NCBI GenBank assembly: GCA_016839365.1
Contig: JAEOUH010000063.1
Location: 1 to 58,217, forward strand
Length of the DNA stretch: 58,217 bases
Direction of reading: 5' to 3'
DNA from: Candidatus Hermodarchaeota archaeon
GTDB lineage: Archaea; Asgardarchaeota; Hermodarchaeia; Hermodarchaeales; Hermodarchaeaceae
Shown here: one piece after another, positions 1 to 58,217 of the stretch
Layout: every line of letters begins with the position of its first letter
How positions within the stretch are numbered: position 1 is the stretch's first letter
Translations under genes and position numbers: made by a program
Notes under the pieces: generated by a model
The model's input: only the letters and a program-made list of their open reading frames with translations
What the model was told of the DNA's origin: nothing
The model's database searches: none

Positions 1-362
1 AACAGATCCCCTGGAACCTCCGCTTCATTCAGGAACCTCACGGACTAGCTAAAGGAAAAATGAATCTCGGAGTTATCGTCCGAGCTGATGAATTCACCTT
101 CGGTCATGTTGGTGATGCGGTGCGACTCGGTGGCTTCGCAGGTGCGAAACTGGATGTTTTAGCGGTCCCCATCTTTGGAGGCTTCACCGCATCCCCTAAA
201 CGAGTCATTGAAGAGTTGAAGAAATTCGATCCGCCCCTACCAACCATTGTTCCCATGCATTGGGTCTACCGAAATCCCACAAAATTCTGTGAACAATTGA
301 AACGTGAAATCCCTGATGTGGCCTGTCTTGTCCCAACAAAAAATGAAACACTGCCAATCTAG
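1..362 (+). CDS. MBL-fold metal-dependent hydrolase, 5'-truncated by window edge
   Basis: Frame is open from the window start (QIPWNLRFIQEPHG...). H-x-G-D (GHVGD), 'DVLAVPIFG' and 'IVPMHW' motifs are typical of the C-terminal half of UPF0173/UlaG-like MBL proteins. Confidence 0.65.
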   Translation, partial: QIPWNLRFIQEPHGLAKGKMNLGVIVRADEFTFGHVGDAVRLGGFAGAKLDVLAVPIFGGFTASPKRVIEELKKFDPPLPTIVPMHWVYRNPTKFCEQLKREIPDVACLVPTKNETLPI

Positions 363-472
363 CCATCTGATTTCTTGACCACCCTTATCCCTCCCTATGC
401 TGCCATCTTAATGTCGTTTCTAATCAAGCTCTAGTGAAACTCTAAAATCATTATTTGATGTAACAAGTTGGT

Positions 473-1270
473 TTATAGTAATGTGATTATCATTCCCCAT
501 TGGCCGATACTTAGCTGGAGTTCATCTCTGAATTCTTTGACATACCCTTCTTCGATTCGAATAGAGGTGTTCTCTTTCACTTGCCTAATCTGCTCATTCC
601 AGAGCACAAGTTTGATTGAACCAGTGTCATCTGAAAGTGTTGCATTGGCTACCTTGAGTTCTTCACCGGTCTTTTTCGAAGTCACTGTGCGTGGACTCGA
701 GATATGCTCCACCTTTCCCTCGACAAGAACTCTCTGCTGACCGTTCTGAATATCTGTAATTCGTGACATAGATTGTGGAAATTCATCTGAGATCCTTTTT
801 TCATAATAGATGCCAGTCCACGTGGGGTTATCCTGGGTTGTACCAATCTGAACAAATCCAAGACTCTTATAGAAAGGATTCGTTCGAACATTCCACTCAG
901 GAGTGCCTACCACCCACAGTTCTGCGGATGGATATTGTTCCCAGGTGAGTTCGAAGGACCTTGTCGCAATCCCCTTTCTCATATAATTCGGGTCGACCCA
1001 GATTCGCTCACAGACCTGATACTCTGGACCTCGATTCCCAACAATGAATCCGCCAACAACTTCTGAACCAAACACAATCTTTCGATACTGCAGCCACTTA
1101 TTCTGAATTGCCATGGTATTCCATTCAATCGAATCATACCCAGGTGGTCCACCCGAACCTGGAGCACCAAAATCCAAGTCTGAATCAAATGACCTCCGAC
1201 ATGTTGCTGTTAGAATCTCCGCATCTTCAACCACTGCCTTCTGCAGCGACACTTCACAAGATTGATTCAT
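473..1270 (-). CDS. GNAT acetyltransferase fused to a C-terminal archaeal SSB/RPA-type OB fold
   Basis: N-terminal GNAT motif A (IWVDPNYMRKGIA) and motif B (NPFYKSLGF). C-terminal VEGKV...KVANATLSDDTGSIKLVLWNEQ...IEEGYVKEFRDELQLSIG is an SSB-like OB fold. Start set at ATG 1270. Confidence 0.8.
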   Translation of the reverse strand: MNQSCEVSLQKAVVEDAEILTATCRRSFDSDLDFGAPGSGGPPGYDSIEWNTMAIQNKWLQYRKIVFGSEVVGGFIVGNRGPEYQVCERIWVDPNYMRKGIATRSFELTWEQYPSAELWVVGTPEWNVRTNPFYKSLGFVQIGTTQDNPTWTGIYYEKRISDEFPQSMSRITDIQNGQQRVLVEGKVEHISSPRTVTSKKTGEELKVANATLSDDTGSIKLVLWNEQIRQVKENTSIRIEEGYVKEFRDELQLSIGQWGMIITLL

Positions 1271-1413
1271 ACTAAACACCAAAAAATACAGGATATCTCC
1301 CTGCTGTCTCTTCCACTCTGAAGATTAACAAGTAAAAGCTCCGACCAGTATAAATCGTTTACTTGCCCAATCTCACCTATTCAACACTATTACAGCATCA
1401 TCCCAAGCCGCAT

Positions 1414-1686
1414 CCTCGACCCCGCGCCATCCCGGCGCCTCGACGCCGCCCCAAAGGGAAGCACACTCGCCTGGGAGAAAGGTGTGGCTACAGATTTCCA
1501 GCGGGGATATCGAGGTTTTTTAAAATTCTAGGCTTGCATTGCGGCTTTTCCTCGTTGAAGCCAAGTATGCTTGTTCCCGGGGTTAACCTCTGGAGACAGG
1601 GCTTTTGTCCTGCCACCTTTCTCGCTGCTTTACTGTGCGTTGTGGCGCCTTATAACGGTTACGTTTGTGCTCTGTGTGGAAGGTGA
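1414..1686. ncRNA. Candidate structured non-coding element (ncRNA or MITE-like remnant)
   Basis: GC-rich intergenic segment with several stems: CCTCGA 1414-1419/TCGAGG 1510-1515, CCCCGC 1420-1425/GCGGGG 1501-1506, CGGCG 1433-1437/CGCCG 1444-1448, and a long-range GAGAAAGGTG 1475-1484/CACCTTTCTC 1614-1623. No family motif recognised. Confidence 0.3.
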
Positions 1687-1895
1687 AAGGGTGCGGAAAA
1701 ATGATTTAAGTCGGTGCTATTTTGGTCTTGATGGTGTTAGAGGGACGATTAGCGGATTTTTGAGGTTCTGCCCGGTTTTCGTGGGAAATGGCACCAAAAT
1801 GCGCTAGTATCCCTTATGAATCGAAGCTAAAGCTATAAATGTAAGATATATAGAACAGGGAGCGCCAAAAACACCTACGGGTGGGTAAAAACAAA

Positions 1896-2258
1896 ATGCA
1901 AATAGTTATGACAATTGTTAACTTCATTGTTCAATGGTTCATCATGGCGTTCATCATTATGCTTTCTGCCAAGATGGTTGCTGGCATGGAAGCCACCTTC
2001 ATGAAAGCACTAATCGCCTCATTGATTGGAAGCCTCATCGCCGCAATTCTTGCGTGGGCGTTTCAAACATTTCTAGCAATCTTCTGGTGGGCTGCCGGTA
2101 TCGTTATCTTCATTGTCTGGCTGCTCATCATCAGGTACTACTTCCAAACGGGCTGTATCGGCGCCTTGATAGTGGCAATACTAGCATTTATCATCTATCT
2201 GATCTTTGCTTGGCTCTTCTATGTCTTTCTAGTTCCATTCTTGCCGCCACTGCCTTAG
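1896..2258 (+). CDS. Small integral membrane protein (about 4 TM)
   Basis: Almost entirely hydrophobic ORF with a TATA-like TATAAA upstream at about 1834. Confidence 0.75.
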   Translation: MQIVMTIVNFIVQWFIMAFIIMLSAKMVAGMEATFMKALIASLIGSLIAAILAWAFQTFLAIFWWAAGIVIFIVWLLIIRYYFQTGCIGALIVAILAFIIYLIFAWLFYVFLVPFLPPLP

Positions 2259-2277
2259 TAAGCTGCTCTTCTTCCCT

Positions 2278-2314
2278 GGGGGGCCTTTGGGGCTCCCTTT
2301 TCCTTTCTTTTTTT
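2278..2314 (+). terminator. Hairpin plus pyrimidine/T tract terminator
   Basis: GGGGGCC-TTTG-GGGCTCCC followed by TTTTCCTTTCTTTTTTT just after the stop at 2258. Confidence 0.5.
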
Positions 2315-2370
2315 AAGAAAATTATCTTAGGAAACTTAGGCACGAAACGAACCTTTATTATGAAGCCTAC

Positions 2371-3510
2371 GTGCTGAGAGAGCTTGGTGAGTCTACGCTG
2401 GCACGCGCATTATTGGCTATGTTACGGCATGATGTGCATGATCATACTGAATGGCCATTAGAGTTAGAAGAGTTTCTCAGCCTCGTTGAAGCTGCAGGGT
2501 TTGAAGTAGTTGAAACGATACTGCAAACTCGAATGCGCCCTCATGGGGGCTTTCTCTTTGGGCGCGGAAAAGTCGAGGAGATTGCACAGATAGTAGCCAT
2601 GGAAGACATCGAAAGTGTGGCGGTCTATAACGTATTGACCTCGATGCAAAAGTTCAATCTGCAACGGGCTTTGGGGGTTCCAGTACTGGACCGGTATGAG
2701 ATTGTGTTACAGGTGTTTGGAAAGGAGGCTCGTGATAACGTATCGCAGCTGCAGTTGGAATTGGCTGCTTTGAAGAAGAGCTATCCATACATCAAAGTCA
2801 CCGAGAGTGAGCGGTTAATACGCGAACGGCCTGCCAGATTGGGTGGTAGGGGTCCGGGTGAATATGCTTATCATGCCCAGCTCCGTCAGCTGCGAAAGCG
2901 AATCGCTAAGGTGAGTGCGGAGTTAGCTCAGTATCGGGAGGAACATCGTCGGCGAATGCACAAACGCCGGGAACTAGACGTTCCAATGGTGTGTTTAGTC
3001 GGTTGTTACAATGCTGGTAAGACCAGTCTATTCAATGCATTGACCGGTGCTGACAAAGAGGTCAGTGATCGCCCGTTCACCACTTTGGCCTCGAAGTGGG
3101 CCATGACGGGAAATCCCGAGATATTCTTCATCGACACCATTGGGTTTGCCTTAGATTTAGATCCTGAGCTCATCTCTGCATTCCAACTTAACCTCGATGA
3201 TATGCGGGGTGCCGATATTCTCCTCCTGGTCGTTGATGTGTCCGATTCCTTCCAATTAATGCAGATGAAAATGCGAAGTGCCTTGGAAATCCTCCATGGA
3301 ACTGGAATCGATGAATCAAGGATCCTTATCGTGTTGAACAAAACGGACCTGGTGGATCCTGAGCAAGCCGCAGAAGTTGCTGACTTCATCGATGCCACAT
3401 ATGGGTTTTCGTCCGTATTGGTTTCCGCCGCAAAGGAATGGAATCTTACCCATCTTACAGATTGTATTCGTCATCTGTTTGAGGTTGTAGGAGTCAATTT
3501 GGTAAATTAA
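2371..3510 (+). CDS. hflX: Ribosome-splitting GTPase HflX
   Basis: N-terminal 'LFGRGKVEEI', 'LQLELAAL', 'GRGPGE'. G1 GCYNAGKT, G2 FTTL, G3 DTIG, G4 NKTD. Confidence 0.92.
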   Translation: MLRELGESTLARALLAMLRHDVHDHTEWPLELEEFLSLVEAAGFEVVETILQTRMRPHGGFLFGRGKVEEIAQIVAMEDIESVAVYNVLTSMQKFNLQRALGVPVLDRYEIVLQVFGKEARDNVSQLQLELAALKKSYPYIKVTESERLIRERPARLGGRGPGEYAYHAQLRQLRKRIAKVSAELAQYREEHRRRMHKRRELDVPMVCLVGCYNAGKTSLFNALTGADKEVSDRPFTTLASKWAMTGNPEIFFIDTIGFALDLDPELISAFQLNLDDMRGADILLLVVDVSDSFQLMQMKMRSALEILHGTGIDESRILIVLNKTDLVDPEQAAEVADFIDATYGFSSVLVSAAKEWNLTHLTDCIRHLFEVVGVNLVN

Positions 3511-3571
3511 GAGAACGAGAAAAAATCGAATCGTTGATATAGCCTCATTCAATACCAGAGATGTAGTTTAG

Positions 3572-5233
3572 GTGTCCATAGTGACCGAAGAACGTGATTA
3601 CCAGCATTGGATTGATGCCCTAGTTGAGGAGGCCATTAACTATTGGGGGAAGCGTGTTTCAAAGATTGATTGCAGTTGTGGATTATCGGTCTCCGGGTTA
3701 CAACACGTAGGCCGGTTGCGGGGAGAAATCACATTAGCCAATACAGTGATGCAACAACTCCGGCAGAAAGGATTAGATTCAAAGCATTACGTTGTGCGAT
3801 ACACTAGTGATGAATGGAAAGGCAAGGAATCCCAACTTGCACAATTCCCAGATCCAACCAAGGCTAAGAAGTATGTTGGTCGTCGGTTAGTGGATATTCC
3901 TGATCCGCAATGTGAATTAGGTAGCTGGGTTGATCGATACTGGCTCGATTTCGGACCATATCTGGATTATTTCAGCCGTGACACCACAGTGGTCAGCACC
4001 AATGAAATCTATACTTGGCCACAAATGCATGAGCTGATTCGTTTCACTATTCAGCACCGTGAGCGAGCCCGAAAGATTATCAACAAATATCGAGTCCGTA
4101 ATCCATATCCCAAAGACTGGTTTCCAATCAACGTTATCTGTGACGCATGCAAACGAATCAATACAACCACGGTGGTGAGTGTTGATTTAAACGCCTACAC
4201 TGCAAGTTACCGATGCGATGAGTGTAGTCATGAAGGGACAACCAGTATAGAAAATGGAAAGCTGTCGTGGCGGCTGGAATGGGCGGCTCTCTGGAAAATC
4301 CTTGATGTGGGGTTTGAACCCTTTGGGAAAGACCACGCCACTCCTGGAGGATCACGGGATAGTGCCAAAGAAATCGCTGAAACATTCTATAACTTCAAGC
4401 CACCGGTTCCGTATGCCAACGAATGGGTAGGCCTGATTGAAAACGGAGTCGACAAAGGAGACATGGGGAGCTCGGATTTCAATGGTTTTACACCAAAAAC
4501 CTGGGTTTCTGTCGCTCCTGGCGAAGCCTTACGTTACATCTATTTAAAGAATAAATCTATGAAACGCATCACCTTGGGCCTCGAGTACATTCCCAATTAT
4601 ATCGGTCAATATGAGCGAGCTGAAAGAGTCTACTACCAAATCGATTTGCCTCGGGCCCCGCCATTGGAAATCGCGGATATTCGACGGAGTTATGAACTCG
4701 CCAATCTTGATCCTTTACCCGAAATGGCGCCTCTGCAGGTTCCCTATCTTCATGCAGTGCTTCTCACCCAGATCATCCCCGAAGAAAATCTTCCTGATGC
4801 TGCCCTCGAAAAGCTCACGGAAACGGGGATCATTCCCAAAACCCTTACCGATAATCAAAGGACTTCAATTACTACTCGGTTAGACCGAGCTCGAACCTGG
4901 GTCACTTCATTAGCGCCTGCTTCGTATCGCATAATCACTCTTTCTGCTCCTCCTGATGGACTCCGTGATACCGTACCAGATGAGCTCCGACCCGTTTTTC
5001 AACAGCTCCATGACTCCCTAAACCCTGACGAGTGGACAGAAGAGGCTATCACCACTACCATGCGAAAACTCACCGAATCCATGTCTAAAGACACACAACG
5101 TGGGTTCTTCGAATTCCTCTATCAAGCCTTTTTTGGAACGGATAAGGGCCCCCGGATCTCGACCTATTTTGCCTTCACCGATTCTTTACTCATCCGCGAT
5201 CGCGTCAAATATCTTGCCACTTTGCCTAAATGA
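3572..5233 (+). CDS. lysS: Lysyl-tRNA synthetase, class I
   Basis: HW start motif, 'SVSGLQHVGR' HIGH-like motif, two CxxC, 'GKLSWRLEWAALW', 'FEPFGKDHAT' and C-terminal 'GPR'. Confidence 0.95.
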   Translation: MSIVTEERDYQHWIDALVEEAINYWGKRVSKIDCSCGLSVSGLQHVGRLRGEITLANTVMQQLRQKGLDSKHYVVRYTSDEWKGKESQLAQFPDPTKAKKYVGRRLVDIPDPQCELGSWVDRYWLDFGPYLDYFSRDTTVVSTNEIYTWPQMHELIRFTIQHRERARKIINKYRVRNPYPKDWFPINVICDACKRINTTTVVSVDLNAYTASYRCDECSHEGTTSIENGKLSWRLEWAALWKILDVGFEPFGKDHATPGGSRDSAKEIAETFYNFKPPVPYANEWVGLIENGVDKGDMGSSDFNGFTPKTWVSVAPGEALRYIYLKNKSMKRITLGLEYIPNYIGQYERAERVYYQIDLPRAPPLEIADIRRSYELANLDPLPEMAPLQVPYLHAVLLTQIIPEENLPDAALEKLTETGIIPKTLTDNQRTSITTRLDRARTWVTSLAPASYRIITLSAPPDGLRDTVPDELRPVFQQLHDSLNPDEWTEEAITTTMRKLTESMSKDTQRGFFEFLYQAFFGTDKGPRISTYFAFTDSLLIRDRVKYLATLPK

Positions 5234-5340
5234 GAGCTGTTTAAACTAAACCTCTCTTCCAGATTCAAGACGCAACCTATATATGCTCAAATCCCTTAAG
5301 TCAATTCTATCCCGTACTTGGATAACGGAGAGAAGAAACA

Positions 5341-5613
5341 ATGTCAAAACCCGCAGTCAGTGCATTCCGCCAAGCTGTTTACAATGAAGCCAAGGCACTT
5401 AAGATTCCCATCGTGGATGAGCGAGCGATTGACAAACTCGGTATCAATAAAGGCTCAGTCGGTGGAACGGTTGAAATGAGGTACCGTGATGGCGAGGAAA
5501 CGAAGATCAAAACCTTTCTCGCGGTGGCTAAATACCATCATGCGCTCGTGATCTACAAGGATGAGATGTTCTACATCTTAGCCAATAATACGATTTGGCG
5601 CTTATCGACTTAG
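5341..5613 (+). CDS. Small hypothetical protein (90 aa)
   Basis: Clean ORF with GGAG upstream, its own TATA-like element and a downstream hairpin terminator. Confidence 0.7.
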   Translation: MSKPAVSAFRQAVYNEAKALKIPIVDERAIDKLGINKGSVGGTVEMRYRDGEETKIKTFLAVAKYHHALVIYKDEMFYILANNTIWRLST

Positions 5614-5660
5614 GGTACATGTCCTAATTACCATGTAACCCTTTTCCTCTCATTTTCTTC
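5612..5660 (+). terminator. Hairpin plus T-rich terminator
   Basis: AGGGTACATG...CATGTAACCCT stem followed by TTTCCTCTCATTTTCTT. Confidence 0.45.
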
Positions 5661-5770
5661 CTTTACTCGCACTCAATGCAGTGCAGAATAGAGTTTTTTT
5701 CGCACTGGAAAATGGAGTTTCCACTATTACCTGCAATTTGGTGAGAGCATCTATAAAAAACGCTGGTAGT

Positions 5771-6427
5771 TCAGCTTTCAAAGATCTCTTTGATTCGCTT
5801 GATTTCTGCCATCATTTCGTTTCGCAATCCAGCGATCCCAGGAGTGGCAGCAGCGGCGGCTGGTGCGGCAACGGGAGGAGGAGGACTTGTTGTACCCGCA
5901 GGTGGTGCGCTGGGTGGTGTAACTGTGAGCTGAGCCGCAGGTGGTGCGCTCGGAGGACCTGCAGGCGGAGCACTTGGAGGGGCAGAAGGTGGTGTACTAG
6001 GTGGTCCACTTGGGGGCGCACTCGGTGGGCCCTTGGGCGGTACCGCAGCTGGAGGACCAGCAGGAGTTGCAGCAGGGGGTGGAGTTGTTACAGCAGCAGC
6101 CATAGTGACCTCTCCGAGGAGAATAGATTCAGCATCGTCACCTGGGCCAACAGTTGTTATGGCGGCTTCATCTCCTTCAAGGAAATCAAATAGTTCGTCG
6201 GTTGAGGGGCCTCCAGTAATGGGTTCTGCTGCCATTAGTGGTGTGCTGGCGGCGGTCATTGGTGTGATTTGGGCACTCTTCAAATCGCTACGAACTTTAC
6301 TAAGGCTGTTCTGAAACTCGGTTACCTCTTTAGCTACGTTATTTAATGCATCAGCTAAGTCGTTTACAGCTTTCGATAAGAACTCGGATACACGAATTAG
6401 AATGGCTTCCTTGTCTGAGCCTGACAT
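5771..6427 (-). CDS. Coiled-coil / polyproline / C-terminal amphipathic helix protein
   Basis: N-terminal heptad helix, acidic linker (STDELFDFLEG), PPxx tandem region, terminal helix GLRNEMMAEIKRIKEIF. Confidence 0.8.
   Translation of the reverse strand: MSGSDKEAILIRVSEFLSKAVNDLADALNNVAKEVTEFQNSLSKVRSDLKSAQITPMTAASTPLMAAEPITGGPSTDELFDFLEGDEAAITTVGPGDDAESILLGEVTMAAAVTTPPPAATPAGPPAAVPPKGPPSAPPSGPPSTPPSAPPSAPPAGPPSAPPAAQLTVTPPSAPPAGTTSPPPPVAAPAAAAATPGIAGLRNEMMAEIKRIKEIFES
5870..6085 (-). repeat. Coding low-complexity PPxx tetrapeptide repeats (about 12-bp period)
   Basis: PPKG PPSA PPSG PPST PPSA PPSA PPAG PPSA PPAA in the translation. Confidence 0.8.
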
Positions 6428-6546
6428 TCTTGCTACACCCCGTCATCTGCAGCATGGGGTACTGCAAATTAGGTTGTAATAGGCTTACATATAAACTTTG
6501 TTGAGTCCTATTCACCAACTAAACGAGTTTTGCGGTCCGCTCCACC

Positions 6547-6966
6547 TTAGAGGGCTTTAGACGCTTTGATGATTTCTCGATGATCGAAGGCAACTTGCTT
6601 CGGGATTTTCATAAACACTTTGACTTCTAGGGCATCACTACTTGGTTCCATTGAACCACCCACCACCCGAGCATTGAAGGCAATACTCACAACATGCCCC
6701 CGGGGATCACGGGATGGATCGGAAAACACGCCAATTAAACTACTGGGCACTACCACAAGCCCAGTTTCCTCCCTGACCTCACGAACTAGGGCTTCCTCAA
6801 TAGTTTCACCAATTTCCAGTTTTCCTCCTGGCAACGCCCAATTTTGTTGAAACGGCGGAAATCGCCGACGAACTAACACAACACCTTTTTCGGCCAGCTG
6901 AATGACTGCATCCACGGCAACAACAGGTGATTTTTGCTGTGCAGCGTTCCAATCCGATGGTGACAT
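6547..6966 (-). CDS. Nudix hydrolase (ADP-ribose pyrophosphatase/MutT-like)
   Basis: Nudix box GGKLEIGETIEEALVREVREETG, 'RDPRGH', 'AFDH'. SD AAGGAGG precedes ATG 6966. Confidence 0.9.
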   Translation of the reverse strand: MSPSDWNAAQQKSPVVAVDAVIQLAEKGVVLVRRRFPPFQQNWALPGGKLEIGETIEEALVREVREETGLVVVPSSLIGVFSDPSRDPRGHVVSIAFNARVVGGSMEPSSDALEVKVFMKIPKQVAFDHREIIKASKAL

Positions 6967-7042
6967 GAAATATACCTCCTTTCTAATGAGGTGCAGCTTC
7001 AAAAGCCTTAAAAGCCATTGGTACTACGCCACACCGACGACA

Positions 7043-7537
7043 ATGACTATAGAACCCTGGCGTGAGCCGAAACCCACCATTGCGCAGCTTCGCAGACTGG
7101 TAGAGCGAATAAAATCCTATGCTCGGACTAGCCGGCTTATGGGGTATCTTTCAACAGCCATTCTCACGATTCTGATGATCCAATTGGGCATACTGGTATA
7201 TAGCTACTTTATCCCCATTTTCTGGGGCACCCCGTTCCCTCCTCTACCTGAATGGTATTACTATGTGATGTTCATAACCTTTGCTTTATCCATGGTCGTT
7301 TACGGTGTTGCAGGATCTATTAATGCTCGTTTGAACCGCTATATCATTGAATACAAGAAGATTGGTATCGTTGTCCAACTACGGTGTGAGGAATGCAACC
7401 GGACTAGCGAACGGATTTGGGAAAAGGATGATTATATTTTCAAAACTGAAGGTACATGTTCTTGTGGTGGAAAGCAGTTCATCTCCCAGATGTATCTCAT
7501 GCCACTCCCTTTGAAAAAGGGTCAAGAGGACCTCTAA
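7043..7537 (+). CDS. Two-TM membrane protein with C-terminal Zn ribbon
   Basis: Two hydrophobic segments, then CEEC...CSCGG. Start moved to ATG 7043 to avoid overlap with the divergent Nudix gene. Confidence 0.7.
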   Translation: MTIEPWREPKPTIAQLRRLVERIKSYARTSRLMGYLSTAILTILMIQLGILVYSYFIPIFWGTPFPPLPEWYYYVMFITFALSMVVYGVAGSINARLNRYIIEYKKIGIVVQLRCEECNRTSERIWEKDDYIFKTEGTCSCGGKQFISQMYLMPLPLKKGQEDL

Positions 7538-7543
7538 TTCTCG

Positions 7544-9355
7544 TTAACTCGCTTCTTGGTGCTTTGAATGGTCGTCTTTGTCATCAGACTCTAAGACGCC
7601 CCGTAATCGCAAAGTGTCTGCTCCAATGCGTTTTTGTCTCACAATTCGGAACTTGCTAAGAATTCCAGTCTGACTAACATGGGGTCCGCTGCAGATCTCT
7701 TTAGACACGTCTCCAACCGAATAGACTTTGACTTGATCCCCATATTTTTCACCAAAGAACCCTAAAGCCCCCTGTTTCTTGGCCTCTTGCGGAGACATCG
7801 TTTCAAAGGTGATTGGTAAATCACGTTGGATGATATCATTAACCCATTTTTCAACTTGTGTAAGCTCTTTGGCTGTAAGTTTCCGGTTTAGTTGGACATC
7901 CAAGCGCAGGCGTTGTTTGGTGATATTACTTCCCTTTTGATAAACATCGGGTCCAATTAAATTGTGAAGTGCAGCGTGGAGTAAATGGGTCGCAGTATGC
8001 AGGCGGATCACTTCTTCCGAATGGTCCGCTAACCCGCTGGTGAATTTTTGCTGAGTGGCATCACGAGAGATTTGCCGATGCCGTTCAAACTCCTTTCGAA
8101 ACTCAGCTAGATCAATCTTTTGGCCATTTTCTTCTGCAATTTGCACAGTCATCTCGATGGGAAAACCATAGGTGGCAAAGAGCATGAACGCATCATTTCC
8201 GGTTAACTCGCCTTTCTCATCGAGTGTTTTTTCTGCTATTCGGAGCCCACGGCGAACTGTATTACGAAATCTTTTCTCTTCTTTTTCAATCTCGGACAAC
8301 ATATGGTCTTTGTTTCGAACAAGTTCGTCATATTCCTCACCAAGAGCTGCAAGAACTCGGGGAACTAATTCACCCAAGAAGAATCTGTCAATTCCAAGTT
8401 GAAGTCCGTGCCGAATTGCGACGCGTAACAACCGTCGTATCACGTAACCCCGCTCTAAATTAGAAGGTACTAAGCCCTGATCATCTGCAAGAGCCATCGC
8501 AGCAGATCGAATGTGATCCGCGATAATTCGAATTGACCGGAGCTGGCCTTTGGATGGGTCTGTGATTCGGGCAATCTCATAGATTTTCTCCACAATGGGC
8601 TTAAATACATCAGTCTCGTAGACACTCGGTTGCTTATTCAGGACTTGGAGAGCTCGTTCTAATCCCATTCCCGTATCGATATTCTTTTTCTTCAGTGGTG
8701 TCAGCGATCCATCCTCGCCACGATTATAGGACATAAAAACGAGATTCCAGATTTCAACAAACTTCCCACATCCACAACCTGGACGGCAATCTGCTGAACA
8801 CTTTGGGGTATTAATATCGACGAAAATCTCTGTATCCGGGCCCTGAGGGCCGGTGTCACCGAGAGCCCACCAGTTATCCTTGTAAGGCAGATAATGGATT
8901 TGGTCAGAGGAAATTCCCTGTGCTTCCCAGGCACTTGCTGCTTCCTTATCTGGTGGCACCTGTTCATCTCCTTCGAACACTGTGAAATGTAAAACTTGTT
9001 TTTCTAGCCCTAAGCCAATTTTGGGGTCAAGGAGAAACTCCATTGCCATTTCGATAGCTTCTTTTTTCCAATAATCACCTAGGGACCAGTTACCTAGCAT
9101 CTCAAAGAAGGTAAGATGGAATGTATCACCTACTTCATTTATGTCATCGGTTCTAATGCACTTTTGGACGTTTACTAGCCGTTTGCCATCTGGATGGGGT
9201 TGGCCAAGTAAATATGGGACCAAAGGCTGCATGCCTGCACTTTGAAAGAGGACGGTGGGGTCTAATTGCGGAATGAGCGACGCTGAGGGGATGACAGCAT
9301 GACCCCTTTCTTGAAAGAACTTCAAGTAGCGCCTTCGAAGTTCTGTTGCTGTCAT
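7544..9355 (-). CDS. alaS: Alanyl-tRNA synthetase, short form lacking the C-Ala domain
   Basis: 'AGMQPL', 'VQKCIRT', 'FFEMLGNWSLGDYWK', 'EIWNLVFM', 'IDTGMGLER'. Editing HTATH and CSGPH motifs. Confidence 0.95.
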   Translation of the reverse strand: MTATELRRRYLKFFQERGHAVIPSASLIPQLDPTVLFQSAGMQPLVPYLLGQPHPDGKRLVNVQKCIRTDDINEVGDTFHLTFFEMLGNWSLGDYWKKEAIEMAMEFLLDPKIGLGLEKQVLHFTVFEGDEQVPPDKEAASAWEAQGISSDQIHYLPYKDNWWALGDTGPQGPDTEIFVDINTPKCSADCRPGCGCGKFVEIWNLVFMSYNRGEDGSLTPLKKKNIDTGMGLERALQVLNKQPSVYETDVFKPIVEKIYEIARITDPSKGQLRSIRIIADHIRSAAMALADDQGLVPSNLERGYVIRRLLRVAIRHGLQLGIDRFFLGELVPRVLAALGEEYDELVRNKDHMLSEIEKEEKRFRNTVRRGLRIAEKTLDEKGELTGNDAFMLFATYGFPIEMTVQIAEENGQKIDLAEFRKEFERHRQISRDATQQKFTSGLADHSEEVIRLHTATHLLHAALHNLIGPDVYQKGSNITKQRLRLDVQLNRKLTAKELTQVEKWVNDIIQRDLPITFETMSPQEAKKQGALGFFGEKYGDQVKVYSVGDVSKEICSGPHVSQTGILSKFRIVRQKRIGADTLRLRGVLESDDKDDHSKHQEAS

Positions 9356-9420
9356 TTGCATGGCTAGCGTCCTCACTGGGTATGCTCAGAACAAAATAAA
9401 GCTCTTTAATCATTCGGCTC

Positions 9421-9741
9421 TTATCGGCGGGTGTATTTCACAGCTTCATCATAACCTTTCCATCGGATTCGCTGACCTGAAATCCAAAAAATCAAAAGAA
9501 TAACCACGATTGCTGGGAGTACAAGCCAGACGAACTCAACTGCTGCATCAAGTGGCGAGACGATTGTTTCAGATGAAAGGATTTGTGGATCTGTAAGCCC
9601 CTGGATGAACGGGGATGCTGGTCCCATCATATGATGGACTACGAACGGAAGAATCATCACCGTTATTCCAATTGCAATACCCGCTACCGAATACAGAATT
9701 TGTCGCCGATATCGCTTCTTTGCTGCTCCTTTCGACACCAT
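9421..9741 (-). CDS. Small two-TM membrane protein
   Basis: Two hydrophobic helices. GGTGA SD upstream. Co-oriented with the upstream regulator. Confidence 0.65.
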   Translation of the reverse strand: MVSKGAAKKRYRRQILYSVAGIAIGITVMILPFVVHHMMGPASPFIQGLTDPQILSSETIVSPLDAAVEFVWLVLPAIVVILLIFWISGQRIRWKGYDEAVKYTRR

Positions 9742-9796
9742 AATTCACCTTTCCTATTGATTGGATTCAATATTAGACTACGGTTTAGAACACCTC

Positions 9797-10252
9797 TCAT
9801 GGTAGATTCTTGTACGCTCGCCAGGTCTCAAACCAAAACAGAGCCGATGCAGTACCGCCAAAAAGCCAGGCGGCAACATTCGCAAAGGTGAGATGCTGTG
9901 GATATACGAGAAGGTAGATGATTAGTGCCGTCGTGAAGAAAGCTGCATAGAGTAAGTGTCGTGGTAATGCCCGATGTCCAACCCAAATGAACTGTTTTAG
10001 CACTCCGACTTGGACCACCTCTTCCACTTCATACTCTCCTCGCTCTCGGCGAACTAGTCCCAATTCTACTAGCTTGTCTAGATGATAGGCAGCTAAACTG
10101 GGAGATGATAAGTCCAGTTTCCGTTGTAGTTCTCGTGGTCCCATCGGCTCTTTGGTAGATAATAGCTCGAAGTACACACGGAGGGTGCGACCGCGGAGTT
10201 CCGACTCTAAATCAAACGCATGGCGCCGTTCTTGATTGGGTTTTTGATTCAA
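9797..10252 (-). CDS. Membrane-tethered winged-helix (ArsR-like) regulator
   Basis: 'LRGRTLRVY...MGPRELQRKLDLSSPSLAAYHLDKLVELGLV' followed by two TM helices. Confidence 0.8.
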   Translation of the reverse strand: MNQKPNQERRHAFDLESELRGRTLRVYFELLSTKEPMGPRELQRKLDLSSPSLAAYHLDKLVELGLVRRERGEYEVEEVVQVGVLKQFIWVGHRALPRHLLYAAFFTTALIIYLLVYPQHLTFANVAAWLFGGTASALFWFETWRAYKNLP

Positions 10253-10436
10253 TGAAATTAACCCTCCTATTCCAGATGGTTTAAGGTCTACAACTCTTTT
10301 TTTGGTAACTTATTCATTAATAGGGTGGTTGGGGCTCCTCCTCTCACTTTTTTGGTTTAACAACTGTTCTAAAATGTAGTTTTTTGAATCTGTCATTCGC
10401 TAATTCCTGTGAAGGGTAACAAAAGGAGATTACAAA

Positions 10437-11111
10437 ATGACCATACTTCAAAAATTCAAGGAAACTTTACTCCGGATAAGTGGGTACCTAATACCCCTTG
10501 TTCAGCAGATTCCAACACTGGGTATCTATACTGGGTTGATGACACTACCTCTGTTAGCTGTTCTTGCCATTCTTTTTATGCAGTTTCCAATCAACATTGT
10601 TGGAATGGTTGCAGAACTCATTACTATGAGTCTCATGTCGATTAGCGTCCTTATTGCCAATCTAATAACATTCGTTGGACTTTTTCTCACAGTCTATTCA
10701 GTCATCTACTTGCAACGCCATAAAAAGGAGGGATTGGTCACCACAGGACCCTACCGGTTCATTCGTCATCCCCAATACACCGGATTTCTTCTCATCACAT
10801 TGGGGCTGACTGTATTTAGTTACTGGTGGCTATCCAACACCTTTGGCATTGGTTGGCTCTCTAAGGAAGCAACTGTGGCAGTTTGGTTCATTCAACTTGG
10901 TATCTATCTAGCTCTTGCTCTGGTTGAAGAATCTTATCTACTGAAGACGGTTGGTGAACACTATACCGCTTACAAGAAGACCACATCTTTCTTCATTCCA
11001 ATCGGAAGGGTAAACCGTTTTGATATCCCAATCTCAATTGGAATTCTAAGCATTGTCATGTTCTTGCTAATTCTCGTCCAAGCAATCGGGAATCCGTTCA
11101 TATTCTCCTAA
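10437..11111 (+). CDS. Isoprenylcysteine/phospholipid methyltransferase family membrane protein (ICMT/PEMT)
   Basis: 'LVTTGPYRFIRHPQYTG', 'EESYL...GEHYTAYKKTTSFFIP'. Confidence 0.85.
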   Translation: MTILQKFKETLLRISGYLIPLVQQIPTLGIYTGLMTLPLLAVLAILFMQFPINIVGMVAELITMSLMSISVLIANLITFVGLFLTVYSVIYLQRHKKEGLVTTGPYRFIRHPQYTGFLLITLGLTVFSYWWLSNTFGIGWLSKEATVAVWFIQLGIYLALALVEESYLLKTVGEHYTAYKKTTSFFIPIGRVNRFDIPISIGILSIVMFLLILVQAIGNPFIFS

Positions 11112-11200
11112 AGAGAAAAAACGAACACCCTCAACCCTACAGACTTAAGAGCAGAATCTACCATCCCTTTCCTTGAATGTCCCCAATTCACTTATGAGAA

Positions 11201-12013
11201 GTGCCCCAAATGCTTGTAAAACCTCCTGAAAAAGTAGCAATCGGCATGATAGGCGGAACGGGTGTGTATGATCCCGAAGTATTCACAGATATGAACGAAT
11301 ACAAGATTTACACGCCGTTTGGTTCTCCTTCCGATAAGATCATGGTCGGGTCTTTGGGAACGCAACGTGTGGCTTTCATCCCTCGGCATGGTCGAGGTCA
11401 TAATTATCCCCCCCATCTGGTGAATTATCGAGCCAACATATGGGCTCTCAAATCATTGGGTGTAACACGACTCATCACCGTTTCAGCTGTAGGAAGCCTC
11501 AAAGACGAAATCAAACCCGGTGATCTCTTCATCCCTGATCAAGCCTTTGACTGGACGCGCAGTCGTCCACGCACCTTCTTCGAAGAGGGGCTTGTCGCCC
11601 ACGTTTCCATGGCTCATCCTTTCTGCCCTGATTTGTCCAGATTCATTGCAGACAAAGCCAAAGCACTGAAACTCCCCCACCATTATAAAGGCACTATTAT
11701 TACCATTGAGGGACCCCAATTTTCTACTATCGCGGAATCCCACTTTTACCGTGCACAAGGTTTTGACATCATCGGCATGACCCTCCATCCGGAAGTGTAT
11801 CTGGCCAGGGAAGCCCAGTTATGCTTCACAAATGTTTCAATGATTACCGACTATGATGTGTATGCCGAGAAACCCGTCAGCCATGAAGAAGTCCAGAAAA
11901 CCATGGCTGAAAACCTTGGTAAAGTCAAGAAGCTGCTCATTGACGTAATTCCCAGTATGTCCACAAAACAGGACAAATGTGAGTGTGGGAAAGCCCTCAA
12001 AGGCGCGGTTTAA
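11201..12013 (+). CDS. mtnP: S-methyl-5'-thioadenosine phosphorylase
   Basis: 'GMIGGTG', 'FIPRHGRGH..PPH.VNYRANIWALK', 'EGPQFST', 'GMT', 'TDYD'. Confidence 0.92.
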   Translation: MPQMLVKPPEKVAIGMIGGTGVYDPEVFTDMNEYKIYTPFGSPSDKIMVGSLGTQRVAFIPRHGRGHNYPPHLVNYRANIWALKSLGVTRLITVSAVGSLKDEIKPGDLFIPDQAFDWTRSRPRTFFEEGLVAHVSMAHPFCPDLSRFIADKAKALKLPHHYKGTIITIEGPQFSTIAESHFYRAQGFDIIGMTLHPEVYLAREAQLCFTNVSMITDYDVYAEKPVSHEEVQKTMAENLGKVKKLLIDVIPSMSTKQDKCECGKALKGAV

Positions 12014-12090
12014 TCCGCTAGAATGCCAAGACTTCAATTGCTGATAGTCGGCTCTTTAAACTTTTTATGGTACGCCTTCTACTCTAATTT

Positions 12091-13089
12091 ATGAATTATC
12101 AAACCCTAGCGCGTCCCGAGGTATTGGCATGGCTATTCGAGCCTGCCAATCCTAGCATTCGATACTGGGCGCTTCAACTTCTTGAAGGAAAACCACCAAC
12201 TAATCCCGACGTGCAAGAGGTCCGAGAGGCTATCCAGGAATCACCCATAGTGAAGACCTATCTAGATGCCCAAACCTCAAAAGGGTATTGGGGGAAGGAG
12301 AACCATATTTATGCCAAAAAATACACGGCCACAACCCATGTTCTTCTAATCCTGGCTGAGTTAGGTCTTTCGCGAATCCCCGAAATCGAGAAAGCAATTG
12401 AGCATTTGTTCAAATTTCAACTCAATTCAGGCCATTTCACTACTGTCCTTCCCAAAACTGCACGTGGATATGAGAGCACAATCTCCGATACTTGCTGCCT
12501 TGACGCGAACATCCTTTACTATCTTGCTCGCTTTGATTTCCTTGATGATCCACGCACCCAGAAAACCATCCAATTCTTGGTTGACCATTATAATGCGGAG
12601 GAAGGTGGATGGAAATGCCGTGCTTACCCCATCAATCCCGATGGAGTCTTCCCCCAAGCCTGCTTCATGGGGCTCTGCAAAGTGCTCAAAGCATTCTCAG
12701 TCTTCCCCTCAAAACATCGGTCAAAGAACATTAATCGCATCATCGATGATGTAGTGGAAGTCATCTTAGAAAATCAAATCTACAAGTATCTTCGCAATCC
12801 GGATGGCAGTCGAAAAGAAAAAGCTGGATGGAAACGCTTCGGCTTCCCCCTCTTCTATAACTCAGACATCTTGGATGTCCTTGTCACCCTGACTCGACTA
12901 AAGGTTAAGGACTCTCGAATAACAGATTCAATCAAGGTTGTCGTTGACGCTCAACAGGCTGATGGCAGATGGTTACTGAAGCACACCTTTAATGGCAAAT
13001 TCTGGCACGATATCGAACAAAAAGGGAAGCCTTCAAAATGGATCACTCTCCGTGCTCTATATGCACTCAAACATTTCGCTGGGAAATGA
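12091..13089 (+). CDS. Prenyltransferase/squalene-cyclase-like alpha-alpha barrel protein
   Basis: QW-like repeats (AQTSKGYW, QLNSGHF, QQADGRW), 'FGFPLFYNSDIL', 'GKPSKWITLRAL'. Confidence 0.7.
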   Translation: MNYQTLARPEVLAWLFEPANPSIRYWALQLLEGKPPTNPDVQEVREAIQESPIVKTYLDAQTSKGYWGKENHIYAKKYTATTHVLLILAELGLSRIPEIEKAIEHLFKFQLNSGHFTTVLPKTARGYESTISDTCCLDANILYYLARFDFLDDPRTQKTIQFLVDHYNAEEGGWKCRAYPINPDGVFPQACFMGLCKVLKAFSVFPSKHRSKNINRIIDDVVEVILENQIYKYLRNPDGSRKEKAGWKRFGFPLFYNSDILDVLVTLTRLKVKDSRITDSIKVVVDAQQADGRWLLKHTFNGKFWHDIEQKGKPSKWITLRALYALKHFAGK

Positions 13090-13158
13090 GGGGGCTAGAC
13101 ACTTTTATGGAAGTGCCACCTTGTGGGCAGGTGCCAACAATCTAGGAGCTGTCTTGGT

Positions 13159-13824
13159 ATGGTTGAGCCAATCAAATGTCAGTTCGTTGACTTTTACGAA
13201 ATCTACGATATGTCAAAACAGTTAGCCTTCAAGGTCACTGAATCTGGATATGAGCCCGACCTTCTCTTAGCCATTGCGAGGAGCGGCTTTGTGCCCGGAC
13301 GCCTGCTGTCCGACTTCATGGGGAACTCAAACCTTTATGCCCTTAAAGTTGAACACTGGCTCGACACTACTGCTGAACATCAAGAAGATGCCACCATTCC
13401 CGTTCGATCTCCTCTACCGGTCAAAGGAAAACGTGTCTTAATTGTTGATGACATTGTAGACACTGGACGTTCTGCAATCCAAACTCTCAAGTACGTCAAC
13501 GAACTTGGCGCGAAGGAAGTAAAAACAGCAGTAATGCTCTACTTGACGGTTTCAGAATATGAGCCAGATTACTACACGGTGAAAGAATCAGAATGGATCT
13601 GGTTTATCTGGTTCTGGAATCGATTCGAAGATCTCCGCAACCTCACTATCAAACTCTTTGATAATGATGGAGATCGGGTACTTAGTCTAAGAGATATCCT
13701 TGTTGGTCTAAAGAAATATTTCACCTTGGATGTTGACCAAAAGGAACTTGAACAGGTTCTTTACACCGCAGGGCGTGTCGGAAAACTTCAAGTTGATGAC
13801 CTGGACCAAATCCGCCTTCCTTAG
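13159..13824 (+). CDS. Type I phosphoribosyltransferase (purine salvage, HGPRT/XPRT-like)
   Basis: PRPP-binding loop VLIVDDIVDTG and 'AIARSG'. AGGAG upstream of ATG 13159. Confidence 0.85.
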   Translation: MVEPIKCQFVDFYEIYDMSKQLAFKVTESGYEPDLLLAIARSGFVPGRLLSDFMGNSNLYALKVEHWLDTTAEHQEDATIPVRSPLPVKGKRVLIVDDIVDTGRSAIQTLKYVNELGAKEVKTAVMLYLTVSEYEPDYYTVKESEWIWFIWFWNRFEDLRNLTIKLFDNDGDRVLSLRDILVGLKKYFTLDVDQKELEQVLYTAGRVGKLQVDDLDQIRLP

Positions 13825-13902
13825 TCATCCTTTCCCTCGATACAAAAGGCTCCACTTCTAGCAGACCTCCTATTTCTTAGCATCTCGATAGGTCTTTCAG
13901 GC

Positions 13903-14856
13903 TTAAGCAAAGCCCATACTCAGTAGGAATAAAAAAAGGCCAATAGCCACAAAGGCGCCGATAAGACACGACACCATGTTAACCATGTGATTGTCCAAGA
14001 ACGGGTTACCACGAAGATAAGTGGCTTTTTCTCCACAATGGGCTTTCTTTTCGGTTTGCTTGCCGCACACATCGCAGGTCCAATGACCCTGGATTGTAGC
14101 TCCCAAAACACTGTCAACCGTACAGCCAACGATTCCGCCTGCCATTGCCACCAAAACAAACGTCACCGGAGCAATTCCTGCTAGTTCAGGCATCAACGTC
14201 GTTCCTAGCCAATTGATCCAGAAAGGTGCGGCGAGGAGCGCCGCAATTCCCCCAATGAGTAAGGTGCCAAGAAGTGTGGCAAGCTCGCCGGCCATTGAGA
14301 CGCCACCAGAGGTTCCCGGCGGAACCACCTTCCGGGGATTGGTAATCAGACGTGGAGGTTGTGGATTGAGTAATCCTATTTCTGTGGCTAGGGTATCTGC
14401 TGTTGCAGTAGCTACCGCACCTAGAAAAGCTGCAAAGGCCACCGCAATCACCAACGATGCGGGGATCACCATATAACCAACACCGACATCAATTCGACCA
14501 TACGCATTGACTTGTCCAAAGAAGAAAATCAGCGAAATCGCAAAAAGCACAATGCTTAGTGGCAACCCCCCATTTGCCAAAACGTGGGACCAATCCCTGG
14601 CCCCACCTTTTTCTTGTGCAGCACCATGTTGTCGTTTTATCTTGTATTTGTAATGAGTAAACTGGGCGGTTATCACGAAGAAGATTAGCAGAATCAAAAA
14701 CCAGGTCCACGAGGTGAGTAACCACACCGTGATGCCCAAGAAAAAGGCTGCAACAAGTCCTGATTTGGTCACGATTCGCCCCCTGTAAGCGACTACTGCC
14801 AAGATTCCCATAACGAGGATGGCAACCAGCACACTCAAGGGGTCAAATAGCAACAT
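13903..14856 (-). CDS. DUF92/TMEM19 family membrane protein
   Basis: 'GARDWSHVLANGG', 'ATADTLATEIG', 'PPGTSGGVS', 'DSVLGATIQ', 'DNHMVN'. Confidence 0.9.
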   Translation of the reverse strand: MLLFDPLSVLVAILVMGILAVVAYRGRIVTKSGLVAAFFLGITVWLLTSWTWFLILLIFFVITAQFTHYKYKIKRQHGAAQEKGGARDWSHVLANGGLPLSIVLFAISLIFFFGQVNAYGRIDVGVGYMVIPASLVIAVAFAAFLGAVATATADTLATEIGLLNPQPPRLITNPRKVVPPGTSGGVSMAGELATLLGTLLIGGIAALLAAPFWINWLGTTLMPELAGIAPVTFVLVAMAGGIVGCTVDSVLGATIQGHWTCDVCGKQTEKKAHCGEKATYLRGNPFLDNHMVNMVSCLIGAFVAIGLFLFLLSMGFA

Positions 14857-15043
14857 GGGGAATCATCTCTGAATTTAAAGTCGCACAAATATTATCGATT
14901 AGGTTTCCGGGGAAGAGGCCGCGTTGGGAAGCGTCTGATTGCTGTGTGCCTACATATTCGATATAAACCTTGCCGTTGAAGAAATAGGAAAGTCGGTGAT
15001 TGTCGAAAGAAAATGGGGTATCGACTCGAAGCTCCTATACTAG

Positions 15044-17020
15044 TTATTGCATTAGATGTTTCTTGAAAAAGGCAACAATTGCCCTATAAGCCTTCATCAA
15101 GTTTTCCACTTTCCCAAAACCATGCCCTTCATCAGAGAACACAATGTATTCCACTTCGATTCCCTGTTTACGGAGTTGCTCAGCAACATCGGCGGATTCT
15201 GCTTCGACAACTCGGGGGTCGTTATGTCCTTGAATGATTAGCATTGGTGCTTTGACATTGCTGAAGTGGGTTGCAGGTGATCGCTCTGTTAGAAATTCTT
15301 TATTGGTGTCTGGATGTCCTACGGCATGATGGGCCCAAGTTTGCCAAGTTTCGGGTAAGCGCTCAATGAAGGTTAAGAGGTTATAGGGTCCGAACATATC
15401 ACAGGACGCTTTCCAATATTCTGGATAGTTTGCAGACAGCCACAGGGTCATATAACCGCCATAACTACGGCCCACGACAGCTCGACGGCTCGAATCGATA
15501 CGATGATCTTTCTCAAGGAACTTCAATCCTTCAATATGATCCTTTGCGTCACCGCCTCCCCAATCCTTGTCAACTAGTTTCATATAGGATTGTCCGTATC
15601 CTGTACTCCCACGGACGTTGGGCACAAATACTGCAAAGCCATTTAATGTGAAATACTGGATTAGGGGCATGGAAAACCATGTGAAATCTGGGCGCTCTTG
15701 ACTTTGGGGGCCTCCATGGACATAGAGAATCAAGGGATACGGTTTCTTGTGACCCAGTTCTGTGGAGGGTAGGTATAAACGTGCAGAGATCTGTAATCCA
15801 TCAAAGCTTTTGAAACTGGCATCTTCTCCAGGGGTGAGGTATTTTCGGTCAATACCAAGAATACGTTCCTTTGAAAGCCGTGTAAACCGCTCCTTCTTTG
15901 AGGATGGGGTTATGAGAAAAATCTGGGAGGGGGATGTTGCAGTTGTAAATGCAACAACATACTCTACTTCAGGTTTACCTTTTTCGTCAAATACTGCTTC
16001 ATCAATGCCCAGATCAACACCACCTTCCAAGGGTGGCTTCCCGATGAGAACTTCTTTGAGGTGGAATCGTGGTGGTGTGGGTGTTTCATCTATTTCCGCT
16101 TGATATACCCAGCTGCAACCGTCAATGTTGAATCCTATTATGTACTGGCTGCCATGGATTTGCCTCATCCAATCCAGTTGGCCCAAGCCTTTATGCTGTA
16201 TCCCGGTGACTTTCACCGGATGAACTTTCTTAGGATCAGACAAATCGAGGAATCCAATACCGCCTTTATCATCGTGAAGAGTCGTCTTGAAGATTAGTGC
16301 TGAATCGTCTCGAATGAAATAACAACGGCCTACCCCTAATAGAGGGTACTCCTTTCCCTTCTCTCGATCCCCTATGGGAGTTCCGAGTAAAAGGGATCGT
16401 TCTATGTTACCCTTCTTGAAGATGTATAACACATCATCATTAGCAGAATAGGTGTCAACGAGGATGACTTGGTCGTGATTCTGATTATAACCCGCGCAAT
16501 AGTTTCCATAAATGCTTGTTCCTAATGATGTAATATGCAGTGTCTCAAGATTAACCCTGATTGTTTCCATGTCAGGGGTTTTTCGATCATCAATTGTAAA
16601 ATAAGCCGTGGCTGTTTTACTATCAAATTCGAATAACATCAATTGCTGACCAGTATATCGGTCACCGAATATGGGTTCAGGGACACCTCCAGAGACCGGG
16701 ATGAAACAGGGCTGATAGTTCTCATCACCATCTTTGTCCACCATCACTAAGATTTTCTTGAGAGATGAGATCACCCGGTAATTGTAACCCGCCATTAGGT
16801 GGGGATTTTGAAGGGCTAGACCCCGTGGAAGGAGTGGTTCCGGGATGCTACCTTGTTTATCCATAACGGATAGGCTGTACATTCCGCTCATATCGCTGAT
16901 GAAATAGATTCTCTCATCAACGAGTTGTGGTGACAATATCCGGCGTGCTGATAACAGCGATTCAAGGGGAAAGGATTTGGGTTTATCAGCCAATAGAGTA
17001 ACCTCGGTCAGACCATTCAA
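15044..17020 (-). CDS. S9 family (prolyl oligopeptidase/acylaminoacyl) peptidase
   Basis: HGGP, nucleophile GRSYGG, Asp in NDPRV, His in DEGHGF. Confidence 0.92.
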   Translation of the reverse strand: MNGLTEVTLLADKPKSFPLESLLSARRILSPQLVDERIYFISDMSGMYSLSVMDKQGSIPEPLLPRGLALQNPHLMAGYNYRVISSLKKILVMVDKDGDENYQPCFIPVSGGVPEPIFGDRYTGQQLMLFEFDSKTATAYFTIDDRKTPDMETIRVNLETLHITSLGTSIYGNYCAGYNQNHDQVILVDTYSANDDVLYIFKKGNIERSLLLGTPIGDREKGKEYPLLGVGRCYFIRDDSALIFKTTLHDDKGGIGFLDLSDPKKVHPVKVTGIQHKGLGQLDWMRQIHGSQYIIGFNIDGCSWVYQAEIDETPTPPRFHLKEVLIGKPPLEGGVDLGIDEAVFDEKGKPEVEYVVAFTTATSPSQIFLITPSSKKERFTRLSKERILGIDRKYLTPGEDASFKSFDGLQISARLYLPSTELGHKKPYPLILYVHGGPQSQERPDFTWFSMPLIQYFTLNGFAVFVPNVRGSTGYGQSYMKLVDKDWGGGDAKDHIEGLKFLEKDHRIDSSRRAVVGRSYGGYMTLWLSANYPEYWKASCDMFGPYNLLTFIERLPETWQTWAHHAVGHPDTNKEFLTERSPATHFSNVKAPMLIIQGHNDPRVVEAESADVAEQLRKQGIEVEYIVFSDEGHGFGKVENLMKAYRAIVAFFKKHLMQ

Positions 17021-17075
17021 GCTGTCGTCTTTATAGATTTGATTGTCTAGGATGTATTCACATATTGAACTCAGG

Positions 17076-17990
17076 CTAACGGGGTTCTGGCGTGTCTGGG
17101 CCTCGCATAAGGCTTACCTCTCGAGATAATAATATTGTTGCAACAATGACAATAGCGGCACCAACAAGTTGCCAAGGGGTGGGAGGAATCTGGAAAACAA
17201 TCGCATAAAGAACAAATGTAACCAGCGGTGCTGGAGCGATTAGTGCTGTAGCTTTCCCTAAGTTTATTCGACTGATACCTTCGTACCATAGACTATGGGC
17301 AAGGAGAATCACGATTGCTTCAATTATGATAATCATTACTACAAGCCCAAAGTTGGACGTATAAAGAATGGGGCCTCCTAACAATATTCCACTCACTGCA
17401 AGGAGGAGAAGCAATGCTCCTCCGACAAGGTTGCGATAAGCTACTGCCGTCCACGAAGATACCCGTTGCAGTGCTGGTTTGGCAAAAGTATGTCCTGCAG
17501 CCCATGCCATTGGTGTAATCAGGAGGAGTATATCACCGATCCCCAGTACCGTCAATTGGCTTGTCACTACGACGAGTAAGACACCACAGACCATGAGAGT
17601 CATCCAGACTAGTTGCCGCTTCGAGATTGTTTCATTCAAAAAGAAGTATCCAAGGGTTAAGGCGAATACCAATTCAGATCGTAAGATAATAGCCGCGTTA
17701 TTCGAACTGGAAAGCTGTAATCCGATAAACAGACAGGTGAAGGCTAAGAAAGTCCCCAAAACTCCTGCCATTACAAGACGACGATTATCTGACGCGGAGA
17801 TGCCCTGATTAATCTTAGGCGTGACTCTTCGCCTGAAGATGAATGCCACAAAGCCAGCGCCAAGTGCTGCTATGGAGGCAAATACAAGCGGAGCCACCAC
17901 TATTCCGCCAAATTCGATGACCACCGGATGAATACCATAGACAAAGAGACCGATGAGGATGAAAAGGGTGCCAAGGTTTTCCTTTTCCAT
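17076..17990 (-). CDS. DMT/EamA family transporter
   Basis: About 10 TM helices in two EamA repeats. Confidence 0.85.
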   Translation of the reverse strand: MEKENLGTLFILIGLFVYGIHPVVIEFGGIVVAPLVFASIAALGAGFVAFIFRRRVTPKINQGISASDNRRLVMAGVLGTFLAFTCLFIGLQLSSSNNAAIILRSELVFALTLGYFFLNETISKRQLVWMTLMVCGVLLVVVTSQLTVLGIGDILLLITPMAWAAGHTFAKPALQRVSSWTAVAYRNLVGGALLLLLAVSGILLGGPILYTSNFGLVVMIIIIEAIVILLAHSLWYEGISRINLGKATALIAPAPLVTFVLYAIVFQIPPTPWQLVGAAIVIVATILLSREVSLMRGPDTPEPR

Positions 17991-18102
17991 CTTAAGTCAC
18001 TTTCTTAAAGACGCATCTCTGGCATTACTGATAGATATAAATGGTATGTTACCAGTGAATACAATTACCCAACACCTTCTCCTCTGCTTGGAGTTCCTCT
18101 AC

Positions 18103-18645
18103 ATGGCTGAATCCCTACTCGAAATTGAAGTATTAAACCGTATCAAAGCTGAAGCTAAAAAGAACGGCTGTTCTGAGAAAGAAGTTATCCAAGCATATAT
18201 TCAGAAGATGAATCAAGACAACCACGATGAATTTCAGAGAACCCCTATTAAGGAGCGGATCGTGCTTGTCCCACAATGTCTCCGTGAATCTGACTGCAAA
18301 GCACCCTTGGGCGAAAATGGCTACGTGTGCCAACACTGCAACCCTGAATGCCAAGTAAATCAGATTTCCAAAGCCGCAGACAGACTTGGGTATAAAGGCG
18401 TCTATATACTCCCAGGTGGCAGTATGGCCCAAAAAATCATCGACTTCAGTAAACCCCACGCCATTCTCGGTATAGCCTGTGAAAAAGAAGCCTTGCTGGG
18501 TGGACTCCTTCTTAAGAAACTTGGAATCATTGGCCGTGGGATTTTACTTTTCCGTGATGGCTGTGTCAACACATTGGTTAAAGTCGCTGATGTCCTCAAA
18601 ATCCTCGGCGTTAAGCTAGACCGCCGTCAAGATACCAAAGGCTGA
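18103..18645 (+). CDS. DUF116 family Cys-rich protein
   Basis: 'VPQCLR..C', 'CQHC...C', 'ILPGGS', 'GIACEKE', 'DGCVNT'. Confidence 0.85.
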   Translation: MAESLLEIEVLNRIKAEAKKNGCSEKEVIQAYIQKMNQDNHDEFQRTPIKERIVLVPQCLRESDCKAPLGENGYVCQHCNPECQVNQISKAADRLGYKGVYILPGGSMAQKIIDFSKPHAILGIACEKEALLGGLLLKKLGIIGRGILLFRDGCVNTLVKVADVLKILGVKLDRRQDTKG

Positions 18646-18653
18646 TGAATGAT

Positions 18654-19061
18654 TCATTCTTTCCAGGCTTTCGCAGGTACCCAATCGTGCATCTCATCTG
18701 CTGCATTCAGCACCTGACGAATGTACCGGGATAACTCCTCTGCCGTAAGGTCAGTATCAGCAGTCTCTACAACAACGGCTAAGTCCCCATCAGGATCCAA
18801 ACAGAATTTAATGCCATTCCAAGACCATGCCTCTTGGAGCAATTTCACATAGAATGCAGTCGTGTCCTTAGCAGAGAGCTTGGGAAATTTCTGCCAGCCT
18901 ACAATGGTGAGCCACACATCATTTGGCGAGAATATGAAGTTAATAACGAGGTTTTCCCATTTGTCGGTTTTCCAGAGGGCGACGACGGTTTCGTCTTTGA
19001 GTTCGTATCTCACTTCAAGTTCATCAAGTAGGCTGGTGATTTCTTCTATTCGTTTTCCCAT
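18654..19061 (-). CDS. YbjN/T3SS-chaperone-fold protein
   Basis: 135 aa acidic protein with an 'LL...W...KFCLDPDGDL' pattern typical of YbjN-like domains. Confidence 0.55.
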   Translation of the reverse strand: MGKRIEEITSLLDELEVRYELKDETVVALWKTDKWENLVINFIFSPNDVWLTIVGWQKFPKLSAKDTTAFYVKLLQEAWSWNGIKFCLDPDGDLAVVVETADTDLTAEELSRYIRQVLNAADEMHDWVPAKAWKE

Positions 19062-19283
19062 TGCTATAGCCTCAAATTGGTTATAGTGGTTTCGTCACTG
19101 TTCGTGTGACGGTAGAAAAACCTTTTCGCGTTAAGGCTTTGGAGGTGCATGGAGGCTGTGTTTTCGTAATGGAGGGGTTCTTTAAAAGACAGGACTCCGG
19201 TTAGTATCGTGGGCTCTCTATAGACGACCAGTTTCATCTAGCGTCTAATGAGCCGGCCTACCTAGAGATTATAGCTATCAAAG

Positions 19284-19595
19284 GTGTTGAAAGTGGCCCA
19301 AGATGGCTCCATTTACAAACGAACACGCTACGACATCTACGCCATGCTCATTCGCATCATCGTAATTCATGGCTATTGCCCCCTTACCCGGGCGGCTCGC
19401 TCAACGAATCTGCCCGTGGATCGTGCAAAGACCACCCTTGGGTTTCTTGAAGAGCGGGGCCTTGTCGAAGTAGTAGAAGAAGACAATCGGCGGTTGTTCC
19501 GGGTCACAGTCCGGGGGCGTCAGTATCTGGAAATGTATAAGCGCATGATTGGCTTTGTCGGTATGCCCATACCCGAACCCGTCACACCGTTCTAG
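19284..19595 (+). CDS. Winged-helix DNA-binding protein (archaeal HTH_45-like)
   Basis: 'KRTRYDIYAML...LTRAARSTNL...LEERGLV...FRVTVRGRQYL'. Confidence 0.8.
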   Translation: MLKVAQDGSIYKRTRYDIYAMLIRIIVIHGYCPLTRAARSTNLPVDRAKTTLGFLEERGLVEVVEEDNRRLFRVTVRGRQYLEMYKRMIGFVGMPIPEPVTPF

Positions 19596-19651
19596 TGCTA
19601 TCATATCCTATTCAATGTGAAGAGAATTTAAAAATAAAATGAGGTATAGCG

Positions 19652-20608
19652 ATGAAAATCAATTCAAGCGTATATGACACCGTAGTTATTGGTGGCGGAC
19701 CCGCAGGCATCGCTGCAGCAATGCATTTGGGGTTTCATCAGCGGAGAGTCTTAGTTATTGACCGAAAGACATCACCGATGCAATTCGCTAATACTCCAAT
19801 CCATAATTATCCTGGTGTGAAACCCCTTGTTGCTCCCACAGAAATCCTTCAGAAGATGAGGAAAGAATTACGCGAATATGATGTTGAAACGCTTTTTGGT
19901 AATGTAATCAGAATTACTGGGCAGGCGCCAAATTTTCATGTAGCAATCAAATCGGCTCAAGAGGCGCTTACTACGGTCACCGCGAAAACTTTGGTCTTAG
20001 CAACGGGGATTGCTCGTAAACATCCTAAGGTTGATGGTGACTGGAAAAAGTGGCTTCCGTTTGCAGGGAAAAATCGTATGAGCTATTACTGTCCGGATTG
20101 TGATAGTCCACAAGCGGCCGGGAAAGACGTCATCATCGTCAATGCTGGGACGGCTAATAGTGCGCTCCATGTGGCTCGGTGCATCAAACCCTTTGCAACG
20201 CGCATTCGCATCTTCATGACGGAGGATGCCTACGCCCCTTACACCAAAAACTCTGAAACAATCCTGAACAAGTCGGAGTTCGAATGGACCCATGGTCTTG
20301 TAAAAAAAATAAACATCTTAGAACCTGGAAAACGACAACAGCTTATCACCGCTGATGGTCAAACCCTTGAATGCAACATATTCTTTGTTGCATGGATTGC
20401 TGTTCCACGTAATGAACTTGCAATTGAATTAGGCGTTGAATTAGATGGACATGGCAATATTATCACGGATTTCAAGGGAGCTACAAATATTAAAGGGGTC
20501 TGGGCTGCTGGGGATGTTCGCCCAATTACCCAAACGGTTGCTACCGCTGTGGGGACAGGCGTCTATACTGGAATTATGATTGCCCATTACTTGATATCCT
20601 TAGCTTGA
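19652..20608 (+). CDS. Thioredoxin reductase-like NAD(P)/FAD oxidoreductase
   Basis: GGGPAG, NYPG, LATG, CPDCD redox motif, 'TNIKGVWAAGD'. The NAD(P)H motif is degenerate (NAGTANSA). Confidence 0.85.
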   Translation: MKINSSVYDTVVIGGGPAGIAAAMHLGFHQRRVLVIDRKTSPMQFANTPIHNYPGVKPLVAPTEILQKMRKELREYDVETLFGNVIRITGQAPNFHVAIKSAQEALTTVTAKTLVLATGIARKHPKVDGDWKKWLPFAGKNRMSYYCPDCDSPQAAGKDVIIVNAGTANSALHVARCIKPFATRIRIFMTEDAYAPYTKNSETILNKSEFEWTHGLVKKINILEPGKRQQLITADGQTLECNIFFVAWIAVPRNELAIELGVELDGHGNIITDFKGATNIKGVWAAGDVRPITQTVATAVGTGVYTGIMIAHYLISLA

Positions 20609-20648
20609 ACTCGTGTTAATGAATGTCGAGTGGAGCCACGTTTGTTTT

Positions 20649-21263
20649 TTACCATCTATCAAAATGCATCTTCTGTTGTAATGACACCGATTTTTGTTTT
20701 ATAACATGTTTCTGTGGATATCCAATTGGGATTATAGCCGCAACTTCATAATCCTCAGGAATATTCAGCGCTTTTTTGAGGGCCATAGTATCGTAGGGTA
20801 TTTTGGTCACGCCATACAGACCTTCTGCTGCCAATGCTAACAAAATATTTTCAATGCAACACCACACCGAAGCGAAACTATTCAAGTCGAAAAGTGTTTT
20901 GCAATTCCCGAGAGCTTTTCGCATTTTAAAACAGATGACAAGCACTTCAGGTGCGCTCAATAACATTCTTTTCTGGACGGGTAACGCCTTTAGATACATC
21001 TCTTTCTCTAATTGGTCCGTCATCCCCTCCGTCCAATCGTTGATCTCTTCGCTTGAAAAATCGTGCGAACTCGGCTCCACCTCGAGAACTTCTTTCCTTC
21101 GTTCAATATTCTTCAGTAGAATAAATTCCCATTCTCTTTGATGATTATGGCTTGGCGCCTTCAGTCCAGCATCCAAGACTCTTAGGAGTTTCTCCTCTTC
21201 CACCGGTCTAGACTGAAACTCCCGGATACTCCGCCTTTTCTTAACAATTTCGTAAAAATCCAT
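20649..21263 (-). CDS. Nitroreductase family protein
   Basis: 'RRSIREF', 'APSHNHQREWEF', 'ENILLALAAEGL', 'IPIGYP'. Confidence 0.9.
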   Translation of the reverse strand: MDFYEIVKKRRSIREFQSRPVEEEKLLRVLDAGLKAPSHNHQREWEFILLKNIERRKEVLEVEPSSHDFSSEEINDWTEGMTDQLEKEMYLKALPVQKRMLLSAPEVLVICFKMRKALGNCKTLFDLNSFASVWCCIENILLALAAEGLYGVTKIPYDTMALKKALNIPEDYEVAAIIPIGYPQKHVIKQKSVSLQQKMHFDRW

Positions 21264-21358
21264 AATCTATCATTCTGAAGTTGAGATTTATAAATTCCCA
21301 TTCAGAATTCGAGTCTCAGTCTAGAATGTAGCTTGGTTTTCTTCGGATTTATTTTACT

Positions 21359-21421
21359 TAACAAAATATGAGTAAAGTATCAATATGTGATCCCCCAAAA
21401 CTACTCGGTCACAAGATGTGA
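21359..21421. repeat. Degenerate intergenic repeat copy 1 with TCACA-N3-TGTGA palindromes
   Basis: TAACAAAATATGAGTAAAGTATCAATATGTGATCCCC, then TCACAAGATGTGA at 21409-21421. Confidence 0.55.
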
Positions 21422-21474
21422 AAAACCTTAAAGAATGACAGGATTATAATCCCATTTTCCAGATTGTGAGACGA

Positions 21475-22083
21475 ATGATTTTATTACAGATTCTAGCAAT
21501 TTGTGGAATGCTGAGTCCAATTATTTACACTGTAATGTGGATTCTTGGTGGTATCTTAGTACCGGACTATGATCACATTCGAGATGACATAAGTTCATTA
21601 ATGGCAGTTGGAGCGCCGAGAAAACGAGTATTTGGTTCGTTCCTAATAACGTCGAGTGTCCTATTATTTGTGTTCTACCTTGGAATGGTATTAGGAGTAT
21701 ACAACATACCGGTTTCAATTATAGGACATATTCTATTCTTTATTAGTGGATTATTGGGGGTGCTTGTTGCTCTTCTTTTCCCACTTGATGAAGGCGGGGA
21801 AATCAGTACATACCGAGGAAAAGCGCATTTAGCTCTTGTGTTTGGGTCGGGCTTCTTGTTAATTGTAGGAATGGTTGTCGTCTGGTTTGATTTGGTTGGA
21901 GTAGCCTTTTGGAATGTCTTTGCGATGTATTCTCTCATCTCGGCTATTGTTGCACTAATATTAATGATAATTTCAGGGATATTCATTAAAAGTCGCTATA
22001 GGGGACTTCTCGAAAGATTAGGAGTAAGCACCTTCATGCTGTATTACTTCGTACTTGCCTTGATGGTGTTTCTAACAAATTAA
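21475..22083 (+). CDS. DUF998 family membrane protein
   Basis: 'PDYDHIRDDISSLMAVGAP', 'LFPLD', 'AH', 'GLLERL' with multiple TM segments. Confidence 0.85.
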   Translation: MILLQILAICGMLSPIIYTVMWILGGILVPDYDHIRDDISSLMAVGAPRKRVFGSFLITSSVLLFVFYLGMVLGVYNIPVSIIGHILFFISGLLGVLVALLFPLDEGGEISTYRGKAHLALVFGSGFLLIVGMVVVWFDLVGVAFWNVFAMYSLISAIVALILMIISGIFIKSRYRGLLERLGVSTFMLYYFVLALMVFLTN

Positions 22084-22130
22084 TTCAACAACCCATCAAA
22101 TTTTGAATATGTTTCTGGGATTTGTCAAAA

Positions 22131-22200
22131 TTAACAACAAGTGAGTATAGTTACATTTTGTGACCCCAACATGGAGAGTTACTCACATATTGTGAGTCCC
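22131..22200. repeat. Degenerate intergenic repeat copy 2
   Basis: TTAACAACAAGTGAGTATAGTTACATTTTGTGACCCCAA, then the perfect palindrome ACTCACA-TAT-TGTGAGT at 22181-22197. Confidence 0.6.
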
Positions 22201-22339
22201 AAATTACCGATTTTTAGATGGTAATATGATAGGATTAAGACCGTAAGTCCCCGATAACCGATTTTTAGGTCGTTTAGTTAAAGCAAACATACCTAGGGGG
22301 ATGAGATATGAAGGAATTAGTTGTGAATTACTGAACCAT

Positions 22340-22852
22340 TCATGGTGGTACGAGGGGGCATTCCCACCAACCAATCGCTGGCCACCCACGTTTCAATACC
22401 AGAATATGACCTTCAAGGTGATTAACGGTGTAGGGATTTCCCGTTGTATGAATTGTGATATTATAGTGGCCTTGAGCGCAATACCAGCCAGTCGTGAAAA
22501 TACCCGTTGGGGGGGAGAAAATGATGTGTTCAATAATATCTCCCGTTGAATTCCGAATATCCATGTAACCTGCAATTAGAAACGAAGGGTTCTCAGCTAT
22601 CTCAACTTCAACAATCATTTGTATGAAGGGATGAATAATGTCCACTTCATATTCTAGGGTTATATATCCATAATCATATGCGTCAATCTCTTCATTTATT
22701 GCATAATTTTGCCACGCAGGGGCTACGGGTCCATAGAGGAGGTAGTACGGGGTGATAAAGGTCGCCATTAAGATGAAGAAAATCGCGATTAATAGATAAC
22801 CAGTGGTTCGTATTCGACTTCTACTCAATATTGAACCCCCAGGAATTCTCAA
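22340..22852 (-). CDS. Membrane-anchored hypothetical protein, paralog of 36812..37219
   Basis: N-terminal TM segment, beta-rich body, C-terminal LEG...RGWP motif shared with 36812..37219. Start uncertain. Confidence 0.65.
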   Translation of the reverse strand: MRIPGGSILSRSRIRTTGYLLIAIFFILMATFITPYYLLYGPVAPAWQNYAINEEIDAYDYGYITLEYEVDIIHPFIQMIVEVEIAENPSFLIAGYMDIRNSTGDIIEHIIFSPPTGIFTTGWYCAQGHYNITIHTTGNPYTVNHLEGHILVLKRGWPAIGWWECPLVPP

Positions 22853-22921
22853 TTTTTATTTGGTGCTTCTCCTTTATAGGCGTTTAAAAATACTACTCCC
22901 GTGGCTTTTCAGCTCGTGATG

Positions 22922-22957
22922 ATAGTTACATAATGTGACCCCAAAATGTGAGTCCCC
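22922..22957. repeat. Degenerate intergenic repeat copy 3
   Basis: ATAGTTACATAATGTGACCCCAAAATGTGAGTCCC, nearly identical to 22147-22172 plus the TGTGAGTCCC end of copy 2. Confidence 0.6.
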
Positions 22958-23012
22958 CTTTTAAAGCAGGAATGCCTTGCTTCTATCAGCGAAATGTTTG
23001 GAGTCAATCAAA

Positions 23013-24203
23013 ATGGGAGAAAAACTCCGATACGAAAATGAACACGCCCTCAAATTGGGACACGTTAAAGGCGATTTGGAACTCAAAAACTGCCGACAGG
23101 TCCTTCCCGAGAAAGGTGATACTATAGTCGTTGATGGGCGCATCTCTATACGCGGTGATGTGATATTCGAGGGCTCCTTACAAGCCGAGTATCTAGAAAT
23201 TCATGGTGATAACACCTCAGAAATTCATGGCGACCTCCTTGTAGCCCGGGCAGTGAATGTACGACGAGGTCAATTAGCAATTACAGGATCTGCAACAGCA
23301 AATCGCTTCGAAATAAACGCTGCCTTAAGCGTCGGTAAAGACTTACAGGCCACAAAAGTTTCGATTGGTGGTGCCCTCAAAGTTGGAGGAAACGCCACTG
23401 TTGAAGAGATCAAAGTGGGAGGGGCGGTCAAAATTGAAGGGAAAATCGATTCGAAGTCGTTGGAAGTTGGTGGCGCAGCCAAATGCAATACAGGGATAAT
23501 CGGCAAGGTTGATGTTGGTGGTTCTTTCAAAGCAGATGGTGCTATTGAAATTGGTTCGATTGATGTTGGGGGCGCTGTCGTTGTTGGACCTAGCTCTAAG
23601 GTGATTCGAATCGATGTTGGCGGCAGCTTCAAGAGTGAAGGAGAAGTGACCTTTGAGGATTTGGATGTCGGTGGAGCTGCGACATTTGGTGGGGATGCAA
23701 TCGGAAAATCCATTGATGTTGGGGGCGCTGTCACTGGCCAAGGCTCCATCACCTTAGCAGAAAAGCTGGATGTTGGAGGTTCAGTGGTCGTTACAAAGAA
23801 TCTAACCGTTGCTGAAGAAATTGATGTTGGCGGGTCCTTGCGAGCAGGTGGCAAGATTGAATCTCCGCGAATCGATATTGGTGGGTCTATTCATGGAACT
23901 CACATCATCGCTCAGGAATTCCGGATTGGTCGACGGGGTGAAGTCTCTGGCTTTGTTGAGGCAACTGACATCACGGTCGAAGAAAATGCTCGGGGTGCTT
24001 CCTTCTATGGTGATTCCATCCGTGTGGAAGAGCGGGCTCGAGTAAAGAACCTCTATGGGCGTCAAATCTACATTGAACGCGATGTCAGAGTTGAAGGTGA
24101 AGTCCTCTTCACAGAGGGATTGGAAACTGAACCTGGGATCCATTTCAGCAACGAGCCAGAGCAGGTTCAGAAGCTTCCCCGACCAGAAGACTTAATCAAA
24201 TAG
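23013..24203 (+). CDS. Long bactofilin-like (polymer-forming cytoskeletal) beta-helix protein
   Basis: About 17-aa periodic [IL]-D-V-G-G-[SA] repeats. C-terminus 'VKNLYGRQIYIE...VEGEVLF' resembles YhbE/YhbF/CcmA-type proteins. Confidence 0.7.
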   Translation: MGEKLRYENEHALKLGHVKGDLELKNCRQVLPEKGDTIVVDGRISIRGDVIFEGSLQAEYLEIHGDNTSEIHGDLLVARAVNVRRGQLAITGSATANRFEINAALSVGKDLQATKVSIGGALKVGGNATVEEIKVGGAVKIEGKIDSKSLEVGGAAKCNTGIIGKVDVGGSFKADGAIEIGSIDVGGAVVVGPSSKVIRIDVGGSFKSEGEVTFEDLDVGGAATFGGDAIGKSIDVGGAVTGQGSITLAEKLDVGGSVVVTKNLTVAEEIDVGGSLRAGGKIESPRIDIGGSIHGTHIIAQEFRIGRRGEVSGFVEATDITVEENARGASFYGDSIRVEERARVKNLYGRQIYIERDVRVEGEVLFTEGLETEPGIHFSNEPEQVQKLPRPEDLIK

Positions 24204-24348
24204 CTATAGCCTACAGCAGTCGGGTTCGAGAGCACGTTTGTGCCTCTCGAACCCATTATTTCTTGTTTTTCGTTTCAAAGGAGCATATAAGCACCAGAAA
24301 GGGATAGTTAATATTCAATCGACCTGTGCTTCGATGGTGCTCCATATC

Positions 24349-25371
24349 ATGGCTGACGGGAACCCTTTGACTAGGGGTAAGATACAACTGAGTGGCGAAT
24401 TCGAAATTATACCACTTGCAGCCGAAAGTCTTGGGGTTCGGAGCCTTGCCACCCAAGTGCAGACTGCAGATGTATCCATTCTCATCGACCCCAATGTTGC
24501 CTTAGGGTTCCGAGATAACTATCATCCACACCCCACCGAATATCTTGTTCTTGAAAAGCTACGCACGCAAATCCTTCAGGTAGCAAAGGTTGTAGATCTG
24601 ATTGTAGTGTCCCATTTCCATCACGACCATTTCATGCCTTTTTTCCGAAATTATGCCTACTTTTGGTCAAACTCCGATGACGCTGAAACGTTGTATGGTC
24701 ACAAGAAGGTCTGGTGTAAAGATATCCGGTCCCAGATTAACTACTCCCAACAAGGACGAGGGTACAATTTCATTCGACGTGCTCGCAAAGTAACTGAAGA
24801 AGTTGTGTACGCCGATGGCAAGGCGATGAAACTTGGCAACACGCTCGTTCGCTTCTCCCCCTCTGTACCCCACGGTGAAAGAGGAACTCACCTTGGATGG
24901 GTCATCATGACCTCCATTCGGTGTGGCGGGTTTTCCATGGTGCACGCCTCTGATGTACAAGGACCAATGCTCAAAGAGACAGCCGATTGGATTTTACATC
25001 AAAAACCTGATGTTGTGATTCTGGGTGGGCCACCCACCTATCTTTCTCCAGACCGCGTAAATCCAGAAGTTATTGCATCAGCCGCAACGAATCTTCGCAG
25101 CCTTTCTGAACAAATTCCCCTGATAATTGTGGACCATCATCTCTTACGGGATAAGGAATGGGATAGGTGGTTAGGACCTATCCAACAGCATGCCCGCAAA
25201 CACGGAAATCAGGCGATGACTGTTGCCGAAGTGTTGGGGCAGCCCTATAATCAACTCGAAGCGAAACGAGAATCACTATACGAACGCCATCCTCCCAGTG
25301 ACACCTATGAGGTATGGGTCAAAGACATCAAGAAATCTCGAACCCGGCTTCGCCCCCCACTCGATGTCTAG
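24349..25371 (+). CDS. MBL-fold hydrolase, archaeal UPF0282 family
   Basis: 'IIPLAAESLGVRS', 'SHFHHDH', 'VPHG', 'HASDVQG', 'GGPPTYL', 'DHHLLRD'. Confidence 0.88.
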   Translation: MADGNPLTRGKIQLSGEFEIIPLAAESLGVRSLATQVQTADVSILIDPNVALGFRDNYHPHPTEYLVLEKLRTQILQVAKVVDLIVVSHFHHDHFMPFFRNYAYFWSNSDDAETLYGHKKVWCKDIRSQINYSQQGRGYNFIRRARKVTEEVVYADGKAMKLGNTLVRFSPSVPHGERGTHLGWVIMTSIRCGGFSMVHASDVQGPMLKETADWILHQKPDVVILGGPPTYLSPDRVNPEVIASAATNLRSLSEQIPLIIVDHHLLRDKEWDRWLGPIQQHARKHGNQAMTVAEVLGQPYNQLEAKRESLYERHPPSDTYEVWVKDIKKSRTRLRPPLDV

Positions 25372-26051
25372 CGATCTTCGAAGATTGTTTTTACCGTGGG
25401 GGAGGGCTTGTAAAAGGGACCATGCACGGGCAAAAGCACTTCCTGAAATGCTTCTGCATATTCACATCCGCCTTGTAGTCCACGCAGCTTGGCTTTTTGG
25501 AGATTAAACGATTGGTAGTAATCATTCGTCTTCTCCATCTGACTCTGGTACTCCGCGATTGCCTGGCGTTTCTTGTCAATACTCTCAGAAATATCAACCA
25601 AAACTGTGGGTTTGGCTAGAAGGTTGTTAATCTCCATTATATACAAACGCTGGGGTCGCCAGGCTTTCTCCTGATATTGGGTTGAGTGGCCAGCCCATTC
25701 AGCTGCCCGAAGAAATGCCTTATGGACAACTTGGTGGTCCGGGTGGTAGTCTATATCACCGTGAGAGATTATCACCTGTGGTTGGATCTTTTGAATGATC
25801 GGAATGAGGGTATTCGTCACCTCAAAAACTCGAAGGTTCAAATCTTCCTCCTTCATGGCAATACTTTTCGCCCCAAGTACTTTACAGGCTGCAGTCAATT
25901 CCTTTTGACGGCTAGTTGATCCTGTTAGGCAGCATACCGTCACCTCAGAACCGCGGGCGATTTCAAGGGCTATAGTTCCACCACACCCAAATGTTTCATC
26001 ATCAGGATGCGCCCCAATAACCAATAGCCGCCTGGGCAATGATTTCGGCAT
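25368..26051 (-). CDS. bshB1: PIG-L/LmbE deacetylase, BshB1-like (GlcNAc-malate deacetylase)
   Basis: AHPDDE and HPDH metal motifs, 'VDISE', 'AEYQSQ', 'RGLQGGCEYAEAF'. Divergent from bshA. The family call is strong and the substrate is inferred from context. Confidence 0.7.
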   Translation of the reverse strand: MPKSLPRRLLVIGAHPDDETFGCGGTIALEIARGSEVTVCCLTGSTSRQKELTAACKVLGAKSIAMKEEDLNLRVFEVTNTLIPIIQKIQPQVIISHGDIDYHPDHQVVHKAFLRAAEWAGHSTQYQEKAWRPQRLYIMEINNLLAKPTVLVDISESIDKKRQAIAEYQSQMEKTNDYYQSFNLQKAKLRGLQGGCEYAEAFQEVLLPVHGPFYKPSPTVKTIFEDR

Positions 26052-26167
26052 ACATACTTGTACACCAGTTTTCCACCAAAAGGTTTACGAAAATCAATAA
26101 TTCAAACGTTCTTTTCTGGCAAGGCAACACATATGAGCACGAAAGAGAGCATGCCACAGGAAAGACA

Positions 26168-27274
26168 ATGCGAATCGGTATGACAGTCTATCCTGGGGTC
26201 GGAGGCAGTGGATTGCTTGGGACTCGCCTCGGCGTTGAACTCGCTAAACATGGTCACGAGGTTCGATTCATAACCTACGAAGTACCCTTTGAGTTACAAG
26301 AGGGACGTTATAAGAATGTGAAAGTTGATCTTGTCGATGTGTTAGAATATCCATTATTTCGTTACCCTCCTTACACGGTAGCCCTTGCTTCACGCATGGC
26401 ACAAGTTGTTCGGAAACACCATCTTGACCTAATACACGTTCATTACGCAATTCCTCATGCAGTATCAGCTTTTATTGCTCAGCAAATGACTGGCGTTCCT
26501 TATGTAGTGACTTTGCATGGGAGTGATGTGCACACTTTGGGTGCTGATCCAGCCTATCAGCCCTCTACGCGGTTTGCTGTTGAAGCCGCGAATGCAGTCA
26601 CGTGTGTGACAAAACACATCTGTCAAACTGCCGAAGAAAGCCTAGGAATTCGATGCTCCATCGAACCCATCACGAACTTTACAGATCCCACCCTCTTTAA
26701 GCCTGATGCCTGCGAATTCGCGTTCGGCGAAGGGAAACGGCAGTTGCTGCATGTATCGAACTTCCGCCCAGTGAAACGGGTTGGTGATTTAGTTACTGCT
26801 TTTGCACAGATTGCGGAGAAGGTCCCTGATGTGGATCTGCTGCTTATAGGTGATGGGCCCACACGCCCTGAGGTAGACCGGCTTATCCGAAAATATGAAC
26901 TTAATAGTCGCATTAAATGCCCTGGCTTCAAACGCGATGTGTATCAATATCTTCGTTGCGCTCACGCTTTTGGCTTGAGTTCAGAATTGGAAGGTGCTCC
27001 ACTTTCCCTGCTTGAAGCAATGAGTTGTGGGCTTCCCGTGGTTGCGACATCGGTCGGAGGAATTCCTGAGATTGTTCAGGATGGAATAAATGGTCTCTTA
27101 GTGCCTTTTGGTGATATTGATGCTCTTGCCGATAAACTCTATGCGGTTCTTACCGATTCCAAGCTAGCAGGAGACTTAGGTCGATCAGCTCGTCAAACGA
27201 TTCTCAAAAATCATACTGCTGAAAAAGTTATACCCCAGTATGAAGCCATCTACGAGAAAGTACTCCAAGGCTGA
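26168..27274 (+). CDS. bshA: N-acetyl-alpha-D-glucosaminyl L-malate synthase BshA (GT4)
   Basis: BshA-diagnostic motifs YPGVGGSG, 'YPLFRYPPY..ALAS', 'HVHYAIPHA', 'TLHGSD', 'HVSNFRPVKR'. Confidence 0.9.
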   Translation: MRIGMTVYPGVGGSGLLGTRLGVELAKHGHEVRFITYEVPFELQEGRYKNVKVDLVDVLEYPLFRYPPYTVALASRMAQVVRKHHLDLIHVHYAIPHAVSAFIAQQMTGVPYVVTLHGSDVHTLGADPAYQPSTRFAVEAANAVTCVTKHICQTAEESLGIRCSIEPITNFTDPTLFKPDACEFAFGEGKRQLLHVSNFRPVKRVGDLVTAFAQIAEKVPDVDLLLIGDGPTRPEVDRLIRKYELNSRIKCPGFKRDVYQYLRCAHAFGLSSELEGAPLSLLEAMSCGLPVVATSVGGIPEIVQDGINGLLVPFGDIDALADKLYAVLTDSKLAGDLGRSARQTILKNHTAEKVIPQYEAIYEKVLQG

Positions 27275-27284
27275 TGGGTTAAAA

Positions 27285-27797
27285 TTATTCCGTTTTTCCA
27301 AACTGTTCCCAGGAAACGATCTCTTTAAGAGAAAGCCGCGTACTTCGCCTTTTTTGGTCCGGGTATCCGAGGGAAATGGAACAGATAACAGTATAAGATT
27401 CTGGTATGCCTAGAATCTCTTTGAAGTCGTCCTCAAAGGAAGCACCGCGAACTCCCATCCAACACGTCCCTAATCCTAACCAATGAGAGGTGAGAAGGAT
27501 GTTTTGTACAGCCTGATGGGGATCACATAAATAATATTTAGGATGAGCTTCTGGGTTTCCCAGAACAACGATAACCACAGGTGATTGTTTCATGAATCGT
27601 CCGTGGGGATGTAGTTGCCCTAATCGAGTTCGCGTCACCGGATCTTGAACTACGATAAAGTGCCATGGTTGTTTGTTTGAAGCCGATGGTGCCCATTGTG
27701 CGGCTTCGAGAATTGTATCGATTTTTTCCCTTTCGACCTTTCGAGGTAGATATTGACGAATGCTTCGTCGGTTTTTAATAATATCAACAAGATCCAT
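27285..27797 (-). CDS. Nitroreductase family protein
   Basis: 'RRSIRQY', 'APSASNKQPWHF', 'GLGTCW', 'LGYP'. Confidence 0.9.
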   Translation of the reverse strand: MDLVDIIKNRRSIRQYLPRKVEREKIDTILEAAQWAPSASNKQPWHFIVVQDPVTRTRLGQLHPHGRFMKQSPVVIVVLGNPEAHPKYYLCDPHQAVQNILLTSHWLGLGTCWMGVRGASFEDDFKEILGIPESYTVICSISLGYPDQKRRSTRLSLKEIVSWEQFGKTE

Positions 27798-27849
27798 GGT
27801 TGTTCTCCTAAAGCAGCAGCTGAGACCCCTGAAATAGTCTTACCATGCA

Positions 27850-29619
27850 CTATAATGGTCGATTCTCCTCTTCTAGAAAGAATGTTGCGGATGATGGTGT
27901 AAATGGCTGATAATGAGAAACAAGTCGCGTGAAATGGTGCTCAGGACCTATTGACATGGCTGCATCAATCCAGATATAGCTGACTTCTTGACCGAAGCGT
28001 TCAGTAGAGAAGCGACCGAACATTTGAGATAAGTAGGTTTGGAGCACTTGTCGGCGTCGGGTAAGGATTCCAATCTGTGTTTGGATCTTCTTCCGATTCA
28101 AAGTTTTTGTTTCTTCGCGTTGACGGGTAATGAGGGTATTTCTTTCCTTTTCGATTTGAGATTCAGCTTTCACAAGGTTCTCAAAAGTTTCGGTAATATG
28201 CTCTTCACTCGCAGCGAAAAGCGACTGAATAACACCCATGTTCTCTTCCCGGTACCCGGTCTGGATGGCGGACTTGAAGCATTGAAGTTCCTCATGGCTA
28301 AGAGGATTCAGTCCTTCACGTACAAGGCGTTTAGCAGTTCGGGATACCCAGGGGTTTTCATAGTATAAGCGGGTGTAACGATAGAAAATCGGCACGATGC
28401 TGTTGGCTGCTCTAAGGGCTGGAGCAACTTGAGCATGGTAGCTGGTCTCACCTGCTCCACCAACATGGAGGATGACAGGCGTGTAGCTTTGAACAAGAAA
28501 TGCTCGTGAGTCGACTCGTGGTGAAAGAAATTGTTCCCATTCGGTAAGATCGGGAGCATTCGCCTTCGTTTCAATCGTGTGCTTCGTTTTACATTTCGGA
28601 CAAGTCGCAGAGAGGGTCGTGTGACCTAATGATGGCTCTGCGGTTATTATCGGATCAAGGCGTGTTCGATGACAATCTTTTGTGGGGCATTCAAGATGGA
28701 AAGGAACATAATCATCCGCTCGTCGACCTATACCCGGTTCATATCCTAGTTGTTCTAAATTGGTCGCACTTTCATTAAGTGCATGGATTAGGGTTTGTCG
28801 ATTTGGTTCCGCAAGCAGAAATTCGAATGCAGGCAACATTAATTCTCGAATCGCTGGATTAGAAAAAACTTGGAAAAGAATCCCAGCATCACGGGCCATA
28901 TTCACAATCCGTAGCCAAAGATATGTGGTCCAATCTGAGATTGTAGTTGCTTGGGCATGAGTTGTTTCCAAGATTTTTCGAAGATCATCGGCACGTTGTT
29001 CATAGAGGTTCTGATTCTTCTTCGCGGACCCAGCTACTAATTCATGATATGTTGCTGATATTTTTTCATTGACCTGTTTCAACCAATCCCTCGATGGCTT
29101 TGGTATAACGTGCATTGGCGACATCCGATATGCTGCAGGAACTGGCAACGAAAAAGTCAAGCCACGGGGTCCCGGACTTGGTAGATGAACGACGGTTAAT
29201 TCTTTCTGTTCATGATCATGATCACCAACAAACATTACAGGCGTCGCTCGTTGAAGTGCAGCAATTTTTGTAATAGCCGCCATTTTGTTTATCACAAACC
29301 CCGGTCCTCCTAGGAGGGCAGGCTGGTGTCCCGCTTCAATGACGGCTCCCTGCTCCTCAAGCTTTGCTAGATTCTCCTTTGTCTGTGGCGTGACCATCCC
29401 GAATTGTTGGTGGATGGCCTTTATACTCTGGCATAATTTCTTCAGACGCTCCTGGGAGTACAAGGGTTGGTATTTAGAGTACTTGCCAATTATGGGCGTA
29501 CTCAGGCTCATGGCTTCCTTGATATGGTGTGGAATAGGTCCCCAAAATTGAACCGCTGCATCGTTTCCATCAAATATGTAATCGGCGAAGAATTTACTGG
29601 ATGAGGGCTTTGGAGTCAC
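27850..29619 (-). CDS. bshC: Bacillithiol cysteine-adding enzyme BshC-like protein with a four-Cys insertion
   Basis: 'IEAGHQPALLGGP..VINK' (cf. BshC TGQQ..LF.GP...YK), 'GDHDH.E' (cf. EDHD..E), 'LSPRV' (cf. FSPNV), 'VGGAGETSYHAQ' (cf. VGGPGE..Y..Q), C-terminal coiled coil. GTG 29619 has a GGAGGAG SD. Confidence 0.75.
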   Translation of the reverse strand: MTPKPSSSKFFADYIFDGNDAAVQFWGPIPHHIKEAMSLSTPIIGKYSKYQPLYSQERLKKLCQSIKAIHQQFGMVTPQTKENLAKLEEQGAVIEAGHQPALLGGPGFVINKMAAITKIAALQRATPVMFVGDHDHEQKELTVVHLPSPGPRGLTFSLPVPAAYRMSPMHVIPKPSRDWLKQVNEKISATYHELVAGSAKKNQNLYEQRADDLRKILETTHAQATTISDWTTYLWLRIVNMARDAGILFQVFSNPAIRELMLPAFEFLLAEPNRQTLIHALNESATNLEQLGYEPGIGRRADDYVPFHLECPTKDCHRTRLDPIITAEPSLGHTTLSATCPKCKTKHTIETKANAPDLTEWEQFLSPRVDSRAFLVQSYTPVILHVGGAGETSYHAQVAPALRAANSIVPIFYRYTRLYYENPWVSRTAKRLVREGLNPLSHEELQCFKSAIQTGYREENMGVIQSLFAASEEHITETFENLVKAESQIEKERNTLITRQREETKTLNRKKIQTQIGILTRRRQVLQTYLSQMFGRFSTERFGQEVSYIWIDAAMSIGPEHHFTRLVSHYQPFTPSSATFFLEEENRPL

Positions 29620-30844
29620 GGTTTGGCTCCTCCTTGGTCGCCTGTCGAACGGCGAGTCCAACGAGAAAGGTTAGGAAGCCTAGTGTAAGAATGAGGGCAA
29701 TTAGTGTTGCCATATTGGTCGCTAGGTAATCGGCATCGATTATTGGGATGGAGCCAAGGGATGTCCATTCTTCCAATTCAATTCGATGAATTTCGTAGGT
29801 GAATAGGTTGGTTTCTTCAGCCCGTCTTTTTGCAATGTAATCACTGGATTCAATTTGCCACAAAGTGACAAATGGTAAAGTTGATGCAAATAGAGACTCT
29901 GTGTAGGCCTCGATGGGATTTGCTCCCTGTTCTAGAGAATACAAATCAAATGGTAACCACCCCCACGGTGGGATATACGCCATGACCCATCCATGACCCA
30001 CTGAATTATGATAATCAACATACCGGTAAGCATTGTCTTCCAATGATCCCCAAATGAAACCACTGGTTCGTGCTCCCTCTTGGAACCAATGCCCTGTCGT
30101 CAGATAGCTGGGAATGCCATAGATGCGTAGAAAGGTTATGAGGAGATTGGATTGGTCATCACAATCGCCAATCATACTAACAATAGTTTCTTCAGGGTAT
30201 TGGGGCTCAGTAACTCCAGTTGATCTGCTGATATTATCTTGAATCCATTGAATTGCCAAAAGAACTAGCGATAGAGCATCTTGGCGGGGATACGGTTGTT
30301 GGCTTGGAATCTGGTCAGCAATAAGCTGTGCAATTTCGATGAGGGTGGCATTTCCTGTTTTCCATAAGGATGTTCCCCGTGTATAAAGTGAGTAGTCCTC
30401 AGGTTCCATAAGCAATTGGATATCGTCGAGAGTGCCAGCCTGGGCAATACTGATGTGCGGAAGCGTTGGGCGCCGATTAACAACGGCAAAAAGCCATTCT
30501 TCATCCCAGCTCAAAATTTCTCCAGGTTGCACCCGCGAAGAAAGGTTCAAGGTCAGGCGTGGGTTCCCATCCGCATCGATATCAATATCTGTGATTTCAA
30601 CTGGTGACTCATTTAGTGTCATTCTAAAAGAGATCTGCTCGCAGGTCTGCCAGGTAGTATTGCCAATGTAATTCCAATAAGGGCCGATCGGCATTGATAC
30701 TTCTCCATTTACTTCGAGGGATCCTGAGAAATGTGTCCGCCAATAATGAATATAATTGAATGCTGATACGGGGGGTGGAAGAGACGCCATAGCTAATAAT
30801 AACAAGAGGATTACCGGTATTAGCCATAAACGAAACTTGTGCAT
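29594..30844 (-). CDS. Secreted, membrane-anchored transglutaminase-like protein
   Basis: Signal peptide, catalytic GDCDD / HGW / WLPFD triad, C-terminal TM segment. Confidence 0.82.
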   Translation of the reverse strand: MHKFRLWLIPVILLLLLAMASLPPPVSAFNYIHYWRTHFSGSLEVNGEVSMPIGPYWNYIGNTTWQTCEQISFRMTLNESPVEITDIDIDADGNPRLTLNLSSRVQPGEILSWDEEWLFAVVNRRPTLPHISIAQAGTLDDIQLLMEPEDYSLYTRGTSLWKTGNATLIEIAQLIADQIPSQQPYPRQDALSLVLLAIQWIQDNISRSTGVTEPQYPEETIVSMIGDCDDQSNLLITFLRIYGIPSYLTTGHWFQEGARTSGFIWGSLEDNAYRYVDYHNSVGHGWVMAYIPPWGWLPFDLYSLEQGANPIEAYTESLFASTLPFVTLWQIESSDYIAKRRAEETNLFTYEIHRIELEEWTSLGSIPIIDADYLATNMATLIALILTLGFLTFLVGLAVRQATKEEPNRDSKALIQ

Positions 30845-31141
30845 AGTGACCAGCCGTGCCCCTAGTCCTATTAGCTGAAATCAAATGATATAAGCTCTCT
30901 CTTTTTGCTATGTTCAAAAAAGGCATTGCAAAGGCTCACCATTCGTGGGTTTTTTCTTTTGGTGCAGGGGGTATTACCACCTCTTTTAGGCAAGAAAGAT
31001 GAAAGGAATAGAAATACGATTATCATTTTGAGGGAAGCCAATCTGGATCCAAAGGTTTGCCCACTATTCCAGCGACGCCTTTCAATGAGAGGAGCCATAT
31101 GGTGACCCTTGAAATGAAACGGACTGGGCGAGGATATCAAA

Positions 31142-31627
31142 ATGAAGTTAGGCGAGGTAGCTCGACACGTTATTACATTTCTAAATGAACACTCTGACCA
31201 GGAATTCACCGCTAATACCCTCCTGATGCACCTAGGCTTGCCACTCCAAGAAAAACGACGGCTTTACGATGTTATTGAGGTTCTCAGTTGTGCTGGGCTT
31301 GTCTCTATTCGAAAAGAGGCCCGAAAACGGTACTTCAATTGGAAGCCATTACCGTCCCTAACGACCACCGAGACGATGGACATGGATATGACGCCAGATC
31401 CTCTATTTCAAGAGGCTGGTACAATTCTGCACCTTCTACTGCACTTGAATCCTGGTGCATTCCAAGAACTCAGTAATGACTCTGCAGTTAAAATGCTGGA
31501 GCGAGATGTTAAACGAACCATCTGGGGCGCTAATGCAGTCAGTGTTGTTAAAGTATCACTCCAAGATAAGGTGGGTCGGATTTTAAAAGAGACCTCAACT
31601 GGAGAGGCGCACGTAGCGGCATATTAG
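31142..31627 (+). CDS. E2F/DP-like winged-helix DNA-binding protein
   Basis: KLGEVARHVITFL...EKRRLYDVIEVLSCAGLV...YFNWK follows the E2F pattern SLG.L...F..LL...KRRIYDITNVLEGIGLI...WKG. Confidence 0.75.
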   Translation: MKLGEVARHVITFLNEHSDQEFTANTLLMHLGLPLQEKRRLYDVIEVLSCAGLVSIRKEARKRYFNWKPLPSLTTTETMDMDMTPDPLFQEAGTILHLLLHLNPGAFQELSNDSAVKMLERDVKRTIWGANAVSVVKVSLQDKVGRILKETSTGEAHVAAY

Positions 31628-31693
31628 ATGCCTAATCCAGTTATCCCTAGTGGGAAAAAACGCCATCTAGATTGGAGTGGATAGACTCAGTAA

Positions 31694-32098
31694 CTAGTCA
31701 TCCTTAGCAAGATCCTTCTTGACGGCTTCATAAAAACTGACTTCATCTTCGCCACGACGTTTCACAGTAATCTTTGATTCAACGCCTTCGAGTTTTCGTT
31801 GCACTAGTATCACACCAGTTTTCGGAATGCGATTAATCAGTTGTCCACGGAGGTATAAGGCAATGGCCAGGTCTTCAATCCGTTCAGCTACTACTGGTTT
31901 GATTTGTTTCAACTCATTAAGGTAGATGACTGCATCAGGAAGAAAGAGCGCTTCTATGATTTTTTCTCGTTCGGTCTCTCGTTGCTTTATCCGTTCCTCG
32001 GTTTCGAGTCTTAGGGCCTCCTGTTGCGCTTGCTCTTTCAGTAGCGCTTGCATTTTGCGTTCTCGTATGCGTTTGAGCTCATCAGCATCTTGGGGCAT
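31694..32098 (-). CDS. PDCD5/TFAR19-family DNA-binding protein
   Basis: 'DELKRIRERKMQAL', 'L..LKQIKPVVAERIEDLAIALYLRGQL', 'KITVKRR'. Confidence 0.8.
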   Translation of the reverse strand: MPQDADELKRIRERKMQALLKEQAQQEALRLETEERIKQRETEREKIIEALFLPDAVIYLNELKQIKPVVAERIEDLAIALYLRGQLINRIPKTGVILVQRKLEGVESKITVKRRGEDEVSFYEAVKKDLAKDD

Positions 32099-32203
32099 TG
32101 AAGTCACCCTACGCCGAAAGGGTGGCACCAGTCCAGTACTTTTATAGGTTTCGGGTTTTCTGAATTACGTCCCAAGTGACGTAATCCTCAAAAGGTATGA
32201 TCC

Positions 32204-33292
32204 ATGAACTTTTTACGGCTTACTCAGTCTACGCGTTTTATCATCCCTAGTTTCATCCTGGCTTTGTCCCTCCTCCTCGGTTTTGGGGGTGTTTCATTTC
32301 AGGTCCAATCTTCCTCTGACAATAGAGCCGTTGCACCTGTGCAATATTCCCTGGAATTCAATGGCACTCGTGCGTTCACTTACCTTGAAGGTCAATGCGC
32401 CTTTGGTCCACGACCACCAGGATCTAATAATCTGACCGAATGTGGAGATTACATCATTAGCGTCTTGGAAGGCAAAGAATGGCCAGTACAGACACAAACC
32501 TGGATTTATCAAGAAACCCAGTTAAGGAATATCATGGCTGGAGCAATTGCAGCTCCACAATATGTGTTATTAGCACACTATGATACCCGTCCAATCGCTG
32601 ACAGTGATCCCGACCCCCTTAACCACTCTCAACCGATTCTAGGCGCCAATGATGGTGCGAGTGGTGTTGCTACACTTATGGAACTAGCTGGTGTACTTCC
32701 TGAAGAAGCCAAAGCTGTCACCATGCTCCTTTTCGTCGATGCAGAGGACTCAGGGAACTACAATGGCTGGAGTTGGATTGTAGGTTCAACCTACTTCGTT
32801 GACCACCTGAGTCAAGCTCAGAAATCCAATATTCGGGCGGTCATCCTCCTCGACATGATGGGTGATGCTGATCTCCAGCTTCCCCGCGAACAATCGTCCA
32901 CACCGGCGCTGGTAGATGCCATCTGGCAGACGGCATCCGAACTTGAGTATAGTAATATCTTCTTATCTTCATCTGGACCCTATGTTATTGATGACCATCG
33001 GCCTTTCCTTTTAGCTGGGATTCCCGCAGTTGATATCATTGATTTTAATTACCCATACTGGCATACGCTCGAGGATACACCTGACAAGTGTTCTGCCGCC
33101 TCTTTGGAAGCTGTAGGGTGCGTTGTTGAAGCCTTTATGGAAACCCAGTTTGTTACACCAACGTTTTTCATCCCTACAGGGCATCCTTTCACACCCGATC
33201 AGCTAATTTTACTCTCAATGGTTCCGGTGGTGATTGGCGGATGTATCATTCTACTTGTCTACAAGCTAAAATTTCAAAAAAATACTGAGTAA
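32204..33292 (+). CDS. Membrane-anchored M28 family peptidase / glutaminyl-cyclase-like
   Basis: AHYDTRP, GANDGASG, DAED, LDMMG, DDH, WHT..DT. Signal peptide and C-terminal TM segment. Confidence 0.88.
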   Translation: MNFLRLTQSTRFIIPSFILALSLLLGFGGVSFQVQSSSDNRAVAPVQYSLEFNGTRAFTYLEGQCAFGPRPPGSNNLTECGDYIISVLEGKEWPVQTQTWIYQETQLRNIMAGAIAAPQYVLLAHYDTRPIADSDPDPLNHSQPILGANDGASGVATLMELAGVLPEEAKAVTMLLFVDAEDSGNYNGWSWIVGSTYFVDHLSQAQKSNIRAVILLDMMGDADLQLPREQSSTPALVDAIWQTASELEYSNIFLSSSGPYVIDDHRPFLLAGIPAVDIIDFNYPYWHTLEDTPDKCSAASLEAVGCVVEAFMETQFVTPTFFIPTGHPFTPDQLILLSMVPVVIGGCIILLVYKLKFQKNTE

Positions 33293-33472
33293 ATAAAACT
33301 CTTCATCTACGCAATGAGATTCTGGGATGAAACCAAACACTTTAAAGTTCGTATTAGAGTAATCGACTCTCCTCACCATGTTGCAGGAGGATTCTAATCA
33401 TTCTGCAACACGTCAAAGGACAACTGGTGAAACCAGTATACAACCAAACTAGAGATGGAGGAAACTCCCAAA

Positions 33473-33904
33473 ATGTCTAAAGAAACAGAATCTGCTGAGA
33501 CCGTCGAACCTGAAGAAGCTAAAGCTAAAGAACCTTCAGCTGAAGAAGAAAAAGACAAAAAAGTTGCAAAGAAAAAAGAAGCCAAACCTGAAGCAAAAAC
33601 AGAAGCAAAGGCGGAAGCTCCCAAATCACGCCGTGATGAGAGCGTCGTCTTTGTTGGCAGCAAACCGCTAATGAGCTATATCACTGCTTGTGTCACCCAG
33701 CTGAACCGAAATCCTGAGGAACTCGTGATCAAGGCCCGGGGGCGAGCCATCAGTCGCGCTGTAGACGTGGCCGAAGTGCTTCGAAACCGTTTCATGCCTG
33801 ATCTCATAGTGCGTCAAATCGATATTTCCACTGAACAAGTCAAGACAGCCGAAGGCAACGTAGCGAACGTCTCAGCGATGGAGATAACGCTGGCTCGTAA
33901 GTAA
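33473..33904 (+). CDS. albA: DNA/RNA-binding protein Alba with a charged N-terminal extension
   Basis: 'VFVGSKPLMSY', 'IKARGRAISRAVDVAE', 'VSAMEITL'. GGAGG precedes ATG 33473. Confidence 0.93.
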   Translation: MSKETESAETVEPEEAKAKEPSAEEEKDKKVAKKKEAKPEAKTEAKAEAPKSRRDESVVFVGSKPLMSYITACVTQLNRNPEELVIKARGRAISRAVDVAEVLRNRFMPDLIVRQIDISTEQVKTAEGNVANVSAMEITLARK

Positions 33905-34132
33905 TTGCGAAACGACAAAATACCGTATTCTACCATGGAACTACGGATCTATCAAGCGATCACAGATCGTTTGGCAAGCCATTCCGGCAGGTGAGAATGC
34001 CGAGCTACGTATAGCACGTGCGTTCACCTTTCCTTCTTTTTGCCGGACTTGAAGAGAGGATATGCTTATCATCGAATAAGAACAAGGACACAGAGTAATT
34101 TCTGTTCGGAAGGAAAACAAATGGAACCTCGT

Positions 34133-35110
34133 ATGGGAAAACTTGTGCCAACCGTCCAACTCTTATCAATTGGTGATGCGAACGTGGAATTGGCTTTCTC
34201 ATCAATTCCGAGGATGCCACAGTTTGGTCAAAAAATTCTTGTCCCTGAGTTGACACTACGGGCGGCAGGTTCTGCCACGAATTTTGCACTCTGTGGGGCA
34301 AGTCTCGGTGCAAAAACTGGATTCGCTGGTCGTTTAGCCGTTGACTCATTTGGAGAAGTTGTGTTGAAAGCCTTTCGCGAGGTAGGTGTTGATACGAAAT
34401 TCTTACAACTAGTTGAAGACGCTTCAACCAGTGTAACGGCGGCGATAATAAGTGAAAATGGAGAAGGGGCACTTTTTGTGTATCAGGGGACCATCGCACA
34501 ACTCGAGTATGAAGCGCTGAAGAAATGTCTAGAAACGAACCCGGCACCTCGATGGGTGCATTTCGCCGGATATTTTCTTCTTGAATCTCTGCAGGGGAAA
34601 CCAGTCACTGACCTTTTACAATTAGCCCAATCTCGAGGGGCAACAACTTCTTTAGATTTTGGATGGGATCCTACTGGCTGGTCTGATGAGGTTATCGAAC
34701 AAGTATTTGATGCAATTCAATTTATTGATGTCTTTTTCCCCAATGCCAATGAAGTCAAAGCGCTAACGGGGGAAAGCAGTGCAAAGAAGGGGGCAAAGCA
34801 ATTGCTAGAAGCGGGGGCTCCTACACTTGTTGTGAAACTAGGAACAAAGGGGTGTTTGTTGGCAACAAAGAAGGACGAGGTTATGATTCCAGGCTTTGAT
34901 GTCAATGTAGTCGATACCACGGCCGCTGGTGATGTTTTTGACGCTGGCTTCGCTGTTAGCATGCTAACAGGTGCGACAATGGGACGGGCTGCAGTTTTCG
35001 CCAATGCGGTGGCCGCCCTGCATGTATCCCGACCCCGGTCACAATCGTTGTTCCCCAGTTTGGAAGAAACATCTGCCTTCCTGATGCGCCATCGTCCCCT
35101 AGATGTGTGA
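34133..35110 (+). CDS. PfkB/ribokinase family carbohydrate kinase
   Basis: 'AGSATNFA', 'PNANE', 'VKLGTKG', 'VVDTTAAGDVF'. Confidence 0.9.
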   Translation: MGKLVPTVQLLSIGDANVELAFSSIPRMPQFGQKILVPELTLRAAGSATNFALCGASLGAKTGFAGRLAVDSFGEVVLKAFREVGVDTKFLQLVEDASTSVTAAIISENGEGALFVYQGTIAQLEYEALKKCLETNPAPRWVHFAGYFLLESLQGKPVTDLLQLAQSRGATTSLDFGWDPTGWSDEVIEQVFDAIQFIDVFFPNANEVKALTGESSAKKGAKQLLEAGAPTLVVKLGTKGCLLATKKDEVMIPGFDVNVVDTTAAGDVFDAGFAVSMLTGATMGRAAVFANAVAALHVSRPRSQSLFPSLEETSAFLMRHRPLDV

Positions 35111-36658
35111 AAAGACGCATCTACCACCCACATATGTAGCTAACACCTTCACATTCTTCAGCTCTTCAGGAGCTATCTCAAACGGATTCGCTGAAAGCAC
35201 CACAAAATCCGCTAATTTCCCTAGCGCTAGAGACCCTTTCTTCTTCTCATCAAAACTCGCAAAAGCCGCATCGATAGTATAGAGACAAATCGCTTCTTCA
35301 ACACTGATTCGAGTTGCAGGATTTGGATGTGTCGCTGCTGAAAAAATCCCGTACAGTGGGTCCATGGGCATACAATCAGATCCAAAGGCAACTTTTATTC
35401 CTGCATTGAGGATACGTCGGAAATTATTCAACTGCGCTGCCCGTTCTGGTCCAAGGCGGACATCATACATACCATCAGGAAGCCCCCAACGACGAACGAA
35501 ATTTGGTTGCTGTAGTAGAAGCAAATCTAATTTCTTGACCCGTTCAATGAGGGGAGGCGTTAGAAACTCAGCATGAATTATGTTATGACGCAGCTTCTTC
35601 ACAAAATCGGGGCGACTCGCTTTTTCATGAACTTGAATCACAAGCTCAACGGCCCGATCCCCGATTGCATGAGTGCTTACCTGTAGACCCAGTTCATTTG
35701 CTGTGGCAATTAGGAACCGATAATCCTCTTCGTCAAGAAGTATCAACCCATTGCTTTCGGGTTTATCATGATACGGTCGAGAAATCGCTGCGGTTTGAGC
35801 TCCCAAAGACCCATCAATAAAGGCTTTCACTCCTCCCAATCGTAGATAATCGTCTCCAAGACCAGTTGGTAGTCCAAACCCAGCCAGTAAATCAATCAGT
35901 TTGGCTTCGAGATTCACGTAAATACGTACCGTCAGTTGATCTTTTTGCCGGAGTTTTAGGTATTCGTTGAGGTAGGGAAGTTGTAACTTGTATAGATTCT
36001 CATGTACCGATGTGATGCCAACGCTATTGGCATATCGGCAGCCTTCCTGGAGTGCTTTCGCCAAGTCTTCGTCACTAGATTGGAAATTACGAGTATCAAC
36101 CGGAATATCACGAAGGATTCCTGTGAGTTCCCCACTTTTTTCATCTCGGTCGATACCAGGGGTACTAGAATCTAATACCAACTGCTTCAGGGTCACTGAG
36201 TTTACACTAATCAGATGACCACATACTCGAATTAAAATCACCGGGTTCTTCGGTGCAATGGGGTCAAGGTCTTTCTTGGTGATGTACCGGGGCTTTTTCC
36301 ACTGGCTTTCATCCCAATTATACCCGAGAATTAATTTGCCCGAAGGCGACTCGTTAACTCGTTTTTGGACTAATTGAAGCGCTTCTTCCAATGAGGTAGT
36401 ATTCCCGAGGTCGAGATGGAGCTTTTTTCGACCTAAACTCGCAAGATGTGCATGGGTGTCAATAAATCCTGGCAAGATTGTCCGACCTCCCATATCAATA
36501 GTTTCCGTTGCATAGGTCTGAAATAGTGCAACCTCGGCATTGGAGCCCATGGCAATGATGCGTTCGTTACTAATTACCATCGCCTCTGCCCGTGGAACCT
36601 GTGAATCCATAGTTCGAATATTCGCATTCAGGATAGCAAGGTCAACCTGGAACGGCAT
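35099..36658 (-). CDS. Amidohydrolase 3 (YtcJ-like)
   Basis: 'PGFIDTHAH', 'KAFIDGSLG', 'HAIGD', 'IHAE', 'FGSD', 'GKLADFVVL'. Confidence 0.9.
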   Translation of the reverse strand: MPFQVDLAILNANIRTMDSQVPRAEAMVISNERIIAMGSNAEVALFQTYATETIDMGGRTILPGFIDTHAHLASLGRKKLHLDLGNTTSLEEALQLVQKRVNESPSGKLILGYNWDESQWKKPRYITKKDLDPIAPKNPVILIRVCGHLISVNSVTLKQLVLDSSTPGIDRDEKSGELTGILRDIPVDTRNFQSSDEDLAKALQEGCRYANSVGITSVHENLYKLQLPYLNEYLKLRQKDQLTVRIYVNLEAKLIDLLAGFGLPTGLGDDYLRLGGVKAFIDGSLGAQTAAISRPYHDKPESNGLILLDEEDYRFLIATANELGLQVSTHAIGDRAVELVIQVHEKASRPDFVKKLRHNIIHAEFLTPPLIERVKKLDLLLLQQPNFVRRWGLPDGMYDVRLGPERAAQLNNFRRILNAGIKVAFGSDCMPMDPLYGIFSAATHPNPATRISVEEAICLYTIDAAFASFDEKKKGSLALGKLADFVVLSANPFEIAPEELKNVKVLATYVGGRCVFSHI

Positions 36659-36811
36659 AATATGGAAGACTCCTCATTTACGGACAAGCCAGGGATAAGT
36701 CACTATTTCAATTAGCTTCTCTCTTCATTTTAATTTCGTCTATGTTCAGCTCATCATTAAGACTAAATATAACATAGACATGAAAGGACAAATCTGAGGT
36801 GGCTTCTAACT

Positions 36812-37219
36812 ATGGGAAAGCACACAAAACGAAACATCGCAATTGCCATTATTCTCATTGTCGTCATTAGTACAGGTGTGTACTTTGGACTTGCCTATCC
36901 ATTCCCTGTCCAGTCTACACCCATAAGTCTCACGGGTATCCTCACCCAAGAGGATATCCCCGTAACGATTATGTGGCCTAATGCGCAAATGCAGGTCTCC
37001 ATTCATCTAAGCTCTGTGACGGCTGTATGGGCGTGGGAGATTCGAGACGCATCGAATAATTTTGTTGATGGGGAGGTCAATATTGATACCTCGACAACAA
37101 CTATCACAACACCTTGGCATGACGCATCCGGCTCCTATACTATTATCATCACCTGTATTGGTGATCTTGAAGGCACAGTGACCGTCTTTGCTCGTGGATG
37201 GCCATTTATAACAGCCTAA
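36812..37219 (+). CDS. Membrane-anchored hypothetical protein, paralog of 22340..22852
   Basis: Basic N-terminus plus TM segment, beta-rich body, ends LEGTVTVFARGWP. GAGGTG SD. Confidence 0.7.
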   Translation: MGKHTKRNIAIAIILIVVISTGVYFGLAYPFPVQSTPISLTGILTQEDIPVTIMWPNAQMQVSIHLSSVTAVWAWEIRDASNNFVDGEVNIDTSTTTITTPWHDASGSYTIIITCIGDLEGTVTVFARGWPFITA

Positions 37220-37260
37220 ACAAGGAATAGGTTGTTTCTACAAAGCAGGTAACTATGTCC

Positions 37261-38058
37261 TCATTGGCTTCGTAGCTCACTTAAAAAAGAATGCAAAATG
37301 GTGTTGAAATTCGAAGGTTCTTCAAGCATGCAATTATGCCCTGCTCCTTTCACCAATTGGATTTGAGCTTGCGGTAGAAGCTGTTGCATCTGAGTAGCGC
37401 TATTTGGTGTAGTGGCTGAATCAAATTCTCCGCTGATGAGAAGGGTGGGTATCTTGATGTCTGAAAGACGAGAGGTTACGTTGAATTTCTTGACATCCTG
37501 AAGGATTTCCAGAATAACATGGGTGGGAGTTCGGAGGGATTCATCATTCACCCATTCAACTAGTTCTGGGTCAACATCGGGACCGAACAATTCTTTTTCC
37601 GTAAATTTTGAGGCTCTATTTCTTGATAGTCTAATCATGAAGCGAAGAAAACTAAATTGAATACTTCGCTTCCTCGAGTCGATCGGGCGTGGACTTGTAC
37701 CCACCAATACAAGAGCTCGAGGGCTAGTTGGCTGTTCCAATGCATATTGCAGCGCTATCATCCCACCTAGTGAATGACCAACTAATACTGGGCTCGATAT
37801 CTGATATTTGGTAAGTAGAGTTTTCAGATCATCTACATGGGCTTCCACATGATACCCTCTTTCTGGTTTAGCAGAGTCTCCATGCCCTCGTAAATCGTAG
37901 GCAAAAACGTAGTTGCGTGAAGTGAAGTATGAAATCTGGTGTTTCCAAAACCGGTGTGAAGCTGCCCAACCATGAATGAAGACAAGAGGCTGCCCCTGTC
38001 CTTGTTCAACTACATATAACCTGACAGGTTCAGTTTGGTCTAATGTGATTTCTATCAC
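37261..38058 (-). CDS. Alpha/beta hydrolase
   Basis: HGW oxyanion motif, DLRGHG, GHSLGG nucleophile, GEFD, AGH. Confidence 0.9.
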   Translation of the reverse strand: MIEITLDQTEPVRLYVVEQGQGQPLVFIHGWAASHRFWKHQISYFTSRNYVFAYDLRGHGDSAKPERGYHVEAHVDDLKTLLTKYQISSPVLVGHSLGGMIALQYALEQPTSPRALVLVGTSPRPIDSRKRSIQFSFLRFMIRLSRNRASKFTEKELFGPDVDPELVEWVNDESLRTPTHVILEILQDVKKFNVTSRLSDIKIPTLLISGEFDSATTPNSATQMQQLLPQAQIQLVKGAGHNCMLEEPSNFNTILHSFLSELRSQ

Positions 38059-38161
38059 TCTCCATAGGAACAGCTAGATTTCAGTATGTGTACGCCTTTC
38101 CCTTGTTCTGTCCAAAGAGTTTTCCCCTGCCACACCTACCTGCTAGCACGCTGGTGTCTCT

Positions 38162-38701
38162 GTGGAAACAACTGATGCCTGGATCGTGGTCATCCGCGGT
38201 GAAGCAGAAGGAAAAGATGTTCGGGTTGCTTTAGATTTTCAAAACGCGGAATCACTGTTTAGTCCCAGCTTCTTCATAGTGGGAGACGCCTTTATTAACC
38301 AATTATTGGAACTGATTCAATCCCGAGAAAAATGGGTTGTAAAAACCGTTATCGAAGAAGTGCGAACTCCTCAAGAAATCAAGCTTCTTTCTGACACCCC
38401 ACTGTTTGCACTGCTAACAAAAAGCTATCCTCGAGGTCTCTCGGCTGGGGCATTGTTCATACTTGAAGAGGTCGCGCTCCAACCAGAAGCAGTTCCCACC
38501 ACTCCATTTGAAACCACGAATTCAATTCTCGCTCCCTCTAAACGCTTCATGCTGACGGGTTTATCACCTGTGGGATTTACAGCCGCTTGTGCTGAGGACA
38601 TCCGCCTTTTTGCTAGGTTCATTTCCCGGCTCCTCAAACGCCCTGACGCATTCGAAGAAGTCTCCCTGCTTCTACCACGAAAGAACCAAACAGCAGAATG
38701 A
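38162..38701 (+). CDS. Hypothetical protein
   Basis: 179-aa ORF filling the gap between the hydrolase and methyltransferase genes. No motif recognised. Confidence 0.55.
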   Translation: METTDAWIVVIRGEAEGKDVRVALDFQNAESLFSPSFFIVGDAFINQLLELIQSREKWVVKTVIEEVRTPQEIKLLSDTPLFALLTKSYPRGLSAGALFILEEVALQPEAVPTTPFETTNSILAPSKRFMLTGLSPVGFTAACAEDIRLFARFISRLLKRPDAFEEVSLLLPRKNQTAE

Positions 38702-38710
38702 GTCAAACAA

Positions 38711-39484
38711 CTATGTTTTTTCCGCTTTAATCACGAGGAAGAAGGGAATTCGGTGTTCACGATCAAAAAACGGGTTATTACTCGTGGGACGTGGTTCCTT
38801 AAAAGCTGCAATTTGAAAACCAGTTTGAAGTAGCAATGTCACGTAAGTACTAATGGCACGGTGAAAGAAGCTAAACTCTTGTGGAAACCCCTGACCGGAC
38901 CGCGTTTTCCATCGAACTTTGTACTCCTTTTCTTCGAAGTAATTATCCATCCTAAAGAATTTCCCCACTCGCCTTTTCGAACGGCTGCCCCTATCGCCCA
39001 ACTCCCACCTCCCTGGTCCATACACGTTGAATGCAGGATGAACAACCGAAAACACTAGAAAGCCGTTGGGTCGAAGCACGCGGTGGAATTCTTGCAGGCT
39101 TGCTTCTAAACACTCAAGGTTAAGGAGGACGAGATTACATAACACGATATCAAACTCCTCAGCATCAAACTCGGTCAAATCGCACAGATTTCCGACACGG
39201 AACTCAATCGGTACTTCTTCAGAGGTTTCCTTACTAAATTCTATTAGATTTGGAGAGAAGTCAACACCCACAACCTCTCCCCCCTTCTTGGCATAGAACC
39301 GTGAAAGGTAACCCTCTCCACACCCTGCATCGAGGATTCGACGATCCCTTACATTCCCCATGAGTTCTTCAATGCAGGGATTCAAAATCTCACGGTGATG
39401 TGGGGTTCCTCTTCCATCAATTAAATGAGCAAAGGCTTCCGCATTAGCCTGCCATTGGCGAACGAATCGGTCGGTCATAACCAA
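38711..39484 (-). CDS. Class I SAM-dependent methyltransferase
   Basis: ILDAGCGEG, GVDFS, 'RVLRPNG', 'HPAF'. Confidence 0.9.
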   Translation of the reverse strand: MVMTDRFVRQWQANAEAFAHLIDGRGTPHHREILNPCIEELMGNVRDRRILDAGCGEGYLSRFYAKKGGEVVGVDFSPNLIEFSKETSEEVPIEFRVGNLCDLTEFDAEEFDIVLCNLVLLNLECLEASLQEFHRVLRPNGFLVFSVVHPAFNVYGPGRWELGDRGSRSKRRVGKFFRMDNYFEEKEYKVRWKTRSGQGFPQEFSFFHRAISTYVTLLLQTGFQIAAFKEPRPTSNNPFFDREHRIPFFLVIKAEKT

Positions 39485-39528
39485 GCTAGTGTAAAGGGGC
39501 TATTAGACTGTGACGACGACTGTCCAAA

Positions 39529-40146
39529 TTATGTGTCATCTGTAATTTCGTCAATTGAAGCCACTAATCGTCCGGTGTACCGGTTGATAGCCAAAGTTAG
39601 CATCTGCATAATCAATGTGATAATGATCACTCCGAGAACAATGAAGACGACAAAAAGTCCGATCTCGTAGAGTAAGGTACCAGTTAATCCCATTGTAGCA
39701 AGCCAAGCGGTTCCCCACGGTTGAAGGAAATACTTCCACAGCAGGTAGTATCCATAGATACCCGCAACGAGAACAAATAGTGTCGAAATAGCAAAAAGCG
39801 TAAGAACTGTTTTAGTCGCTGAATCGTCAGCATCAATGTGCCCAACACCTGGACCGACAATGAATTTTCTGACTCTTCGGTGAAACCGTAAAAACACTCC
39901 GAGTAGCCAAACGAATAGCAGAAAGACGAATCCGCCACCAAGTAAGAGCACAAAGATGAAGATGTCATCATTAGCTACCAAGATTTGCCAGATACCAGTT
40001 AACATCAACAAGAACACCACTCCCGCTCCTAATAGGACAATGAAGGAGAGGAGTTGTAAAGCAAAGGTTACCGAGCCGATTCCACCAAAGATGCGGTCCC
40101 AATTAATTACGCGTTTTTCATGAGAATCAGGTGACATGAATACCAC
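39529..40146 (-). CDS. Four-TM membrane protein
   Basis: Four long hydrophobic segments. Confidence 0.7.
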   Translation of the reverse strand: MVFMSPDSHEKRVINWDRIFGGIGSVTFALQLLSFIVLLGAGVVFLLMLTGIWQILVANDDIFIFVLLLGGGFVFLLFVWLLGVFLRFHRRVRKFIVGPGVGHIDADDSATKTVLTLFAISTLFVLVAGIYGYYLLWKYFLQPWGTAWLATMGLTGTLLYEIGLFVVFIVLGVIIITLIMQMLTLAINRYTGRLVASIDEITDDT

Positions 40147-40243
40147 TTCGATAAAGTGCTATTTCAATACTAACCGTGGCTACGTCGAAAAAGATTTGTG
40201 TTTCTTGCTTTGTGACTGGTTGTAGAGGCTCTTTCAAGGCTTT

Positions 40244-40801
40244 TTAGAATTCTTTCTCTAATTCCTCGACGATTGTTGTATAGCGTTTGTGAACGTCTTT
40301 GCCACCTAGAATTTTATCAAAGCGGTCGAAATCCGCTTTCATCTTCCTCTTCTCTTCATCGCTGAGCATCTTCACCATGGCAGGAAAGACTTCGTCTTCT
40401 TCCATTTTGAAGTGGGGCTGCATGATTTTCAGATAATCCGTTACAGCTTTGAGAATCTTCTTTCGTCCTTCAGATGCCCCTCGGTGGTAGGCACGAATGT
40501 GTTTGTGCATTTCGTTGGCGATATCTAAAGCTTCAATGTGCTCTTCGATGAGTACAGCAATATTTCGGTCAACTTCAGTAGGTAAATCAGTATCGTGTTC
40601 GCGCAGTGTTTCAAAGAGGATATCCTCTTCCTTCGAATGATGGATCACATCAGCATAACCACGAATGAACTCCACGAGTTTCCAAAAAACTGGGGCAGGT
40701 ATTTCTTCCTCATCCTGTAGTTTATCACGTACTTTCTCAATGATGGCAAAATCTCTATCAACCAATTTGTGTTCATTAAGCAGAATATCAATAGGATACA
40801 T
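40244..40801 (-). CDS. Hemerythrin (HHE cation-binding) domain protein
   Basis: EH, HHSKEEDILF, EEH and HFKMEEDEVFP motifs. Confidence 0.88.
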   Translation of the reverse strand: MYPIDILLNEHKLVDRDFAIIEKVRDKLQDEEEIPAPVFWKLVEFIRGYADVIHHSKEEDILFETLREHDTDLPTEVDRNIAVLIEEHIEALDIANEMHKHIRAYHRGASEGRKKILKAVTDYLKIMQPHFKMEEDEVFPAMVKMLSDEEKRKMKADFDRFDKILGGKDVHKRYTTIVEELEKEF

Positions 40802-40931
40802 TGGAGGTTACCTCCGCGTCCAAAGTGTACCCCACTTGTTCATATCCTCTTCAAAAAACTTCCCTCTCTGCAAGGTTTTTAGACTCCAATCACATAATGC
40901 AGCCCCTCCTGTGTGAAATAGGCGATTCATC

Positions 40932-41858
40932 ATGGTTGTTCCTCCTGAACTCTTTCTCACCGGTGTCTTCATGGGGCTCTTCGGTGCCGCCCTGTTTGGA
41001 TTTTCCAACGTAGTCTACAAGTCACAGAGTAACGAGATTCAACCCATAGCTATCAACACTTACAAGATGTGGATTGCCCTCCCTGTGATGGCGGGTATTG
41101 TGCTTCTTCTGCTCTATCCTACAGGATTTAACGTTCCTCTCAGTGCTGTTCCCTTTCTCGCAGCCTCAATCATTATAGGTGCTGGAGTCGGCGATCTTCT
41201 CTATTTAACAAGTCAGTCTCGCATTGGAGTATCTCGGGCGTTTCCTATTGCAATGACGTTCCCAATAATTACCTATTTCTTTTCCATTCTCTTTCTTGGT
41301 GAAGCCCTACTACTCACGCGGTTTGCAGGGGTCATCCTTGCTATTGTCGGAATCAGCATCATTACTCGCGAGCAAGCCAGACAACATAAAAAGGTCCCCG
41401 AACACACCGAAGGCCTTTCGCAAAGACGGGTACATCTTATAGGAGTGCTGTTCGCTATATTAGCTGCTCTCAGTTGGGCTAGTGCAACCGTGATATTACA
41501 AGTCGGATTAGTGGGAACCGACCCGATTGATTCGAACCTCATTCGTATCCTTATCGGATCGCTCTTTCTCCTGCCCCTCTTTCTTATCGCTCGACGCCAG
41601 GGAATGCCTATGCCCACCAAGCGGGCAACGAAATACGTTGTCATTGCCGGCTTCTTTGGTATGGGTATCGGATCAATCCTCTATGTCAATGCCGTCTTCT
41701 TCACGGGCGCTGCTGTAACCTCTGTCATCGCTTCGACGGCTCCCCTCTTTGCGCTTCCCCTCACCATTGTCTTCCTCAAAGAAAGGGTCACTCTACTCAT
41801 CCTTCTGGGGACGATTCTCACCATTAGTGGAGTGTGGTTGGTTGTCTTAGGATTCTAA
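40932..41858 (+). CDS. DMT/EamA family transporter
   Basis: About 10 TM helices, 'IGVSRAFPI', 'FLGE', 'FLKERVT'. Confidence 0.87.
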   Translation: MVVPPELFLTGVFMGLFGAALFGFSNVVYKSQSNEIQPIAINTYKMWIALPVMAGIVLLLLYPTGFNVPLSAVPFLAASIIIGAGVGDLLYLTSQSRIGVSRAFPIAMTFPIITYFFSILFLGEALLLTRFAGVILAIVGISIITREQARQHKKVPEHTEGLSQRRVHLIGVLFAILAALSWASATVILQVGLVGTDPIDSNLIRILIGSLFLLPLFLIARRQGMPMPTKRATKYVVIAGFFGMGIGSILYVNAVFFTGAAVTSVIASTAPLFALPLTIVFLKERVTLLILLGTILTISGVWLVVLGF

Positions 41859-41925
41859 AAAGAAAAGAAGCTGCGAACCGATAGGTAACTCCCTCAGCTC
41901 GCAATTTTCAGTTCATTAATCTGTT

Positions 41926-42426
41926 TTAATCGTAGAATTTCTTTGCTGCCTCAATATCGACCATGATAGCTTCGAGGTCTTCTTCGTGTTCCACTTCATC
42001 AGCCAAGATTTTGTAGATGATGTGGGTGGTTATTGGATCCTTGCCTTTAATTTTCTCAATGATTGCAGTATAGGTCTTGATGGCACACTGTTCGCCTTTG
42101 ATGTTCTGTTTCAGAATTGGAACAACGAATGGATCGGTTGGCGCTTCATAGCCACAATTCGTCTTTGACATCCACTCAGATGGAGTCAGAATGGGAGTGC
42201 CTCCCAACTGAATGATGCGCTCTACGAGCATTCCAGCGTGTTCCAGCTCTTCACCAGCGTGTTCCTCAAGTTCACCAGCAACTACAGTACGCATTGGGCC
42301 AACCACAACTTTTGCCCCATTCCAATACTGGACATATGCTAGCCATTCATCCGCCAACGCTTTGTTAAGTAGTTCTATTAGTTGCTTAAGGTCATATTGG
42401 ACAATTTCACGACCAATTTTTCCCAT
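41926..42426 (-). CDS. Ferritin-like DPSL/bacterioferritin-related protein
   Basis: 'LNKALADEWLAYVQYW', EELEH, 'RIIQLGG', 'NCGY', GEQCA, DEVEHE. Confidence 0.88.
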   Translation of the reverse strand: MGKIGREIVQYDLKQLIELLNKALADEWLAYVQYWNGAKVVVGPMRTVVAGELEEHAGEELEHAGMLVERIIQLGGTPILTPSEWMSKTNCGYEAPTDPFVVPILKQNIKGEQCAIKTYTAIIEKIKGKDPITTHIIYKILADEVEHEEDLEAIMVDIEAAKKFYD

Positions 42427-42498
42427 TTGTATACCTCCCATTGAATAAGGTGGGACTTTGGTGTTGTTTGATGTGTTTGCCCACCTTATAATTGCCTA

Positions 42499-42627
42499 CT
42501 ATCGTCCAACTCGAACCATCGGTTGGTCGCAACAGACCATCTTTCCACCGCCTGCGGCAGTCACTTCAACCTCATTTCCACAGGTAATGCAACGATACTT
42601 TTCTCCTGTGTTTTTAACTTGTGCCAT
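42499..42627 (-). CDS. Stand-alone desulforedoxin-type Fe(Cys)4 protein (42 aa, absent from the ORF track)
   Basis: Translated by hand: [42 protein letters not shown]. It has the CxxC...CC..PM signature. Confidence 0.88.
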
Positions 42628-42711
42628 AAACGATCTGCCTTCCAATTGCTAAACCTACTAGTAATCGGTTTGAAGATACTGAAATACGTTTCGTCTTCTC
42701 TCAGGCATCAT

Positions 42712-42761
42712 GAGGAAAGAAAAAGAGGAGTGCAGATGGGTGGTATCAACCGACCCTCTGC
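42712..42761 (-). terminator. Hairpin plus T-rich terminator after ferritin
   Basis: GCAGATGGGTGGT-ATCA-ACCGACCCTCTGC stem, then a pyrimidine/T tract on the minus strand. Confidence 0.45.
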
Positions 42762-42804
42762 GGTTCAAAAGTGGCGTCCTTGAAAGGATTGTATTAATCC
42801 GTTA

Positions 42805-43299
42805 CTATTTTTCGCGCTGTCCGAGTTTGGTATCGAGCATGAATAATGCGCTTTTTTGATCACCAATCTCTTTCAGCAATAGTGCGATACGCTTGGTCTG
42901 TTCTTCCTCCTCAATCTGTTCATTGTAGAACCAGTTGAGCATTGGAATAGCAGACTTGTCTTCTAGTTTTTCAGCTAACTTGCCGATTTTGAAAATACGG
43001 TCAGTTACGAGTTTTTCATGCTTGTAGGCGGTTTTGAATGCCTCCAAGGGGGATTCCCATTCCTTGTCAGGCGCTTTGATTTCCTTCAGAATGACCCGTC
43101 CACCTCGATCGGCGATATGGTCCCAAAACCGCATAGCGTGTTGGTATTCTTCGCCAGCTTGGATTTTCATCCAATGGGCCATGCCGCTGAGATTCTTGTC
43201 TTCAAAATAAGCCGCCATAGACAGGTAGATATAACCCGAATAGAGTTCGAAGTTTAGCTGGTCGTTCATTGCGTCTTGAAGTTCATCGTTAATTTCCAT
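42805..43299 (-). CDS. ftnA: Non-heme ferritin
   Basis: 'NDQLNFELYSGYIYLSMAAYF', EEYQHA, 'HEKLVT', EQIEEE. Confidence 0.93.
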   Translation of the reverse strand: MEINDELQDAMNDQLNFELYSGYIYLSMAAYFEDKNLSGMAHWMKIQAGEEYQHAMRFWDHIADRGGRVILKEIKAPDKEWESPLEAFKTAYKHEKLVTDRIFKIGKLAEKLEDKSAIPMLNWFYNEQIEEEEQTKRIALLLKEIGDQKSALFMLDTKLGQREK

Positions 43300-43367
43300 G
43301 TATCATCACTTCTGTAAGTGTAATGTTACTCGTGCGTTGACTGTTCCTCTTTATATTTGTACTGAAC

Positions 43368-43386
43368 TTCTTAACATGGTTAAGAA
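43368..43386. promoter_or_regulatory. 19-bp palindrome, candidate operator
   Basis: TTCTTAAC-ATG-GTTAAGAA, a perfect 8-3-8 inverted repeat between divergent ferritin and pncA. Confidence 0.5.
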
Positions 43387-43459
43387 ATAAAGACTTGCTG
43401 CTCCTATCGGCAGTTCAATACGCTTTTATCTTGAAATCATCTTTACACCGTTGAGTACA

Positions 43460-43999
43460 ATGAAGGCATTAATCATCGTTGATATGTTAAATGATTTTGT
43501 AACCGGCTCCCTGAAATGTGAACGAGCCCAAAGAATCATCCCTCACATTCGCGATCTCATGAGCTCCTTTCACAAGCACAAGCTTCCAGTAATCTTCGTA
43601 AATGACAGCCATCTCGATACAGATTTTGAGATGGAAAGGTGGGGGGCTCATGCCATTGAAGGCACAGAAGGCGCCGAGGTCATCCCGGAATTAACGCCCG
43701 AAAAAGACGATATCATCATTGGTAAACACGTGTATAGCAGCTTCTTCGAAACCCCCCTGGATTCTATCCTTCGAAGTCGCAAAGTCGACACAGTGATTCT
43801 CACTGGCCTTCATACCCATCTATGTGTTCGTCATACCGCTGCTGATGCATTCTTCCGAGGATACAAAATTCAGATTCCTGAAGATTGCGTCGATTCGTTT
43901 ACAAAAGAGGATCACCAATCGGGGCTAGAGTATCTAAAAGAATATTATGCTGCTAACATTACAAAGGCTGATGCAATCATCAAAGATCTCAAAAAGTAG
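43460..43999 (+). CDS. pncA: Nicotinamidase / isochorismatase-family cysteine hydrolase
   Basis: VDMLNDF, D.H, WGAHA, K..YSSF, 'LCVRHTA.DA'. Adjacent to pncB. Confidence 0.75.
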   Translation: MKALIIVDMLNDFVTGSLKCERAQRIIPHIRDLMSSFHKHKLPVIFVNDSHLDTDFEMERWGAHAIEGTEGAEVIPELTPEKDDIIIGKHVYSSFFETPLDSILRSRKVDTVILTGLHTHLCVRHTAADAFFRGYKIQIPEDCVDSFTKEDHQSGLEYLKEYYAANITKADAIIKDLKK

Positions 44000-44005
44000 A
44001 CACGA

Positions 44006-45400
44006 CTAATTCGACGAAGCTGCTTTTTCCAGTTGTGGACTGAGTTTAACGGGAAAGACTGGTGCTTCGATTAGCAACCGGTAGGACTTGGGTAATTGCC
44101 TTAATTGATCTCTACAATATTGCTGACTGTCTTGAAGTGATGGAAACTTATAACTCAGCACTCCTTTCTGGATTATCGGCACCAATAGGGGTTCTGCGTC
44201 GGGAATCACTTCATCCCATCGGGAGATTGTATCGCGATAGAACATTCTGTTTTCATCAGTTTGACGATGGACCTGTTTTCGATACGGCAATAATACCTTC
44301 CCAACGCTGAGCTTAGTTTTTGGAATAGGATGTCCATCTTTCCCGATCCGTTCAACGAGTTTATATACACCTTGCAGTGCGGATACTCCCCCCTCTCGAC
44401 TAATTGGATTATAATTGGCACCGGTGACTAGCCTGGTGCCTACGCCAAAGCCATCAATAGGTGCTCCTTCTCGAATTAATTCCTCGATTTGATATTCGTC
44501 AAGATCACTACTGACAAAGATTTTCGTTTTTTCGAATCCTGCCTCGTCAAGTAGCTTTCGGGTTTTACTGCTGAGGTCTGCAAGGTCGCCGCTATCTAAA
44601 CGCACTCCGATGAGACGATATCCTTGTTCGTTTAATTCCTTTCCAACCGTTATGGCATTTCGCACTCCTTCAAGGGTGTCATAGGTATCAACCAAGAGAA
44701 TGGTGTTGTGGGGAAAAGAAGCTGAATATTCACGGAATGCCTGTAACTCATTTGGGCGGTTTTGAATAAAAGAATGGGGCATGGTTCCGATAAAGGGAAT
44801 ATCCCATGTTTTTCCGGCTAATACAAGGGATGTTCCAGTGGCACCTGCAAGATATGCGGCTCGGGCCGCTAACAGTGCAGCGTCTCGACCATGGGCTCGG
44901 CGAGCCCCAAAATCTACAACAGTTCGCTCTCCTGCTATATCCACCATCCGTGCTGTTTTTGTCGCGACCAAGGTTTGGTAGTTCATTACGTTGAGCAGAT
45001 AGGTTTCAAGCAGTTGCACTTCAATGGTTGGGCCTGTAACATTGATGATGGGTTCATTAGGGAATACTACTGTTCCTTCGGGCACCGCATAGATATCACC
45101 GCTGAATTTGAAGTTCATGAGGAAATCTAAGAAGCCATTTCGAAAGTCTGGACCTGATGTAGCTTCTAACCATCCTAAATCCTTCTCTTCGAACCGTAAT
45201 TTCATTGCAAAGGCAATTACCTGCTCTAGCCCTGCTGCAATTAGGTAGCTACCAAAGGGTACGGAACGCACAAAATATTCCTGGGTAACCACAGCGTCGT
45301 TTTCGTGATCGAAATCAGCTTTGGTGCTCGTGAGTTCATAATAGTCCATGAAGAGGGCAAGTTCGCTAGATGTGATGAGACCAAGTTTCGGTTGTGGCAT
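44006..45400 (-). CDS. pncB: Nicotinate phosphoribosyltransferase
   Basis: DYYELT, DFGARRAH, GTMPHS, LVDTYD, VRLDSGD, FGVGT, VYKL. Confidence 0.93.
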   Translation of the reverse strand: MPQPKLGLITSSELALFMDYYELTSTKADFDHENDAVVTQEYFVRSVPFGSYLIAAGLEQVIAFAMKLRFEEKDLGWLEATSGPDFRNGFLDFLMNFKFSGDIYAVPEGTVVFPNEPIINVTGPTIEVQLLETYLLNVMNYQTLVATKTARMVDIAGERTVVDFGARRAHGRDAALLAARAAYLAGATGTSLVLAGKTWDIPFIGTMPHSFIQNRPNELQAFREYSASFPHNTILLVDTYDTLEGVRNAITVGKELNEQGYRLIGVRLDSGDLADLSSKTRKLLDEAGFEKTKIFVSSDLDEYQIEELIREGAPIDGFGVGTRLVTGANYNPISREGGVSALQGVYKLVERIGKDGHPIPKTKLSVGKVLLPYRKQVHRQTDENRMFYRDTISRWDEVIPDAEPLLVPIIQKGVLSYKFPSLQDSQQYCRDQLRQLPKSYRLLIEAPVFPVKLSPQLEKAASSN

Positions 45401-45531
45401 ACCAGTAACCTCCAAATTCCCTCTAAACGCGGGATTGAATGACTATAAGGCTTTAGGAAATCGATGATTAACTCTAGAGCAAAGGCTTTTGACAAAAAAC
45501 ACGCCGTTATTGTGACTAGGAGAATCTTAAC

Positions 45532-46029
45532 ATGTCCTCACGACTTCAAATCGGTCAATCCGCTCCACCCATCAAACTCTATGACACTGACCTGAAACAA
45601 CGCGAACTCAAAGAGTTCAAGGGGCAGACTGTCGTTGTAGCCTTCTTCCCAGGTGCGTTCACAGCTGTTTGTACTAAAGAGCTGTGTAACTTTCGAGATA
45701 GCCTTGCTAACTTTGAATCTATGAATGCTCAAATTTTAGCAATCAGTGTGAATGATCCATTTACTAACAAAGCCTTCGCTGAACAAAACCGCCTGTCATT
45801 CCCAATTCTCAGTGATTACAACCGAGTTGTTATCAGTGCCTACGATGTGGCCGGAGAGGGGTTGGGGAAACTTAATGATTACACCTATGCGAAACGCGCA
45901 GTCTTCATCATAAGTCCAGAAGGATTCATCCGATGGAAGTGGGTCTCAGACAATCCTACCATCGAGCCTCCATATGGAGAAATCCAACATACTGTCGATG
46001 ACATTGGACGTGTACAGCCATCAAGCTAG
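45532..46029 (+). CDS. Peroxiredoxin (BCP/PrxQ-like)
   Basis: FFPGAFTAVCTKELC (PxxxTxxC plus resolving Cys), 'FPILSD', 'KRAVFII'. Confidence 0.9.
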   Translation: MSSRLQIGQSAPPIKLYDTDLKQRELKEFKGQTVVVAFFPGAFTAVCTKELCNFRDSLANFESMNAQILAISVNDPFTNKAFAEQNRLSFPILSDYNRVVISAYDVAGEGLGKLNDYTYAKRAVFIISPEGFIRWKWVSDNPTIEPPYGEIQHTVDDIGRVQPSS

Positions 46030-46033
46030 AACC

Positions 46034-46741
46034 TTATTCTGGGTGCTTTGCCTTCTTGGTTCCACGTAACGCGATGGTGATGTTTTCCACTGGAATCTTC
46101 TTCTCCGATTGGTTCAAAGCGATTTCAACAATCCGTTGGAGCCCTGAACAACACGGAACTTCCATCTTCACCATGGTTACACTTTTGATAGAATTGTTTC
46201 GAAAAATCTCGGTGAGTTTCTCTACGTAATACTGTGCATTATCGAACTTTGGGCACCCATACACTAGTACTCGGTCTTGCAAGAATTCCTGCAAAAACTG
46301 GGGATAGGAGAAGGGTACGCAATCGGCTACAACCAACAGGTCGGCATCTTTGAAAAACGGAGCGTTGACTGAAACCAGTCGCAACGCGATCGGCCATTGC
46401 CGCTGCCCAATGGGGACGACCTCTCCACTGAGCTGGGTTGAAGCCGCTACGGTGGATCCATCAACCTTGACATCACAGGACACGCATTCTACTGGTACGT
46501 TTCTAGCGAGGTGTTTTTCCACGGCTTCTTCATCAAAGTCGGGGGCTTCTCTGTGAATGATTTTTAACGCACCTTCAGGGCAGTGGCCTAGACAGGCACC
46601 GAGCCCGTCGCAAAGGTCATCGCGAATCAACTTCGCTTTCCCATCGATGATTTGTAATGCGCCTTCTGCGCAATTTGGAATACACTCGCCACAGCCAGTG
46701 CACTTCTCTTCGTCTATTTCGATGATTTCCCGGTTAGGCAT
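46034..46741 (-). CDS. 4Fe-4S dicluster domain protein
   Basis: CTGCGECIPNC and CDGLGACLGHCP. C-terminal domain with ADC, GCPK, VPCC. Confidence 0.88.
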   Translation of the reverse strand: MPNREIIEIDEEKCTGCGECIPNCAEGALQIIDGKAKLIRDDLCDGLGACLGHCPEGALKIIHREAPDFDEEAVEKHLARNVPVECVSCDVKVDGSTVAASTQLSGEVVPIGQRQWPIALRLVSVNAPFFKDADLLVVADCVPFSYPQFLQEFLQDRVLVYGCPKFDNAQYYVEKLTEIFRNNSIKSVTMVKMEVPCCSGLQRIVEIALNQSEKKIPVENITIALRGTKKAKHPE

Positions 46742-46756
46742 GTTAACACTGTTAAC
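46742..46756. promoter_or_regulatory. TTAAC-N3-GTTAA palindrome at the start of the Fe-S gene
   Basis: GTTAAC-ACT-GTTAAC shares its core with the 43368-43386 site. Confidence 0.35.
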
Positions 46757-46825
46757 TTTCTGGGTTTTTAACCAATTCTCTCTTCTTAATACACTCGATT
46801 AACGGCGTATCCACAGCCGTGGTTG

Positions 46826-46869
46826 AAAAAAAGGAGGGAGGATCCGCCCAACCACAGGGATGAGCGGAT
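46826..46869 (-). terminator. Hairpin plus T tract terminator
   Basis: ATCCGC 46842-46847/GCGGAT 46864-46869, then CCTCCCTCCTTTTTTT on the minus strand. Confidence 0.4.
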
Positions 46870-46898
46870 GGAGTTGGATCGTTTCTTCCATACAGTGG

Positions 46899-48287
46899 TT
46901 ACGCTTTCTTGCGACGGCGGACGAGGAAGACAGCGACCAAGCAGACGACGACGCCAATCAGGATGGCTTCCCATGGGAATCCGGGGATTCCAGGCGGTGC
47001 GGCTTGTCCAATGTTGGAGTAAGCCGTATAGACGGGATCGTGTACAACACGGTATCCGCCAAACTTCGGGAAGGTTATCGCGTACCAGAACGCAATGTTG
47101 TTGAATGCAGTGTCTGCATGATTATAGAGGTCGAGTGGACCATCATACAGACCTTGCAAGGTAGGACTTGCTACAGCGTATGACCAGAGGGCTAGGAAAT
47201 CAGCAGAGAACGGAAATTGCCAGGCCACCAGGAATAAATCAGTTAGTACTGGCGTCATAATCCAGCTGTAAGCAGGATTATCTGAACTTAGTACAGCGTT
47301 GCCATCGGATTCGTTGAGTAGGTCATAGGTGCCACGGACGCCAACCGCGAAGGCACGTTCACGTCCAAGGGCATCAGTAGTGATATTTGCATACCGCCAA
47401 TCTGCTGCAGGAGCAGGTGTAGTAGAGCCAGTATCAGTATAATAGGTCGAACCCCATGCACTGATGAAATGGGCTGCACCTACTGTTACGTTTTCAAGAG
47501 CTTCATGAACATCTTGAATTGGCATTGAAGCACCTAAAGCGTATAAGGCTTGAACTTGGCCAATGGTGTAGAAGGTTTCTGCAGTAATTTCACCTGATGT
47601 GCTGTTAACTTTAACCACATATTCAAAGGTGAGCTCACTAATTTGAACCTCGAAGAAAGGAATCAACAACGTAGCAATGAATCCAACAAGGGAACCTCGA
47701 TCCACAATTCGTGCATAGAGATTTTCGTAAGTAACACCAAACCGGTATTCACCGGGTGTAGTATCGTCCATCGTTATAGCTGAGACGCTTGGAGTTGCCG
47801 TACGATTTCCTCCATCATATCCATATGGGACAATAAACCAGAAGTCTTCATCGGCATCACGCACGTTGTTACCGTGGTGATCACCTGCCCCAGTATCGTT
47901 GAAAGCGAACATGAAGGCGAACACAGCACCTGTGAAGATTTCATGACCTTCAGGGGTCGTGAAGTGCATTCCAAAAAGCTGGTATGGAAAAGTGGAGTGT
48001 GTATCGTTTTCAGCAATGTACACATCACCAAGTGCCAGCAAAGCTGCCTGAAATGCGCCTGTCCCTTCATAGTTAACATGGTGCATGATTAGTTCTACTG
48101 AATTTCCTGTGTCCGTGTCGGTCACATTGAGTTCTTTGGTCCAGCCCCCCGCTTCAGCGAAGGTGTGATCGAAAAGCAACGCTTCGCTTCCTGGAATGTA
48201 AGTTTCAGGAGGCAGAGCCATAGTTGTCAACGGGACAAAAAGGACCGCAAAAGCAAGCGCTAGAGTCACTATTGGAAGGATTTTCAT
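46899..48287 (-). CDS. Secreted surface glycoprotein with IPGF-TM-basic sorting tail
   Basis: Signal peptide, several N-x-S/T sequons, C-terminus PGIPGFPWEAILIGVVVCLVAVFLVRRRKKA. Confidence 0.8.
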   Translation of the reverse strand: MKILPIVTLALAFAVLFVPLTTMALPPETYIPGSEALLFDHTFAEAGGWTKELNVTDTDTGNSVELIMHHVNYEGTGAFQAALLALGDVYIAENDTHSTFPYQLFGMHFTTPEGHEIFTGAVFAFMFAFNDTGAGDHHGNNVRDADEDFWFIVPYGYDGGNRTATPSVSAITMDDTTPGEYRFGVTYENLYARIVDRGSLVGFIATLLIPFFEVQISELTFEYVVKVNSTSGEITAETFYTIGQVQALYALGASMPIQDVHEALENVTVGAAHFISAWGSTYYTDTGSTTPAPAADWRYANITTDALGRERAFAVGVRGTYDLLNESDGNAVLSSDNPAYSWIMTPVLTDLFLVAWQFPFSADFLALWSYAVASPTLQGLYDGPLDLYNHADTAFNNIAFWYAITFPKFGGYRVVHDPVYTAYSNIGQAAPPGIPGFPWEAILIGVVVCLVAVFLVRRRKKA

Positions 48288-48455
48288 TTTCTTTATCAAT
48301 TTAAAGCACACCTTTACCGTTTTCGGCAAGTGTTTGCTCGTTATTTCCCCCTCTCAAATGACGAATTTAAAGAAGCTGATAAGTTTAGTTTTCAATCTAG
48401 ATAACTGCGGTTAACTAACGTATCTGCCATCAAAATACATTAAACACTAGGACAG

Positions 48456-49202
48456 TTAGTTCCGAACGACCCAGCTACGTGTGTACTGCCCGAAGAATCG
48501 GAGAAAACCCGCTTTACGGGACTTAATTAATCCCACAAGAATGTCAAAGGGTAAAATGAGAACTTTTGTGAGAGCACGAACAGCTGCAGGTTGCTGACCA
48601 ATACGGGCACCACTGACATCAACGATTCGAATTTTTAGAATCATTTTGCCTAGAGATTGTCCGCGGTAGCCCTCTAAGAGCGTGAAATACATCCATAAAA
48701 TCGCTAAAACGAAGGCACGTATAAGGACTACGGTCAAATCTGGATATATTATGAACATGTCAATTATCCGAGTTAAAAACAATGGAACAGGAAATCCGCC
48801 TAACCACCAAGCGGGAACTAGTGTGAATGCAGAGGTAAAATCAGCCGCAATAAAAAGGAAAGACAATATCAACAAGACATCAATTAAAAATGCCAAGGTC
48901 CTACGACCAAAAAACAGTCCCGGAATATCTGTTCCGGTGACCTGTGTTCCACTGAGCCGCCCTTCTAGCATTTTCCAAGTCCGATAAAGTTTCAACCCTT
49001 CGTTTGAAATTCGGTATTCTCCATTGACCTGAGTCAGAAAGGGTTCAAGTTTTTGTAAATGGAAATTCAGTTTCCCGCTAGAAATGTTAACGCGGGCTAG
49101 AATCTGGGAATAGGAAATGCCAGGGGTTTGATAGACGGTTTCAAGGATTTGACGACGTAACGGGTGGCCAATGGCCGTTAGAAATTCATCCAAGTCCGTC
49201 AT
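48456..49202 (-). CDS. ArsR-type wHTH fused to an RDD membrane domain
   Basis: 'AIGHPLRRQIL...SSGKLNFHLQKL'. RDD motifs 'RRTLAFLID' and 'YFTLLEG..GQSLGKMILKIRIVD'. Confidence 0.85.
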   Translation of the reverse strand: MTDLDEFLTAIGHPLRRQILETVYQTPGISYSQILARVNISSGKLNFHLQKLEPFLTQVNGEYRISNEGLKLYRTWKMLEGRLSGTQVTGTDIPGLFFGRRTLAFLIDVLLILSFLFIAADFTSAFTLVPAWWLGGFPVPLFLTRIIDMFIIYPDLTVVLIRAFVLAILWMYFTLLEGYRGQSLGKMILKIRIVDVSGARIGQQPAAVRALTKVLILPFDILVGLIKSRKAGFLRFFGQYTRSWVVRN

Positions 49203-49328
49203 TGGTCGCTTTCATCTCTAGCCGGTCATTTCATGGTCATAGTCCTTATACTGCTCTCCTGTAGTGTTGGAGTAGCCACGTTCTTTATTCTCTGAGGAAA
49301 TTGTGCCTTTATACATATCGTCCAAATC

Positions 49329-50723
49329 TTATGCTCCCTCTTCTAAGGCTCGAGTTTTATGGTCATTAGCTTGAATAACACGTAACACCACAATGATTAG
49401 CGCGATTAACACAACTGCTCCGATAAGAACCAAACCCAAAGTCCCTGCAGCTTGCCCAATATTTGAAAACGCAATGTAAATGGGATCGTGTTCTACCCTA
49501 TACCCATTCGATTCAGGAAATGTAACTCCATACCAAAAAGCAGCGGTATTGAACACATTTTCTGCATGGTTATACACATCAAGCGGGCTGTCAAAAATTT
49601 GCTGAAGATGCGAGCTCATGGCATATGCAAAGATGCTGAAGATATTAGCTGAAATGGGCAACTGCCACAGGAGAAGTATAAGGTCGATGGGTTGTGGTGT
49701 GAGAATCCAATTGTAGGCCGGAAGACCGGACTGGATCATCGAAAAGGGTTCCGTACTTTCATTGAGTACATCGTAGGAACCTCGCGTGCTCAATGCGAAT
49801 ACCCGATTGCGTCCTGCGGCATCTGTCGAAATATTGGCAATGGTTTGATCCACTCCGCTGACTGGTGAGGATCCAGTTGTTCGGGTATAATATCTCGTTG
49901 TCAAAATAATGCCCAGGTGAGCCACTCCAATCCCCACATCATCCAAAGCCTCATGAAAGTTGGGTACTGGTATTCCGAGAAACCGAAAGTCGGTTGCTTG
50001 ACCAATCGTGTAGTAGGTCTCGGTTGTAATTTCGCCAGTCTCTGAATCTACTTTGATGTCATAAATGACTGTTAGTTCACTAAAGGTGATCTCAAATAGA
50101 GGGAGAAGGAGTGTCAAGAAAAACTCATTTTCGCTATTTGCTGAAACAAGTCGGCCATATAGATTCCGATATCGAACCCCAAATTGATAATGAGCATCCC
50201 CTAACTGTGTAACAGGAATTGCTTCAACTGTCACTGGGTGTGAAGTGTTTCCTTCATTATAGCCATATGGGATTATGAAAAACCGATTTTCCCCGATGCT
50301 GGGAATCCCATTGTGATCAGTGTCATTGAATCCAAACAAAAAGGCCAGCAGGGAACCTGCAAAGATATCACGTCCCTCTTTTGTGGTGAAATGCAATCCG
50401 AACAATTGGTAGGGTAGTGTCGACTGAGTGCCATTTTCATTCTCAATCACACCTAACGCTAAGAGCATCGCCTGAAACGATCCCTCACCCTCATCGTAAT
50501 TTAAATAACTCGCGATGAACTGTACCGACTCGTTGTTCTCCGATTCAAAGGTGATCGAATCGTTGGTCCAAGCATGTTCCGCAAAGGTATGGCCAAAGAA
50601 ATAACGTTCAACCCCCGGCACCCACTGATCTGGTGGTTGAGCTCCAACCTGAGCGGGAGATATGAAAAACAATAAGCAAAACCCGAATAGGGCCAATGTT
50701 AGCCATTTAGCATACCCTTTCAA
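49329..50723 (-). CDS. Secreted membrane-anchored surface protein, paralog of 46899..48287
   Basis: Shares HTFAE, STxPYQLFGxHFTTxEG, IxPYGY, GEITxETxYTIGQ, AFWY and GYRVxHDPxYxAxSNIGQAA. C-terminal TM segment without IPGF. Confidence 0.8.
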   Translation of the reverse strand: MKGYAKWLTLALFGFCLLFFISPAQVGAQPPDQWVPGVERYFFGHTFAEHAWTNDSITFESENNESVQFIASYLNYDEGEGSFQAMLLALGVIENENGTQSTLPYQLFGLHFTTKEGRDIFAGSLLAFLFGFNDTDHNGIPSIGENRFFIIPYGYNEGNTSHPVTVEAIPVTQLGDAHYQFGVRYRNLYGRLVSANSENEFFLTLLLPLFEITFSELTVIYDIKVDSETGEITTETYYTIGQATDFRFLGIPVPNFHEALDDVGIGVAHLGIILTTRYYTRTTGSSPVSGVDQTIANISTDAAGRNRVFALSTRGSYDVLNESTEPFSMIQSGLPAYNWILTPQPIDLILLLWQLPISANIFSIFAYAMSSHLQQIFDSPLDVYNHAENVFNTAAFWYGVTFPESNGYRVEHDPIYIAFSNIGQAAGTLGLVLIGAVVLIALIIVVLRVIQANDHKTRALEEGA

Positions 50724-50871
50724 CCCAGGACCTCACAACACACAGTTTGCTAGCCTCAATATCTACTCAATGAGTGTATATAAGCAAAATGAAAAGAACA
50801 ACTGTCCTCCTAGACAATCACGATTGACAATCCCGTACAAAAACTAGAACAGGTTCCCTAGGACACCACCA

Positions 50872-50906
50872 AGAAAAGAAGGAAAAAGAGGGCTATCTGC
50901 CCTCTT
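50872..50906 (-). terminator. Hairpin plus T tract terminator after the SPFH gene
   Basis: Perfect 8-bp stem AAGAGGGC-TATCT-GCCCTCTT (50886-50906), then TTTCCTTCTTTTCTT on the minus strand. Confidence 0.6.
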
Positions 50907-50912
50907 GTCTAC

Positions 50913-51905
50913 TTAGATCTCAGAACCACATTCAGCACAGAACTTACCCTTAGCGGGAGCCCCGCATTCTGGGCAAAACTTCTTGGCTTTCACTCGTGCA
51001 TCGACTTCCTGGCGAAGTTGTTTTCCACATTCGCTACAGAACTTGGGGGACTTACCGCCTTTAAGCGGCATTGCAGCGCCGCAGAAGGGGCAGGCGACAT
51101 GGGTGACACCTTGTTCTTCTGGTTTCTGGGATTGGCGCATCATTTCAGCGAGTTGTGGGATGAGGACGATGCCAGCACCAGCTGCAGCTCCTCCGCCACC
51201 GCCTTGACCGAGGGCTTCAGCGCTTCGGCGCATGGTTTCGGCGGTGAGGACTTGGTTGCCGGAGACGCCTTGGACGGCGAAGAAGAGGCGTTCGCGGTAT
51301 TCGGGTGAGGTGTCCATTCCGGCGAAGGCCATGTCGAGGAGTTTGAGGCCGTATTCTTCGAACTTGTCGGAGAGGATGGTTTTAGTTTTCATGCTGGTTT
51401 CGTCAAGACGGGTCATAGCGTTTTGAAGGGTGTAGCCAGCGAGTTCATCCATGGCGAGTTCGACGAATTTGGACCGAATGAAGTCGGTGACGTCTTGAGT
51501 GGTGTAGTTTTCTCCGGCGACAACTTCGTTGACAAAGATTTGAGGGTCCTCCACCTCGAACCAAAATTCTCCATGGAATTGGAGAGGAGCTAGGTCGCGT
51601 GTTTGGCCTTTACCGCCGAATTTACCTTGGAATTTGGTCATATTCAAGAAGATGACTTCGGCGTTGAAGGGGGATTTGTCGAAGCCTGCGATGCGGCGTA
51701 GGATTCCTGTGAGAATCGGAACATTGGCGGTGGTGAGGGTGTGGCGCCCAACGCCCATAACGTCGAGGGATTTACCGTCACGGTAGAAGACGGCGGCTTG
51801 GTTTTCGCGTACTAGGCATTGGCTGCCCCATTTCACTAGGTCATTGGGCCATCGGTAGACGATGTCGTTCTTTCGCATGCTTTTCCATTCGATTATTTCG
51901 GGCAT
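50913..51905 (-). CDS. SPFH/Band-7 domain protein (YdjI-like) with C-terminal zinc ribbons
   Basis: 'GSQCLVRENQAAVFYRDGK', 'GRHTLTTANVPIL', 'SPFNAEVIF'. Gly-rich linker, then four CxxC pairs (CPFC, CSEC, CPEC, CAEC). Confidence 0.88.
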   Translation of the reverse strand: MPEIIEWKSMRKNDIVYRWPNDLVKWGSQCLVRENQAAVFYRDGKSLDVMGVGRHTLTTANVPILTGILRRIAGFDKSPFNAEVIFLNMTKFQGKFGGKGQTRDLAPLQFHGEFWFEVEDPQIFVNEVVAGENYTTQDVTDFIRSKFVELAMDELAGYTLQNAMTRLDETSMKTKTILSDKFEEYGLKLLDMAFAGMDTSPEYRERLFFAVQGVSGNQVLTAETMRRSAEALGQGGGGGAAAGAGIVLIPQLAEMMRQSQKPEEQGVTHVACPFCGAAMPLKGGKSPKFCSECGKQLRQEVDARVKAKKFCPECGAPAKGKFCAECGSEI

Positions 51906-52039
51906 GTTGCTTTCTCCCTCTGGAAATCCAGTTTGGAAGGTACAGAAGGTCTGCGTTGCCATTAGTGCCCAGCCTTTTCAACTTTACGACTTAACTTCTA
52001 ATTATCAGATTTCTACTGAAAATATCAAGGATAATGTAA

Positions 52040-53308
52040 CTAGTTAGAAGGTGTAGTTGATACTTTAGCCTTGAGTGGTGGCAATTCGTCTTCGAGGTAA
52101 GCGTCGAGGTTGTTTTGGCAGCTAATTCGGGAGTTTTGTTGAATGACTTGAATAAGGTGGTTGCGTAGGAGGCTTAGTGGTGTTTCTCCCATTCTGTCTG
52201 CAAAAACAATTTCTACTTTGGCATCAATTAGGAGATGTGCTGTGTTTTTGCCACGTTGTTTGCTCTCCTTTGCGGCTGGATTGGGCATGACTTCCCAAAG
52301 AGCAATCTCCCGTTTGTCGATGTCCATGACCAAGAAGTAAGGTGTAGTTCCAAAATGTGTGCTGGGTTTTGATCCCGGAGTTGCTTCTGCCTGATCAACT
52401 GGAAATGCAACTCGGAATGTGACTGGTTGCACGGGTTCAACGTGAACCAAGAAGCTAAGTATATCTGGGTAAGCCTGCTTTACGCGTGTGGAGATTTCTT
52501 CAGCGAGGAGGTGCGATTGCAGAACTGTTGTTTTTCCAGCAACTTCAAGGTGCATTTCTCCGAAGCAAATTGGTCCTGCTCTTCGTAGCTTAATAGCATG
52601 AACACCGAGGACACCAAGAATAGGTAAAGCGAGCTGTTTGATAGCGTTTATCTTTTCGAGATCTTGTCCGGCATCCATTAGGATGAGTATTGAATCATAT
52701 GCCAATTGAAAACTGCTTCTAAGAATCAACAGGCCAATTGTAAATCCCACAATGGATTCAACCCAAGGTAATCCAACTAATGCAAAGACCAATCCTAGGA
52801 TGACAGCTACGGAGGCTAGAATATCCATTTGGAATTCTTGACCCTTATTATATACTGCATTACTACCAGTTTCTCGACCAATTTTTTTCAGATACCAGGA
52901 CATGACAAAGATGACTGGAATTGTTGCAATTGAAACCACTAATGCTAAATCGATGAAGTTTAGTTCTATTGGAAAGAAGATTCGTTGGATTGCCTGCCAA
53001 AGCACACCTATGCCCGTTACAAAGATAAAGACTGCAACAATCAGGGCTGCTAATGATTCTGCCTTGAAATACCCGTAAGGATATTTTTGATCTGGATCTC
53101 GTTGAGCGAGCCATAATCCAAGAAATACTGTGATAATGGCAATCAGATCTGAGATGGAGTCTATTCCCTTAGCTAAAAGGCCAAGGCTTCCTGAAAGGTA
53201 TGCTATGAGAAACCATGTAATGACTAAGATTAGAACAACAATTGATGCCCTTTTGATGGTTCTACGTCCACGAGCTAAGTTTTCATCAATTGTTGTAGTA
53301 TTGGGCAT
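52040..53308 (-). CDS. Cation diffusion facilitator fused to a NifB/NifX-like domain
   Basis: 'SGSLGLLAKGIDSISD', 'YPYGYFKAE', 'VHVEP'. C-terminal 'HFGTTPYF...NP' FeMo-cofactor-binding-like domain. Confidence 0.88.
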   Translation of the reverse strand: MPNTTTIDENLARGRRTIKRASIVVLILVITWFLIAYLSGSLGLLAKGIDSISDLIAIITVFLGLWLAQRDPDQKYPYGYFKAESLAALIVAVFIFVTGIGVLWQAIQRIFFPIELNFIDLALVVSIATIPVIFVMSWYLKKIGRETGSNAVYNKGQEFQMDILASVAVILGLVFALVGLPWVESIVGFTIGLLILRSSFQLAYDSILILMDAGQDLEKINAIKQLALPILGVLGVHAIKLRRAGPICFGEMHLEVAGKTTVLQSHLLAEEISTRVKQAYPDILSFLVHVEPVQPVTFRVAFPVDQAEATPGSKPSTHFGTTPYFLVMDIDKREIALWEVMPNPAAKESKQRGKNTAHLLIDAKVEIVFADRMGETPLSLLRNHLIQVIQQNSRISCQNNLDAYLEDELPPLKAKVSTTPSN

Positions 53309-53601
53309 CCTGTTTTACCTATGTAACTTTGTTGGTAAAGTCAAGTCTTCTTCCTTTTAAACACGCATTAAGATTCAAATCTGTCAAGGAAAATAAAATT
53401 CATTGATGTTGATTATAAAAAGTTCAACTAAGAACCCCTTCAAAGCGGTTCTACCAGTTGCTCGAAAAGGGGATTTAAAGCTAAGGTGGTCGATCACTCT
53501 GAATCCTTCAAAATCCTCGACGCCTTCAATTGACTTAGTAACAATAAAAAGAGAAAAAGAGGGAAGGAAATTTTTCAAGGGCAAAAGTCACAACCAGTTG
53601 G

Positions 53602-54156
53602 TTAAACGACTTCAATGCCCATGATGACTTGTTCTCGTTCCTTCCACTGGCGGTTCATTTTCGAAACCATTTTTCGAAGATCCTTGATGTGGCCTATGGC
53701 TTCATCGGGATCATCTTCAATCAACATCAGGACATCGTCACAGCGTTGATCAAAGGCTTGGATATTCTCTACAAACCAACTGTCGTAGCGGAGCATATTC
53801 TCTAAATCGTCTTCTTTGATTTTGATGGCGTCAAAGAAGGGACGGTATCCATAATCCGCATGTTCGATTTGGCTGATGAGCTTCTCCGTTCGACTCATAA
53901 CTGAGTCAACCATTCGGTAGGCCTCTTCAATTTCGTTTTCCACGATGGCAGAACGGATATCTTGGATTTTGTCTGCGGATTCGCGTAGACGGTTGATGAT
54001 TTGATCACGAAGAATTCGATCGGCGTTTCGCCGTTCTTCCTTGATCCGGTATCCCCGCCATCCGGGAATTAATTTCATGATTTTTTGTGTTAGAGTGCGT
54101 TCATCATCGACTTTTTCCATAATGGATGGTTTATCATCATCTCCCAAGGAGATCAC
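53602..54156 (-). CDS. Conserved alpha-helical hypothetical protein
   Basis: 'IPGWRGYRIKEERRNADRILR', 'IEHADYGYRPFFDAIKIKEDDL'. All-helical composition. Confidence 0.75.
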   Translation of the reverse strand: MISLGDDDKPSIMEKVDDERTLTQKIMKLIPGWRGYRIKEERRNADRILRDQIINRLRESADKIQDIRSAIVENEIEEAYRMVDSVMSRTEKLISQIEHADYGYRPFFDAIKIKEDDLENMLRYDSWFVENIQAFDQRCDDVLMLIEDDPDEAIGHIKDLRKMVSKMNRQWKEREQVIMGIEVV

Positions 54157-54306
54157 CTCGATGGTCGCTATCTAGGCATTGGGTTGAGACCTTATAAAAT
54201 CTCGCCAGGTTAGTTGAATTTCATTCGAAGCTTAACTGATGCCCAAGCTTTGATGGTCTTCACTATATTGACAACTTAACTAGTTGTACATTTATGTGGT
54301 GGGATT

Positions 54307-55296
54307 TTATTGTGCACGTTCTGCTGCGGTTTTCCGTGATGCATAGAATATCGTCATCAAGGCTAATAGTAATGGAATGATTGTCAATCCAAGACCTGCA
54401 TAGAAGAGATATGCAGGAGTGAGTCCCAGGAGTGGTAATTCAGAATAGCCCAAGTATGTCAGGACAGCACCTGCAATAGTAAGAAGGAACCAAATAAGGG
54501 ACATGCCTATGGTCTTCATTTTGAATCCCGTGGTAGTGGGAATCTGAGTGTAAATTACTCGGCCGTTCGATGCATCAAGGGCTGCCTCGTAGCTTTTGTT
54601 TCCACCAACTGAGAATTTGACATGATAGATGGGCACATGTATGTAGGCTTGGTCGGTGACCTGGAAATTTTCCCGGGTATCATCGATTTTTTCCGTTTCT
54701 CGCTGTATTCTTGCAAAGATCATGTTACGTGTAGCAGTAATTGCCTGTTGTCGTGCATCTTCTTCTGAAATCTTTGAAAATAGCACGTTCCCGGTGTATT
54801 GTTGGACTTCTTCGAAATTAAAGTAGCGTCGTGAACGGGTGGCAATCGGGTAATTGACTATTTCAGGACGCGCTTTGGGTCCAGCATATAGTCGGATTTG
54901 CCGTGTCTGTTCTTGGTGTCCGGATTCAGCGACCCATTCCCAATGGATGCTTGAATAACGTCCGCCAGATTGACCTCGGAATGAGGCTTTTCGGTCAATT
55001 CCCTTGTAGGAAACATCCCCTTGAACGGTCACAGTCCAATAGGGGTAATAGGTCATTGAGAGATCCTGCAATTGGATTTGCAGAGCCAAATCGTCTGTGA
55101 CACCAGGGACTTTCACCAAGTATGCTTTGAGAGTATCGAGTGCCTCACTTTGAGTGTAATTCACTCCAAGTGCAAAATGCTCCTTCATTCTTGAACCTTC
55201 AGGGGTGAATGAAGTGCCACAATAGTTGCAGGTGATAATCGCATCTGTTGGATGGATGTTCAGTCCCGCTCCGCAATTTATACAATGCTTTGCCAT
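54307..55296 (-). CDS. Zn-ribbon membrane protein (YdjG-like), paralog 1
   Basis: CINCGA...CNYCGT, YYPYW, HVPIY, 'ALDASNG', two C-terminal TM segments. Confidence 0.8.
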   Translation of the reverse strand: MAKHCINCGAGLNIHPTDAIITCNYCGTSFTPEGSRMKEHFALGVNYTQSEALDTLKAYLVKVPGVTDDLALQIQLQDLSMTYYPYWTVTVQGDVSYKGIDRKASFRGQSGGRYSSIHWEWVAESGHQEQTRQIRLYAGPKARPEIVNYPIATRSRRYFNFEEVQQYTGNVLFSKISEEDARQQAITATRNMIFARIQRETEKIDDTRENFQVTDQAYIHVPIYHVKFSVGGNKSYEAALDASNGRVIYTQIPTTTGFKMKTIGMSLIWFLLTIAGAVLTYLGYSELPLLGLTPAYLFYAGLGLTIIPLLLALMTIFYASRKTAAERAQ

Positions 55297-55319
55297 TTCT
55301 TTTCACCGTTTTACCTCAT

Positions 55320-56309
55320 TTACCCTCGTTTTTCTGCATGTATCTTGAAGCTATTCCGAGTGGCCACGACACCAATTGCTAGTCCAATAACGACTAGCGC
55401 TAGGGATAAGAACGAATAGTCCGGTGCGAGTAGTAGTGCAACAAGGTAGGTTCCGATGGTTCCAATGAGCACTCCTATGAGGCTCAACACGAACATAGTG
55501 GCCCGATAGCTTGCAGAGATGGGAACTTCACCTTTCAGAATTTTCTTCGTATGCCCGTCAATACCGACACGATAAGTCTCAGTACCAAACTGGTAGCGGA
55601 CAAGCCAATGCGGAACATGCAACAGGTATGAGCCTGTCTTGTTGATCCGACTGTGGCAGTCCCAGATCTTTGTTGCCCGGGAATCGGCACGGCTGCGATG
55701 ATCTTGGGCAATATACGTTTCGGCAATCTCGTAGGCATCATCGTCGGTGAGTTCGCTATTCAAAAAGAGGGGCTTTTCCTCCACGGCTGTGATTGCATTG
55801 TAATCAAAGGGTTGGATTCCCCTCTTAGTCACATTTAGTGCCTTGTCCAATTCGCCCAGACTGTAGAAGGTAGCGCCCCGTCGACATAAGACATTCACCG
55901 AACGATTTTCGTCGAATTGACCCTGGATGGGTTCATATTCGATTTTAGTTCGTGAACGCCGTTTCCCTTGTGAGTCAGTGTAGTATTCGGTTTCGCGGTG
56001 CTCCTTATACCCCTGATACGAGGTAAACGCATGCATCGATTCCACCCAAAAGGGTACAAATCGCAAATGTGACTCTGTCACTCGGGCTTTGCCACCTCGA
56101 CCCACCCACTCAGTAACCATATCGCGGATTTCACCCGCAGATAGCGTAGGCTCCAAGGCAAAGTGGTTCTCAACTTTCTCCCCCTCAACTGTGGTCGTAA
56201 AACCACAATACCCACAAACGAGAATCACATCATCAGGGCTAACTGTGAGGGGGGCGTTGCAGGATTGGCACTTAAGAGCAGTCATGGTTTCAATTGGCTG
56301 TGTTGCCAC
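55320..56309 (-). CDS. Zn-ribbon membrane protein (YdjG-like), paralog 2
   Basis: CQSCNA...CGYCGF, FVPFW, HVPHW, 'IDGHT', two C-terminal TM segments. GGAGG SD. Confidence 0.8.
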   Translation of the reverse strand: MATQPIETMTALKCQSCNAPLTVSPDDVILVCGYCGFTTTVEGEKVENHFALEPTLSAGEIRDMVTEWVGRGGKARVTESHLRFVPFWVESMHAFTSYQGYKEHRETEYYTDSQGKRRSRTKIEYEPIQGQFDENRSVNVLCRRGATFYSLGELDKALNVTKRGIQPFDYNAITAVEEKPLFLNSELTDDDAYEIAETYIAQDHRSRADSRATKIWDCHSRINKTGSYLLHVPHWLVRYQFGTETYRVGIDGHTKKILKGEVPISASYRATMFVLSLIGVLIGTIGTYLVALLLAPDYSFLSLALVVIGLAIGVVATRNSFKIHAEKRG

Positions 56310-56445
56310 AAATGCTTCCTCCTTGTCCTGACATTAGCTAGAATGCCTTTAACAGTTTCCTCTCATTTTCCTTCGGTTTTGATTTCTTACGGCATATTGA
56401 ATGGTGGACAGAAACCTGAAAAGGTTTGATGGACTAGGCTTCTTG

Positions 56446-57255
56446 GTGAATACTTTGGCTACAATTCGTGACGGTGACCAAGTGCTCTTTTATCTTGATA
56501 CCCGGCGTCATTGGCTGCTCCGCGTAGAAGCGGGCAAATCCTTTCATCTTCATCGGGGCATCCTCAAATTTGATGAGGTAATCGGTCAGCCCTTTGGGAG
56601 CCTAACCAAGACCTCTCTTGGCGTTCATGTATCTGCATTGAAACCACTGCCCAGGGATCAGGCTGTAAAAATGGGAAGGCAAACCAATATTGTGTATCCT
56701 AAGGATGCTGGGTTGATTTTGTTGCTTGCAGGGATTGGGCCAGGATCTGTAGTAGTTGAAGCAGGGACAGGAAGTGGGGCACTCACCTCCATCCTTGGTC
56801 ATCATGTAGCTCCCTCGGGGCGCGTTATTTCTTATGAAGTGCGAGAGGATTTCGCTAAGGAGGCGCAAAAAAACATCGCGAAAATCGGTCTTGGCGACAT
56901 CGTCACAATCAAACAACAGGACGTTCTGGCAGGTATAGACGAAACTGAAGTTGATGCAGTGGTGCTCGATATGGCGGTGCCATGGGACGTGGTGCCATTG
57001 GCTTATGAGGCCTTGTATGGAGGAGGAGTGCTTGTATCATTTTCCCCAACCATTGAGCAAACTCAACGTACAGTTGATGCGATCTATGCTTCTTACTTTA
57101 CCGAAATCATGACACGTGAACTCATTGAACGGGAAATTCTTGTTCGTCCGGGAAAAACTAGACCCGCCACTCGGATGATTGGGCATACTGGATATCTCAC
57201 CTCAGCTAGAAAGGTGTATCCGCTGAAAAAGTCAAACCTAGCGGCAGAAACCTAA
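56446..57255 (+). CDS. trmI: tRNA (adenine-N1)-methyltransferase TrmI/Trm61
   Basis: 'RQTNIVYPKD', EAGTGSG, 'LDMAVPW', 'FSPTIEQ', 'RP...MIGHTGYL'. Exact start uncertain. Confidence 0.93.
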   Translation: MNTLATIRDGDQVLFYLDTRRHWLLRVEAGKSFHLHRGILKFDEVIGQPFGSLTKTSLGVHVSALKPLPRDQAVKMGRQTNIVYPKDAGLILLLAGIGPGSVVVEAGTGSGALTSILGHHVAPSGRVISYEVREDFAKEAQKNIAKIGLGDIVTIKQQDVLAGIDETEVDAVVLDMAVPWDVVPLAYEALYGGGVLVSFSPTIEQTQRTVDAIYASYFTEIMTRELIEREILVRPGKTRPATRMIGHTGYLTSARKVYPLKKSNLAAET

Positions 57256-57297
57256 TATGCGCTCATATCTCCGACGCTAGGACCTATTACTAAAGGT

Positions 57298-57783
57298 CTA
57301 ATCGAGTGAAGCGCCACAGTGGTGACAAAACCGGGCTTCAGCTGTGGGGACTGGTGAACCACAGCTAGCACAGAATTTTGCGGTAGCGCCAGGCGTTGCT
57401 TTTACTTCATGAGGCGCCAGTTTTGCTGGGACTGCCGCAAGAATTGGGTCAAGGAGCGAGTTGTTAATTGTTCGTTCGCCACTGCCGTGCTCAGGGCACT
57501 GGATGTTTACATTTGTTGAAAGATTGCCTGCTCGTTGGCCAACGATTTCAACGGGTTGTCCACATTTCTTGCAGATAAGGATATGTTCTCGGATTAGATC
57601 GCTAGTCTTCTCGTAACGGCTTACTGGCATTGAATATACAACTTCAGCGGTGTGCACTGGGCAGGTCATGTAGAGTTTGACGTTATTGGGATTGGGTTTA
57701 CTCACTCGATTAACGGTGCGTGGTCGACCACAACGTCGACAGTGGAGTTTTTGTTGAAGTTCATCTTGGGACATAAGGGTCAC
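57298..57783 (-). CDS. Multi-zinc-ribbon protein
   Basis: Two CxxC...CPxH units (CRRC/CPVH, CKKC/CPEH) plus C-terminal FCASCG...FCHHCG. Confidence 0.75.
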   Translation of the reverse strand: MTLMSQDELQQKLHCRRCGRPRTVNRVSKPNPNNVKLYMTCPVHTAEVVYSMPVSRYEKTSDLIREHILICKKCGQPVEIVGQRAGNLSTNVNIQCPEHGSGERTINNSLLDPILAAVPAKLAPHEVKATPGATAKFCASCGSPVPTAEARFCHHCGASLD

Positions 57784-57910
57784 GCTCTTAGTTCCAATAT
57801 CGAAAATGCAGGCTTATAAAAACTTGTAACTGAGGGGGAAGCAGAAAATTCTTACTGAGAAATCATTATCTAGCCCAGTAAGTATCCATGAGCAGCAGGT
57901 GCAGGGTGTT

Positions 57911-58217
57911 ATGAATCCGTCCACAGCTCATTCTTTTCCCGTTACTCCACGAATGGTCCTCCAGGCTCGCAAACGTTTAGACGGCATCATCTCACATACC
58001 CCCGTTTCGCCTTCTCCGAATCTGGAGGAGGTGGCGGGAGCTGCAGTATTTGTGAAGTGGGAGTGTCAACAACGCACTGGGGTATTCAAGCTTCGGGGCG
58101 CTTACAACAAGATTGCTTCACTCCCTGAGGAAACTGCAAAGCGGGGAGTGATTACAGCCTCTACTGGTAACCATGCGCTTGCAGTGGCCTATGCTGCCCA
58201 ACAACGGCATGTCCCAG
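57911..58217 (+). CDS. PLP-dependent threonine/serine dehydratase family, 3'-truncated by window edge
   Basis: Hand translation: ...HTP...VFVKWECQQRTGVFKLRGAYN...GVITASTGNHA. It has the PLP lysine motif FKxRG and the S-x-GNH motif. Confidence 0.88.
   Translation, partial: MNPSTAHSFPVTPRMVLQARKRLDGIISHTPVSPSPNLEEVAGAAVFVKWECQQRTGVFKLRGAYNKIASLPEETAKRGVITASTGNHALAVAYAAQQRHVP

Follow-up and report, generated by a model that had tools for sequence, protein, structure and literature searches.

The DNA analysed here, referred to as the window, is a stretch of 58,217 nucleotides (contig JAEOUH010000063.1) from a Candidatus Hermodarchaeota archaeon of the Asgard class Hermodarchaeia. Positions 31142 to 31627 of its forward strand contain an open reading frame coding for an E2F/DP-like protein of 161 amino acids plus the stop codon, and the coding sequence is supported by the list of open reading frames, by its orthologs and by synteny. 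The translation starts with MKLGEVARHVITFL and further along contains KRRLYDVIEVLSCAGLV and NWKP, the recognition motif and terminal W-K that a first-pass annotation of this DNA had pointed out. A six-frame profile search of the 2.2-Mb genome, which consists of 93 contigs and is 84% complete, gave no E2F_TDP gene besides this one (35.7 bits), and the genome offers no partner for an E2F-DP heterodimer. Orthologs are present in 17 of the 19 genomes of the class, and all 17 loci share the gene order transglutaminase-like (-), E2F-like (+), PDCD5-like (-) and M28 peptidase (+). The PDCD5-type gene (31694-32128, -) matches the Pfam family dsDNA_bind with 32.2 bits (cut-off 26); as it converges with the E2F-like gene, the two are not co-transcribed. 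An Alba gene (33455-33904, +; Pfam, 68.8 bits) lies 2 kb from the E2F-like gene, separated from it by unrelated genes. On the 5' side, the E2F-like gene is preceded by a non-coding stretch of 297 bp (30845-31141). The convergent PDCD5 gene, the nearby Alba gene and an upstream region of about 300 bp had all been described at first pass and are borne out.

The N-terminal part of the protein, residues 1-68 (31142-31345, +), is an E2F/DP-type winged-helix DNA-binding domain, which was recognised by Pfam, by a profile against PDB sequences, in an AF2 model and by Foldseek. Residues 3-67 align to positions 5-63 of the 65-position profile of the Pfam family E2F_TDP (PF02319) with an E-value of 1.9e-8 and 34.4 bits, which exceeds the curated cut-off of 25.7 bits and upholds the E2F/DP domain proposed at first pass. 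It had also been considered that the protein might score better against the archaeal family TrmB, or that the RRxYD motif might vary between homologs. Neither is the case: TrmB reaches 15.1 bits, below its cut-off of 25.6, F-93 reaches 13.6 bits, and R39, R40, Y42 and D43 of the recognition motif RRLYD (R39 R40 L41 Y42 D43; 31256-31270, +; alignments A1 and A4) are invariant in 20 homologs as well as in the distant members of families f2 and f20. In alignments with E2F4 and E2F8, this motif corresponds to RRIYD. Furthermore, E2F_TDP is the precomputed Pfam match of every one of the 33 database homologs, and among all PDB sequences, the profile of the N-terminal domain found significant matches in E2F8 (1.3e-4) and E2F4 (2e-3) only.

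In the AF2 model, residues 1-70 have pLDDT values of 77-90 and show the H-H-H-E-E layout of a winged helix. Foldseek superposes this domain on E2F4 (1cf7_A) with a TM score of 0.73 and an rmsd of 2.4 over 67 columns at 27% identity, which answers the comparison with the E2F4 structure suggested earlier; however, E2F4 stands at rank 41 (E 5e-2), and winged helices of the ArsR/HlyU/NolR type rank above it with E-values of 4e-3 to 5e-2. The identity to E2F4 is among the highest in the Foldseek list, in which the HlyU rows show 25-28%. The fold by itself does not separate the winged-helix families, but the sequence does, and the protein is almost certainly a DNA-binding protein of the E2F/DP family. 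It belongs to the E2F/DP domain family but does not have the architecture of E2F or DP orthologs, because it lacks a CC-MB or DP dimerisation domain: at E <= 1, Pfam gave no match to the E2F_CC-MB, DP dimerisation, transactivation and pocket-protein-binding regions. A prediction of a complex of two copies based on alignment A1 scored 0.36, with the mark set at 0.42, and is counted neither for nor against a homodimer.

The winged helix is followed by a variable, mildly acidic linker of the sequence TTTETMDMDMTPDP (about residues 69-85; 31346-31396, +), which is poorly conserved in alignment A1 and has pLDDT values below 50 for residues 72-85, and by a C-terminal domain of about 70 amino acids (residues about 86-153; 31397-31600, +), after which the protein stops without a further tail region. 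This is the succession of acidic linker and C-terminal domain seen at first pass. The C-terminal domain is specific to a subfamily and is marked by the motifs DPLF.EAGT, AFQELSN, MLERDVKR and GANAVSV, with invariant columns in alignments A1, A2 and A5. A profile of the domain searched against 301 Asgard genomes, sampled from 30 families, detected it in three families only, namely in 16/18 genomes of f1, 4/4 of f2 and 3/3 of f20, and always behind a winged helix. A phmmer search against 1.8 billion representatives returned only its own family and P0034, a tandem-repeat artefact of 613 amino acids. Pfam gave no match to the domain, and the PDB profile retrieved no E2F or DP chain for it; a likeness to the PAS domain of CitA in the same profile search was weak (E 0.07) and non-collinear and was discarded. 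Comparison with the protein's own N-terminal domain by hhalign found no match, and the C-terminal domain is therefore not a detectable second winged helix of the kind present in E2F7/8. Fold searches yielded a best Z of 3.4 with VIA-align (48,161 chains) and a best TM score of 0.45 in the ESM Atlas, values that do not demonstrate a new fold because the confidence of the model is moderate (pLDDT 72).

Proteins with an E2F_TDP domain occur in 123 of the 301 sampled Asgard genomes, patchily distributed by family, whereas none of 14 control genomes has one; the homolog-bearing MAGs are labelled Thor-, Hod- or Promethearchaeota at NCBI. When 20 further Asgard E2F-like genes were extracted for a comparison of architecture, two types became apparent. 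Type A, the majority, is composed of the winged helix, a coiled coil and a beta-rich tail, while type B, the minority defined here, consists of the winged helix, the linker and the private C-terminal domain of about 70 amino acids and includes the protein encoded in the window. The alignment of type B is collinear over the full length, also for the members from f2, whose genomes are Odin-like in their size of 1.3-1.4 Mb, and from f20, and the motif L.N...M..RD.KR is found throughout type B (A4, A5). Type A (for example loci L019-L038 from families f6, f13, f14, f15 and f18) resembles type B in its homologous RRxYD N-terminal domain and in being small and mostly single-copy. However, the turn before KRR.YD is three residues shorter than in type B, and the coiled coil and the tail motif 'F..L.IR...G.EV.IE..G..V.P' are absent from type B. 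A comparison by hhalign matches type B to type A in the winged helix only (columns 1-75, probability 98.9, E 3e-17). The genomes of f20 carry both types together. By alignment and profile comparison, type B is a distinct sequence subfamily.

Asgard homologs of E2F/DP have been described before. Eme et al. 2023 (Nature 618:992, PMC10307638) report them under arCOG02749 in Suppl. 4.1.5 and in the ESP table, whose entry 'E2F/DP PF02319 Hermodarchaeia_WORB2_22320' stems from a Hermodarchaeia MAG. This protein has the same layout and motifs as the one studied here, including the C-terminal FQEL.N and MLERD.KR, and is very similar to homolog P0015, whose identity to the protein encoded in the window is 72%. 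The same authors found the base-contact residues to be conserved in Asgard E2F/DP proteins, from which they inferred similar DNA motifs, and the regulator-binding domains to be absent (PMC10307638). A review from 2024 regards the Asgard E2F as a hint of a deep conservation of cell-cycle transcription (PMC7617429). The gene counts as already known because a close ortholog is listed by Eme et al. 2023; in contrast, the subfamilies, the private C-terminal domain, the target sites and the structured leader described here are not part of that account, and in the literature searched, no report on the targets of an Asgard E2F was found. Thus, the gene family is known, and what is new is the subfamily, the leader supported by covariation and the target hypothesis. 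Like eukaryotic E2F/DP proteins (PF02319; E2F4-DP2-DNA, 1CF7; E2F8-DNA, 4YO2), the Asgard protein carries RRxYD in helix 3 of its winged helix, and its L-x-L/V-x-x-KRR.YD turn is spaced as in E2F4. It differs from them in that it has only 161 amino acids, is encoded by a single-copy gene and possesses a C-terminal domain that is unrelated by sequence. Regulators of the TrmB and ArsR-SmtB families have the winged-helix fold in common with it, but they lack RRxYD and present it in another domain context.

An alignment of the region upstream of the gene from 16 orthologous loci of both genera shows three conserved elements, GGTATTACC-N2-CTCTTTTAG, a TTTTGAGGGAAGC block and GGACTGGGCGAGGATATC. The first of these (30970-30989, +) lies about 155-170 bp 5' of the ATG, resembles a core promoter and is inferred to work as one. 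The arrangement GGTAATAC...CTTTTWA recurs before cdrS-ftsZ and other genes and is therefore a general promoter feature rather than an operator. Transcription is predicted to start near 31000-31012. Within the predicted 5' leader, RNAalifold on 13 orthologs proposes a long-range helix of 13 bp with its 5' arm at 31021-31033 (+) and its 3' arm at 31107-31119 (+), which encloses a variable hairpin region. In this helix, 92% of the cells are paired compared with 40-56% in slid controls, seven pairs have changed on both sides, and its score was reached by none of 500 shuffles; the predicted helix is thus supported by covariation across the aligned sequences. A search of the upstream region against Rfam gave no known RNA family. 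The GGACTGGGCGAGGATATC block (31121-31138, +) is located directly 5' of the ATG and is near-invariant in 13 genomes of the genus, and yet it is non-coding, as an in-frame TGA is present at 31115-31117. Besides its GGACTGGGC part, it contains the Shine-Dalgarno-like GAGGA, which presumably binds the ribosome. In the upstream region of the E2F-like gene itself, no canonical E2F site was found.

E2F-type words are not enriched in the genome overall: in intergenic DNA, TTTSSCGC was observed 14 times with 17 occurrences expected. Two of these 14 sites are located upstream of orc1/cdc6 (G000:C76:2168) and of ftsZ (G000:C74:4239). About 13 replication and division genes were located and checked, for which about 0.1 such site matches were estimated by chance. 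The search for sites at cdc6/orc and division genes that the first-pass annotation had advised was thus successful at orc1/cdc6 and ftsZ, but the other genes of this set have no E2F-type site within 350 bp upstream. Both sites read TTTGGCGCCAAT, and this 12-mer is the sole feature common to them. At its centre lies the perfect palindrome TTGGCGCCAA, which matches the central ten bases of the palindromic E2F consensus, TTTSGCGCSAAA, and forms its core. The palindrome occurs four times in the 2.2 Mb, and its sole truly intergenic copies are those at orc1/cdc6 and cdrS-ftsZ; one copy is coding. A third intergenic candidate, G000:C85:22151, was rejected, since it falls into an uncalled rpl39e frame (codons N-W-R-Q) and is replaced in relatives by the wobble pattern TTGGCGNCAA. 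The idea of an entry point to a cell-cycle regulon gains indirect support from these conserved consensus palindromes. Elsewhere in the genome, other intergenic SGCGCCAA words precede genes for MgtE, CorA, BacA and PCMT, for which there is no cell-cycle link, and GCGCGC is found upstream of a Vps23-like gene beside ESCRT-III genes.

The orc1 site lies at -148 relative to the ATG. The surrounding region contains the ORB-like sequences TTTCCAGTGGAAAT / TTCCAGTGGAAA and a G-string and is the probable replication origin. Within the class, each of the 14 upstream regions of orc1 has SGCGCS at about -148, 12 of them as part of the E2F-type word SGCGCSAAW, and three genomes carry the exact TTGGCGCCAA palindrome. 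A GC core at this distance is also seen in the other families with a type-B gene: orc1 is preceded by TTGGCGCG-TGTGAA at -148 in f20 and by AAGCGCCAT at about -152 in f2, in 5/5 genomes together. In sum, 19/19 genomes of the type-B families have a GC-core site about 150 bp upstream of orc1. Among three other families, in which GCGCC/GGCGC was sought between -200 and -110 of orc1, it is present in 2/75 genomes, namely in 2/29 of f6, which has type A, in 0/21 of f9 and in 0/25 of f4, the latter two families being E2F-less. The comparison is effectively one of three families with three because relatives are not independent, and that the type-B gene and the orc1 site occur together in three families may be due to common ancestry alone.

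The palindrome on the ftsZ side is found about 265 bp upstream of a gene for a CopG-type RHH protein of 55-60 amino acids (RHH_1, 26 bits), which is located directly 5' of ftsZ. In 13 of 13 genomes of the genus with the ftsZ locus, TTGGCGCCAA forms an invariant island of 10 bp between diverged flanks. Its distance to a downstream promoter-like box, GGTAATACT, is constant, whereas the distance to a divergent tRNA gene varies by insertions and the tRNA is absent in one genome; the site is therefore assigned to the cdrS-ftsZ side. This tRNA is intron-bearing and was missed by ARAGORN; by eye, it is a tRNA-Leu(GAG). TTSGCGCSAA was found upstream of ftsZ in 0/30 genomes of f6, although this family does have the cdrS-ftsZ operon, and in 0/27 genomes of f9. 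A search for ftsZ1 in the sister genus g2 was negative, and the copies of TTGGCGCCAA in this genus are mostly coding or lie beside tRNA-Ala. The ftsZ upstream regions of the Odin-like genomes and of f20 contain loose GC cores only.

Taken as a whole, the best explanation is that of an Asgard factor of the E2F/DP family, type B, which would read the palindromes at orc1 and cdrS-ftsZ, and we give this explanation an even chance. Two copies of the protein would each read one half of the GGCGCC-core palindrome TTGGCGCCAA, which lies 5' of the orc1/cdc6 promoter beside the origin and 5' of the promoter of the cdrS-ftsZ operon, whereby the start of replication and the expression of division genes would be coupled. 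Since the sites lie upstream of core promoters, activation is suggested. The C-terminal domain would act in pairing or in signal input, which is a guess, and the synthesis of the factor itself would probably be controlled post-transcriptionally via its structured leader, which spans about 130 nt. That the E2F-like protein reads the GGCGCC palindromes at orc1 and cdrS-ftsZ is, judged from the DNA and protein sequences, quite possible, with a probability that we place somewhat short of even.

It is a serious possibility, to be put only slightly under an even chance, that the protein is a genuine E2F/DP protein which controls other genes, and that the sites at orc1 and cdrS-ftsZ are read by another lineage-specific factor, either an origin-binding protein on the GTTCAC...GTGAAC dyad or the RHH protein CdrS. 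The orc1 palindrome is located inside a larger dyad with GTTCAC/GTGAAC arms, and because of this, another origin- or promoter-binding protein could read it; its position in an origin region with the ORB-like TTCCAGTGGAAA and a G-string would fit such a reader. The lack of an overall enrichment of E2F-type words points in the same direction, as does the type-A family f6, which has an equally good RRxYD winged helix but lacks the orc1 and ftsZ sites of the type-B lineage. For the ftsZ side, the known controllers of the cdrS-ftsZ2 locus in haloarchaea are the RHH regulators CdrS/CdrL (PMC7439475, PMC8406309), and the layout of this locus, with an RHH gene directly 5' of ftsZ, is common to haloarchaea and the Asgard candidate operon. 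The haloarchaeal regulators are RHH proteins, whereas the Asgard palindrome would be read by a winged-helix factor. However, the GTGAAC arms of the orc1 dyad are absent at the ftsZ site, the two sites have only TTTGGCGCCAAT in common, which matches TTTSGCGCSAAA in its central ten bases, and the GC core at orc1 goes along with the type-B gene in three families, whereas three other families are practically devoid of it, all of which argues for the E2F-like protein as the reader.

An architectural factor associated with chromatin or the origin, acting together with the PDCD5-like protein and Alba, would be consistent with the synteny to the PDCD5-like gene in all 17 loci and with one candidate site at a replication origin. 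This synteny is, however, confined to one class and concerns convergent genes, Alba is separated from the E2F-like gene by 2 kb with unrelated genes between, and both the invariant base-contact motif of this single-copy factor and the very rare, conserved palindromes are more in keeping with a specific regulator, which makes an architectural role improbable. Least credible, with a probability close to nil, is a generic regulator of the TrmB/ArsR/MarR type with a convergent or superficial likeness to E2F/DP: the rank of the ArsR/HlyU/NolR folds above E2F4 merely mirrors a common fold, and the weak matches to TrmB (15 bits) and F-93 are set against an E2F_TDP match that exceeds its cut-off by 9 bits across the whole profile, while TrmB remains 10 bits under its own, against PDB profile matches that are significant for E2F8 and E2F4 only, and against the invariant R39, R40, Y42 and D43 of RRxYD.

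The G1/S transition of eukaryotes is driven by E2F/DP, and the classic targets of E2F include CDC6 and ORC1. Asgard E2F-like proteins have so far been catalogue entries. For the proposed type-B factor that reads the orc1 and cdrS-ftsZ palindromes, the lineage studied here is a compact and testable case, with one E2F-like gene, two very rare and deeply conserved palindromes and control lineages that are devoid of them. It is tempting to speculate, as a tentative reading of the sequences that we hold to be rather doubtful, that E2F-type control of Orc1/Cdc6 predates the eukaryotes and that a single homodimeric factor, which would read the consensus palindromes at the origin-proximal orc1/cdc6 promoter and at cdrS-ftsZ and have the private C-terminal domain as its regulatory input, would constitute a minimal switch for G1/S plus division. 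If this is true, the link of E2F to the initiation of replication would be older than the eukaryotes.

Divergent from the E2F-like gene lies the gene of a transglutaminase-core membrane protein (window 29594-30844, (-) strand), whose ortholog alignment begins only at residue 28; a conserved, promoter-like GCTTATATC box is located around 50 bp 5' of its start. Two PDCD5/dsDNA_bind paralogs are encoded in the source genome. The canonical one (90 bits; contig 85, G000:C85:22302-22649, (-)) is part of an rpl39e-rpl31e-eif6-rplX-prefoldin cluster, and the divergent one (32 bits; window 31694-32128, (-)), which has a long charged N-terminal extension, is always convergent with the E2F-like gene. Several genes of the source lineage are preceded by a two-part motif, GGTAATAC(C)-N2-6-CTTTTWA, which is present at window 30970-30989, at about 2340 and 2460 of the extracted cdrS-ftsZ locus L052 and at about 24250 of G000:C85. 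It looks like the core promoter signature of the lineage and surpasses a plain TATA box in strength and regularity.

Further E2F-type words were found elsewhere. An exact half-site, TTTGGCGC, is present at window 1862-1869 on the (-) strand (context GGGAGCGCCAAAAAC on the (+) strand), 65 bp 5' of an ORF (1934-2377, (+)) for which Pfam gave no match. CGCGCCAA words at G000:C16:5798 and G000:C31:1485 precede the genes of two distinct Mg2+ transporters, MgtE by 100 bp and CorA by 411 bp, and the MgtE site shares ACGCGCCAATAAT with a site beside a BacA gene; these sites may reflect coincidence or another small regulon. A TTGGCGCCAA match on G000:C85 was rejected: it falls within the small gene rpl39e (22111-22301, (-), ending in ...HPKRRNWRQSKLKP) and seemed intergenic because the 70-aa ORF threshold had missed this gene. 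Short ribosomal protein genes thus create spurious 'intergenic' motif matches.

The region upstream of orc1/cdc6, which lies outside the window (G000:C76:1900-2316, locus L051), is a probable replication origin. Its elements are an ORB-like TTTCCAGTGGAAAT with a G-string behind it, GTTAAC/GTGAAC hexamers in multiple copies and, immediately 5' of the start codon, a dyad around CCAAAAGAAAC...TATTTCCTTTGG, all of which are kept in 14 genomes.

The ftsZ-side palindrome adjoins a tRNA gene (G000:C74:4085-4195, (-)), which was not called by ARAGORN; read by eye, it is a putative tRNA-Leu(GAG), apparently interrupted by an intron that lies outside the anticodon loop. Immediately 5' of ftsZ, and slightly overlapping it, is a CopG-type ribbon-helix-helix gene of 55-60 aa (G000:C74:4491-4673, L052:2491-2673; RHH_1, 26 bits), an order that corresponds to the cdrS-ftsZ arrangement of haloarchaea. 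Such a gene precedes ftsZ in all 13 source-genus genomes and in 30 of 30 genomes of f6, a type-A E2F family, and in none of the 27 genomes of the E2F-less family f9. A cdrS-linked FtsZ1 was found in none of the four genomes of the sister genus g2 (G015-G018; 80-83% complete), two of which yielded solely a second, more divergent tubulin-family gene; either the gene has truly been lost or the assemblies share a systematic gap.

In the complete Odin-like genome G019 (1.418 Mb), ftsZ1 (-) and orc1/cdc6 (+) adjoin divergently, only 3 kb apart (G019:C1:620217-625541), so that both candidate target genes of the type B factor are physically linked there.
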